This document shows positions 1-64,000 of a stretch of DNA of 64,000 bases, one piece after another. The stretch lies in the NCBI GenBank assembly GCA_965219455.1, contig OZ244744.1:4768001-4832000 (forward strand), read 5' to 3'. Position 1 is the stretch's first letter; each line of letters begins with the position of its first letter. The DNA comes from Candidatus Latescibacterota bacterium (GTDB lineage: Bacteria; Latescibacterota; UBA2968; GCA-2709665). A program made the position numbers and the translations under genes. The notes below the pieces were generated by a model, which was given only the letters and a program-made list of their open reading frames with translations, was not told the origin of the DNA and did no database searches.

Positions 1-10576: not shown

Positions 10577-10801
10577 GAAGGTGGAACGTGGCCAATGTCA
10601 CGTCACTCACGGGTTCCCCGGTCATACTGTCCGCATTTGAGTCGACCTTCGGCGGCCTGGGCAGTGTTCCTTCGCCGGTTCCTCAACGTCTCGACAAGCC
10701 ATTGTGCGGGCGTGGAGATGATGGATTGGCGAACAAAGCAGCCAACCGTGACAATGCATGACTTGATCAGGCTAATAAGAGGCTGAACCAGGTATTGATA
10801 G

Positions 10802-13800
10802 ATGAAAATCTACTCTGGATTTTTCCGGCTCACAATCGGCGCCGCCGGCCTGATGTGCATGGCGCTGTTCATTTCCCCGTGGTCGTCGTCGACGCAGCCC
10901 GCCGGCTTTTCGCTCGCGCTGGACCTGGACGATGCCGCTGGCGACCAGGGCGTATCCTCGCTCGACGTGTCTCCCGATCAGGTTTTTCCCATACAGATTT
11001 ACGCGATGGATATTCAGAATGCCACCGGCATATCCATGCGCTTCCGATACGATGGCACCCAGGTTTCGCACGAAGGCTTCGACCCCGGCGAGGCGCTGCC
11101 CGATGCGAATGCGCTTGTCGAACGGGATTCGACGTCGGTCCGGATCGACCTCTCGTCGCTGAGTGGATCGGCAACGGCGAACGCCGGGTGGGTCGGCACC
11201 GTTCGTTTTCGCACCACGGCCATGTTTTCCGATACGGAGATCTGGTTGGTACACGCAGAACTTTCCCGGGGCGGAGGGTCCGAGGCAATATCGCCGGCCC
11301 TTGGCGTCGCACTGCAGGTCACCGCGCTCCCTTCGCCCGACTTCGACGGCAATGGGCAAGTGGGCTTCTCGGACTTCGTGGCCTTTGGCGACGCATACGG
11401 TTCCCGGCCTGACGATGAAAACTACAGCGCGAAGTACGACCTGAACGGCGACGGCGGCATCGGCTTCGACGACCTGTTGATTTTCGCCGAGCGCTTCGGC
11501 GAGGCGGCCAACCGCGCGCCTGTCTTCGCCGCATCGCCGCCCGTGACGCGCTCGATAGTGGAGAACACGACTTCAGGCCAGCCCATCGGCGATCCCGTCA
11601 TCGCTACAGACGCGGATGAAGACGCGCTCACGTACGGCCTGCGTGGCGTATACGCGGACCGTTTTTCCATTGGCGCGGGCACGGGGCAGCTGCTGACAAA
11701 GGAAGGAATTGTCTACGACCACGAAGCGAGTGACGCGTATTCGCTGACCGTACGGGTCAGTGACAGCAAGGGGGGCCGCGCCGGCGTTGGGGTGGACGTC
11801 CAGGTGACCGACGTGGACGAGCCTCCCGGAACGCCGCCTGGGGGCGTGGCGGTCACGCCTCGAAAAAACGCCCTGCTGGTAAGCTGGAACGCGGCGCCCG
11901 ACGAGGCGGGCAGGCCCCCGGTGACGGGATACGAGGTGACGCACCGGAGGGGCGATGCCGGCGACTGGCAGGAAGCGCTGCTGCTGGACGGCCGCGGGGA
12001 TACCAGCGTGACGATCACGCGTCTGAACAACGAACGCATCCACCAGGCGCGCGTGCGCAGTTTCAACGATGAGGGCGCAGGCCCGTGGTCGGAACCGGTT
12101 GCGGGGGCGCCCACGGCGGGGCCGCAAGTGGCGCGCGGCATCCCGGACCAGAGTCTCTACACGGGCGGGGGTAACGGTCGCGTGAACCTGGCCATCGCCT
12201 TCACCCGGCCGGGCGGGAGGCCGCTGAGTTACGCCGCGGCATCGTCCGACAGCACCATCGCGGCCGTGAGCGTGTCGGACTCCATGGCGACGTTGCGCCC
12301 GGTGGCCGGGGGGCGCGTGACCATCGCCGCGACGGCCAGCGACGCGTGGGGCAACGGCGCGCAGACGACGTTTAACGTTGTGGTGACATCGGGGCCGCCG
12401 CCCCCGCCTCGTCCGCCGCCGCAGCCGCCGTCGCCACCACCCCCGCCGCCACCACCCCCGCCTCCTCCTCCTCCGCCGCGACGGCCTCCTCCTCCACGAC
12501 CGCCGCCACCGCCGCCACCGGACACTTCACCAGACCTGTTGGTGGGGTCTCCTTCGGTCAGCGATAGCAGCCTGGATGCGCGCGGTTCCTTCACGCTGAG
12601 CGCCACAGTCCGCAATGGGGGCAGTGGTTCGTCGGTGGCCACGATGCTCCGCTACTACCGTTCGTCGGATGCGACGATTTCCGGGACCGATACGGAGGTC
12701 GGGACGGATGCGGTTAGCGTCATTGCGGCTTCAGGCACGAGCGATCAGTCGATCAGTCTGACGGCTCCGTCGGATGCGGGGACGTATTACTATGGTGCTT
12801 GCGTCGATGCGGTTACTGGAGAGTCCAATAGCGGGAACAATTGCTCTGGCGCTGTGCAAGTAACGGTTAGCGGGGGATCACCGCCGTCGACCCCACAGGT
12901 GACCATCTCGGCAGGTACTACACCTGTGACTGAAGGTACGGCTGCGACCTTCACGATTTCAGCGTCCCCTGCACCGACCTCCACATTGACTGTAACCGTG
13001 AACGTGACTGAGACAGAAGATGTCCTAAGCGGCACACCGGCCTCGACAGTCACCATCAACGCCAATGCGGCCACCGCCACGCTGACGGTCAATACCGCCA
13101 ATGATCAAGCGGATGAGTCGAATAGTGTGGTAACCGCGCAATTGCAAGCCGGAACAGGCTATACCGTAGGGCCCACATCCTCGGCGAGCGTAACCGTTAA
13201 CGACAACGACGAACCCCCGCAGGTGACCCCACAGGTGACCATCTCGGCGGGTACTACACCTGTGACTGAAGGCACAGATGTGACTTTTACGATCACCGCG
13301 TCCTCTGCCCCGACGTCTGCCCTGACGGTGACGATATCCGGGCCCCGTGTGGAGATCTCACCGCGCTCGCTGACCTTTGAAGCACTGGGCGAGACCCAGA
13401 CGGTGACAGTTAAGGTCCTGGATGAGAACGGCAATGAGGATACTGATGCTTCATGGAATGCCTTTGCGGTTTTCTCTTCAGGGGGAATAGACATGGAGAG
13501 GGTGGATGGCGGCTTGGAGATCACGGCGGACGAAACTGGAAGCGGAAGTGTTGAGATAAGTTCGGGAGACGCGTCACCAGCCATTCTGCTCGTAACAGTG
13601 TACCAAAAACCGGCGTCCTTGACGCTTTCGCCCAGTTCGGCGGACCTGACGGTAGGCGGGACGACGACGCTGAGTGCAGCAATCGCGGACGCGAACGGTT
13701 ACGAAATCGGCGTGGCCCAGGGCGACGGTCAAGGTGGTCTCGTGGTGTATTGGGAAACGAGCGACTCGGGGGTGGCGACTGTTGATGGCTCTGATGACAA

Positions 13801-13924
13801 AGAGGACAGGAATACGGGCGGCTCTGCTACGGTGACGGCGGTGGCTGCCGGTACCGTTACCATCACAGGGCGGCACTCAGGAGATATTACAGGTACGGCC
13901 ACGATTACGGTGATGGGCAACTGA
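10802..13924 (+). CDS. Secreted modular surface protein B: shared N-module + CARDB-like, Calx-beta/Ig-like and Big_2-like domains
   Basis: Same N-terminal ~530 aa as A, C and D. After the polyproline come PDLLVGSPSVS...YYYGACVDAVTGES (CARDB-like), VTEGT repeats and WETSDSGVATVD (Big_2-like). Confidence 0.85.
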   Translation: MKIYSGFFRLTIGAAGLMCMALFISPWSSSTQPAGFSLALDLDDAAGDQGVSSLDVSPDQVFPIQIYAMDIQNATGISMRFRYDGTQVSHEGFDPGEALPDANALVERDSTSVRIDLSSLSGSATANAGWVGTVRFRTTAMFSDTEIWLVHAELSRGGGSEAISPALGVALQVTALPSPDFDGNGQVGFSDFVAFGDAYGSRPDDENYSAKYDLNGDGGIGFDDLLIFAERFGEAANRAPVFAASPPVTRSIVENTTSGQPIGDPVIATDADEDALTYGLRGVYADRFSIGAGTGQLLTKEGIVYDHEASDAYSLTVRVSDSKGGRAGVGVDVQVTDVDEPPGTPPGGVAVTPRKNALLVSWNAAPDEAGRPPVTGYEVTHRRGDAGDWQEALLLDGRGDTSVTITRLNNERIHQARVRSFNDEGAGPWSEPVAGAPTAGPQVARGIPDQSLYTGGGNGRVNLAIAFTRPGGRPLSYAAASSDSTIAAVSVSDSMATLRPVAGGRVTIAATASDAWGNGAQTTFNVVVTSGPPPPPRPPPQPPSPPPPPPPPPPPPPPPRRPPPPRPPPPPPPDTSPDLLVGSPSVSDSSLDARGSFTLSATVRNGGSGSSVATMLRYYRSSDATISGTDTEVGTDAVSVIAASGTSDQSISLTAPSDAGTYYYGACVDAVTGESNSGNNCSGAVQVTVSGGSPPSTPQVTISAGTTPVTEGTAATFTISASPAPTSTLTVTVNVTETEDVLSGTPASTVTINANAATATLTVNTANDQADESNSVVTAQLQAGTGYTVGPTSSASVTVNDNDEPPQVTPQVTISAGTTPVTEGTDVTFTITASSAPTSALTVTISGPRVEISPRSLTFEALGETQTVTVKVLDENGNEDTDASWNAFAVFSSGGIDMERVDGGLEITADETGSGSVEISSGDASPAILLVTVYQKPASLTLSPSSADLTVGGTTTLSAAIADANGYEIGVAQGDGQGGLVVYWETSDSGVATVDGSDDKEDRNTGGSATVTAVAAGTVTITGRHSGDITGTATITVMGN

Positions 13925-13991
13925 GGTGATCGGTTCGTAGTCTGGGACGGCCGGGTCTGGTAGGTCCGCACAGGCCGCTCGGGCTGGATCT

Positions 13992-14090
13992 ACCGGCGGC
14001 TTCTCCCCAACTCTGGATCCGGATGATTTCGAAGGCGACCAGGCCGTATCTTCTCTCGACGTTTCTCCCGACCAGGTTGTTCCCATACGG
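13992..14090 (+). pseudogene. Relic of a fifth surface-protein N-module (cohesin start)
   Basis: Translates TGGFSPTLDPDDFEGDQAVSSLDVSPDQVVPIR, versus PAGFSLALDLDDAAGDQGVSSLDVSPDQVFPIQ in gene B; no start codon and cut off just before the AAA gene 3' end. Confidence 0.8.
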
Positions 14091-14117
14091 AAGCGGGCTT
14101 GTGGATTTTCCTGACCC

Positions 14118-15662
14118 CTATTGTGCGACCTCAAAGGCCGTTATATTGCGAGTGTTTTTGCTAAACTCTACGGCGATCAGGTGGATCGGCTGGTCCAGAC
14201 CGCGATATTTGTCCGCGTATCCCTTTGCCTGCAATTGCGCCATTGCCCCGCCTTCAGACGCTATCTCCACCACTTTGAACTCGAACAGGTAGATGTTATC
14301 GTTAAAGTGAACGGCCATATCTACACGGCCATGGCTGCTGCTGTCCTCTACGGTGATGTCAAACCCCAGTCCCGCGAAATAGGAATAGAATACGCTGGCG
14401 TAGTAGCCCTCAAAATTGGCGATGTCGTTGTTGGTGTACCATTCGTAGGGGATGCTGGCAAAGAAGGCGTGGAATAGTGTTTTCAGGCCGGTAAAGTCGT
14501 TGGCTTCCAGCAGCCTGTACAGACGCACGGTGTTCGCCATCTGGCGTGTGGCGTCTTTTACCAGGTAGCGCAGCAGGCTCTCGTTGAGGCTCTGGCGCAC
14601 TTCCCGATTGGGGTAGCTCAGGCGATAGAATGACGCGCCGCCGAGGTTTTCTTCCTCTGTGATGGTGAGGTAGCCGGTCTGGAATAGCAATGCCTCTGTT
14701 GCCATGTCATCGACGTCGAAGGTGGATAGCAACTCGTCGCTGCCGATCATGTTATCCAGTTCGAGAGAACTGACGTGGCGTTGAAAGAGGGTTTCGATGA
14801 GGAAGGTGGGGGTGCCGGTCTCGAACCAGTAGGCGCCGAAGGTGCGCTTGTCGAATAGAAGGAGGATGTCGAAAGGGTTGTACACTTTTTCGTCGCCCAG
14901 CCAGCTATAGCCGTTGTACCAGTCGCGGATTTCGTCTCGGTCCAGGCCGGGCAGTTCTGGCGCGAATACGGTGTCGAGGTCCGCTTCGGTGTAGCCGCAG
15001 ATCGCGGAATAGCGCGGGTCAATGGTGACGTCGGTGAGGTTGTTGAGACCGGAGAAGATACTCACCTTAGAGAATTTGCTGACGCCAGTAATGAACGTGA
15101 AGCGTATGTGTGCGTCTGCAAACTTAACGGTCGAATATAGGCCGCGCAAGAAGTCGCGATTGGCCCGGGCGACCTCAGGCACCGCCAGCGCGTCCAGGAT
15201 GGGCTTGTCGTATTCATCGACCAGTATCACAACGCGCTGACCGCTGCGCTCGTGTAGCACCTTCATCAAGTGGCGCAAGCGGGCTGACGCGCTGTCGTCG
15301 CGCGGGATGACCTCCGCTTCGTCCTCAAAAGCATTCAATTGCGCCGTCACTTCCTTCCGCAAGTCGTCCTGACCCTGATAGTTGCCGCTGCTGAAGTCGA
15401 GCCGCAGCACGGGATGGCGCACCTGCCAATCCCAGTGGTCATGGATGTACAATCCCTCAAATAGCGGCTCATTCCCTTCAAATAGTTCTTTCAAGGTGTC
15501 CAGAAACAGGCTCTTGCCAAAGCGACGCGGGCGCGACAGGAAGTAGTGCGTACCCCCGTTGAGCAGTTCTCGGATATAGGCCGTCTTATCGACGTAGTAG
15601 TAGATCTGCTCCCGAATCTTGCGGAAGGTCTGAATGCCGATGGGCAGTCTGCGTTTGAGCAT
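14118..15662 (-). CDS. AAA-ATPase-like domain + C-terminal PD-(D/E)XK nuclease (DUF1703-type) protein
   Basis: SRPRRFGKSL, LVDEYDKP, YNPF, YWFETGTP; C-terminal GRVD...FEFK...QL...Y. Confidence 0.92.
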   Translation of the reverse strand: MLKRRLPIGIQTFRKIREQIYYYVDKTAYIRELLNGGTHYFLSRPRRFGKSLFLDTLKELFEGNEPLFEGLYIHDHWDWQVRHPVLRLDFSSGNYQGQDDLRKEVTAQLNAFEDEAEVIPRDDSASARLRHLMKVLHERSGQRVVILVDEYDKPILDALAVPEVARANRDFLRGLYSTVKFADAHIRFTFITGVSKFSKVSIFSGLNNLTDVTIDPRYSAICGYTEADLDTVFAPELPGLDRDEIRDWYNGYSWLGDEKVYNPFDILLLFDKRTFGAYWFETGTPTFLIETLFQRHVSSLELDNMIGSDELLSTFDVDDMATEALLFQTGYLTITEEENLGGASFYRLSYPNREVRQSLNESLLRYLVKDATRQMANTVRLYRLLEANDFTGLKTLFHAFFASIPYEWYTNNDIANFEGYYASVFYSYFAGLGFDITVEDSSSHGRVDMAVHFNDNIYLFEFKVVEIASEGGAMAQLQAKGYADKYRGLDQPIHLIAVEFSKNTRNITAFEVAQ

Positions 15663-16335
15663 GCTTCCTCCCGGGGCGATCTCCTCAAGGTCCATGACAA
15701 GACTGGATCCGACAATGTTCTGAAGATTATTCGCTCTTCTGTAATAAAATTACTTGAAATCGGATGAACTCCTTAGCGAAAGATACGCAATGCCCGACCC
15801 GATCGCAAACCACACCTGATAAAGGCAAGACGTTTGAGAATGGAAGCGTTACTGTTCATTTTTCCGTTGTCCCCATCCTCGCGGCCCGGCTGCCTGCCCC
15901 ATGGCCCGGATCGATTCAAACGGTGAACCGCCTATACTCTCAATCGCACCCACGCGTGGCCTGAGATCCGCGACGGCGCATCCGTCCGGAGGCAGGATCA
16001 GGGAGACCCTTCGCAGGCGACAGGGTGAAATGCATGCGAAAATTTGCCCGGATTGTATATAAATTCGGAAAAAGTAGATAAATACGTAAAATATTAATGA
16101 TTGGATTAAGATGTATTAATAGTTATATTTTAAATTCTGCGTTTCGTGTGCCGGACGACAGGGCATTGTGATTCGTTGGTGAAGGGCTGACCAGCCAAAT
16201 AACAAGACCGTGGGTTGCCTGACCTGCCAGAGTCGAAAACCGACGGTCCTCCAGGAAGGCGCACACCCTTTCTGTTCCTGGCGCTTTTGTTCCATGAGAC
16301 AGGATGTGGCCCTCGTTCTGGAATATAGAGTTCCC

Positions 16336-19300
16336 ATGATGTCATTTCAAATGCAGCGACGGGGAATCGAGCGTCTTGAAGCCCGAAGACGGACGAAGTT
16401 TCCCGAGACCGGGTTTTTCCGGCTCGCCCTCGGCGTCGCGGGCCTGGTGTGGCTTGCGCTGTTCATTTCCCCGTGGTCGTCGTCGACGCAGCCGTCCGGC
16501 TTTTCGCTCGCGCTGGACCTTGACGATGCCGCTGGCGACCAGGCGGTATCCTCGCTCGACGTCTCTCCCGAACAGGTTTTTCCTATACAGATTTTCGCGA
16601 TGGATATTCAGAATGCCGCGGGCATATCCATGCGCTTCGGATACGATGGGACCCAGGTTTCGTACGAAGGCTTCGACCCCGGCGAGGCCCTGCCCGATGC
16701 CAATGCGCTTGTCGAAGAGGATTCGACTTCGGTCCGGATCGATGTTTCGTCGCTGAGTGGGTCGGCAACGGTGAACGCGGGTTGGATCGGCACGGTTCGT
16801 TTTCGCACCACGGCCATGTTTTCCGATACGGAGATCTGGCTGGTACACGCAGAACTTGCCCGGGGTGAACAGGAGGAGGCGATATCGCCCGCCCTGGGTG
16901 TCGCGCTGCAGGTCACGGCGCTCCCTTCGTCCGACTTCGATGGCAACGGGCAGGTGGGGTTCTCGGACTTCCTGGCCTTTGGCGACGCATACGGTTCCCG
17001 GCATGGCGATGAGACGTACAGGGCGAAGTACGACCTGAACGGCGACGGCGGGATCGGCTTCGACGACTTGCTGATCTTCGCCGAGCGTTTCGGCGATGCG
17101 GTCAACCGCGCGCCGGTCTTCGTCGCCGCGCCCCCGGTCACGCGCTCACTGGAAGAGAATACTTCGGCTGGCCAGCCCATCGGCGACCCGGTCATCGCTA
17201 CCGACGCGGATGAAGATTCCCTTACGTACAGCCTGCGCGGCGCGTATGTGGACCGTTTTTCCATTGGCGCGGGCACGGGTCAGCTTCTCACCAGGGACGG
17301 CGTGGCCTACGACCACGAAGCGAGTGACGCGTATTCGCTGACCGTGCGGGTCAGCGACGGGCAGGGGGGCCGCGCCGTCGTTGCGGTGGGCATACGCGTG
17401 ACCGACGTGGACGAGCCCCCCGGCGCGCCCGGGGGCGTGGCGGTCACACCGCGCAACAGCGCCCTGCTGGTAAGCTGGAACGCGGCGCCCGACGAGGCGG
17501 GCAGGCCCCCGGTAAGCGGATACGAGGTGACGCACCGGAGGGGGGATGCCGGCGACTGGCAGGAAGCGCTGATGCTGGAGGGCCGCGGGGATACCAGCGT
17601 GACGATCACGCGTCTGAACAACGAACGCACCCACCAGGCGCGCGTGCGCAGTTTCAACGATGAGGGCGCAAGCCCGTGGTCGGAACCGGTTGCGGGCGCG
17701 CCCACCGCGGGGCCGAAAGTGGCGCGCGGCATCCCGGACCAGAGTCTCTACACGGGCGGGGGTAACGGTCGCGTGAACCTGGCCGTCGCGTTCACCCGTC
17801 CGGGCGGGAGGCCGCTGAGTTACGCCGCGGCATCGTCCGACAGCACCATCGCGGCCGTGAGCGTGTCGGATTCGATGGCGACGTTGCGCCCGGTGGCCGG
17901 GGGGCGCGTCACCGTCACCGCGACGGCCAGCGACGTGTGGGGCAACGGCGCGCAGACGACGTTTAACGTTGTGGTGACATCGGGGCCGCCGCCCCCGCCG
18001 CGTCCGCCGCCACAGCCGCCGTCACCACCTCCACCGCGACGGCCTCCTCCTCCACGACCTCCACCCGGACCCAATCAAGCGCCAACCTTCAACGACGGAT
18101 CGAGCACGTCGCGCAGCGTGGCCGAGAACACCCTGGCGAACCAGAACGTCCAGCATCCGGTCAGCGCCACCGATGCCGACCGCCACCCCCTGACCTATCG
18201 CCTCGGCGGGAACGATGCCGGTTCCTTCGCCATCAACGCAAGCAACGGTCAGCTTCGCACCCGGGCGGGGGCGACCTACGACTACGAGGTCAAGAATCGT
18301 TATTCGGTAACCGTGGAAGCCGACGACCGCAACGGCGGCGCGGCCACGATTGGCGTCGCCATCCACTCCTGGCCGCACGACGGCCCCGGTACCACTACCA
18401 CGATCCCGGACCTGGAGGTCAACACCCGTTACGAGGTGCAGGTGCGGGCGCACAACGACGAAGGGGAGAGCGAATGGTCCGCCTCGGGCTTCGGGAGGAT
18501 CTGTTCAGAAGGCGATGCCCCGACGCCTGTGGAAGTGACGGTGACGGCGGTGCCCATCGTAGTCGCGTCCACGACCGACGAGTACTTCGTGCTCTACGTC
18601 CGGCACGATGTGGATGGCGCGACGGTAGAGGTGCCGGTCCTGGTCAAGCGAGGCGAAGCGGGCACGACCGCGCTCGCCGAGAACGTGGCGGCGCTGCCCA
18701 AGGAGCGCTACCGGGTGGAGAAGTACCTCGTCGCCGACCCGGCCGATGTCGACGGCGACTGCATTGACGACCTCACCGAACTCGACACGGTGGGCATGAA
18801 CCCGGTGAACCCCGCCGCGGCCATCGCACTCACTGAAGGCGCCCTGGCCATTCCCGATCTGGAAACGTTCGAGACGCTCTCCCTATACGGGTTCGTCAAG
18901 TTCATAGTGGTCGGTATCGATACCCACCAACCCGGTATCTACTTCGCAAACACCAAGACGTATGAGCAGCATGCGGACTTCCGGGAGGCCCTGGGCTTTG
19001 AGTGGTACGAGGCGATCGATGGCGGTTTCGAATACGATCCGGACCTCGTTGCTCCCGATGGCAATCCGGGGGTCTACTATTACTACCTTGAGCCAAGTTA
19101 CTCCTTCAGCCTCGCGGCGCGTTTCTATACGGTTTGCGCCGCCAGCATGCCCCTGCTCGAGGACAACCTGGCCTATCACATACGCAACTATCAGCTTCCG
19201 CATTTCCAGTCCGACTTGCCGCTCTTCAGTGAATCCCGCATTCCCCTCGTGTTCGAAGAGGACATCCGCCGCGAAACCACCTTCTTGGCGTTGAACCCAG

Positions 19301-20625
19301 GGGAGGGGTACGGCCTGCTGCGGGTCATGGACCCGGACGAGCGGCCCCACCCGCGCGATGTGGTGATCTACGAGGCCCTGCCCAACGAGTTGCCCCGCGT
19401 GGCCGGCATCGTCAGCACCGTGCTCCAAACGCCGCTGTCACATGTCAACCTGCGCGCCATTCAGGACGGCATCCCCAATTCCTTCATCGCCGACGCGCTC
19501 GACAACAGCTCTATCAACACTCTCATCGGCGGCTACGTCCGCTACACGGTGACGGATAGAGGCTGGAGCCTGCGCGCTGCCACGCCCGCAGAAGTCGATG
19601 CCCACTACGAGTCTTCCCGGCCCGCCCATGAACAGATCCCGCAACGGGACCTCGATGTCACCAAAATCACGCCGCTCAGTGAGATCGGCTTCGATGACTG
19701 GGACGCGTTCGGCGTCAAGGCGGCCAACGTGGCGGTGCTGGGGACGCTGGGGTTTCCGGAGGGGACCGTGCCCGACGGCTTCGCGATTCCGTTCTATTTC
19801 TACGACGAGTTCATGAAGCACAACGGGTTCTACACCCGCATTGAAACCATGCTGGCGGACGAAGCTTTCCAGACGGACTTCGAAGCCCAGGCGGACTCAC
19901 TCAAGAAGCTGCGCAAGGCCATCGAAGACGCGGAGACGCCGGATTGGATCGTCTCGGCAATCGAGACAATGAATGAGTCTTTCTCCGAGGGGATCAACCG
20001 CCGCTACCGGTCCAGCACCAACAACGAGGACCTGCCCGGGTTCAACGGCGCGGGGCTGTACGACTCCAAGAGCCAGAAGCCGAGCGAGGACGAGAAGGAT
20101 CTCGCCAAGTCCCTCAAGGAGGTGTACGCCGGTCTGTGGAACTTCCGCGCCTTCGTCGAACGCGACTTCCATCACATCGACCACCTGGCGGCGGCGATGG
20201 GGGTGCTGGTGCATCCCAGCTACAGGGACGAACTGGCCAACGGCGTGGCCGTCAGCTTCGACCCCATCTACGGCAGAGACAGACGCTACTACGTCAACAC
20301 GCAGGTCGGCGAGGATCTGGTCACCAATCCCGACGCGCACTCGGTGCCGGAGGAAGTCCTGTTGAACCCGCCTTCTGTTTCTCTCCCTTACACCGTCCTT
20401 GGGACCTCCAACCAGGTGCCGCCGGGGCAACTCCTCATGAGCCGTGACCAAATGCGCCAGTTGAGAGAACATCTCGAGGTGATCCACGAGGAGTTCGCGG
20501 AGCTGTACGACCCCGCACCCGGTGAACCGTTCGCCATGGAGATCGAGTTCAAGATCACCAGCGACAACATCCTGGCGATCAAGCAGGCGCGTCCCTGGGT
20601 CTTCGGCGCCCAGGTCGATGAGTGA
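16336..20625 (+). CDS. Secreted modular surface protein C: shared N-module, cadherin, partial FN3, C-terminal PEP/pyruvate-binding (PPDK_N, ATP-grasp-like) domain
   Basis: Shared N-module; FGVKAANV, YRSSTNNEDLPGFNGAGLYDS, MEIEFKI, IKQARPW. Start uncertain. Confidence 0.85.
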   Translation: MMSFQMQRRGIERLEARRRTKFPETGFFRLALGVAGLVWLALFISPWSSSTQPSGFSLALDLDDAAGDQAVSSLDVSPEQVFPIQIFAMDIQNAAGISMRFGYDGTQVSYEGFDPGEALPDANALVEEDSTSVRIDVSSLSGSATVNAGWIGTVRFRTTAMFSDTEIWLVHAELARGEQEEAISPALGVALQVTALPSSDFDGNGQVGFSDFLAFGDAYGSRHGDETYRAKYDLNGDGGIGFDDLLIFAERFGDAVNRAPVFVAAPPVTRSLEENTSAGQPIGDPVIATDADEDSLTYSLRGAYVDRFSIGAGTGQLLTRDGVAYDHEASDAYSLTVRVSDGQGGRAVVAVGIRVTDVDEPPGAPGGVAVTPRNSALLVSWNAAPDEAGRPPVSGYEVTHRRGDAGDWQEALMLEGRGDTSVTITRLNNERTHQARVRSFNDEGASPWSEPVAGAPTAGPKVARGIPDQSLYTGGGNGRVNLAVAFTRPGGRPLSYAAASSDSTIAAVSVSDSMATLRPVAGGRVTVTATASDVWGNGAQTTFNVVVTSGPPPPPRPPPQPPSPPPPRRPPPPRPPPGPNQAPTFNDGSSTSRSVAENTLANQNVQHPVSATDADRHPLTYRLGGNDAGSFAINASNGQLRTRAGATYDYEVKNRYSVTVEADDRNGGAATIGVAIHSWPHDGPGTTTTIPDLEVNTRYEVQVRAHNDEGESEWSASGFGRICSEGDAPTPVEVTVTAVPIVVASTTDEYFVLYVRHDVDGATVEVPVLVKRGEAGTTALAENVAALPKERYRVEKYLVADPADVDGDCIDDLTELDTVGMNPVNPAAAIALTEGALAIPDLETFETLSLYGFVKFIVVGIDTHQPGIYFANTKTYEQHADFREALGFEWYEAIDGGFEYDPDLVAPDGNPGVYYYYLEPSYSFSLAARFYTVCAASMPLLEDNLAYHIRNYQLPHFQSDLPLFSESRIPLVFEEDIRRETTFLALNPGEGYGLLRVMDPDERPHPRDVVIYEALPNELPRVAGIVSTVLQTPLSHVNLRAIQDGIPNSFIADALDNSSINTLIGGYVRYTVTDRGWSLRAATPAEVDAHYESSRPAHEQIPQRDLDVTKITPLSEIGFDDWDAFGVKAANVAVLGTLGFPEGTVPDGFAIPFYFYDEFMKHNGFYTRIETMLADEAFQTDFEAQADSLKKLRKAIEDAETPDWIVSAIETMNESFSEGINRRYRSSTNNEDLPGFNGAGLYDSKSQKPSEDEKDLAKSLKEVYAGLWNFRAFVERDFHHIDHLAAAMGVLVHPSYRDELANGVAVSFDPIYGRDRRYYVNTQVGEDLVTNPDAHSVPEEVLLNPPSVSLPYTVLGTSNQVPPGQLLMSRDQMRQLREHLEVIHEEFAELYDPAPGEPFAMEIEFKITSDNILAIKQARPWVFGAQVDE

Positions 20626-20720
20626 TTCCGGCGGTGAGAGAGGCCAGCGGTGCGAAGGGCACGGCGGGCGGGAGCCGAAAGCAGGCGTGCCCGGGCCCGC
20701 CGCGACGCGGGCATCTCCGT

Positions 20721-20748
20721 GTAGGGGCGACCGGCCGGTCGCCCCTAC
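20721..20748. repeat. GTAG-type REP palindrome
   Basis: GTAGGGGCGACCGGCCGGTCGCCCCTAC is a perfect palindrome between genes C and D; near copy at 27029..27052. Confidence 0.8.
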
Positions 20749-20777
20749 GCCATGAAGGCTGAACCAGGTATTGATAG

Positions 20778-23700
20778 ATGAAAATCTACTCTGGGTTTTT
20801 TCCCCTCGCGTTCGGCATCGCGTGCCTGGTGTGGCTGGTGCTGTTCATTTCCCCGTGGTCGTCGTCGACGCAGCCGTCCGGCTTTTCGCTCGCGCTGGAC
20901 CTGGACGATGCCGCGGGCGACCAGGCCGTATCCTCGCTTGACCTCATACCCGATCAGTCCTTTTCCATACAGATTTTCGGCAGTGATATTCAGAATACCC
21001 GCGGCATATCCATGCGCTTCCGATACGATGGGACCCAGGTTTCGTACGAAGGCTTCGACCCCGGCGAGGCGCTGCCCGATGCCAATGCGCTTGTCGAAGA
21101 GGATTCGACGTCGGTCCGGATCGATGTTTCGTCGCTGAGCGGGTCGGCAACGGTGAACGCGGGTTGGATCGGCACGGTTCGTTTTCGCACCACGGCCTTG
21201 TTTTCGGATACGGAGATCTGGTTGGTACACGCAGAACTTTCCCGGGGCGGAGGGTCCGAGGCAATATCGCCCGCCCTCGGTGTCGCGCTACAGGTCACCG
21301 CGCCGCCGTCCCCCGACTTCGACGGCAACGGGCTTGTGGGTTTTTCCGACTTTGTGGCCTTTAGCGACGCATACGGTTCCCGGCCTGGCGATGAAAACTA
21401 CAGCGCGAAGTACGACCTGAACGGCGACGGCAGCATCGGCTTCGACGACCTGCTGATCTTCGCCGAGCGTTTCGGCGATGCGGTCAACCGCGCGCCGGTC
21501 TTCGTCGCTGCGCCCCCGGTCACGCGCTCACTGGAAGAGAATACTTCGGCTGGCCAGCCCATCGGCAACCCGGTCATCGCTACCGACGCGGATGAAGATT
21601 CCCTTACGTACAGCCTGCGCGGCGCGTATGCGGACCGTTTTTCCATTGGCGCGGGCACGGGTCAGCTTCTCACCAGGGACGGCGTGGCCTACGACCACGA
21701 AGCGGGGGAGGCATATTCGCTAACCGTGCGGGTCAGCGACGGGCAGGGGGGCCGCGCCGGCGTTGGGGTGGGCATAGAGGTGACCGACGTGGACGAGCCC
21801 CCCGGCGCGCCCGGGGGCGTGGCGGTGATACCGCGCAACAGCGCCCTGCTGGTAAGCTGGAACGCGGCGCCCGACGAGGCGGGCAGGCCCCCGGTAAGCG
21901 GATACGAGGTGACGCACCGGAGGGGGGATGCCGGCAACTGGCAGGAAGCGCTGATGCTGGACGGCCGCGGGGATACCAGCGTGACGATCACGCGTCTGAA
22001 CAACGAACGCATCCACCAGGCGCGCGTGCGCAGTTTCAACGATGAGGGCGCAAGCCCGTGGTCGGAGCCCGTGGTCGGAGCCCGTGGTCGGAGCCCGTTG
22101 CGGGGGCGCCCACGGCGGGGCCGCAAGTGGCGCGCGGCATCCCGGACCAGAGTCTCTACACGGGCGGGGGTAACGGTCGCGTGAACCTGGCCATCGCGTT
22201 CACCCGTCCGGGCGGGAGGCCGCTGAGTTACGCCGCGGCATCGTCCGACAGCACCATCGCGGCCGTGAGCGTGTCGGATTCGATGGCGACGTTGCTCCCG
22301 GTGGCCGGGGGGCGCGTCACCATCACCGCGACGGCCAGCGACGTGTGGGGCAACGGCGCGAAGACGACGTTTAACGTTGTGGTGACATCGGGGCCGCCGC
22401 CCCCGGCGCGTCCGCCGCCGCCGCCGTCACCACCTCCGCCGCGACGGCCTCCTCCTCCACGACCGCCGCCGCCGCGACCTCCACCGGGTCCTAATCAGGC
22501 GCCAACCTTCAACGAAGGTGTGAGCACCTCGCGCAGCGTGGCCGAGAACACCCGACCGAACCAGGACATCCAGCACCCGGTCAGCGCCACCGATGGTGAC
22601 GGTCACCGCCTGACCTACCGTCTCAGCGGGGACGATGCCGGTTCCTTCGCCATTATCTCAAGCAACGGCCAGCTTCGCACCCGGTCGGGCGTTACGTACA
22701 ACCACGAGGACAAGGACCGCTATGAAGTCACCGTGGAAGCCGACGACCGCAACGGGGGCGCGGCCACGATTGGCGTCACCATCCACGTGGCCGACGTCGA
22801 GGAACCGCCGGAAGCGCCGGCCCGGCCCCGGGTCGAGGCAGCTTCGTCCACCAGCCTGACCGTGACCTGGACCGAGCCGGTTAACACCGGACCCCAGGTC
22901 GACGACTACGACGTGCAGTATCGGACGGGCAGCGGCAACTTTATCCCCTGGCCGCACAACAGCGCGGACCTGACCGCAACCATCACCAACCTGACCCCGG
23001 GCGCGAGCTATGAGGTACGGGTGCGCGCAACAAACGACGAAGGCACGGGCGAATGGTCGCCATCGGGCGTGGGGACGACACATGGCCGACTCATCAGCGT
23101 CTGCGATCGCGTGCCGCCGATACGCGAAGCGATCGTGAACGCGATTCCCGGCGTGGATGCGTGCGGAGACGTGTCGGCGAGCCATCTGGCGTCGATTGTG
23201 GCGCTGGACGTGAGACACAAGGATGCAACGGGACTGGATGCCGACGACTTTGCCGGTCTGACGGGCATGGAGGACCTCGTGTTGGAGCACGTCGATATAG
23301 GGGTGTTGCCCAACGCGGTCTTTTCCGGTCTGATCTCCCTGAAAAAGATCAAGATATACGACGCCTTTCTGAGCGAATTGAATGCCGGTATCTTTGCCGG
23401 CCTGCCAGCGCTCGAAACCCTCGACTTGCGCGCCAACTTCCTGACCACCTTGCCCGCAGGCGTATTTTCCACGCTGCCGAGCCTGAAGACAATCTCTCTG
23501 TGGGGCAACAGGTTGAGTTCCGTGGATGTCCGTGCTTTTTCGGGGCTGCCTGCGCTACGGAACCTCTCCCTGGCCGGCAACCAATTCAGCACCCTTCCTG
23601 AGAATGTGTTTTCCAATCTGCCGGCGCTGGAAAAGCTCTACCTGTCTTACAACCAATTCAGCACCTTGCCAGAGGGCGTATTTTCCGGGTTGGAAACCCT

Positions 23701-24043
23701 GAAACAACTCGATCTGGTTGGCAATCCCGTCGATCCCTTGCCTATTATGGTGTCGCTGGAACGCGCCGGTGCGGGCCAATTCAAGGCCAAAGCGCACACC
23801 GGCGCGCCCTTTGATATCGTTTTGCCGATCAGTGTCGCCAACGGCGCCATTGACGGTGGGACGAGCAATATCACGATCCATCGAGGCCGGGTCGAAAGCG
23901 ACGTCCTCAGGGTATCTCATACCGCTGGCGCAACTTCGGCCGTAAGCGTAGATATCGAACGGTTGCCTGCACTGCCACAATTCCATCAAGGCTATACTCT
24001 CGTCAAGTCCACTGCTGACTTGCCGCTGGTCGTTTTGGAATGA
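20778..24043 (+). pseudogene. Secreted modular surface protein D (shared N-module, cadherin, FN3, ~8 LRRs), frameshifted
   Basis: ORFs 20778..22184 and 22058..24043 join into one paralog of A-C if the two extra 13-bp units at 22053-22098 are removed. Confidence 0.85.
22053..22098 (+). repeat. 13-bp tandem repeat AGCCCGTGGTCGG x3.5 causing the frameshift
   Basis: Units at 22053, 22066 and 22079 plus a partial at 22092; paralogs B and C have one unit. Confidence 0.92.
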
Positions 24044-24069
24044 ACTGCGGGGTGAATGGGACGGACTGC

Positions 24070-24236
24070 TAGTGTTCTGTCCCGGAAATAGGTTGCCTAA
24101 ATTCAGCCGACGAGTCGCCCGACCCGCAAGGCGCCTGAGCGCAGGCGACCTGCGTAGGGTCGGCGAGCGAATGCAACGCAGCGAGACGGGATGAATCGGC
24201 GGCCGAATGGTTAGATATTTTTGGGACAGAGCACTA
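24070..24236. mobile_element. MITE with ~19-bp TIRs flanked by TA (IS630/Tc1-mariner style)
   Basis: TAGTGTTCTGTCCCGGAAATA ... TATTTTTGGGACAGAGCACTA; related element at 32754..32860. Confidence 0.75.
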
Positions 24237-24941
24237 CTTCCGGGGTACGTTGCCGTCGTAGAGTCGTTCGCCGCGCACCAACATCCGGTGGGGATTCTCC
24301 AAGTCGGCGATTTCGTCCACGCTGTGGTAACCCACGGTCATACTCATCCGGGTGCCGTCCGTTTGATTCTGTCCAACGCCGTGCATAATCATGCTGTCGA
24401 TGACGAGCATGCCGCCTTCGGGCATGGGCACGGGCAGGGCCTGGCCCAGGAGAGTTCGAGTCGATGCGTCGGCGTAGAGACGGCCTTTGACGCCCGGAAA
24501 ATGGTGTGAGCCGGGCACGACCAGGGTGCATCCGTTTTCCACCGTTGTTTCCTGCAGGTAGAAGATAACGGTGAAGATGGTCCGTGACCACTGCCGGACG
24601 TCCCGGTGCAACCCCTCCGGCCGGTTCTCCGAGGCCAGGCGGAGCGTGGCGTGGTTGTGCCGGTTTTTGATGAGTTCTATGTTGGGGCCCAGAAGGGATT
24701 CCAGGGGATCCAGGACCAGTGGGCTGGAAGCCGTTTCGAAGAAAACGGGTTCTCTGTCCACCACGCCCGAAATGCGTACGACACGTCCTTCCCTGTCACG
24801 CACGACCGGTTCCACCTCTTCGCGGAAGTTCCTCAAGATCGTCTTCTTGAGCTTTTCAACCTGTTCTCCCGGGAGCCGGTTTTCCAATTTGAGGAAGCCG
24901 TTGTGGCGAAACAGGTGTACCTGCTCGGATGTGAGTGACAT
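24234..24941 (-). CDS. Phytanoyl-CoA dioxygenase (PhyH) family 2OG-Fe(II) oxygenase
   Basis: F..NGFL start, HRD, ENGCTLVVPGSH, distal HG...N...R motifs. Confidence 0.88.
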   Translation of the reverse strand: MSLTSEQVHLFRHNGFLKLENRLPGEQVEKLKKTILRNFREEVEPVVRDREGRVVRISGVVDREPVFFETASSPLVLDPLESLLGPNIELIKNRHNHATLRLASENRPEGLHRDVRQWSRTIFTVIFYLQETTVENGCTLVVPGSHHFPGVKGRLYADASTRTLLGQALPVPMPEGGMLVIDSMIMHGVGQNQTDGTRMSMTVGYHSVDEIADLENPHRMLVRGERLYDGNVPRK

Positions 24942-24994
24942 TGGGGTTTCTCCGGTTGGCGCGGGTGACAAAAGCAATCAGCGAACAGCTGTCA

Positions 24995-26973
<1,979 letters not shown>

Positions 26974-27028
26974 GTTCTCAGCTTAACCGTTTGGCGATAT
27001 CCAATCGCCGATGTACACGCCGTTATGT

Positions 27029-27052
27029 GGGCGACCGGCCGGTCGCCCCTAC
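27029..27052. repeat. REP palindrome, second copy
   Basis: GGGCGACCGGCCGGTCGCCCCTAC matches the core of 20721..20748. Confidence 0.75.
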
Positions 27053-27249
27053 ACATACCGATCGGCGGTCCTGCTGCGACACCTCACGACCGCCCGGTGG
27101 ATCGGAGGGGGCTTTTCCGCGCTATTCCGTTCAACAACATAGTCCGGGAATGCCTGCGCAGGCCGCAGGGCAACGGCTTCGCGTTCTTTCCACAGCGGTG
27201 GTTCGCGGAAAAGCAGCCCCGCGGCGTCTGAGCGGCGCCCTTCTTTTTC

Positions 27250-27282
27250 GCCCTTTTTCTTGGGCGATGCAAGAAAAAGGGC
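27250..27282. terminator. Strong stem-loop (terminator-like or dispersed repeat)
   Basis: 13-bp perfect stem GCCCTTTTTCTTG / CAAGAAAAAGGGC with a 7-nt loop. Confidence 0.45.
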
Positions 27283-27362
27283 AAGGGAATAGGGGACGTT
27301 AGAGTCTTACAGTGTGACTTCTACGCAAAATGCGTAGATAATTATTCATGCTGCTTGTTTAG

Positions 27363-28915
27363 CCTCAATGCGAAAATAATGTTGATGAATTTCGGGGTAT
27401 TGAAGACTAAGCGAGAATGCGAATAAGTCTATATTTTTCAATAGGAAAAGGCCTTCCATTTTGGTATATTGGGAAGCGACAAACGACCCATTTAACCCAA
27501 AACGAAAGGCCACGTACAGTGAGACGAAAGAAAGCGGATTTGCACGCGCGTGTCAACGACAATTTGAAGATGGAATTCACCGGTGAAGGCCTCACCTCGT
27601 ATGCGGGTTTGGAACTGTTGATGCGATATTTGCGAAACGTGGATTGGAACAGGCAGTTGCGCCGTCACCTGGGCAGTGTGGGCTTTGGCGGCGATTTCGG
27701 TGTGGTGAGCCTGTGCCGTGTTCTGTTGGGTTTGCTGTGGGTAGGCGGCCGTCGGTTGCGGCATCTGGATTTCTTGAAAGGAGATCCCCTGCTGCAGCGG
27801 TTTTGCGGTCTGACGGATCTACCGACCCCCCGCAGCGTGAGTACGTTTCTGAGACGGTTTTCCGACAAGGGTCTCAACGCCCTGAAAGCCCTCAACGCCG
27901 ACGTGGTTGCCCATAAGATCAACCTGTTGCGCGCCCGAAAATTGACGATCGACGTGGACGGCACCGTCTTGTGCACCGGAAAACGCGTCGGCGGTGCCCG
28001 CCGCGGGTATAATCCGCATCATCGCAAAGTCCCCAGTTACTATCCGATCACCGCCTACCTGGCCGACAGTGGTCATTTTCTGGGCGTGCACAACCGGGCA
28101 GGCAACGTCAATGATGGCAGCGCCTCCATCCTGTTTCTAAAGGACGTGTTTTCCCAGATCAAAGAGACCTTGGGACACGCCTACACTCTGCGATTCCGCA
28201 TGGATGGCGCCTTTTTCAAAGAGGATGTGGTGAACACGCTCATCAAGAACAAGGCCTCGTATGCCATCAAGGTACCCTTCTGGAAAGGCCTGGACTTACA
28301 GCACAAAATCCGTCAATGCAGCAACTGGCAGCGCATCGAGAAGGGCGTCGACGGCTTCACGTCAACGCTGACGGTCAAAAAATGGAAACGCACCCTCAAC
28401 ATTGCCATCTTTCGAAAACGCGTGATGCATCAAACCCGAAAGAACTACCAGTTGGACCTGTTCGATCCCGATGATGGCACCTTCGAATACAGTGCGGTGG
28501 CTACCAATCTACCCTTCAAGTTGCGCGCGCTCTGGCGCTTCATGGCAGGCCGTGGTGCCCACGAAAAAGCCATTGGCGAACTCAAGACCGGACTTAGCTT
28601 CGATACCATCCCCACGCACCATTACCACGCCAATAGTGCCTGGCAACAGTTCGTCATTCTCGCGCACAACCTCCTGGTCAACTTCCAAATCGAAACCGGA
28701 CTCACAAAACGCAATCGCACCTTGAAAAATACCAACCGATGGCCGCTCAAATCCATACGTACTCTCCGGTTCGAGCTCATCAACCGAGCCGGACACCTCG
28801 TGCGACCCGAAGGGCGTCTAACCCTGCGCCTCCAACGCAACAAGCACACCGAAAAACAATACCGTAAAATCTGCAACGCGCTCCAGAAAGCCGCCTGATT
28901 TATTTCACATTGAGG
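27363..28915 (+). mobile_element. IS1380-family insertion sequence
   Basis: TIRs CCTCAATGCGAAAATAA / TTATTTCACATTGAGG; imperfect 4-bp flanks TTAG/TTAA. Confidence 0.85.
27519..28898 (+). CDS. IS1380-family DDE transposase
   Basis: LTSYAGL, TIDVDGT, GYNP...YYP, RMDGAF, RGAHEKAIGELK; likely GTG start at 27519. Confidence 0.9.
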   Translation: MRRKKADLHARVNDNLKMEFTGEGLTSYAGLELLMRYLRNVDWNRQLRRHLGSVGFGGDFGVVSLCRVLLGLLWVGGRRLRHLDFLKGDPLLQRFCGLTDLPTPRSVSTFLRRFSDKGLNALKALNADVVAHKINLLRARKLTIDVDGTVLCTGKRVGGARRGYNPHHRKVPSYYPITAYLADSGHFLGVHNRAGNVNDGSASILFLKDVFSQIKETLGHAYTLRFRMDGAFFKEDVVNTLIKNKASYAIKVPFWKGLDLQHKIRQCSNWQRIEKGVDGFTSTLTVKKWKRTLNIAIFRKRVMHQTRKNYQLDLFDPDDGTFEYSAVATNLPFKLRALWRFMAGRGAHEKAIGELKTGLSFDTIPTHHYHANSAWQQFVILAHNLLVNFQIETGLTKRNRTLKNTNRWPLKSIRTLRFELINRAGHLVRPEGRLTLRLQRNKHTEKQYRKICNALQKAA

Positions 28916-30432
28916 TTAATTGTAGGGTGTTGATGGTAAAGGGTCAAAGACAAGGCGAGTATTTTGTGCCCTTCGGGTGTGACGCGCCACCGTCTGGACC
29001 GTGGGATTTTTGCAATAAGGCCGCGGACGTGTAGGCGTTTGAGGCGGCGGCTGGTGGCATTGGCGTGCCGAGTGCGTTGCAGCAGGGATGCTGGATGTTG
29101 GAAGAGGTGTGTTCGGATGTCCTGGTTGCGGAAGCCCATCAGGGCGTGTTCGCCTTTCAACACAGCGGTAAACAGGGCGAGGTCGGCAGGGTCGGCGGGG
29201 TTGAAGCCCCGATAGGTACGTCCCTTGTGCCTGCGTGGCCGCGCCAGTGTGGTGAGGCTTTGATGTCCGGTAGCGGCGTCAGGGGCTGCGGACAGCGCCT
29301 GAAAGTAGCGTTGGTTGGCCGTCAACGAGATTTCCCGATAGCGGTAGAGGTTGGCCACGCCTTTGGCCATGGGATACCAGCCCATCACGCGTTGTCCTCG
29401 CCGTATGCCCCAGCGGCGGACCTTGAACTGCCTTGGATGGTTGATCACTGTTTCGACGCGTAGTACGCACCCGTGTTTGTCGTACATTTTAATCCAGTTC
29501 TCGCACATCCGGTGTTTGACTCTTGCGCCTTTGTGGCGTTTGTTTTTGAAGTCCGTGAGGACTTCGCCCTGAAAATTGCCGTGGAGTTTGCGGCCCAGGA
29601 AGGTCAAGATGTCCTGGGGAGAGAAGCACAGCACCGTGTGTCTGAGCAGGTTTTCATACAGCACCTTCAGGGCGTGGGGGCTTTGGAACATCACGTCGGT
29701 GGCGAACTCGGCCTGGTCAACGACCCAGTAGTAGTCCTTGCCCGAAAGCAGGTCGTTGAGCAGGGGGTTGACCTTGCGGGCGAACGCCGAGAGAATGCGC
29801 GGCCAATTCTTGCCCACAAAACGATCGGCAAAGCGTTGCGCCCGGTCCACATCGGCAATCCATAGAAAAGCGTTGTCTGATTTTTCATAGGCGATGCCGT
29901 GTTGCTCGAGCTTGCGCGCCAAGAACTCGTGGCCATTGAGACAGATCTGCACCACCAGCGGGAACCAGGACTGGATGCGGATATGCATCAACCCGAACTC
30001 CCGGTCAATCCAGTAAAAGTAGTAGCATAGGCATTTCCGTTGTGCGTTGATCAGGCGAGGCCTTCCTTCCCCTGGAACCAGCTTGAAACTCTGGCAGCCT
30101 TCCAGGGCCCGAAACACACAGACCAGGCCTTGCGTGATCCCATCGTGTTTTGCCAACCGTCGCGCTTCGTCCTCTTTCCTGATGGTGTTGCGTTGCAGAT
30201 AGATGAACGGGCGCTCGTGCTTGTTTGCCATCGCCTCCGCGTGGGCTTTGATCGTATCGGAATGCGTCATCACAAAACGCTTGAAGTCCTTCAACAATAA
30301 ACCCTGATTGCTGATGAACCGCTCCATCGCAGTTCCAAATCCCAGCGGCAGGTACCCTTTGAACAGAACCCGATCAAAACAGGATACCACTCCGGTGATT
30401 TATTCACTACATTGGTCCACGAAGTCTTTCAC
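28900..30432 (-). pseudogene. Uncharacterised transposase-like protein (KMYDK...LRVET motif, C-terminal wHTH-like), with a nonsense at codon 11 and a 3' end cut by IS1380
   Basis: AGGAGG RBS then GTG: MKDFVDQCSE*ITGVVSCFDR...; the native tail KQAA* is found left of the IS1380 (27353-27358 and adjacent). Confidence 0.65.
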
Positions 30433-30711
30433 GGCGTTCCTCCTTCCATTGATGGCGGTGGGTACCACCATCATAGGGGATGAACGCCGTTTTGCATACC
30501 CTAAAACTATCTGCTCTTGACTACCACCTATTTGGTTGCGGCTGAGCAAAGCGAAGCCGCGTTAGGGAGTGGTGGAACTTCAACCTCACGGGTACCGAAA
30601 CGCGGGTATTTCGACAAGCTTGCTTCGACAAGCTCAGCGTAAACAACGCAAGCCACGCGACGAGACAGGACAAATCGGGCGGAAGCATGGTGACATCAAT
30701 CTGGGGCGATA

Positions 30712-30965
30712 CTAACCCACGGTCACCGCGACCCGGTGCATGGAGTTATTGAGATAGCCGCGCGGGTTCCAGGCGATCGCGTGCGGCTGGCTCACGCCGA
30801 GTGAGTCGGTGGCCCTGGCCCAGACTTCATAATACCCCTGCCGGGGAAAAGCGACCCTGGCGCGCCAGTTCTGCCACGCGTAAGTATTCACCGGTTCATC
30901 CAGCCTCGCCTCCATCCAGGTCGCGCCGAAGTCGATCGATAGATGCACGGCGTTCACCTTCCGGT
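30712..30965 (-). pseudogene. C-terminal fragment of a sulfite-oxidase-family (Moco dimerisation domain) protein
   Basis: VHLSIDFGATW..ARL...AWQNW...WARATD..G..QP...WNPRGYLNN; the catalytic N-terminal part is absent. Confidence 0.75.
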
Positions 30966-31000
30966 CGCCGAGGTGTCTCAGGGGTGCCGGATGGCCGGAT

Positions 31001-31888
31001 TCACTTGCCGAAAACCCTTTTGGCATTGAGTGTTAACGTCCAGTGCCGTGCGCCGGCGAACGAATTGTGGCTGGGGAAGTCTGGATCCAGGCTGTGCATC
31101 GGATGAATCGAATATTCCCCCCGGACGTCCATGCCGCCCGTCATAGAGTACGTCAGCTTTAATCCCAGCAACGTCCCGTCGCTCACCGCATAATCGGCCC
31201 CCGCGTGTACGCTCCCGGCCAGGACCACGTCCGAGAGGTCGGCGTCCTGGCGGCTGTTGTAGAAAGACAGCGGAGGATCGTAGGCCTGGCCGCTGCTGGA
31301 CATTTCCTTATGGTCGTCGGAATAGTGCGTGCCGGTCATGGCAACATGCGCCGCGCCTAGCCCGCCGCCGACGTAGGGTGAAATACCGTGCTGACCACCT
31401 GGAAGATCGTGGTATACGTTGAGCGAAAGCGAGCGTACGACAAAATCGTCGATCGAAGACCGGGTGTTGGACTCGATCGTTCCGCCTTCGCGGTCCTCCA
31501 TGGTCACGCCGTCGAAGTCGGTGACGCTTTGAAAGATCTGATCGATGTCGTTCTTTCGCTGTGCAAGCGCAAATTCCACGCGTTTGCGATCGAAAATACG
31601 CCCGATCGAGGCCCGGAAAGCGTATCCTCCGGCGGCCTCGTTATTGTAACGCCAACGGTATCCGGAAATTCGGGGAATGGGATCCAGATCGAAACATGCG
31701 TCGGTCGGATAACAGAATGTGTCCCGGTTCCATCCCTTCTGATCGATGTCGGACGCCCGATTCACGCCCAGCGTCGCGCCGACGTACCAGCCGGAGCGCG
31801 GCGGCCCGGGCTGCGCGCATACCCTCGAACTGTGAGAAAGCAACTGGAGTCCGAAAACGGTGGATAAGATGACCGAGAAAAGACGCAT
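31001..31888 (-). CDS. Outer-membrane beta-barrel protein (opacity/OmpW-like)
   Basis: Signal peptide, GWYVG, NVYHD, ISPYVGGGLGAA, amphipathic strands, C-terminal F. Confidence 0.75.
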   Translation of the reverse strand: MRLFSVILSTVFGLQLLSHSSRVCAQPGPPRSGWYVGATLGVNRASDIDQKGWNRDTFCYPTDACFDLDPIPRISGYRWRYNNEAAGGYAFRASIGRIFDRKRVEFALAQRKNDIDQIFQSVTDFDGVTMEDREGGTIESNTRSSIDDFVVRSLSLNVYHDLPGGQHGISPYVGGGLGAAHVAMTGTHYSDDHKEMSSSGQAYDPPLSFYNSRQDADLSDVVLAGSVHAGADYAVSDGTLLGLKLTYSMTGGMDVRGEYSIHPMHSLDPDFPSHNSFAGARHWTLTLNAKRVFGK

Positions 31889-32126
31889 GTAAATTCCTTC
31901 CTGAACCGCTGCGCGCGCGGAAAGATCGACCGCGGGGCCAGACGACAATATACAGTCGTGCTATTCTGAACAGATCTTTGAAATATTCTAAAATGGGATC
32001 GGAAAAGTCAAGTTTGTTTTTCCTGTGAGGCGCGTTAATTTAGGAGAGGCAGACGAACGCGCACGTGCTTTTTTGACCGATGACGGAGATCCGGCCAACA
32101 TACCCACACGACAAGGAGAAACTTGC

Positions 32127-32756
32127 ATGCTGACCTGTGAATCCCTGTTGCCCCTGCTCGATGCCCGGGTGGCGTCCATACTTCTGCGGCAGGTTCTGGA
32201 CCGCTCCCGCCTGGACTATGGCGGCTTTGTCGAAGACGGCGTGGCCGGGGGAACCGGGGTGGGGAACGTCGTTCCTCTCTGCTATGCCTATCTGCTGGAG
32301 GGCTCCGCACACTATCGGAGTACCGAACTCCTCGAGCGAATCCTCCTGGGAGCCGGTTTCGGCCGCAGGATCCGGCGGGATTCCGTACGGAAGAACCTGG
32401 ACCTTTCCTACCATCTTCTGCACGCCGACGGTACGGTCGTGACGAGTGTGTCTCAAAGGCAGGACCGGGGGTCGCAGACGATTCCCGTGGGACTGGTGGA
32501 CAGCTATTACGCGATGGCGCGCATGGAGGAAAACGGATTCTACGCGGCAGTCGCCGACTGGCTGATCGATCAGGAGCCCGGCGGGCTGCCCTGGACGCTT
32601 CACCCGTTCTTGGAACACCCGGAATGGCGTGAGGATAATTTGAAACGCGAACCGCTGCCAGACAGCTATTCGAAGGTTTTTCCCGTTTCGGGCATATGGC
32701 GGGTGCGCCGCGGGAGGATGAGCGCGACCGAGGGGATATTGGATAGCAAAGGCTAA
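32127..32756 (+). CDS. Hypothetical protein, possibly truncated
   Basis: AGGAG RBS + ATG and protein-like composition; the stop codon coincides with the MITE end. Confidence 0.45.
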   Translation: MLTCESLLPLLDARVASILLRQVLDRSRLDYGGFVEDGVAGGTGVGNVVPLCYAYLLEGSAHYRSTELLERILLGAGFGRRIRRDSVRKNLDLSYHLLHADGTVVTSVSQRQDRGSQTIPVGLVDSYYAMARMEENGFYAAVADWLIDQEPGGLPWTLHPFLEHPEWREDNLKREPLPDSYSKVFPVSGIWRVRRGRMSATEGILDSKG

Positions 32757-32860
32757 TGTGCTGTCCCGGAAATAGATCGCCGAAATTCGGCCTGCCTGTG
32801 CGGAAGACCTGCACGCAGACAGGCGGATGAATGGTGACATATTTCTGGGACGGGACACTA
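32754..32860. mobile_element. MITE related to 24070..24236, containing an internal CCTGCCTG...CAGACAGG hairpin
   Basis: TAATGTGCTGTCCCGGAAATA ... TATTTCTGGGACGGGACACTA. Confidence 0.7.
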
Positions 32861-32868
32861 GGCGCCGG

Positions 32869-34347
32869 CTACGGCCGATTGCCGGGCAACTGGGAAAAAT
32901 CGAACCGATTGTCGCCCTCAGAAGCGGCGAAGGGCGCAACCGGATGGGGTGTGGGGCCGTATCCGCATCGCCGGATCAGGTCTCGCGCCCGGTTTTGTTT
33001 TTCGGCGTCTCGCAAGACGCGCTCTGCCGACCACCGTTCGTGAATTCTTGCCTGACAATCCGCCACGATCCCCCGGCAGTCCGGATCTTTCGCGCGGTCG
33101 TGCATTTCGCCGGGATCCTCGTCCATATTGAAAAGCTGGCAGGATTGGAATTCGTGATAGTAGTTCAGCTTCCAGGGGCCGCGTCGGACCATGCAGGCTG
33201 GCTGATCTCCAAGGAGCCCGATGTACTCGGAGAAGACTTCGTGGGGCCAGTCGGGAATCGCTCCTTCGCACCTCAGGAAACCGGCAAAGCTCCTCCCCGA
33301 CACATCGGGTAGAGGTGGCGCGCCGGCCAGGTCCAGAAGCGTGGGGCCCACGTCTATGAGGCTGATAACGGCGTCGTTTTTGCCGTGCGGCAATTCAGGC
33401 GGCCAGGACACGATGAGGGGAACGCGGGCGGAGCCGTCGTAGAAGCTGCTCTTCCACCACATGCCGTGTTCGCAGGCCATATCGCCGTGGTCGGAGCAGT
33501 AGATGATGAAGGTCCGTTCGGCTGCCGTCGATGATTTGACCGCGTTTACGATTCTGCCGACGTTTCCATCGAGTTCCGTGACCAGCCCATAATAGGCGGC
33601 CAGTCCCCGCCGGTTCTGTTCGGGCGTCAATTCGTCCACGCCCCGGCGCTCCCGCCAATTCCGCATTGCGGGGTGGAGGGCGTCCGGATAGTCGGGGGAT
33701 ACGGGTTCCGGGAGGGGAATCTGTTCCATATAGTGGTCGAACAGGGTTCTGGAACAGATGAGGGGGTTGTGGGGCAGCATCAGGCCGACCACGAGGCAGC
33801 GGGGACGGCCCTCCCCGGTCCAATCCGAGATGTAGTCGCAGGCTGTGTCCGTGACGCTCCGGTCGAAGCGCTGGTAGCCGGTCCCACCGTATCCGGAGAC
33901 TTCAACGGCGTATTTTGTCTGCCCGTTCGTGCGGTTGGGTCCCGTTCCGAGGATTTCCGGGGAAAGCGCCCGGCCGCCGCAGTCGCCGTGGATGCGTTTC
34001 TCGAAGCCGTGAAATGGGTCAGGCCCCACAAAGTGCATCCGGCCGCAGAGGACCGTCTCATAACCCGCGGCACCGAGGGCGTGGGCGAAGGTGGGCGTTT
34101 GGGACGATAGGGTCCCGCTGTTGTCGAATACGCCGACTTCGCTGGGGTAACTGGCAGCCATAAAGCCCATCCTGGAAGGAGCGCAGAGCGGATAGGGGCA
34201 GTAGACGTTCGTGAAGCGGGTGCCCTGCCCGGCCAGTGCGTCCAGGTTGGGGGTCCGCACGATCGGGTTGCCGGCGCACCCCATAACGTTTGCGTTGTGC
34301 TGGTCGGACATAATGAGCACGATATTCGGCTGAGTGCCCGCTGCCAT
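32869..34347 (-). CDS. Formylglycine-dependent sulfatase (choline-sulfatase-like)
   Basis: PNIVLIMSDQH, CAPSR (CxPxR), GRMH, SDHGD, SARVPLI, LFN..EDPGE. Confidence 0.92.
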   Translation of the reverse strand: MAAGTQPNIVLIMSDQHNANVMGCAGNPIVRTPNLDALAGQGTRFTNVYCPYPLCAPSRMGFMAASYPSEVGVFDNSGTLSSQTPTFAHALGAAGYETVLCGRMHFVGPDPFHGFEKRIHGDCGGRALSPEILGTGPNRTNGQTKYAVEVSGYGGTGYQRFDRSVTDTACDYISDWTGEGRPRCLVVGLMLPHNPLICSRTLFDHYMEQIPLPEPVSPDYPDALHPAMRNWRERRGVDELTPEQNRRGLAAYYGLVTELDGNVGRIVNAVKSSTAAERTFIIYCSDHGDMACEHGMWWKSSFYDGSARVPLIVSWPPELPHGKNDAVISLIDVGPTLLDLAGAPPLPDVSGRSFAGFLRCEGAIPDWPHEVFSEYIGLLGDQPACMVRRGPWKLNYYHEFQSCQLFNMDEDPGEMHDRAKDPDCRGIVADCQARIHERWSAERVLRDAEKQNRARDLIRRCGYGPTPHPVAPFAASEGDNRFDFSQLPGNRP

Positions 34348-34411
34348 CGCGTTTTCCTGCATGCGCTGTCCTGGTTTTTCTCGTTGGGTCCTGCGTTGCG
34401 TGACGTTCCGA

Positions 34412-35554
34412 TCAAGGGTTGGCGCGGCGCCAGCGGGCTTTGTTGTCCTTCATCTCCTGATTGAGCGGGGCGGTGCGCGAGGTGGTCTGCGCACGGGCAT
34501 CGTGCAACCATTGGCCCCGGTTGTCGCGCTGAACGGGCAGGCGCTGGTCCACGGCCGGCGGCACTGCGGCCGCTCTGGGCCGGTCGCCGTACCAGTAGGC
34601 CACGCTGCTCATCTCGTTGCACAAGTGGTTTCCGTGGCCGTGCTCGATCGTGACCTTGATTTCCCGTTCGAAGCGTACCGGATTCTCCAGGTGGTGGACG
34701 TAGCTGGTCTGATAGCCGTTCGTATCGTCTTCATAGATCGAGGAACCGTTGCGCAGGAATGCGTTGGGTTGCATGCCCCAGGCCTGGTTCAGGTAGTCCT
34801 CGCTGCCGGTGCCGTGCAGGTCCGGCGGCCACCTGTACCCGTCCACCCAGATCATGTCGTCGCCCTCGCCCCACCAGGTCCCCTGAAAATTGGTGACGCT
34901 GATGTTGCAGCCGACATAGTGGCCGCGTCCCTCGGCGTCCAGGATGACGTAGTTGTTTTCCCAGGCCTCGCGCCCCACGTTGACGATATCGGCTTCCGGC
35001 GTGTTCACCCTGATTTCGTGCCCCCACCCGCCGAAGGGGTTCTCGCGACGGAATTCAGCGTGGAAATACCCGGTATCGCCCGGCAGTCCGTCCGGACAGG
35101 TTTCCCAATCAGCATAGAAATACTGCCGGTGGGGCTCGTCGCTCTCGTTGACCAGTTCCACGCAAGCCCGTTCCCTGAACGGCATGGACACGTACGCGTT
35201 GAGCGCGCAACCGGTGTCGAACTGGTTGTTGCTGTTGGTTGACGCGGTAAACAGCAGCGATTGGTAGGAGTTGACGATGCCGTGACCCAGGCCGAAAAAA
35301 TCGCCGAGGGGACACAGCACGCTTGGGTCTTCCGCGCCGTCGTAGGTTATTTTGAGCAGGCACTCACGGTAGTGATTGCGCTGGGTGAACCAGAGATGGG
35401 TGACGCATGCCGGCCCTTCGATATCGGCCAGAACCCGGGTCTCGCCCGGCTCCAGGATCCAGGCGTCGCTGTTTCGCCCGGTTGTGTCCCATGAAGAGTG
35501 GCGGCCGGTTCGTCCGGACTGAAGGCGGGCGAGGCCGCCCGTGATATCGTACAT
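34412..35554 (-). CDS. DUF2961 / GH172-family glycoside hydrolase-like protein
   Basis: PLGDFFG, MPF, WWGEGDDMIWVDG, HGTGSEDY, IEHGH; ATG 35554 with a GGAG RBS. Confidence 0.88.
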   Translation of the reverse strand: MYDITGGLARLQSGRTGRHSSWDTTGRNSDAWILEPGETRVLADIEGPACVTHLWFTQRNHYRECLLKITYDGAEDPSVLCPLGDFFGLGHGIVNSYQSLLFTASTNSNNQFDTGCALNAYVSMPFRERACVELVNESDEPHRQYFYADWETCPDGLPGDTGYFHAEFRRENPFGGWGHEIRVNTPEADIVNVGREAWENNYVILDAEGRGHYVGCNISVTNFQGTWWGEGDDMIWVDGYRWPPDLHGTGSEDYLNQAWGMQPNAFLRNGSSIYEDDTNGYQTSYVHHLENPVRFEREIKVTIEHGHGNHLCNEMSSVAYWYGDRPRAAAVPPAVDQRLPVQRDNRGQWLHDARAQTTSRTAPLNQEMKDNKARWRRANP

Positions 35555-35644
35555 GTCAGGCTCCTGAACCATTACCGAGAGCAGCAATTGGCTGACATCT
35601 ATTGCCCGTGCTTCAGTAAATGCGGACGCGTCGAAACGTGGACG

Positions 35645-35720
35645 CTGAGCTTGTCGAAGTGCGCACGTTTCGATAACCTTCGCCGACCCTTCGACAGGCT
35701 CAGGGAGCGGCTCAGGGTTC
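35645..35720. repeat. CTTCGAC(A)(A/G)GCTCAG-type short dispersed inverted-repeat cluster (also at ~30610-30637)
   Basis: CTGAGCTTGTCGAAG ... CTTCGACAGGCTCAG; TTCGACAAGCT x2 at 30610-30637. Confidence 0.55.
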
Positions 35721-35834
35721 AGGCTCAATCACATTTACCATGGCAAATGATGTAAACTATCAGGTGCTCAACGGAATATGTTTATGGTGTGGGACATCCG
35801 GCCACTCGGGGGTGGCCAAGGCACGAACGAAGCT

Positions 35835-36494
35835 TCAGAGCAACCCCTTCCGTCGTTTGCCCACCACGACCTCGTCCACGAAACCCTGTCCACAGATGTC
35901 CTTCAGACCGCCGCCCGGAAAATGCGTTGCCCAATCGTACAGGCTGTGCATTCGTTGACTTTGGGATTCATCGACCGGCGGTTCGGCGCGGACGGCGTCC
36001 AATTGTTCAATGACGGCGGCGGCAATTCTGGCGTACAGGCGGGTCGAGCACTCGTCCAGATCGGCGGCGCCCTCGCGCGCTTCCTGGTACCAGGCCATCG
36101 CGTTGAACAGCACCTGCCGGACGCGAGGATAGAAGGAACACATCAGGTTCCAGTCGTCGCCGTCTTTATCCTGGTCGCCGGACGACCGGAAGTCGGAACG
36201 CAGGATCACGGAGGGTATGTCCAGGAATTTGGCCATCATGAACTCCACGACCGTACCCGAATCCAGGTCCGTGCCGTCGAAGTTGAACAGACCCATGTCG
36301 CAGGCCATCACCTGCTTCAGGTCCTGATTTCGTATGTCGACCGCCCGTCCGGTGGCTTGTTCCAGGTGCTGTGGCACGACGCAGGCGTACCGGCCGTTTG
36401 AGTAGCTTTCGATGGCTTCAGCCAGGATGGCGTTGCCGATGAGATGCTTGTGATCGAAGAGTTCGCCGGCGAAATAGACGCTGTAAGTGGTCAT
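35835..36494 (-). CDS. Nucleoside 2-deoxyribosyltransferase family protein
   Basis: VYFAGELF, PQ, D...D, DGTDLDSGTVVEF, D.R, WNLM. Confidence 0.85.
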   Translation of the reverse strand: MTTYSVYFAGELFDHKHLIGNAILAEAIESYSNGRYACVVPQHLEQATGRAVDIRNQDLKQVMACDMGLFNFDGTDLDSGTVVEFMMAKFLDIPSVILRSDFRSSGDQDKDGDDWNLMCSFYPRVRQVLFNAMAWYQEAREGAADLDECSTRLYARIAAAVIEQLDAVRAEPPVDESQSQRMHSLYDWATHFPGGGLKDICGQGFVDEVVVGKRRKGLL

Positions 36495-36539
36495 GTCGCG
36501 GTCCCTTGATCTGGAGCGTGCCTGGCCGGAAGCGCCTGT

Positions 36540-37403
36540 TCAGAGTCCATAGCGTAATGAAACACGAAGTCCGTGGCTGGAAAGAGTGGCCGTCGTCTCC
36601 GCCAGATCGAGTTGCAGCGGGTCGCGACTTCCGTCGCGCCAGACGATTCGCCCCCTTGCCCTACCGGTTTCCACGGCGCCGGAATTCATGTAACGCCATC
36701 CAATATCAGCCGTCATCTTTCCACGTATCCGCACCGCCACGCCCGCGGTCAGCATAAACGCGAATCCTACCCGGCTTGCGCCGGGGACGATGGTGGTCGT
36801 TCTGTTAAACTCCATGCGGGTTTCGTCGATGGAATTTCGCGAGAGGCCGCCCCCGCATCCGAGGAAGGGGCGGAACGGTCCCCGTCCGGGGAGGTCCACA
36901 TAGGCGCTGAGAAGTGCGGAAAGGGAGGATATGTCTGCCGACACGTCCTGCCGGCCTGAGGTCTGCAGGAAGTTGGCGCGCCCATTGAAGGAGAATGGCG
37001 GGCGATATTGAACGGCGGCTTCGACGCGGATGCGCTTTGTCGCAACGTAGCCTGCGCCCACTTCGAAGCCGGGCGCCCTGGCGAATTCGCCCGAGGCGCT
37101 CAGGTTGGCGCCGTCCACGCCCGTCCCGCATCCATACAGGGCCGCCGGCGTCTCGCTCGAGCAGTCCTTGTCCATGAAACGCGACGTTGCCCGCAGGTCC
37201 AGAACGGCGCTGCCGAGAATATAGAAATCACCCCGCGCGAAGGACGTCACGCGGACCCTCACAGGCGCGGTTTCAGATTTCAGGCTGGACGTCTGTGCAG
37301 ACGTCGCGTGTGACAAGGTGGCCGTCACAATCAGCACCGATACACTACAAAACATCCGTGTTTGGATCACTGCCTCCCTTGGTGAAATCCTCGTTCTCCT
37401 CAA
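36540..37403 (-). CDS. Outer-membrane beta-barrel protein (opacity-family-like)
   Basis: SAYVDL, FRPFLGCGGGLS, TAGVA, DIGWRY, C-terminal SLRYGL; start uncertain. Confidence 0.75.
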   Translation of the reverse strand: MRRTRISPREAVIQTRMFCSVSVLIVTATLSHATSAQTSSLKSETAPVRVRVTSFARGDFYILGSAVLDLRATSRFMDKDCSSETPAALYGCGTGVDGANLSASGEFARAPGFEVGAGYVATKRIRVEAAVQYRPPFSFNGRANFLQTSGRQDVSADISSLSALLSAYVDLPGRGPFRPFLGCGGGLSRNSIDETRMEFNRTTTIVPGASRVGFAFMLTAGVAVRIRGKMTADIGWRYMNSGAVETGRARGRIVWRDGSRDPLQLDLAETTATLSSHGLRVSLRYGL

Positions 37404-37620
37404 CCTTCAATATCGAAGTTGCCGTCTATGCCGAGTTTTTGGAATCCGCCTTAACTCGCTCACGGTAGTGTCTGCTGAGCGTGAGTCGACCCGAACCGAA
37501 AGCTCAACATGCGATCAGAGGTCACCGTATCTACTGCCAGCCATTCGAAAGGGTCTACGAGCAGTCCTTTCAAAACACCAGTCGGCATCGATTTTCGAGG
37601 TTCTCGCGTGGACACGGTCC

Positions 37621-37995
37621 TTAGTTGGTACCCTGCTCGTTGCGTTTTCCTAGACGTATCCGCACCCGTCTCCGCGTCACCACGATCATAGCGCTCTCGT
37701 GCATCGCATCCGCATGCTGCTCAAGCAACTCACGCATAGCAGCTACCTTCTCCGAAACCTGCATTTCGACGAAGCGGATGATGCACGGGTGGGGCAAGTG
37801 CCGCACAAAGACCAGTTCACCAAAATCCTTGTCTTCGGTGACGAGCACTCGTTGCTCCTGGTTTGCCACTGCGAGCAGGGCTCCATCCGTGGCACGAGGA
37901 TTTATCTCCGCGCCCGAAACGACATTATGACCCAGATCGGTCAACATTGTACACAAACTGCGGGACGCGGCACAGACGTCAAGAAGAAATCTCAC
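37621..37995 (-). CDS. DUF5615 PIN-like toxin
   Basis: MRFLLD...LGH.V...D...A..E.RVLVTEDKDFGEL. Confidence 0.88.
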   Translation of the reverse strand: MRFLLDVCAASRSLCTMLTDLGHNVVSGAEINPRATDGALLAVANQEQRVLVTEDKDFGELVFVRHLPHPCIIRFVEMQVSEKVAAMRELLEQHADAMHESAMIVVTRRRVRIRLGKRNEQGTN

Positions 37996-38000
37996 GATGC

Positions 38001-38249
38001 TTACCGGACAGGCACACGCTCATGGACATGGTCACCTGCAATCGAACGGTGGGCAAAAAGAAGGCACGCCTGGATGTCTTCGGGCTCCAGAATCGGGTAT
38101 TCCTGGAGAATCGTCTCTGTGGTATCGCCTGCCGCGAGCATTCCCAGAACATGTTCCACCGCGATGCGCATGTCGCGAATGATGGGCTTGCCACCAAAGA
38201 CATCCGGGCGCACGGTAATGCGCTTGAGTAATGCAGGATCAATGGACAT
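38001..38249 (-). CDS. DUF433 antitoxin
   Basis: RITVRPDVFGGKPIIRDMRIAV...G...IL.EYP.LE.EDI.ACL. Confidence 0.9.
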   Translation of the reverse strand: MSIDPALLKRITVRPDVFGGKPIIRDMRIAVEHVLGMLAAGDTTETILQEYPILEPEDIQACLLFAHRSIAGDHVHERVPVR

Positions 38250-38389
38250 GTCTTCCTCCATGGTTATTGCGTCCGACGTAAATCTGCGGTTCGGCTACCT
38301 CGGAACCTCGGGGAAAGCGCGAAGCGAGGATAGCCAGCGAAGGTTTCGCAGGCACCGTCGGCGAACTGTCTCCATCTTCCAATCTTTCA

Positions 38390-38565
38390 GAGCCACGCTT
38401 GATCATAACCGCCTTGATGGCCTTTTCGGCTGCCTGCTGGGCTTCGAAGCATAGATCTTCCAGATAGGCGTCAGGAATACGGTTCTTCGCCATTGCAAGA
38501 TTACTTCTGGCGCGGTTCAGCCATTCGCGCGGATCATCGGGCGGGAAGCGCTCAGGAGGACTCAT
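38390..38565 (-). pseudogene. Truncated HEPN-domain protein
   Basis: EWLNRARSNL...CFEAQQAAEKAIKA (HEPN N-half), then unrelated sequence. Confidence 0.8.
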
Positions 38566-38878
38566 ATATGACCTTGCCTTCCTGCAATGCGGGCTTGATG
38601 ATCACCGAGTGGCTGTCCTTGTAGCGCTCCACGTCGTCGGGCGTAACGACGACAGCGTCGACGGCTGCGCCGGCACCATCGAGATTCATATAAATGTCGC
38701 CCATCAGTTCAAGCGCGTCCGCGCCTTCCTTGATGATAAGCAAGTCTACGTCGCTGTGGCGGTTCATGTCCCCCCGGGCGGCGGACCCGAAGAGGATGAT
38801 CTTCTCCGGCTCGGCCACCTCCACAATTCGCTGTATGATGTCGTCCAGCGTACTTTGGTCAATTCCTGTTTTCTTCAT
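38552..38878 (-). CDS. Minimal nucleotidyltransferase (MNT), copy 1
   Basis: IILFGSAARG...SDVDLLII...VDAVV...EGKVIYE. Confidence 0.9.
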   Translation of the reverse strand: MKKTGIDQSTLDDIIQRIVEVAEPEKIILFGSAARGDMNRHSDVDLLIIKEGADALELMGDIYMNLDGAGAAVDAVVVTPDDVERYKDSHSVIIKPALQEGKVIYESS

Positions 38879-39194
38879 GGCATGCTCACGTCTCAAAAAA
38901 AGCCGCGCTGTGTATCTTCGCCGTGTTTCCACGTCTGCTTTCCATCGATCGCAAGCGAACCTCGGGCGGTACTAAATTGCGGCTTCGACATGTACGCCCA
39001 TTGGAGCGACGTTGCCCGGTCCGAATTCGACACCTGCCGTTTCATTCCTTCGGGCCGATTTAGGTAATATTGGCAGGCCGTTTGGTAGTTTTCCGGCGGG
39101 TGTTTCGTTCTGGCGCGATCCGCATCTGACACAGGGCGCGAGCAGGAGTTTGGGCCCAACGTTTCCAATTGGGGACCTCCGCGACTATTCAAAC

Positions 39195-39833
39195 CTACTT
39201 TCCCAGCGTTTCGAGTTTAGAAACCCAGTTCGCGAACCGCGGGCATTCGGCACGAATCACCTCAAGACCCGTGGCCAGAGCAATAAGCGGCCCGTGTACG
39301 AATTTATCGTAAGTAATAATCGCTTGCTGAATACGCTTGCTCGGTGCTGTGTTTCTGTTGTCGTTAATGTCCTCAGGCGTAAGAAATTCCTCACGAATAC
39401 TACGTAATTCATAAACTGCCTCATGAGGCGCATTAATTGCGTTTTTGAAGGCATCTACGTCGGAGAACAGCAATCCCTCGAACTCATGTTGTTGTACATA
39501 CGGTATCACGGTCTCCGGATTCCATACCTGACCAATTGCCTTGCCAATGCGTTGCACCAATTGTTCCTCCAGCTCTTCGACATTCATCTCGCCTTTCTGT
39601 CGAAAACCGTAGAAGTCGACCAAAGACGTCACGCAATCAAACGACCGGAGTAAGTGAATCAACTCCGGTACCAGCCGATCTATTGATACGTTTCCGCCGC
39701 CGTACCGACCGCGGGCACGTCCGAGCAAGACCGGCGTGGGCTCCACGCCTTGTAATCGCAGATGTTCTGCAAGTACTCTATTTACGAATTGTTCTTCAGT
39801 GGGACCCTCTACTGATATCGCCAGTCGGATCAC
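39195..39833 (-). CDS. DUF4276 family (TOPRIM-like) protein
   Basis: VEGPTE, DFYG, HEFEGLLFSD, PEDIND...APSKR, IRAECPRF..W; overlaps the upstream ATPase stop. Confidence 0.85.
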   Translation of the reverse strand: MIRLAISVEGPTEEQFVNRVLAEHLRLQGVEPTPVLLGRARGRYGGGNVSIDRLVPELIHLLRSFDCVTSLVDFYGFRQKGEMNVEELEEQLVQRIGKAIGQVWNPETVIPYVQQHEFEGLLFSDVDAFKNAINAPHEAVYELRSIREEFLTPEDINDNRNTAPSKRIQQAIITYDKFVHGPLIALATGLEVIRAECPRFANWVSKLETLGK

Positions 39834-40942
39834 GGGCGTCCTCCGAGCAGGTTCTTCTGCCAGAGCTCGCCTGGAGTGAAGTTGTCATCAAGCCATTCGT
39901 GATAGTCGTTTGGCGCCAGTTTATTGAACTCGGTTCGTCCATCGACCAGGTTTAGCACGAAAATCTCATCAAGAGCGAACTCATCCACAAGCAAGGGCGA
40001 TTGTGTTGCCACAATGACTTGCCTTTCCTTGGCGAGTGCTTGAATCATCCCCCCAATTAATGCAACGGCGGCGGGATGCAGGCCGAGTTCAGGTTCATCC
40101 AAGAGAAGCACGTCTGGTAGCATCTCTGGTGGCAGATTCAACAACGTCGCAAGTGAGAAGAAACGCAGTGAGCCATCGGATGTCAGGTGCGGGCCGAACG
40201 TCTTATCCGTACCTTTGGCCTTCCATCTAAGAAACACTTTCCCATAGCTTTCTTCTATCTGAAATCGGTCAAATACGGGCAAGACGCGGCCGATTTGCTC
40301 GCAGATCAGTTCGAATCGCCTGAAATCCTGCCGCTCCAAACGATACAATACTGCTGCCAGATTGCCGGCATGTGCTCTGAGATAGTTATTGTCTTGAATT
40401 TCCCATTTTGTTTTAAAATCAGAGGTGTCTGACGTGTCATGGAATTGGTATGCCGCGCAGTTGCGGAGCAAATTCACGATCACGCGGGCGGTCGTGTTGG
40501 ATTGTGCCTCTTCGACAATATTGGCCTCCGAGTGGCTGCTGCCGAGATGTCGCCAGTCTGCCTCTGAATCGAATTCTCGGCGACTGAAACGAAATGCCTC
40601 ATCCATGAAAATCAAGCGGTCGGGATGAGCCTGAGCAAGTGCGAATCGGAAGTCGTTCCGGCCTGCATTGGTTTGCAATGTCACCGACGCTTCCATTCGT
40701 GGGGTATGTTTGCCCCCGCCGAATAACTGATCGTCGGCCCCTCCCTGTCGCTCGACGAACTCTGCGAGTCTGTGTGCTCCGAGCATCCAACTCAGCATTT
40801 CGAAGAAGCGAATGAAGTTCGACTTCCCCGATCCATTTGCGCCAATCAGGACCGCCGCGCCGGGGATACCGTCAAGCTCGATATCCGCCAACGACCGGAA
40901 ACCTCGAATGCGGATATGATCTATGAAGGTTCTCTTATTCAT
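39830..40942 (-). CDS. AAA_21/AAA_15 ABC-type ATPase
   Basis: GANGSGKSN, SDGSLRF, LLDEPELGLHP, ATQSP. Confidence 0.9.
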   Translation of the reverse strand: MNKRTFIDHIRIRGFRSLADIELDGIPGAAVLIGANGSGKSNFIRFFEMLSWMLGAHRLAEFVERQGGADDQLFGGGKHTPRMEASVTLQTNAGRNDFRFALAQAHPDRLIFMDEAFRFSRREFDSEADWRHLGSSHSEANIVEEAQSNTTARVIVNLLRNCAAYQFHDTSDTSDFKTKWEIQDNNYLRAHAGNLAAVLYRLERQDFRRFELICEQIGRVLPVFDRFQIEESYGKVFLRWKAKGTDKTFGPHLTSDGSLRFFSLATLLNLPPEMLPDVLLLDEPELGLHPAAVALIGGMIQALAKERQVIVATQSPLLVDEFALDEIFVLNLVDGRTEFNKLAPNDYHEWLDDNFTPGELWQKNLLGGRP

Positions 40943-41022
40943 CAGATATTCTCCCTGCGTGGTGACCGGCCCGTCGTTTAATGAGGCACCTTACCGCTCG
41001 CCCGTGGCGAAGAGCGGCCTTC

Positions 41023-41061
41023 ACTGCGGGACGCGGCACAGACGTCAACAAGAAATTTCAC
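41023..41061 (-). pseudogene. 5' stub of a second DUF5615 gene
   Basis: MKFLVDVCAASRS matches MRFLLDVCAASRS of 37621..37995, then homology stops. Confidence 0.75.
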
Positions 41062-41066
41062 GATGT

Positions 41067-41315
41067 TTACCGGAAAGGCACACGCTCATGCACATGATCA
41101 CCTGCCAGCGAGCAGTGGGCAAAAAGCAGGCAAGCCTGAATGTCTTCTGGCTCTATAATCGGGTACTCCTGGAGGATTGTTTCTGCGGTATCGCCTGCCG
41201 CAAGCATTCCCAGGACGTGTTCCACCGCGATGCGCATGTCGCGAATGATGGGCTTGCCACCGAAGACATCCGGACGTACCGTAATACGATTGAGCAGCGC
41301 AGATCCTGAGGTCAT
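41067..41315 (-). CDS. DUF433 antitoxin, copy 2
   Basis: Near-identical to 38001..38249. Confidence 0.88.
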   Translation of the reverse strand: MTSGSALLNRITVRPDVFGGKPIIRDMRIAVEHVLGMLAAGDTAETILQEYPIIEPEDIQACLLFAHCSLAGDHVHERVPFR

Positions 41316-41643
41316 GTCTTCCTCCATCATATACGACCTTGCCTTCCTGCAATGCGGGCTTGATGATCACCGAGTGGCTGTCCTTGTAGCGCTCCACGTC
41401 GTCGGGCGTGACGACGACAGCGTCGACGGCTGCGCCGACGCCATCGAGATTCATGCAAATCTCGCCCATCAGTTCAAGCGCGTCCGCGCCTTCCTTAATG
41501 ATTAGCAAGTCTACGTCGCTGTGGCGATTCATTTCGCCCCGGGCGGCGGACCCGAAGAGGATGATCTTCTCCGGCTGGGCAACCTCCACACCGCGCTGGA
41601 TAATGTCGTCCAGCGTACTTTGGTCGATTCCTGTTTTTTCCAT
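41098..41643 (-). CDS. MNT copy 2 (HEPN partner deleted; lost its stop codon and reads through over DUF433 out of frame)
   Basis: MNT domain 41327..41643 is near-identical to copy 1; junction GTATATG/ATGGAGG. Confidence 0.8.
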   Translation of the reverse strand: MEKTGIDQSTLDDIIQRGVEVAQPEKIILFGSAARGEMNRHSDVDLLIIKEGADALELMGEICMNLDGVGAAVDAVVVTPDDVERYKDSHSVIIKPALQEGKVVYDGGRHDLRICAAQSYYGTSGCLRWQAHHSRHAHRGGTRPGNACGRRYRRNNPPGVPDYRARRHSGLPAFCPLLAGR

Positions 41644-41787
41644 CGCGTGCTCATGTCTACGAAGATCGGCGCAGTTTAACTTCGCCGTCTGGCCCGACCC
41701 TCTTTCAACGACCGCACAGTGCACAGTTGAAAATAAACAATCCGTGCCGAAACTTGGTTCTCGTTTTGTGCCTTCAGTAAGGAGTTG

Positions 41788-44586
41788 CTAATTCGACAAT
41801 TCGATTTGGATCTGATCGGCGATGCCAAGGTCATCCAGAATCTGCCGCAATTCGGTTACTGCGTTCTCAGCGGACCATGAGTCGATGCGCACCGAAAGCT
41901 CAATACGCGAACTAAAGTCCTCTCCGTCGCGCAGTTTTGGGATTAATCTGGTTCCCAGGCGGTTCCAGACTTCGGGGGGAAAGGTGCCAGATAGCCTAAG
42001 GGTTGTTTTCTCGGGGCGTGGACTCGGTTCGGGGCCGGGTACTGGTTCAGGCTCAGGAGTGGGCTCAGGCTCTGGTTGTGGTCCGGGGCCGGGTGGGGGA
42101 AGTGGAGGTCCTTCAGAAGTTTGCTTTAGTCCTTCTGCTTTGGCTTTGGTCAGAAGAAACACATTTGGTTCGAATGCTACTTCCTCGAGTTCGATGGGCT
42201 CCGCGTGCCACAGGCGATCGTATTGACCGTCATCCGTGGGTCCGGAGGCCAGGCCGAAGTCTCCTTTTTTCACGAAATCAACGATCCTACGACGAAGTAT
42301 TGTCTCCGGATCGTCTAATCGAGTCAGCGATCCATCCAGGAAGCTTTGCCGGAGGCTGGTCAGGGGCCACGCCCCGGATTCCGTAAACGCAGGTGGCCAG
42401 TGTCGTTCGATATAACCGGCGCCTACAGACTCGTTCAGGAGTGCCTCCGACTTCAGTGCGCCGACAATTCGCCCGCACAGGGTCTGGCCAGTACTAGCGT
42501 GACCGGCGCCAAGATCTATGATCTTGAGACCCTGTGGTTCACGCGTGTCCGCCAGTGCCACGAAGCGATAGCTCGCCCATACTTCGTCTTTGGCTGCCTC
42601 TTGAGCATCTTTTACCTGTGCGTGAACGCCAGTATAATCCGAACGGTCGAATTCGACGCCGAGTACACCTTCTCTTATTTCGCGTTCAACCCGCTGCCAT
42701 GCGAGCCACAGTTCCACCTTTTGGCGAAGCTCTCGCCCGCGTCTTCGGACGCACCAGACCAGCGAGCCAGGGTAGAGCCTCGGCGAATTGCCCCGTTTCG
42801 TGGTCCAGTCTCGGATGTGCTTTACCACCGCGTCTCCGTCCGGATTTCCACCAGACGAATCTTCCAATTCGGATCCTGGGTCTGCGATTATAAGGGCGAG
42901 GCGAGGCGTATCATGTATATCGGCGCTCTCGTCAGGAAAGCCGACAATCGGGAGACTTGCGCCCGATTTGAACTCATCCGAGATGAGCTTGCGAATTGCC
43001 GGATTGATCTCCTTGTCTTCGTCAAGCGATGCCAACCGGTCGCTAACAACCTTTTTCAATGTCGCCTGGTGATGGATACGATAGCCGTCCGTACCCACCT
43101 TGCGGATGAAGAACCCGGATTTTTCCAGATCCGTCGCGGCAATGTCGATGGTTGCGGTGTCGACTTCGGGCTCTCCCAGAGCAAAGCGCAGCTCCGGAAG
43201 ATGAGCCACCTTATCCACCTGCCCGCCGGATGACTCGAACAGGATAGTTGTGCCCACGCGTCGGTGTATGTCTCGCAGTGCACCCTTTGCGTCCGTATCC
43301 AGTGATCTCGCATGTGACATTGGTCCGGCAAGGTCCGCATCAATTGCCACGTCGAGCCGGGACTCACCCAACTGGCCAAGGACCACGGCCCGAAATTCGG
43401 GCACGTGCAGCGGCGCCGAACCCAGCGTAATCAGGGGCTCTCGACGGGCTCTATTAAACTGTTCGCGTGCGGCCCACGAAACCCACTGCGCCAACATAGC
43501 AAGCGCCCCCCGCGTCTGTTGAAACTGTGGCAGTGCACGCCACTTTCGCTGAAACACTGAAAGGGTAGCGGGATGAAATGGATAGCATGCTTCGAATCGA
43601 CCCCGCAAAAACTCCCTGGCCTTCGCCTCGGTGGTTGCCGTATCTACGGCCAGCCATTCGGAAGGTAAGCGAGCTGTCCGTTCAAAACACCAGTCGGCAT
43701 AGGTTTTGGAAACTTTCGCACGGACACGATCCTTCCCAATGTCTTCGAACAGCCGGCGGCGCACGACCTCGCTGATTTCGGATTCGTCATTGGCGATCAG
43801 GTCGCGGGCGACTCTTCGGACCACCTTTGTGATTCGGTCCTGCCACTGCTGATCCCAATCGGTCATTTCTACCTGGCTGCGCGGCAGACTGATGACCGCA
43901 GCGGCGCGGGTGGTTCCAGTAATTGCGACGGTCAGATTCTGCAAAAATGCGTGGAAACTCTCGGCCATCTTTCGATGTCGGTTGACGAAGTTGAGTACCT
44001 CGTCGAAGAGCAGGAGTACCGGTGCGTCCGCAGCCGCGAATACCTTGCCAAGCGCCTCGGTCCCTGGGGGCGTAGTGCGGGCAGCGGCACCGAGCGCGGC
44101 AACCCCTTTGTCGCCTGCCAACTGTCTCGCCAGATCAATCCATGGCGTCTCCCGGCCTTCCGCTGGATCCCAGGCGTTACCCACGAACACGCCCACCCTG
44201 GCTGAAGGAACTTCCGGTGTCCCGGCCTCGTTCAGGAGACCCGCAACGCCGGGGAATTCGGAGGCCTGTGCTCCCACCTTGGTGATGTGGTATAATGAGG
44301 TTAGCGTATGGGTCTTGCCGCCACCGAATTGGGTGACGAGCGTGAGGACAGGTGCCGTGTTTTCCGTCATCCCGGAAAGGCGCCGAAGCACCATACCTGC
44401 ATGCTCATTCAATGCTCGCGTAAAACATGTGCGCGAGAAAAACTGCGCCGGATCGCTATAGTCTTCCGGCGCGGTTCCCTTGACGACCTGTTCGAGAGCA
44501 ATGGCGAACTCGTCCGGACTGAACGAGCGGCCTTCCCGTACTTCCTTGCGAAGCGTAGTTACTTTGTACCAGGGATCGAGAGCCAT
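41788..44586 (-). CDS. DUF499 family AAA+ ATPase
   Basis: PW..V...R, EFAIAL, TQFGGGKTH, LLFDE, EVVRRRLF, YPFHP, FQQTRG. Confidence 0.9.
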   Translation of the reverse strand: MALDPWYKVTTLRKEVREGRSFSPDEFAIALEQVVKGTAPEDYSDPAQFFSRTCFTRALNEHAGMVLRRLSGMTENTAPVLTLVTQFGGGKTHTLTSLYHITKVGAQASEFPGVAGLLNEAGTPEVPSARVGVFVGNAWDPAEGRETPWIDLARQLAGDKGVAALGAAARTTPPGTEALGKVFAAADAPVLLLFDEVLNFVNRHRKMAESFHAFLQNLTVAITGTTRAAAVISLPRSQVEMTDWDQQWQDRITKVVRRVARDLIANDESEISEVVRRRLFEDIGKDRVRAKVSKTYADWCFERTARLPSEWLAVDTATTEAKAREFLRGRFEACYPFHPATLSVFQRKWRALPQFQQTRGALAMLAQWVSWAAREQFNRARREPLITLGSAPLHVPEFRAVVLGQLGESRLDVAIDADLAGPMSHARSLDTDAKGALRDIHRRVGTTILFESSGGQVDKVAHLPELRFALGEPEVDTATIDIAATDLEKSGFFIRKVGTDGYRIHHQATLKKVVSDRLASLDEDKEINPAIRKLISDEFKSGASLPIVGFPDESADIHDTPRLALIIADPGSELEDSSGGNPDGDAVVKHIRDWTTKRGNSPRLYPGSLVWCVRRRGRELRQKVELWLAWQRVEREIREGVLGVEFDRSDYTGVHAQVKDAQEAAKDEVWASYRFVALADTREPQGLKIIDLGAGHASTGQTLCGRIVGALKSEALLNESVGAGYIERHWPPAFTESGAWPLTSLRQSFLDGSLTRLDDPETILRRRIVDFVKKGDFGLASGPTDDGQYDRLWHAEPIELEEVAFEPNVFLLTKAKAEGLKQTSEGPPLPPPGPGPQPEPEPTPEPEPVPGPEPSPRPEKTTLRLSGTFPPEVWNRLGTRLIPKLRDGEDFSSRIELSVRIDSWSAENAVTELRQILDDLGIADQIQIELSN

Positions 44587-44794
44587 TTTACGGAACCTAT
44601 CTATTTTGGAATTCGCTATGAGCTAAGTGGAATCATTTCAGCCGAGGTACTCAAACACTGGGGGCTAAATCATCGCGGAGCCACAAAGCGACGAAATGTC
44701 TCGATTAATTCATCCCGATCAGTTCAGGCCTTTTTTGCGGCTTATTGTGTTGCGACGTTTTAATTCGGTAACCAGGATCGCTAGGCGCTTTGGG

Positions 44795-45760
44795 TTAAGG
44801 CTTTCGCATACGATTGAACAATTCAAGCGACGACTGCTTCAGGCGCGCCAGATGCGCATATGCAACTGGCGCGAAATTGTCGCTTGAATTGTACATACGG
44901 TATCGCACGCCATCGGTTACAACTACATCACACGAGACCCCAAGATCGGACACATAACAGGTAGCCTGCCTGAGTGCGCCTTCGACTCCCGCGCCAAGGC
45001 GTTTGGCTTCTATCAAAAATTGGCAATGCCCTGGCGTCCTGGGCAGTTTGGTGAATACATATACGTCTATATTTCGCCATTTTACGGCGATTCTTTCGAC
45101 CGGCCAACCCAAGGCGCGCAGAAAAGGAACGACGTAGTGTGCGACCAATTCGTCCTCAGTGGGACGATCCCCGAAGGCTTTCACATCCACATAAAGTCTG
45201 GATAGATCATGGATTTGGGAAACGACTTCCCGCAACTCGTCGGGCACCGAAGCGAGGCCGGCTTCCTCCTTCGGCAGGTTCGGCAAATTGCCAGTCTGCC
45301 AGGCTGTTGGTGGAGACTGAATAAACCGATTTGCATAAGCGACAACCTCTGTAACCTGGACACGGGACAGACGGGACGGACTCGCACCGAACACGGGTGT
45401 CGCAAATTCGTACGGTTCCGGGAGCTCCGCCCACCTGACACGTCGTGCGTGTTGGAGGTCCCAGCCATTAACGTCGTCGAACTGTGGCAGGTATACGTAA
45501 TCACCTGCGACTCGGCCGACCGCTCGTATTGTCTTCAATCCCGATCGAAGCAGCAACACGTCGCCATTTCGCAGCTCGGACGCGAACCGGCGGATAAACC
45601 CACCACCGAAATCCTCATCTAATCGAGAACAGCTCCAACTCCCAGCGTCCCCAGGGCCTATCAACGCGACGCCAAATTCCAAAAACAGATCGCCGTAGGT
45701 GCGGTTGGCAGGACCGGCGGATACTTGCCAGATTGCGAAGCCGCTGTCTGCGAACGCCAT
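44795..45760 (-). CDS. Putative restriction endonuclease: EVE/PUA-like N-domain + HsdR_N-like PD-(D/E)XK domain
   Basis: GD.LLL.SG..I.AVG.V.GDY...RRVRW; TEDE...PFLRALGW...D...IEAK...Q...Y...VVTDG. Confidence 0.7.
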   Translation of the reverse strand: MAFADSGFAIWQVSAGPANRTYGDLFLEFGVALIGPGDAGSWSCSRLDEDFGGGFIRRFASELRNGDVLLLRSGLKTIRAVGRVAGDYVYLPQFDDVNGWDLQHARRVRWAELPEPYEFATPVFGASPSRLSRVQVTEVVAYANRFIQSPPTAWQTGNLPNLPKEEAGLASVPDELREVVSQIHDLSRLYVDVKAFGDRPTEDELVAHYVVPFLRALGWPVERIAVKWRNIDVYVFTKLPRTPGHCQFLIEAKRLGAGVEGALRQATCYVSDLGVSCDVVVTDGVRYRMYNSSDNFAPVAYAHLARLKQSSLELFNRMRKP

Positions 45761-45764
45761 GCCA

Positions 45765-48704
45765 TCACCTCGGAACCGCTAAAAGCATGGCGTCCAACAG
45801 GCGTTTTTCGTTACAACCTCTAGGATAGAGGGCGGACAATGCATTTGCAAGTCGAAGGAAGTCAGGGCCGCGCTCCTGCTCGGCGCCGATCAGTTCCCTC
45901 AGCGCGTTGGCGTGGCCGCTCGACTGAAACAGCATGGCGGCGTGAACTCGGTCAAGGGTAGTGTCGCCAGGCGTCCGATCAGAGTGGTCGTCGGATAGCA
46001 CACCGTATCTCGGCCGAGACTCCCGAACTAGAGGTGGCGCGTGCTCGTCCAAATCCGGAAAGAGCTTCTGTTGAACATCGGTATGGGGATCACGTTCGAT
46101 ACGATCAGCCACCCCGGCAGCGCCGTCCGCGCCAAATAGTTTCCTTGCACGCTCAGTCACAGGCAGCAGGCGTACGACGCCCTTTTCTTGGCCGACAATC
46201 CGATCTGTCCAGGAATCGAGATTAATGCCCATGGGCTGAGCAAAGCGCCGCACAACGTCAAACGGCAGGCTAAATCCCTTTGCAGCAACTGTGGCGGTGG
46301 CTTCCTGCGCTGCTTTTTCCGGTTTGCTGTTCTCTGTACGCGTGTCCGTGCTCTGAAGCGTCCAGAGGAAGAGCGCGGTCAAGCGCGCATCTTCTTCTAT
46401 CGCGCCAGCCTGAGCAGTGCCAAGAATCTGACGCAGCGCGGTGCGGCCGACTACTTCCCAGACCTTCTCGAGGTACTCAGGTAGTTCGACGGTATTACCC
46501 TCGGCGGTTTCGACGGCGCGGTAACGACTGAATATCTCCAACGCTGGTCCGATACAGGCAAACACCAGGTCCGCGCCACGAATACCCTCGCTCTGCAAGC
46601 GTTCAATCCATTCGCTGACGCGGTCCGGCAGTTCCCATAGCACATCGGCCCAGTCACCGACGGGCGCACTCTCGGACCGCGGGCGGCAGATCAGATGGAT
46701 GCTGGTGGCGAGGGATGCCGTGTCGCGTGCGTTGAGTCGGGACCCTCTCTCGGTTGCAATTGGCCAGGAGCCTGTAATTGTCCAACCTCCCCGAATCATT
46801 CCGGAAAGTAGCGCCTCCCAGCCCTCGGTGGTTTTGTGAGCGAATACGACGGAGCCAACACCATCCTCGTGTAGGACACGGCGGCCCTCGGTGAAGGCAT
46901 CTACCATTCTCGATTCATAGAATCGGTGATTTTTTGCGCTGCCGTTGACGAGGCGAGCTGGATCCTGAATTGCTTCTCCGTCCTTGGGCGAAAGCGGATT
47001 GGTTGGATCGAAAATATCCCGCAGCAATGGGTGTTTGGGCAGTGCGCGTTTGAGCCAAACGAGAAAGAAGTCTGAGAGGTCTGCATAGGCGATAGCGTCG
47101 TAGTAAGGCGGATCGGTAAACCAGACGCTCGCTGCTTGGTCGGGTAGCGGATGGTCAGTGGAATCGGCCTGATGGGCTTGGCCTAAGGCCGAACCCGGCC
47201 AGTTCTCGATTACTTTGGCGATCCACTCAATAGCAGCGCCAAAATTCGCCGCATAGTCACCGGTTGGTACGATTTCGCAATAGTCCCATACAATCGGCAA
47301 CGCTTGACGTCCAAACGTGCTGGCTATTGCTTCGATAGTTTCGAGCCAACGGACCAGACTGGAGAGTTGGTCAGCCGACCTACCGACAGCGAGGGCCAGC
47401 AGTGGTGTCGTGGTGACGGAGTTGCCGGCGAGATTACTTCCCAACTGCATCAACGCCACCTTCTGCCGTGCCGTGAAGAGATCGCCCCACGTATTCATTC
47501 CATAGAGCAATACCCGGAAGCCTGAACTACCCCTTTGCCGTTCAATTGGCAACGGCTCATCCGGCACCGGGCAAAGACCCTGTTTCCCGTGCCGCGCCCA
47601 CTCGCCGAGGATGTCTGCCAGCCGGGCTTGCGCCCGACGCACCGCCTCGTAGTCCGCATCCGTCGGCAGCCGATAGTGCCGTCCGGACTGCCCTGGCTTG
47701 AGCGTCACAACCGTGGTCATCCGCGCCCCGCCCGTCCGCTCCCCGTCCGCGTCGAAAATTACATCCGCGCCGCCCCGCTCGTCCGAAAGCTGCGCCCGCA
47801 CCCGCTCCGGCGGCAGCACCGTACCGCAGCACAGGCAAGTCGCCCGCGCCCGGGTCACCGTGCCGCCGCGCACCTCTCTATCCGCCTGCGGCTCGAATAC
47901 CTCGAACTCGACGCTCGGCTGCTTTCCCTCACAACGCTCGACCCGATGCCGCAATGCACGTTTGCGCTTGGCCTTCTTGCACAGCCAGAACGAACGCATC
48001 AGTGGAATCTTCGCGCCGCAGTTGGGCGCTTCGCAGCGCACCGTGCGCACCCACAAATAGGCGATAGGCGTCGCCCCGTCCGGGTCCTTGGGATACAGAT
48101 CTGCCAACTCTAGCTTCGCCTGCCGTTTAATCTCGCCCCCGACGCGGCGCAACTCCTCGGCCAGCCCCGGCCCGTGGCGCGGAATGTCCACCAGCATCAC
48201 TTTGAGAATCAGGCACGCCACCGGATTTAGATCGCTTGCGAAGGTATTGCAGCCCAGCCGCAGCGCCTCCAACGGAATCGAGCCCCCGCCGGCAAACGGA
48301 TCCACTACGAGCGGCGGATCTTCGCCATGCGCCGCTTTGACAAGCGCCCGGCTAACGTCCAAGTGGCTGCGTTTTGCGGCATTGTCCCAGTTGGCGAAGT
48401 TAGCAATAAACTTTAACAAACCCCGCTTCAGCCCCGAATCTGTCTCTCCTCGCCCGCAGCCGACGGAAGGTAGCAGTTTGCGCGCCGTTTCCTTAAACGC
48501 CTCTGGACAGTGTGCGTCGCACGGGTCTGGGAGCAGCAATGCCATAAGTACGGCCCGCGAAGAAGCCAACGGCCGCCGCGCCCACCACAGGTGTAATGTC
48601 GAGGGATGCCCATGCCGAATCGACTTCTCTCTAGCCGCGTGCCGTGACACTTCGGCAATGGGGAAGTCCACCTCGGCGAGACGTTTACATTCGCGTGGGA
48701 TCAA
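45765..48704 (-). CDS. DUF1156 adenine-specific DNA methyltransferase with Zn ribbon
   Basis: LHLWWARRPLA, DPFAGGGSIPLEA, CxxxxC/CxxC, TDPPYYD. Confidence 0.92.
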   Translation of the reverse strand: MIPRECKRLAEVDFPIAEVSRHAAREKSIRHGHPSTLHLWWARRPLASSRAVLMALLLPDPCDAHCPEAFKETARKLLPSVGCGRGETDSGLKRGLLKFIANFANWDNAAKRSHLDVSRALVKAAHGEDPPLVVDPFAGGGSIPLEALRLGCNTFASDLNPVACLILKVMLVDIPRHGPGLAEELRRVGGEIKRQAKLELADLYPKDPDGATPIAYLWVRTVRCEAPNCGAKIPLMRSFWLCKKAKRKRALRHRVERCEGKQPSVEFEVFEPQADREVRGGTVTRARATCLCCGTVLPPERVRAQLSDERGGADVIFDADGERTGGARMTTVVTLKPGQSGRHYRLPTDADYEAVRRAQARLADILGEWARHGKQGLCPVPDEPLPIERQRGSSGFRVLLYGMNTWGDLFTARQKVALMQLGSNLAGNSVTTTPLLALAVGRSADQLSSLVRWLETIEAIASTFGRQALPIVWDYCEIVPTGDYAANFGAAIEWIAKVIENWPGSALGQAHQADSTDHPLPDQAASVWFTDPPYYDAIAYADLSDFFLVWLKRALPKHPLLRDIFDPTNPLSPKDGEAIQDPARLVNGSAKNHRFYESRMVDAFTEGRRVLHEDGVGSVVFAHKTTEGWEALLSGMIRGGWTITGSWPIATERGSRLNARDTASLATSIHLICRPRSESAPVGDWADVLWELPDRVSEWIERLQSEGIRGADLVFACIGPALEIFSRYRAVETAEGNTVELPEYLEKVWEVVGRTALRQILGTAQAGAIEEDARLTALFLWTLQSTDTRTENSKPEKAAQEATATVAAKGFSLPFDVVRRFAQPMGINLDSWTDRIVGQEKGVVRLLPVTERARKLFGADGAAGVADRIERDPHTDVQQKLFPDLDEHAPPLVRESRPRYGVLSDDHSDRTPGDTTLDRVHAAMLFQSSGHANALRELIGAEQERGPDFLRLANALSALYPRGCNEKRLLDAMLLAVPR

Positions 48705-48859
48705 GGTTCGCGTTCCTCCGCACAGAGAAGGATGGTTTCGAAGAAATCTACCGCATCCCGATACACACGTAATGCGACTGACCGAGCGATACCGAGTTGT
48801 TGACTGTCGGCTTGTCGTTGCTCCGGGACGGACAGAGTATGGAGTGCGGCCAACTTAGC

Positions 48860-51800
48860 TCACTTCGCGTGCGATTCTTCATCCCTTGCCATAGCCTTAA
48901 GGCTACGACGGTACGTCGATCCCAGAGGGGAGTCGGCGGCCTCGGAAGTTGCAAGAAGAAGCTTCGCGACAAAGCGCCGATCATCGTCCGGTATCGCCAG
49001 AACTTCCTTAATAGGGGGCACAGTTTGTCGTGGTCTTGTAAGGCGAAACGACTCTACAGCTATTATTCGCTTCCATCCAGACCTCTGCCAAGCGGCGACG
49101 CGGGTCATAAGGAGACCCTTGAACCTAGATTGGTTTGTCCACTCGAAGAAACGCAGCCCTGCCATCCAAAAGTCATACGGTATTATGTGCTCGCTTCCAA
49201 CAAGCGCTTTGACGATTGTTACGACAGTTTGATCCAGTTCCTCGACTAACGATGGCTTGTCGTTCCAGTAATCGAATACCGGTTTACCAGGAAACGGGCC
49301 TCTGAATCGATCCTCCAGGCAGGATTCAAGCTTCCTCATCGCCTCCGGTTGGTTTTCCGTGGCGGAGTGGATGCCATAACCTATTATAGCATCTCTTGCC
49401 GCCTGTCCGGCTATAGTATCAAATAGCCCGTTCTTGTCTAATGCCGGGATCTGCCCTCTTTCCGGTGCCAACAGATCGAACGGCTCGCGAAGTCGGCCGG
49501 TGTTCTTTGACAAGTAGACGGCGGATTCGACGTACGAAATGAAGTGATCCGAAAATCTCAAAGCGTCAAGCCTATCGATATCTGCTTGTACAATCTTTGT
49601 GCGCAACTCCACTTCCATTAGCGGGATCGAATCTTTAACCAGCAGTTGGCCAAGTTTATCAGTGATTCCAGCTTCGATGCCGGCCGCGATTTCCGCCCTG
49701 GCCAACATGTACCAAGCAATATCAATGTGTGCAAGTGGATGTTCCCGGATTGCAGGCGAGGGGCCGGGATTGCTGCAGCAACCCGCCTCCATTCCAATTT
49801 CCGGCCGGGCGATCTTGACTTCGCTTCCCTCGATGCGGGATTGTGCCCAGAGTACGGTTTGGCGAATGACAAGGTGGCAGTACTTCGCGTGCAATGTCAC
49901 CTCTGGGTCGACGTGCGCCAAGGCTTTTAACGCGGCTGCCAGGCGCTTTAGCGCTTGGCCCACATTTCCGGCCTTGAGGGCGGCCACCGCCGAATCGGCA
50001 CCCAAGCCGATCGCGATGACGTACATGATATCGTCCTCGGCTAGTTTGGCAGCACTCTGTGCGTATAGGAACCAGATTTCTGCTGGCGACCATTCGTCGC
50101 ATTCTGCCGCGCTGATGGCCGCCTTGCGCAACAAGAAGGCACGCTCTGCCGGATCGGTCCCGTCAACCTGATCCACGATACAACGATAGATTTCAAAGGC
50201 GTTCCTGTCTTCACCATGGCGCCAGTGAATGTTGGCTAAGGCGCAACGAAGGATCTGATCGTCGCCCAGGGCCGCTGCCGCCTCTTTGAGTAACGCCACG
50301 GCACAGTCTCTGTCGTTCTGATACTCATCCAAGATTACTGCTTGGGCCACCGAACATTGGAGGGAGAGGGAGCGGATGCCCCAGTTCCTCGTCGTCTCCG
50401 CCATCCGCTGGTACCGCATCGTGGCGTCGGTCGCGTCGAAATCCTTACGACTCTGCTGGGTAGCCCAAGGCCCGTTTATGAACACGGAATAATCGTAAAG
50501 AGTTCCATCCATTTGTGTTAGCAACAGCGCTCGCTCGCTCGCATTGAGTTTGTCGAGTTCGTTGATGATATGCTCAAGTCGTTCTATTGAAGTGAGACCG
50601 GCACTTCCGGTTCTAAACAGCACCCCAAAGAAGTCTGAGCCAGTCGCGTCGGACATGGAAGAGGCAATAGTGTTTCGCAAAAACGCATTGGTCTTTTCCA
50701 TGGTCTTGCAACGGAGTAAAAGTGTGACCCAATTATCAAGATAGTTCGCAACACCGATTGTGCCGAGCACGGTGATGACGGCCATCGCTTCAAGGGCGCG
50801 CTTCCGCTTGCCCTGCGGCAAATCGCCAATCTCCTTAAAAAGGGCCGCCGCAATGTCGGAGACCTCGTTTCCTTCGCCGGCAGAAGCCGCGAGCTTGAAT
50901 TGCGCGAGCCGAAGAGAGCCGGAGACCAAAGGGTCGTCAGCGTAGATCAGCACGTCTGCTCGCGAGAAACGTAATAGTAATAGCTGTTCCGCAAGCATAT
51001 CGAGTGTGCGAGGGTCAGACGACAGCACACCCTGTGCAACCGCAAACAGGCTATGCGTTGATTTGCCTAACATCGCATGCGCCAAGATTGTGTCCGCATT
51101 GCTCGCATCGATCGTACGTTTTCTGAGCATCTGGGTCGCGAGGGTTTCATGAATACGTTGTTGGATATTGGTAGGCAACATATGACGCCCAATGGTAGTC
51201 GCAAGCGGTGAGACCCGGAACATATCTTGGCCGACGGCTTCGATCCACGGACCGATTAGCTGGTCCATGCATTCTCCGGTTTGCGCAAGTGTTGGTCGAA
51301 TCTCCCCCAGGGCCAACGCCATCGATCGATTGAAGCGTCCGATTGTAAGACTGAGTCGATACAGGAGGTTCCGTGTTCCCTCGGGAAGCCGCGAAACCAA
51401 ACCCCGTCGAACTTCGTCGCGAGTCTCGTCGATATCTTCGGATGACATACCACGATTAACGATGTCTCTAAATTCCCCAGCTGGCCATCCCCTGGCCGCC
51501 ATTCCAATTACGAAAGCGTGAGTTAATTGCGGATGGCCAGAAGCTCCGGCGATATAGGCGAGTTTACCCCATCTATTTGGATTACCTCCATTCTTAATGA
51601 CGAGCGAACAAACCTCCTTCTCGGAAAAGTATGGACATTCTACGACACAGCCTTGATTGAGGCCAATACGGCCCAACGTAGCCGAGGAAGGGCGCCGGTG
51701 GCATGTAATGATCACACCGAGATTGTGCCGCCGCGAAGCTTCAATAACACGCGCTAGCGACAACGTAACTTGCGTGTCGTCGACATGGTCTAGGTCGTCG

Positions 51801-52960
51801 AGAATCAGAGTCGACGACGGAAGACCGCCAATACGGGCAAAGGCAATGTCTAACAGATGGCGAGTTTCGTTCGCTTTAGTTTTCCGGAATTCCATTACAT
51901 AGAAAGCGCCCACGTGCGTGTCCGCAGCCGCTCTTGAAATGGTCGATTTGCCAAGCCCGCTGCTACCAACGAGCACCGCCACACCAAAATTGTTGAGCGT
52001 TTGGGTCACCGTAGAATCGACGGCAAGGCGAGGGATCGTTCCGCCCGTGACAGGTAGCGTGGTACCATCAATAAGCCATTCTGTATCTGAAATGGAAATT
52101 GGTTTGCCGAGGGCCGACTCTCCCGTAAGCAATCCAGCCATGCGCGTGGCAGATTTCACAAGAACGTCAAGAGACCTACGCGATACTGAAATTTGGGTGG
52201 CAGCATCGATCGCGGAGTAAAGGTCAGCGCGCGTAAGAACGCGATCCTGGGGGTTCTTGGAGATACTTTTTTTAAGTACCTGAAAGGCCATAGGGTCGGC
52301 AAGCCGTCGCGCTTCTGGTGAAGGAAGATCGAATCTATCGCGAGCCACCACGACCAGCCGGGATTCCAACTCTTGGCGAAGAGTCGAGAAGTTCGGCTTA
52401 CCACAGTCCCATCGTATTCTCTTGATCAGATCGTGACGGAGATCCGTGTTATTGCGAGCCCTGGAATAGTCCCTTACGGATGCCGGAAATTTGTCGCTTT
52501 CCAGGATAGTGCGGAGGGGTTCGGGGTCTGCCCCACCGGCGACCTTTCGCCAATACTCCAATCCTGCCATTCCAGCCGGGCGATCAGCAATTGCCTGCTC
52601 TCTGCCGATCTCCGATGTCGCAAAGAAACGGAACTCAACCTGAAAATCGGGATTTCGCACGACAAGATCTACAAAACTGGCAACCGCGTTGCGGATTACT
52701 TCGCTATTCAGGGTGACCGTTCTCGATACTTCCGTGTCTTTCACCTGAACAGCTTCAAGCGCCCGTTTTGCTACGGTCGCGTAGTCTTCAGCGACTTCCA
52801 GAAATAGTCGACTATCTTCGTCGATATCGAGCCACGCAAGCGTCGCCGCCAAGACCTGATACGCATAACCTCGAAGAGAATCAAGTGCTTGGCGCGCGGT
52901 ATCGCCCTCCGGGACAATCCCGGCGGTAGTCCCCGCATTGAAAAGATCGTGGTCTTTCAA
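48860..52960 (-). CDS. Large nuclease-STAND NTPase-helical repeat protein (Avs-like)
   Basis: N-terminal A..SLRGYAYQ...E..ED...QVKD (PD-(D/E)XK, Cap4-like); GSSGLGKST; LILDD; GHPQL; long alpha-helical C-terminus. Confidence 0.75.
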   Translation of the reverse strand: MKDHDLFNAGTTAGIVPEGDTARQALDSLRGYAYQVLAATLAWLDIDEDSRLFLEVAEDYATVAKRALEAVQVKDTEVSRTVTLNSEVIRNAVASFVDLVVRNPDFQVEFRFFATSEIGREQAIADRPAGMAGLEYWRKVAGGADPEPLRTILESDKFPASVRDYSRARNNTDLRHDLIKRIRWDCGKPNFSTLRQELESRLVVVARDRFDLPSPEARRLADPMAFQVLKKSISKNPQDRVLTRADLYSAIDAATQISVSRRSLDVLVKSATRMAGLLTGESALGKPISISDTEWLIDGTTLPVTGGTIPRLAVDSTVTQTLNNFGVAVLVGSSGLGKSTISRAAADTHVGAFYVMEFRKTKANETRHLLDIAFARIGGLPSSTLILDDLDHVDDTQVTLSLARVIEASRRHNLGVIITCHRRPSSATLGRIGLNQGCVVECPYFSEKEVCSLVIKNGGNPNRWGKLAYIAGASGHPQLTHAFVIGMAARGWPAGEFRDIVNRGMSSEDIDETRDEVRRGLVSRLPEGTRNLLYRLSLTIGRFNRSMALALGEIRPTLAQTGECMDQLIGPWIEAVGQDMFRVSPLATTIGRHMLPTNIQQRIHETLATQMLRKRTIDASNADTILAHAMLGKSTHSLFAVAQGVLSSDPRTLDMLAEQLLLLRFSRADVLIYADDPLVSGSLRLAQFKLAASAGEGNEVSDIAAALFKEIGDLPQGKRKRALEAMAVITVLGTIGVANYLDNWVTLLLRCKTMEKTNAFLRNTIASSMSDATGSDFFGVLFRTGSAGLTSIERLEHIINELDKLNASERALLLTQMDGTLYDYSVFINGPWATQQSRKDFDATDATMRYQRMAETTRNWGIRSLSLQCSVAQAVILDEYQNDRDCAVALLKEAAAALGDDQILRCALANIHWRHGEDRNAFEIYRCIVDQVDGTDPAERAFLLRKAAISAAECDEWSPAEIWFLYAQSAAKLAEDDIMYVIAIGLGADSAVAALKAGNVGQALKRLAAALKALAHVDPEVTLHAKYCHLVIRQTVLWAQSRIEGSEVKIARPEIGMEAGCCSNPGPSPAIREHPLAHIDIAWYMLARAEIAAGIEAGITDKLGQLLVKDSIPLMEVELRTKIVQADIDRLDALRFSDHFISYVESAVYLSKNTGRLREPFDLLAPERGQIPALDKNGLFDTIAGQAARDAIIGYGIHSATENQPEAMRKLESCLEDRFRGPFPGKPVFDYWNDKPSLVEELDQTVVTIVKALVGSEHIIPYDFWMAGLRFFEWTNQSRFKGLLMTRVAAWQRSGWKRIIAVESFRLTRPRQTVPPIKEVLAIPDDDRRFVAKLLLATSEAADSPLGSTYRRSLKAMARDEESHAK

Positions 52961-53149
52961 TCTAATGGCGCTTTCTGATATCGCATCACCAAACTAGCTT
53001 GGATATCCCACAAATGTTAAAGTTTAGGTCTCAAGCTTCCGCATAATTTATGACCAATCGAGAACCGCCAAATCCAGTTAGAAGGTGACCCGCCGATACT
53101 GTTTATACAGGCGAGAATCTGGATACTCACGTCCTTGTACTCGTTCCCA

Positions 53150-53291
53150 TCAGTGCCTGTTGGGCCTAAAAAAGCACAGTACTTCCAGAATAGGCCTGTG
53201 GTACGGGATTCTTTGCCATTGCCAGATTGCTTCTGGCACGGTTCAACCATTCCTGCGGGTCATCGGGCGGGAAGCGCTCAGGAGGACTCAT
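53150..53291 (-). pseudogene. Degenerate HEPN gene fragment
   Basis: MSPPERFPPDDPQEWLNRARSNLAMAKN, then frameshift and decay. Confidence 0.75.
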
Positions 53292-53604
53292 ATATCACCC
53301 TCCCCTCACGCAGCGCAGGCTTGAATACCAGCATGTGACTGTCCTTGAAACGCTCCACATCCGCTGGGTTGGCCAAGATCGCATCAACCGAGGCACCAAC
53401 CCCGTGCAGCTTGCGGTAGATCCGGGCCATCAGATCGAGCGTGTCCGCACCCTCCTTGATGATGAGCAGGTCGATGTCGCTGTGGCGGGTCATGTCGCCT
53501 CGGGCGGCGGATCCGAAGAGGATAATCTTCTCCCGCTGGGCTACCTCTACAATGCGCCGGATGATGTCGTCCAACGTTTGTTGGTCAAGTCCGAGTTTCT
53601 TCAA
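53278..53604 (-). CDS. MNT copy 3
   Basis: IILFGSAARG...SDIDLLII...EGRVIYESS. Confidence 0.88.
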   Translation of the reverse strand: MKKLGLDQQTLDDIIRRIVEVAQREKIILFGSAARGDMTRHSDIDLLIIKEGADTLDLMARIYRKLHGVGASVDAILANPADVERFKDSHMLVFKPALREGRVIYESS

Positions 53605-53748
53605 GGCATGCCCATTTCTTCAGAAACCAACATTGTCTAACTTCACCGTTTGCTCCCGCCTGCTTTTCCAATCGTCTACAGCACGCAATTCAAGGGACGA
53701 TCAATTCTCGTTCCGAATACCAATCGCTTCCTCGACCGCGTTCGCTAG

Positions 53749-55632
53749 ACCTTAAACAAGCGTGACCAGTGAAATTTTTCTGGTCCAAGAGACCGGAAAG
53801 GCCTACCGTTGTTGGAGATAGATGGATTGTGCTAGAAATCATCACTCCAACGCAGGAGACCTTTCCGGTGAAAAGAATATCGGTTGATGACAGCCGCAGG
53901 AATCGTGCTCGTCGCAAACGCAAAGTGGCCGCCCGCCACGGTCGAGCGGGGCATTGGCAGGCCCAGCGCCGGCCCATGTTCAGTCCTGGCAAAGTGCACT
54001 ACGAGGTAGGCGCCTACACCGACGCGATGAGTTACGGAGGCATCGGCGCCGTGCATCGCCTGGTCACCAAGCTGGGTCTGCCCAAGCGCATCGACGCGTC
54101 ACTGTCCTTGTTGAAGGTGCATCTGCCCTATCATGAGTCGGACCACGTACTAAACATCACATACAACGTGTTATGCGGCGGCACGCGCTTGGAGGATATC
54201 GAGCGTTTGCGAAGTGACGGGGCCTACATGAATGCCCTGGGCGCCAAGTTGATTCCCGATCCGACCACGGCGGGTGACTTTTGCCGACGCTTCTCGGAAC
54301 GGGACATCGTCGAACTGATGGCGTGCATCAACGCGGTGCGATCCTCCTTGTGGGCATCGCGTGGCCGCAAATTGCTTGGTGACATCACCTATATCGATGT
54401 GGACGGCACAAACGTGCCCACGTATGGCAAGCGCAAGAGGGGTATGGACATCTCTTACCAGGGCATCTGGGGCTACCATCCGCTGGTGATCTCACTTTCC
54501 AACACGAAGGAAGTGCTCTTCCTGGTCAACCGACCGGGGAATGTGCCCAGCCACACCGGTGCGGCACAGTGGATCGACGCGGCCATCGACCTGGTGCAGC
54601 CCCACGCCAAGCGCATCTGTGTGCGTGGCGACACCGACTTTTTCTTGACTCGACATCTTGATCGCTGGGCCAAAAGCGTCGACTTCATCTTCGGGATGGA
54701 CGCCAACGCGGCGATGCGTTCCCGTGCCGAGGCCCTCGACGAGGCACAATGGCAGCCCCTGCAACGCAAACCCCGTTATCACACCGTGACCGACCAGAAG
54801 CGGAAGCGCAATCAGCCCCACGAGAAACAGCGCATCGTCCACAAGCGGGCCTACGCCAACCTGGTGCTGAACCACGAACACGTGGCCGAGTTCAACTACC
54901 AACCCACGCGCTGTAAACGTGGGTATCGCGTCGTGGTCCTGCGCAAGAACATCAGCAAAATGAAGGGCGACCTTGTCCTGTTCGACGAATGCCGTTATTT
55001 CTTCTATATCACGACACGCACGGACGTGACCCCCCAAGAGATCGTCGCCTGCGCCAACCAACGCTGCGATCAGGAGAACGTCATCGAGCAACTCAAAAAC
55101 GGCGTCAACGCCTTGCGCGTGCCCCTGTATGACCTGGTCAGCAACTGGGCCTATATGGTCATCGCCGCCCTGGCCTGGAACCTCAAATCCTGGTTTGCCA
55201 TGATGATGCACAGACACCGTGATCGACAGCAGTACGTCTGCATGGAATTCCGGCGCTTCATCCACAGCATTATCTTGATTCCCTGCCACGTCATCCAACG
55301 CGCGCGCACCACCACGTTACGGCTCATCGGCTATCAACCCACCCTCGATCGCCTCTTCAGCACCTGGCGTATCATTGAACGCACCGGATTTGGATAACAC
55401 CAATGCAGCACCACCGATGACACACAAACGCGGCGCCATCCCCACACCCCTCAACGGACCGGTGTGTCCACCACGCGTCTCAACGCCACTTCGGATACTC
55501 AATTTACCATAGCGACCACGACAAACACGGCCCTAAAAACCATCCAAAACGCCAATTCCATATAAATCGACACCAACGCCTCAACACAAACACAAATCAC
55601 TGTGGCGCACACGATACTCGCTTATTTTAGGG
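53749..55632 (+). mobile_element. IS1380-family insertion sequence with CTAG target duplication
   Basis: CTAG|ACCTTAAACAAGCG ... CGCTTATTTTAGGG|CTAG. Confidence 0.92.
53868..55397 (+). CDS. IS1380-family transposase
   Basis: YHESDH, IPDPTTAGDF, IDVDGT, RGDTDF, RCDQENVIEQLK; AGGAG RBS before GTG 53868. Confidence 0.92.
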   Translation: MKRISVDDSRRNRARRKRKVAARHGRAGHWQAQRRPMFSPGKVHYEVGAYTDAMSYGGIGAVHRLVTKLGLPKRIDASLSLLKVHLPYHESDHVLNITYNVLCGGTRLEDIERLRSDGAYMNALGAKLIPDPTTAGDFCRRFSERDIVELMACINAVRSSLWASRGRKLLGDITYIDVDGTNVPTYGKRKRGMDISYQGIWGYHPLVISLSNTKEVLFLVNRPGNVPSHTGAAQWIDAAIDLVQPHAKRICVRGDTDFFLTRHLDRWAKSVDFIFGMDANAAMRSRAEALDEAQWQPLQRKPRYHTVTDQKRKRNQPHEKQRIVHKRAYANLVLNHEHVAEFNYQPTRCKRGYRVVVLRKNISKMKGDLVLFDECRYFFYITTRTDVTPQEIVACANQRCDQENVIEQLKNGVNALRVPLYDLVSNWAYMVIAALAWNLKSWFAMMMHRHRDRQQYVCMEFRRFIHSIILIPCHVIQRARTTTLRLIGYQPTLDRLFSTWRIIERTGFG

Positions 55633-56106
55633 CTAGATGACGAGAAATCCAGCTATATCGTTTTTTGCTATTTATGCCAACTGGATCGTAACACTTCACA
55701 ATTGATGAAAGCTTCTTACCCGTGTTTCCATACTCAATGAAATCAAACGGATTCCGCCCCTTCTTAGATTTATATCCGTCTGAGTTCGTCAACCCGTGAA
55801 TGTAAATACCTACGACGCCCATGCCATCGTCCCAGGCCTTGACAATCTCGTAATTTATCCACTTGCGATTCGCTGTATTTCTTCCGACCAAAACGACCGT
55901 GCAAGTGCGGTACTCCATCTGATCCGCAATCCATCTTTTTATTGCTGTGGCACCGCCTTTCTTCACCGTTTCCCAATCGTTGTCGGTAGCGGGCTTATTC
56001 CCTTCGATACTGCCAATGTTGCGGACCTGGGCGGCCCGCCAACTGTCAGGTTTGTAATGAAAGCTGTAGAAAACTCTACGTGCCATTTCCTTAGACTCCT
56101 TTGCGA

Positions 56107-56493
56107 TTAGCCAATTACTGTCACGGCACCAACCACGAGGGCAAGCCCGAAGTAGAAGGGGACAAGTGTTGTCGAGATTGTCGCACGGAGCCAAGTTCTC
56201 TCGAAGGTGGCCGTTTCCATCGAGAAGTCGATATCCGATTCGTCCATAAGTCGGACTTGGTCGTAAAGGTCTCGAAACAGACGTTCCTGCCAAAGGAAGT
56301 AGCCGTCTAGACCCCAGAAAATCAGCACTGGGAGGAAGCCGATGTATGCAAACTCAACGCAATCTTCCTTCGCCAACAAGACGAGAAGCGCAGATATCAA
56401 GACCACGGCCCATCCCTTCATACGGAACGAGTCGGTGGCAAGACGGTTGATTACGCCTTGGATGAATTCAAGATGTCTAAGTTTAGCTTCCAT
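56107..56493 (-). CDS. Small multi-pass membrane protein directly upstream of the TIR gene (candidate effector)
   Basis: HLEFIQGVINRL...SF..KGW, about 3 hydrophobic helices, FWGLDGYFLWQER.FR.LY; GGAGG RBS. Confidence 0.8.
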   Translation of the reverse strand: MEAKLRHLEFIQGVINRLATDSFRMKGWAVVLISALLVLLAKEDCVEFAYIGFLPVLIFWGLDGYFLWQERLFRDLYDQVRLMDESDIDFSMETATFERTWLRATISTTLVPFYFGLALVVGAVTVIG

Positions 56494-58214
56494 TGGCATA
56501 GCCTCCATCAATAAGTTCATTCCATAATTCTTCACTCTTCCGCGGATTGGACCCAGAGCTTGCACCATTGAGCGATTGGCAAACCGACCATCTCCCCGGC
56601 TTACCGCTTTGTGGGATTCCCGGTTCGCATGTGCTTAATCGAACGCAACCTCCCATCAGGCGAACCAGGAAAGCGGGAAGCGCAACGTAATGCTGCCCAA
56701 GGACAATTCTGCAGATGGTGTCTGGCAAATTCCTGACGCGACTGACCGCTCCGTTAGGGTTGGTGAAATTTCAGACGGTGTCTGAAGATTAGTGCAATGG
56801 TACCAGGCCTCAAGCTCGACGGATTTGACTATCGATTACTTGATGGCTCGTTTTTCCCGCCGTAGCTCACCCTGCCTTCGCGTACTTCCATCGGCTGTTT
56901 CAGGGCATTCACGCTCAAATAGTAGTGGGCTATTTTCCTAACTTCGTGCCATGGAAACCGCGCGGGATCTTTGAATGGTCTCTGGAGTTCGGGCATACTC
57001 GCGCAGTTGGTTACGACGTAGAGCCAGAAGCAGTCGGGTCGGTCCTCGGCGACGCGGCGTTCGTTCGGCGTGAGGAGGATGCTACCCGAGTCGCCAGCGA
57101 GTCCCTTTACTTCGATCAAACGCAATTCGCCTGACTGCAGATCGAGGCTGGTTACGTCGTAACCCAGGTTTTTTTTGTGAACGTCATAGACCCTTCGCCC
57201 CTGGGCGGATTCGTGTTCCATGACCACTCGCATGGCGGTCATCTCAGTTTCGGGGTGTGGGCGCAGCCGCCGGACGTCCAGAGTCTCGTTTTCGGGGTGA
57301 GGGAGGACGAGCGCGCTGGCCAATCGTTCCACCCCTTGCAGCGTCACCGCCCGTTGTTGCTTTAGTTCCTCTCGTCTGCGTTCGCGCCGCGCAAGGACCT
57401 CACTATGCCGATTTTCGGCCTGCGCCAGGCGGCCTTCAGCGCCGATCACGTCGTTTTCCACCTCTTCGGCGGCGCGGCCGATCTCTTCATCGATCCGCTG
57501 CAGCACTTCCGTCAAAGAAAGTTCCACGTGCTCGGCAATGCGACCCACCTCGGCCAGACGCTCCGTACGCACTTCGTCAATAAACGGAAGCAGTGCGTGT
57601 TCGTTCAGCCAGGCGGTATCTTCCGGAAGCGTGGCAACGGCAGGTAATTCATCCGGCGACTGCGTGGGCGTCAGGTTTCCGAGTACATCCGGTCCACTGA
57701 GACTCTGAGAGCCGTCACTGGTTAACTCGACTGTGAACAGCCGTTCGTGAATAGTCCTACCGAGACCATCCACTACCCGCGCACGGTAGAAGTCGAAACG
57801 CGCCGGGGAGTCATGCGTGAGCGAATGGAAGCAGGCGCCGTCGGCGAAAGCGGCCTGACCCAATTCGAGACTGTGCCGGCGCAGGGCCTCGAACAGCGAA
57901 TGCCCGGGGGTCACCCACTCCAGGTTGTGTTTCTCGGCCGAATCGCGGTCGGTCGATAGCCGCGGATAGCGGCCCGCCAGTTCCGGGAGTTTCCAATCCG
58001 CGTCACGTTCGTACTTTTTCAACACGATCGGCGTCCGCCCCGGTTCATAAGTATGCGCCAGGCGGTTTACCGGTTTCAGGGTCAGACTCGCATCGCGGGC
58101 GCACTCCGTGATGAAGCGTGCAATGGTCTCGGGCACGACCCGCTGCTCTTGCGCGCGCGCCCGGCGCTCGATCAGCATGTCCAGGTTTAGCTTCCTGGAG
58201 GCCAGGCCTTCTAG

Positions 58215-60102
58215 ACCTAAAATAAGCGAGTATTGGTGTTTGGTGAACAGAATTGCAGATTTGTGCGACGTTGTGGTTGAATGACGTATGTGTGTTGTCT
58301 ATTGAGGTGCGCGGGAGGTCGTTTTGAGGTTTGTGGAGTGTAAGTTGGTGTGGTAAAGCGCAGCGTTAGGGGTGTGTTGTTGGTGTCTGGTTGTGGTGTA
58401 GGCGTATTTGTCCGTTACGTCGCCGTGGGCGTCGTGGATCCCGTGGTATGTGATGACGGTTCGTGCGGGTGTCATGTGAAGCCGGTGCGTTCGATGGTAG
58501 CCCAGGCGCTCAAGAGTCTATTCAGTGACGGCTGATAGCCGATGATGCGCACGGTGGTGCTTCGGGCGTGTCGCACGACACGACAGGGAAAAAGGATGAT
58601 GTGTGAGAGGAAGGTCCGGAAGTCCATACGGATATAGTGTCGGCGGTGTTTTTTTCGATGCATCATCAAGGCAAACCACGCCTTGATGTTCCAGGCCAGC
58701 GCGGCGATGACCATGTAGGCCCAGTTGCTGATCAAGTCATACAAGGGCACGCGCAGGGCATTGACGCCGTTCTTGAGCTGTTCGATGACGTTTTCCTGGT
58801 CGCATCGTTTGTTGGCAGCAAAGACGACCTCGGCGGGCGTCAGGTCGTCGCGCGTGGTGATGTAGAAGAAATAGCGGATTTCGTCGAAGAGGGTCTGCTC
58901 ACCTTTGGCCTTACTGATGTTTTTTCGCAGCGCCACAACGCGGTAGGGGCGTTTGCACTTGCCGGGCTGGTAGTCAAACTCGGCCACGTCTTCGAAGTTC
59001 AGCGCCAGCTTGAGGTAGCCCCGCGCCTTGACGATACGCTGCTTCTCATTGTCGCGCCGCTGCCTTTTCTGGGGCGCGTGAGGTCGGTGCAGGCGCTGCC
59101 AGTTGGCTTCGTCAAGGGCCTTGGCCCGTGTTCGTAAGGCGTCATTGCAGTCCATCCCGAAGATGAAATCGACGTCCTTTGCCCAGCGATCGAGGTGAGC
59201 CGTAAGCGAAAAGTCCGTGTCGCCGCGTAGGCACACGCGCTTGGCGTGGGGCTTCACCACCCGGATGGACGCATCGATCCAGGGGGCGGCCCCCTGGTGA
59301 GAAGACGCGTTGCCCGGACGGTTGACGATATACAGCACCTCTTTGGTATTGGCCAACGATACGATCAGGGGCGCATACCCCCACACGCCCTTGTAGGAGA
59401 TGTCCATGCCGCCCTTCTTCTCCCCATACGTTGGGGCGCTTGTGCCATCCACGTCGATGTACGCTACCGAAGAAAGCAAACTGGCGGCCCGCGTGCGCCA
59501 CAACTTAGACCGTACCGCGTTAATGCAGTCCATCAGCCCGATCACGTCAGCTTCCGTGAAGCGACGCGTAAAGTCGCCCGCAGTCGTCGGGTCCGGGATC
59601 AGCTTCGCGTTCAACGCATTCATGTAGGCCTCGTCGTGCCGCAAACGCTCGATGTCTTCCAGACGCGTGCCACCGCACATCACGTTGTAGGCAAGGTTCA
59701 ACACGTGATCCGACTCATGATACGGCAGATGAACCTTCAACAACTTCAACTTCTCGTCTATCTCTTCGACCAATCCCAATTTGGTCACCAGACGATGCAC
59801 GGCCGCAATGCCACCGCAGCTCATCGCTGCTGCTTGCGCGCTGACCTCGTAATGCACATAGGTGCTGCCAAACATCGGCTTGCCTTGTGCACAAAAACGA
59901 CCGCCAAGCTTTTGCCGAGTACGTACCTTGCGCCCACAATTAACACTGTTCCTGCGGCTTTCTTTTACCGATATTCTCTTCACCGGAAAGACCCCCTTCG
60001 TTGGTGTATCAACAGACTGTCTGATACTTCTAACTCCAACTAAGATAAGTCTTTCCGGTACTTTTGTACATAAAAATCTCAAAAAACCCGCTTAATTAGA
60101 GT
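58215..60102 (-). mobile_element. IS1380-family insertion sequence with CTAG target duplication
   Basis: CTAG|ACCTAAAATAAGCG ... CGCTTAATTAGAGT|CTAG. Confidence 0.92.
58472..59983 (-). CDS. IS1380-family transposase (paralog of 53868..55397)
   Basis: Same motifs; likely GTG start at 59983. Confidence 0.92.
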   Translation of the reverse strand: MKRISVKESRRNSVNCGRKVRTRQKLGGRFCAQGKPMFGSTYVHYEVSAQAAAMSCGGIAAVHRLVTKLGLVEEIDEKLKLLKVHLPYHESDHVLNLAYNVMCGGTRLEDIERLRHDEAYMNALNAKLIPDPTTAGDFTRRFTEADVIGLMDCINAVRSKLWRTRAASLLSSVAYIDVDGTSAPTYGEKKGGMDISYKGVWGYAPLIVSLANTKEVLYIVNRPGNASSHQGAAPWIDASIRVVKPHAKRVCLRGDTDFSLTAHLDRWAKDVDFIFGMDCNDALRTRAKALDEANWQRLHRPHAPQKRQRRDNEKQRIVKARGYLKLALNFEDVAEFDYQPGKCKRPYRVVALRKNISKAKGEQTLFDEIRYFFYITTRDDLTPAEVVFAANKRCDQENVIEQLKNGVNALRVPLYDLISNWAYMVIAALAWNIKAWFALMMHRKKHRRHYIRMDFRTFLSHIILFPCRVVRHARSTTVRIIGYQPSLNRLLSAWATIERTGFT

Positions 60103-62272
60103 CTAGAGCCGTCTGGCAGATAGACCGGAATCGGTCTTCGTCGACATCTTGCAAAAGCCTGTCTTCAAAGTCTTCCTCGCCGAGCTTGCCGGCGTAGAAA
60201 TCGCGCAGCACACGCTCAACCCGCGTGGACGGTAAAACTTCGCCTACCACGTTGAATACGGCGTCGTCATCCAGCGCTTCACGGATCTGCTGGAGCTTCT
60301 CCAACAACCGCTGCAGCACCCGGCCTTCGATGGTGTTGGTTGCGACGAAGTTGAAGATCAGGCAGTCGTGACGCTGCCCGTACCGGTGGATGCGGCCCAT
60401 GCGCTGTTCGAGGCGATTCGGATTCCACGGGATATCGTAATTGAACAGGATATGACAGCACTGCAGGTTGATTCCTTCTCCGGCCGCTTCGGTGGCAACG
60501 AGAACTTGAATGGCGCCCTCGCGGAACTGCTGTTCGGTATGGAGCCGGCTTCCAGATTCCTCGCGGGACCCCGATTTCATACCGCCATGGATGCACCCGA
60601 CGCTGAATCCCCAGTCCTTAAGACGTTGCATCAGATAATCGAGGGTGTCCTTGAACTCGGTAAAGATCAGCAGTCTCTGGTCGCGGCGTTCGAAGAACCC
60701 TTCATCCTGCATGATCTTTCGGAGGGTGTTCAACTTCGCTTCATCGTTTGAGCCTTCGACTGCCTCGGCCTCCACCGCAAGCGCCCTGAGTTCCACGATT
60801 TCCTCTCGGATCTGCTCTTCGTTTCCGGCCAGTGTGATTGCTTCCAGGATTCGTTCCAAGCGCTCGCGCTCGGCGTCCTCCATTTCCTCGAGGTCCTCAG
60901 AATCGGGAAGATTTGGTGGCGCAGTTTGCGCCAAATTTTTCGCTTCCTTAAGGCTTCTTTCCAGGCGCCCAGCCCGATTCTCAAGTGACCTCCGTACGGC
61001 ATACGTGCTCGAAGCCAGGCGGCGCTGGTACAGCGCCATTAAGAATCCCACTGCACGGGCACGAGGATCGTCGCCTTGGGCGGCGGCGCGGGTGCACTGC
61101 CGTTTTACAAACCGGGTGATCGTACGGTAGAGTTCGAACTCCGCGCCGTCAATCGCGAAGTCCGCGGTGCGTGGGATGCGTTTCGTGAACACGGGCCTCG
61201 CAGTCCACGTGCCGTTCTCCTGGCGCTCGGGAAAGTAGACCATCGCTTCCTTGGTGCGGCGGAGGTAAAAGGGAGCGCGCCGCTGCTGCATCGCCTCGCG
61301 GATGGAGCGCACGTCCGCGTATGCGTCGCGGTCTAGAAGCTGCAGGAATAGGGTAAAGTTCTGCGGGTCGCCCTTGTGTGGCGTGGCGGTCAGTAACAGT
61401 ACGTGGTCGGCACTATCCCGAAGCAGTTCGCCCAGCCGATAGCGCTGGCTCTTGTGGGCCTCGTCTCGCGCCGACATGCGGTGCGCTTCGTCGACGATTA
61501 CCAGATCCCAGCGAACCTGCGCCAGCCCCGGTAGTATTTCGGTGCGCTTGGCGAGGTCGAGTGAGGTGATGATCTGGTTTTGCTCCAGCCACTGGTTGAC
61601 GCCGAATTGGTCTCGAATGTCGCCGCCCTTGAGCACAAGGAATTTCTCGTCGAATTTCTCCCTTAACTCGCGCTGCCACTGGAATGCGAGGTTTGCCGGA
61701 CACACCACGAGGACTCGTTCAATAAGTCCCCGGAGTTTGAGTTCCCGGATCAGCAATCCTGCCATGATGGTCTTGCCCGCGCCCGCATCATCGGCTAACA
61801 GGAAGCGTACGCTGGGCAGCTTGAGAAGGTGTTCATAGACGGCTTCGAGTTGGTGCGGCAGGGGGTCTACGCGGGAGATGGACAGTCCAAAATAGGGATC
61901 GAACTCGTAGGCGATGCCGAGTGAGTAGGCCTGCAGACCTATACGCAGCAGGCGACCGTCTCCGTCGTAGGAAAGCGCCGAATCAAGAATGGTCAGATTG
62001 GTAATATCATCGGATGTTAACGTAACCCGGCGGAACCGCTCCGTTCGCTGACCGACCAGCCCGGCGATCCAGACGCCAGCACCGTTAGCGCGAACGGTCT
62101 CCACCTGCATCGGTTCATCGAACAACGAGCCCGTAAGGGTCTGTCCTTCACGAATAGGGGTTTCTGAGTTCAAATCAAGACTCCGTCGCGTTTTACAATA
62201 GTCAAAAGCGTACTCTCAGCGGTCTGGTGTGAGCCGCATTTTTGTTTTCTTTTCCATTCCAAGTGTGTACTT

Positions 62273-62339
62273 GATTACTTCTGGCGCGATTCATCCATTC
62301 GCGAGGGTCGTCGGGCGGAAAACGCTCAGGTTCCTTCAT
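62273..62339 (-). pseudogene. HEPN 5' stub
   Basis: MKEPERFPPDDPREWMNRARSN, then homology ends. Confidence 0.7.
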
Positions 62340-62641
62340 ATACGACCTTGCCTTCCTGCAATGCGCGCTTGATGATCACCGCGTGGCTGTCCTTTATACC
62401 GCTCTACGTCGTCAGGCGTGACGACAACAGCGTCGACGGCTGCGCCGACGCCATCGAGATTCATATATATTTCGCCCATGAGTTCAAGCGCGTCCGCGCC
62501 TTCCTTAATGATTAGCAAGTCTACGTCGCTGTGGCGATTCATTTCGCCCCGGGCGGCGGACCCGAAGAGGATAATCTTCTCCGGCTCGGCCACCTCCACA
62601 ATTCGCTGGATGATGTCGTCCAGGATCGACTGGTCCAGCAT
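62326..62641 (-). pseudogene. MNT copy 4 with a +1 frameshift near the 3' end
   Basis: TATAAAGGAC versus TACAAGGAC in copies 1 and 2 (~62392); the downstream DSH..IK..LQEGKVVYE lies in another frame. Confidence 0.8.
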
Positions 62642-62878
62642 CGTTGCGCCTTTCGTCTCACGTTTATTGCCATCTTCTGCCAGCGGCAAACTACCCGGGG
62701 AATGCCCCAATACACCGTTGTGCCCGGCTCACGTGTGCCCGTTAGAATTCCCTTCAATAACAACCGGTCGGGGTCTGTCACCAAATTGAGTTGGGCCACC
62801 GTTGGCGCTAATTCGCCGAGAATCTGTTTGCGGCAGCTACTCATTCCCCGTCATTTCGCGAGATACAAACCAAAAGCA

Positions 62879-64000
62879 TCAATGATCATCCACACGTTTC
62901 ATACTCCTCGAAAAAATGGTCAGCATCAATTCGGAGTCATCGATGAGTCGATAAATAGGCTTCTGGCCGGAAAGTTTCTCACTCTCGTCAAGAATGATTG
63001 GAACACCCTCACCCCGCTTTTCCATGTAGTAGGTACGCCCCACGTCGCCGACCGCTTCCGCCACTGGCGTTTCCGCAAGCAAATTCGTAATCAATTCGTT
63101 TCGGGTTGCCTGACGCAAGGAGATGCTTTCAATCGTCACGGTGTTTGGCAAAGTGCCTGGTGAGTAGATTTCTAACCGATCTTCGAACATAAAGAACCGT
63201 ATTTTTGAGGCGAAAATCGAATAATCACGGTGAGCCACGGCATTGACAATCGCTTCAAAAACCGCTCTTTCGCTGAATTGTTGTGTTTCTACCCGATGCG
63301 GAATTTTCACGGCTGAGACCGTCTGGTTTTTTCTCAGAAAGGTCATTGCATGATCAATCTGTAGATTCAGAGGTCCGTGGATTTTTTGTGCGTCTATCTG
63401 GTAATTTGAGTCCGGCTTTTTTCCTCGATAGCGCACGGCTTCAATATAGGCATTGGGCAAAAAGTGCTCTGGTTCGCGGCAACAGAACAGAATGCCGGAG
63501 ACCGAAGCCCGCACTTCACCGCTTTCTTCTTTCGACAAGAGACCGCGTTTAAGGAGCACTGCCTCATCGGATTCATCGGATCGTTTTGTATAGTTCGTCC
63601 GAAGTTTTTCCGACAAATCGTCGAGACCCGCATTTGGTACCGGCTGTTCCTCGAATCGAATAAGACGGGCTTGGCTTCGCTGCTGGAACAGCCGCGCCAA
63701 GTAATCGGGCGCCATCTCTCTTTTTGGGCTCCCTTGCCCGAATAAATATCCGCTGGGACTCCTGTGAACAAAGAGGCTCCTCGGAATTTCTACGGTGAAT
63801 ATGGGCTGGAGATCCCCCGTGCTATCGGGAAGCTGCATGCGGAAAGAACGAAAATGGACTGGCGGCCTGATGCTCTCATTGCAAATTTCATAGACAAAGC
63901 GTTCGACAGCATCAAGATGGTCTATCGGAATGCCTATGATGTCCCGCGTCTTGTCGTCCACACCCAGGACAAGTACACCTTCGTTAGTATTGGCGATTGC
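62879..64000 (-). CDS. AlbA_2 (Schlafen-like) + HATPase_c_4 domain protein, 5' end beyond the window
   Basis: AIANTNEGVLVLGVDD at the window edge; EAIVNAVAHRDY, RLEIYSPG, RN..I, MEKRGEG. Confidence 0.85.
   Translation of the reverse strand, partial: AIANTNEGVLVLGVDDKTRDIIGIPIDHLDAVERFVYEICNESIRPPVHFRSFRMQLPDSTGDLQPIFTVEIPRSLFVHRSPSGYLFGQGSPKREMAPDYLARLFQQRSQARLIRFEEQPVPNAGLDDLSEKLRTNYTKRSDESDEAVLLKRGLLSKEESGEVRASVSGILFCCREPEHFLPNAYIEAVRYRGKKPDSNYQIDAQKIHGPLNLQIDHAMTFLRKNQTVSAVKIPHRVETQQFSERAVFEAIVNAVAHRDYSIFASKIRFFMFEDRLEIYSPGTLPNTVTIESISLRQATRNELITNLLAETPVAEAVGDVGRTYYMEKRGEGVPIILDESEKLSGQKPIYRLIDDSELMLTIFSRSMKRVDDH

Follow-up and report, generated by a model that had tools for sequence, protein, structure and literature searches.

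Positions 27,297 to 30,565 of the window, the 64,000-nucleotide stretch of Candidatus Latescibacterota DNA analysed here, are bounded by two identical CGTTAG hexamers (27297-27302 and 30560-30565) and contain an IS1380 element nested in a second unit, which raises the question of what this second unit is and which enzyme moves it. A sequence-only reading had proposed a mobile element of ~1.7 kb without terminal inverted repeats, with a hairpin just inside each end and a single ORF of ~510 aa for a Rep-like enzyme. Once the nested IS1380 (27363-28915) is taken out, the host element measures 1706 bp (27301-30563), and a repeat search found no terminal inverted repeat in this unit.

The nested element (27363..28915, plus strand, 1553 bp, transposase ORF 27417-28898) has the properties of the IS1380 family. 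Its transposase matches Pfam DDE_Tnp_1_4 and the NCBIfam model IS1380 NF033539 (219 bits, cut-off 180), its short terminal inverted repeats CCTCAATG.../...CATTGAGG are 82% identical over 22 nt, and it is flanked by a 4-bp repeat, TTAG (27359-27362) and TTAA (28916-28919), with one mismatch. Seven full-length copies with exactly these boundaries are present in the genome, and where the host element is intact, its sequence at the insertion point is ...CTTGTTTAGTTGTAGG....

The host element lies on the minus strand in two segments. The main segment (28920..30563), delimited by copy similarity and BLAST, contains the transposase gene and the 5′ end, and the 3′ end segment in gene orientation (27301..27362), severed from the rest by IS1380, ends on the minus strand with ...GTAAGACTCT, followed by AA of the flank. 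The similarity of 10 copies stops at this boundary, and BLAST of the 1706-bp unit placed the segment at 4795303-4795362 of the genome. In total, the genome carries 11 copies at different, unrelated loci, and since they are 93-100% identical and their similarity ends at the same bases, the element is more than a chance arrangement. The window copy is dead; its gene is broken twice, by a TAA at codon 11 (30400-30402) and by the replacement of the last five codons by IS1380. The best reading of the window element is an autonomous 1706-bp insertion sequence, present here as a dead copy, which belongs to a large family named by no source.

The element is mobile and its boundaries are exact. The window copy is hosted by a genomic repeat of ~250 bp (left half 27100..27300, right half 30564-30680), whose halves are contiguous in two paralogues (L012 and L013), and in both of them the empty site predicted from the window, ...GAATAGGGGA-CGTTAG-GGAGTGGTGG..., was found uninterrupted and exact. 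At locus L008, both flanks abut in 12 of 14 genomes of the same genus, and all eight relatives examined have the orthologous empty site ...GGTCCC/CTAA(or CTAT)AAG.... At locus L004, contigs of runs X5 and X7, each from a different study, leave out exactly 1706 bp with four ambiguous letters, and contigs of run X1 contain the filled form. The distribution within the phylum is patchy (7 of 168 genomes, the window's own counted).

The proposed fixed core could be confirmed as a fixed target, but this target is the pentamer CCTAA/TTAGG and not CGTTAG. Among 35 copies from eight lineages, 28 are inserted at CCT^AA, six at CTT^AA and one at TCT^AA; this count is without three Victivallales rows, which were dropped because five of six copies share at least 514 further bases past the 3′ ends first read. 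The insertion point is the one marked in the pentamer CCT^AA, or its left neighbor, and target bases are neither duplicated nor lost. Both bounding hexamers exist in the window, but only their TTAG (YTAG) part is shared by the copies in general. The left CG is a coincidence of the flank, where other copies carry T, A or G, and the right CG is element-borne. In the left hexamer (27297..27302) CGTT is target flank, with the junction T^A at 27300/27301 or one base to the right at 27301/27302, and for the right hexamer (30560..30565) a cut in the middle of the pentamer makes CGTT the element end and AG the target flank.

Other interpretations of the junctions were rejected. A target duplication of TTAG disagrees with six copies whose two sides differ (TTAG and CTAG), and with the single copy in empty sites. 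An edge cut before CTAA is disfavored by the base 2 nt upstream of the junction, which varies among five Victivallales copies of 99-100% identity. An edge cut after CTAR is disfavored by the R, which follows the element subfamily (5′ AA in L001-L004 and L011, AG in L005-L010), and by the empty site, from whose A the 5′ AR of the element differs. The Victivallales 3′ junctions were discarded as support for the cut in the middle, as the copies continue past those ends.

Both predicted hairpins are present. On the minus strand, the 3′ subterminal hairpin (27320..27338) reads TCTACGCA-ttt-TGCGTAGA (plus strand TCTACGCA-aaa-TGCGTAGA) and is located 19 nt from the junction, and the 5′ subterminal hairpin (30538..30560) consists of GCGGCT-(11 nt)-AGCCGC, followed by AACCAA in gene orientation. 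On the gene strand, this results in the layout flank-CCT^A(A/G)-N-(GC hairpin)-AACC, gene, (hairpin)-about 20 nt-TCT^AA-flank. Folded as single DNA strands, the first end reached z -2.0 to -2.8 and the second about -1, so that the weight of the hairpins comes from their conservation and not from folding energy. Homologues keep these ends: in Planctomycetota, Desulfobacterales, Acidobacteria, Gammaproteobacteria and other MAGs, the gene again has YCT^AR-N-GC hairpin-AACC on its 5′ side and hairpin-(14-23 nt)-TCT^AA on its 3′ side. A GC-rich 5′ hairpin with compensatory stem changes and AACC after it was found at 36 of the 62 distinct loci scanned, with stems that co-vary across lineages (GCGGCT/AGCCGC, GCGGGC/GCCCGC, GCGGCC/GGCCGC, GCGGC/GCCGC, TCCGGC/GCCGGA and GTGGCC/GGCCAC). 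The stems of the 3′ hairpin, which also differ in sequence and co-vary, lie 14-23 nt from the YCT^AR junction in 31 of 34 distinct 3′ ends, and at 2, 6 and 6 nt in the other three. Both hairpins are thus conserved via compensatory changes across phyla. Furthermore, MITE-like derivatives retain only the two ends, which are about 60 nt and about 90 nt long.

Single-strand tyrosine nucleases (IS200/IS605, IS91) are recognized by insertions at a fixed short site next to hairpins that leave no target duplication, a pattern that staggered DDE cuts do not produce. Like IS200/IS605 elements (IS608, ISDra2; Y1 HUH TnpA), the element has no inverted repeats but a subterminal hairpin at each end, inserts by a fixed sequence of 4-5 nt without duplication and has non-autonomous hairpin-ended derivatives. 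It differs from them in its enzyme, which is not HUH/Y1 (no PF01797 match), has 509 aa instead of about 150 and another predicted fold, and in a cleavage motif that is nearly identical at both ends. IS200/IS605 elements are biased towards the lagging-strand template and move as a single-strand circle; among the 11 copies of the element, no strand bias was seen (6 of 11 fit one replication orientation, for an ori and ter estimated from GC skew). With IS91, ISCR and Helitron (Y2 HUH) it shares a target tetranucleotide abutting one end, the lack of duplication and hairpins near the ends, and the Victivallales copies may show an IS91-like carry-over of 3′ flanking DNA; in contrast to these elements it has no HUH/Y2 domain (Pfam, NCBIfam) and no helicase, and it is much smaller than Helitron.

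The resemblance of the ends to IS200/IS605 would also suit a mobile element whose protein is a DNA-binding accessory or regulator, with cutting and joining done in trans, e.g., by a Y1 HUH transposase or by a host recombinase that recognizes the hairpins. Two weak PF01797 (Y1_Tnp) stretches were detected in the genome at 1.91-1.92 Mb, away from the element, and might represent such a trans-acting enzyme; both matches are partial (profile positions 40-121). Against such a division of labor, units of 1.7-2.2 kb with this single gene were found repeatedly across many phyla, where such a unit often makes up an entire short contig, and the hairpin sequences change along with the protein lineage. 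We regard this explanation as improbable, and the 509-aa protein is most likely the transposase itself.

The transposase gene was analyzed in its broken form in the window (28920..30432, minus strand, GTG start 30430-30432) and in the intact copies, where the predicted single ORF of ~510 aa has 509 aa (L004:1483-3009, GTG start 6 nt after GGAGGA). RNA run X12 yielded contigs over element positions 1432-2603 of L004 only; as DNA carry-over is possible there, they were not used as evidence for expression. More than 7000 representative relatives were found, and among those named all but one are called 'hypothetical'; related loci were searched with a 14-sequence alignment of the family.

Sequence searches assigned no catalytic family to the protein. 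No Pfam family matched it at E<=0.1, and no NCBIfam family matched the 496-aa window form at this threshold, in the same scan that gave 219 bits for the nested IS1380. The search of PDB sequences with phmmer and a 68-sequence profile returned nothing but wHTH matches at E>=0.03, PHROGs returned wHTH regulators only, and ESM Atlas gave unnamed clusters only, with no usable named cluster for residues 1-386. The Pfam matches listed for the 68 members are wHTH families only, e.g., HVO_A0261_N in 23 of 68. The suspected wHTH-like tail corresponds to a predicted C-terminal winged-helix DNA-binding domain (codons about 385-499; 28935..29278, minus strand), which in the VIA search reached Z 9.0-9.2 to HxlR/MarR-type proteins. 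The expectation that the protein is no known DDE transposase agrees with these searches and with the predicted fold, which is TBP-like and not RNase H.

The full AlphaFold model, which is a confident one (pLDDT 91.6, pTM 0.85), shows a two-lobed TBP-like domain followed by the winged helix, and the domain modeled alone reached pLDDT 90.0 and pTM 0.88. The protein most likely consists of a two-lobed, TBP-like catalytic domain of the Rep_trans kind (residues 1-386), as judged from these models, and a winged helix (385-509). With the full model, the top Foldseek match in the PDB is the Rep_trans protein RepSTK1 (4cij, E 3e-3, prob 0.97). The Rep_trans match became no sharper when the domain was used by itself: an ARO/CYC cyclase moved to the top (E 6.9e-4), with 4cij at E 4e-3. 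In BFVD, seven matches had E<=1e-3, and the matches listed include A0A345MNV4 (E 1.4e-3), an Inoviridae Rep_trans protein according to an article that also states that Rep_trans adopts the TBP fold (PMC13107129).

In the VIA search with the domain alone, which covered 48,161 chains, only TBPs and Rep_trans initiators matched across both lobes with about 175 or more residues aligned. Over all VIA searches, TBPs scored Z 8.2-8.9, and 177-180 of their roughly 181-189 residues could be aligned (domain alone Z 8.4, 177 aligned, rmsd 3.5). For the Rep_trans chains, the values were Z 7.1 for 4cij_A (domain alone, 195 aligned, rmsd 4.7), Z 7.3 for 4cwe_A (200 aligned, rmsd 5.1) and Z 6.5-6.9 for 4cwc_A (domain alone Z 6.5, 174 aligned). 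These scores are middling, with Z 6.5-8.9, a range that the tool calls common, and Foldseek E values of about 1e-3. TBP, itself a DNA binder, scores slightly above Rep_trans, and a saddle of this kind joined to a winged helix, with no sequence link to any nuclease found in Pfam, NCBIfam or PDB sequences, would fit the accessory role discussed above.

In 68 sequences of 30-87% identity, D20, E242, Y317, R325 and E327 are invariant, and K315-M-Y317-D-K319, on a predicted strand (312-319), is invariant or nearly so. On the minus strand of the window, the codon of D20, a proposed metal ligand and putative counterpart of RepD D46, is found at 30373..30375. Q240-x-E242-x-A244-x-D246 (29695..29715), which resembles motif I of Rep_trans (R140-x-D142-x-A144-x-D146), and K315-M-Y317-D-K319 ... 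L324-R325-V-E327 (29452..29490), the proposed catalytic tyrosine with motif IV, follow. The invariant acidic residues D20, E242 and E327, together with the motif around E242 and L324-R325-x-E327, lie on separate predicted strands in the Rep_trans order. Rep_trans enzymes nick and join DNA through a covalent 5′-phosphotyrosine and depend on a divalent metal, whose ligands D46, D142 and E214 are found on three strands, together with R-x-D-x-A-x-D and L/W-x-R-x-E. Their motif order is N′, I, III, IV in the literature (PMC4797284, PMC5714925) and in an alignment of RepC, and the invariants of the family follow it. An invariant tyrosine with three acidic residues and R/K neighbors in this arrangement would be unexpected of a mere binder.

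The statistics of the sequence profiles do not reach this level. PF02486 did not match the protein, was not among the best 25 of 58 Pfam families for the 68 members (E<=10) and had no match in the genome, with a positive Bacillus subtilis control. When the full profile was compared by hhalign with RepC on its own and with 11 aligned Rep_trans sequences, the probabilities were not significant (0.3-0.35), and a non-significant match placed SCFDRxxxxGxL, around D20, on SFDxxxxxGxL of RepC. The best local alignment of the catalytic halves set K315-x-Y317-x-K319 on R189-x-Y191-x-K193 (E 0.0077; reversed control 0.025), and a global alignment of the catalytic halves was discarded as meaningless. The putative equivalence of the active sites is based on motif order and predicted strands. 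Kinship with Rep_trans, as suspected from the YDK...R.E motif, is therefore supported at the level of predicted fold and active-site motifs, and not by sequence-profile statistics.

Profile-profile scores no higher than controls, fold scores in the common range and the invariant residues E111, Y138, Y140 and R152, which have no stated Rep_trans counterpart, would also be compatible with a transposase of unrelated chemistry, e.g., hydrolytic metal-dependent cleavage by its acidic residues, in which the TBP-like fold and the YxK and RxE motifs are convergent or coincidental. We consider this unlikely: five motifs occur in the same order on what are predicted to be corresponding strands of the same fold, and duplication-free insertion at a fixed site beside hairpins points to single-strand tyrosine nucleases.

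The probable explanation is a new family of insertion sequences whose transposase is a Rep_trans-like tyrosine nickase, and it can be compared with the Rep_trans rolling-circle initiators and MOBT relaxases (PF02486: pT181 RepC, pC221 RepD, RepSTK1; PDB 4cij, 4cwc, 4cwe). As in these enzymes, the model of the element protein has a two-lobed TBP-like catalytic domain, with a DNA-recognition domain C-terminal to it. The invariant Tyr on a predicted β-strand in (K/R)-x-Y-x-K, the three acidic residues on predicted strands of their own, L-R-x-E and the N-terminal strand with S-F-D-x5-G-x-L are putative counterparts of Rep_trans features. The hairpin loop of the pT181 origin, CTCTAA, contains the junction pentamer TCTAA of the element. 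Texts on pT181 state the nick position only as the loop of IR-II, and the literature found on GGCTACTCT is unrelated; we take the nick to be at TCT/AA. Differences are the undetectable sequence homology, a catalytic domain that is about 150 residues larger in the element, a true winged helix as the C-terminal domain, and the location of the gene in a multicopy chromosomal insertion element instead of a plasmid, phage or ICE. Moreover, pT181 is nicked within the hairpin loop, whereas the junctions of the element lie outside, beside the hairpins.

A second comparison is offered by the archaeal Rep-Arvir (DUF7845, PF25227) rolling-circle initiators. They likewise combine a TBP-like catalytic domain with a following wHTH, are tied to Rep_trans through structure alone, use a DNA hairpin as cis site and yield Foldseek matches of the same kind, giant-virus TBPs and the Inoviridae Rep A0A345MNV4 (PMC13107129). 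In contrast, the element family is bacterial and found in an IS context instead of a virus or plasmid replicon, and PF25227 had no match in the genome despite its 11 element copies, with a positive Haloferax control.

With replication initiators and relaxases as the nearest structural relatives, and with Rep-Arvir of the same layout serving a virus that integrates and excises (PMC13107129), the unit might primarily be a tiny rolling-circle replicon or satellite that its Rep integrates occasionally. All copies that were examined sit in chromosomes between host sequences (11 in the genome of the window and about 12 in a second genome, G050), and 1.7 kb leave no space for an origin apart from the ends. 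A circle junction, back-joint, tandem joint or circular contig was not seen among the contigs of four runs, in which rare forms are dropped, so that this negative carries little weight. We consider such a replicon very unlikely. As the runs were examined as assembled contigs, a single-stranded or circular intermediate of the chromosomal insertion sequence is something that we infer, and the tyrosine chemistry and the choice of the cut strand are put forward in the same sense.

For this insertion sequence, the following pathway is proposed. The protein would recognize the two subterminal hairpins on one strand, and Tyr317, with a metal held by D20, E242 and E327, would nick YCT^AR at both ends and form a 5′-phosphotyrosine. 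The element strand would then be released, either in the manner of IS200/IS605 as a single-strand circle closed at ...TCT-AR..., or in the manner of IS91 through displacement by a rolling circle, and the released strand would be joined into a target CCT^AA. As the element is small (1.7 kb, one protein, 5-nt target), the proposal can be tested directly in a laboratory strain.

Transposons are classed by the chemistry of their transposases (DDE, DEDD, HUH, serine or tyrosine recombinase, Cas1, reverse transcriptase), whereas the known roles of Rep_trans enzymes are in the replication of plasmids and phages and in the transfer of ICEs. A full-text literature search, with subscription journals and ISfinder outside its scope, found no paper that gives a Rep_trans enzyme as a transposase. 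With somewhat less confidence than in the IS family itself, we lean toward a previously unrecognized class of prokaryotic transposons, in which a tyrosine nickase from the TBP-fold Rep_trans/Rep-Arvir superfamily provides a third, non-HUH single-strand or rolling-circle route, with a CCT^AA target and hairpin-defined ends, and which comprises thousands of protein clusters annotated as hypothetical in many bacterial phyla. If true, this would add one more class of transposases and account for thousands of 'hypothetical' genes at which metagenome assemblies fragment into contigs of 1.7-2.2 kb. It would also tie the bacterial Rep_trans and the archaeal Rep-Arvir initiators to a chromosomal selfish element and would bear on the movement of nickases between replication, conjugation and transposition.

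The 1706-bp element at 27301-30563 of the window, whose gene lies on the minus strand, is split by a nested insertion sequence. An IS1380 element within a larger unit bounded by CGTTAG had been described in the sequence-only reading, and both the hexamers (27297-27302 and 30560-30565, with two nested elements in between) and the nesting were found as stated; as boundaries, the hexamers hold only in part, since the left CG is chance flank. The inner element (27363-28915) belongs to the IS1380 family, has inverted ends and encodes a 493-aa DDE transposase (Pfam DDE_Tnp_1_4, E = 5e-33; NCBIfam IS1380, 219 bits with a cut-off of 180). In total, seven full-length IS1380 copies with exactly these boundaries are present in the genome. 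The 4-bp flanks of the window's IS1380 copy are one base apart (TTAG at 27359-27362 and TTAA at 28916-28919), and despite these mismatched flanks, five further copies show 100% identity to it. After removal of IS1380 and one flanking tetramer, the outer element has its length of 1706 bp, and the insertion point is uninterrupted in intact copies. The gene of the window copy contains a TAA at codon 11, IS1380 takes the place of its last five codons, and the 3′-terminal 62 nt of the element are cut off from the remainder. With the early stop and the IS1380 insertion, the window copy is dead on two counts.

Just upstream, a group II intron is located at 25021-26973 (Rfam group-II-D1D4-4 at 25021-25158, 96.5 bits; Intron_gpII domain V/VI at 26827-26973, 47.2 bits), whose reverse-transcriptase/maturase ORF (25446-26816) contains the domains RVT_1 and GIIM. 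Mobile elements of three classes are therefore found within 6 kb. The window copy hit a genomic repeat of ~250 bp (halves at 27100-27300 and 30564-30680), which recurs in the genome and, at 27250-27282, includes a perfect 13-bp hairpin (GCCCTTTTTCTTG/CAAGAAAAAGGGC); for parts of its right half, the genome has dozens of further matches.

The genome, a single contig of 5.84 Mb, contains 11 copies of the element, of which six are ~100%, four 97% and one 93% identical, and in all copies the similarity stops at the same bases. The copy L003 (G000:2451593-2453281) stops behind the 3′ hairpin, lacking the final 17 nt and hence the TCT/AA junction (here and below, a slash marks a junction), and abuts unrelated sequence. 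Empty sites of three independent kinds were found, namely in paralogous repeats, at orthologous loci and in contigs of other sequencing runs. Two paralogues of the repeat (L012 and L013) contain ...GGGAATAGGGGA-CGTTAG-GGAGTGGTGG... uninterrupted, which is exactly the empty site that had been predicted for the window copy. At the locus of the copy L008, the flanks adjoin in 12 of 14 congeneric genomes, with 161 and 325 bases between them in the other two; all eight sequences examined of these 12 read ...GGTCCC/CTAA(or CTAT)AAG..., the filled locus being CCC-CTAG...element...GACT-CTAA-AAG. At the locus of the copy L004, exactly 1706 bases are skipped by assembled contigs of the runs X5 and X7, which come from two studies (four ambiguous letters), and the filled form is present in contigs of run X1. 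Insertion thus takes place without duplication or deletion of target bases, and the element is polymorphic in natural populations. Its distribution is patchy, with 7 of 168 genomes in the phylum (including that of the window) and 4 of 14 other genomes in the genus.

On the gene strand, the copies are arranged as flank-CCT/A(A or G)-N-hairpin at the 5′ side and ...TCT/AA-flank at the 3′ side. The target reconstructed from 35 copies of eight lineages, with copies of one genome not being independent and three Victivallales rows left out due to uncertain 3′ ends, is CCT^AA in 28 cases, CTT^AA in six and TCT^AA in one. Downstream of the 5′ junction, the second base tracks the subfamily (A in L001-L004 and L011, G in L005-L010); it is borne by the element, because a filled locus has G in place of the A of the orthologous empty site. 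Two positions upstream of the junction, the base differs among five Victivallales copies of 99-100% identity and is therefore borne by the target. These assignments place the joint at CC^TAA or CCT^AA. TTAG was also considered as a target duplication and was rejected, since the empty sites show that insertion adds no target bases. The plus strand of the window shows the order TT^AG, 18 nt, hairpin ... hairpin, G, YT^AG, a geometry similar to that of IS608; as the cut falls in the middle of a near-palindromic tetramer, the sequence fits a cut on either strand. The unit is practically certain to be a mobile element with the ends and the target given here.

A locus search over 185,579 species genomes yielded 218 stretches with a gene for a relative, and 79 loci among them were retained. 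The source MAG titles name Latescibacterota, Planctomycetota, Desulfobacterales, Acidobacteria, Gammaproteobacteria, Verrucomicrobiota/Victivallales, Armatimonadota, Chloroflexi and others. At the 5′ side, 36 of 62 distinct loci have YYTAR with a GC-rich hairpin starting 0-2 nt behind it, and AACC nearly always comes after this hairpin. Among the loci missed are contigs truncated at the element end and one six-copy set beyond the scan window, whose 5′ end lies ~510 nt upstream with the same architecture. The 5′ stems differ by compensatory changes (GCGGCT with AGCCGC, GCGGGC with GCCCGC, GCGGCC with GGCCGC, GCGGC with GCCGC, TCCGGC with GCCGGA, GTGGCC with GGCCAC). At the 3′ side, a hairpin with varying stems precedes YCT/AR in 34 distinct ends, at a spacing of 14-23 nt in 31 of them and of 2, 6 and 6 nt in the other three. 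Hairpin-marked ends had been proposed from the window, and homologues across phyla keep both hairpins with changed stems; by this comparison, the element ends are recognizable as conserved cis elements.

Furthermore, the window's genome contains MITE-like derivatives of ~140-330 bp (at ~2727330-2727565, 2600500-2600664, 4718400-4718655, 3095300-3095668 and 680929-681200), in which only the two ends remain around unrelated filler. They have a common core unrelated to the element (...GAGCCCGTTTGA...CCCCTTGAGGGGGAGTCGCAGAAGCCGAGCC...) and are probably mobilised in trans. In the genome G050, two partial copies lie head to tail (G050:C15:527097-530190), the first cut ~300 nt before its 3′ end and the second without its first 39 nt, including the 5′ hairpin. 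In a Victivallales MAG (L143-L149), five of six copies continue alike for at least 514 nt past the canonical ...TCT/AG 3′ end, a stretch in which another ORF begins, and differ in their 5′ flanks. This extension could stem from read-through transduction, as known from IS91/ISCR/Helitrons, or could belong to a longer variant that includes a passenger gene.

The intact protein has 509 aa and no match in Pfam, NCBIfam or PDB sequences. Relatives were 4043 of 8000 candidates scored in one collection, and the best 120 of them have no Pfam domain, lie mostly on contigs of 1.7-2.2 kb and, where named by the source, are all "hypothetical" but one; a cluster-representative search gave 7174 matches at E ≤ 1e-3. 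In an alignment of 68 members (30-87% identity), D20, R21, G26, G102, E111, Y138, Y140, G147, P158, N166, N187, W236, E242, Y317, R325, E327 and G488 are invariant. Contigs of run X12, a metatranscriptome labelled as sponge metagenome, cover L004 1432-2603, the 3′ two-thirds of the gene, with the flanks and the 5′ third not covered; they are a weak hint of transcription, for which DNA carry-over may also account.

The AlphaFold2 model of the full protein is confident (pLDDT 91.6, pTM 0.85). Residues 385-509 form a winged helix (Z 9.0-9.2 to HxlR, MarR and MexR proteins), in agreement with weak wHTH matches in Pfam and PHROGs, and residues 1-386 a two-lobed TBP-like domain. A Foldseek search of the PDB with the full model gave the Rep_trans (Pfam PF02486) rolling-circle initiator RepSTK1 as best match (4cij, E = 3e-3, prob 0.97). 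Against BFVD, seven matches reached E ≤ 1e-3; the list consists of giant-virus TBPs and Inoviridae proteins and also contains A0A345MNV4 (E = 1.4e-3), a Rep_trans initiator according to an excerpt of PMC13107129. The domain was also folded alone (pLDDT 90.0) and aligned to 48,161 representative chains. Matches spanning both lobes with ~175 or more aligned residues were TBPs (Z 8.4-7.3) and Rep_trans proteins (4cij_A, Z 7.1, 195 aligned, rmsd 4.7; 4cwc_A, Z 6.5, 174 aligned), nearly all other chains covering one lobe or far fewer residues. These fold scores are middling by the tool's own notes, and Foldseek with the domain alone ranked an unrelated cyclase first.

Excerpts of two Rep_trans papers (PMC4797284, PMC5714925) place Tyr191 on a strand as part of R-x-Y-x-K and the three metal ligands (D46, D142 and E214) on one strand each, and give the motifs R-x-D-x-A-x-D and L/W-x-R-x-E. 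In an alignment of RepC-family and enterococcal Rep proteins, these active-site residues are invariant at those numbers. The element protein has S-x-F-D20-x5-G26-x-L28 compared with S44-F-D46-x5-G52-x-L54 in RepC, Q240-x-E242-x-A244-x-D246 compared with R-x-D-x-A-x-D, K315-x-Y317-x-K319 compared with R-x-Y-x-K around Tyr191, and L324-R325-x-E327 compared with L-W-R212-V-E214 in RepC. All four motifs stand in Rep_trans order, each on its own predicted strand. With full profiles, hhalign reported the D20 motif as sole segment (probability 0.3); with the catalytic halves, the best local match was the tyrosine motif in register (E = 0.0077; reversed control 0.025). The correspondence is therefore consistent but statistically not established, and the Rep_trans link first proposed is supported by the predicted fold and the active-site motifs, not by profile statistics. 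A second invariant set, E111, Y138, Y140 and R152 (window ~30130-29975, minus strand), has no stated Rep_trans counterpart and includes two tyrosines on one predicted strand of lobe 1; it could supply another nucleophile, comparable to that of Y2 enzymes, or contribute to the same cavity.

In the single-strand tyrosine-nuclease transposons IS200/IS605 and IS91, terminal inverted repeats are absent, the ends are marked by hairpins, the target is fixed and no duplication is made. The element behaves in the same way, without inverted repeats, with hairpin-marked ends and a fixed pentamer, and without duplication, but its enzyme is not HUH and resembles the other known class of rolling-circle nickases. 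For this reason, a nick-and-join mechanism is proposed: Tyr317 would nick YCT^AR at both ends with a metal bound by D20/E242/E327, and the nicked strand would leave as a circle or through displacement synthesis and be joined into the target CCT^AA. A circle or tandem junction would then read ...GTAAGACTCT joined to A(A or G)CGCGGCTTCG...; none was seen among the assembled contigs, where rare forms could be missed. Six of the 11 copies fit one replication direction, showing no bias. The IR-II hairpin of pT181 (L051 4356-4380) has the loop CTCTAA between the stems CCGGCTA and TAGCCGG, and its ACTCTAA equals the last bases of the element plus flank (GACTCT/AA). The pT181 nick is presumably at TCT/AA. 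RepC and RepD nick within this loop, the excerpts of the papers giving the loop only.

Searches of the open full-text literature (ISfinder and subscription journals aside) gave no paper on a transposon with a Rep_trans or TBP-like enzyme; excerpts of the 2026 Rep-Arvir paper (PMC13107129) list Rep_trans enzymes from plasmids, filamentous phages and conjugative transposons. The interpretation first made from the sequence was essentially right, and the protein of this element is probably a Rep_trans-like tyrosine-nickase transposase.
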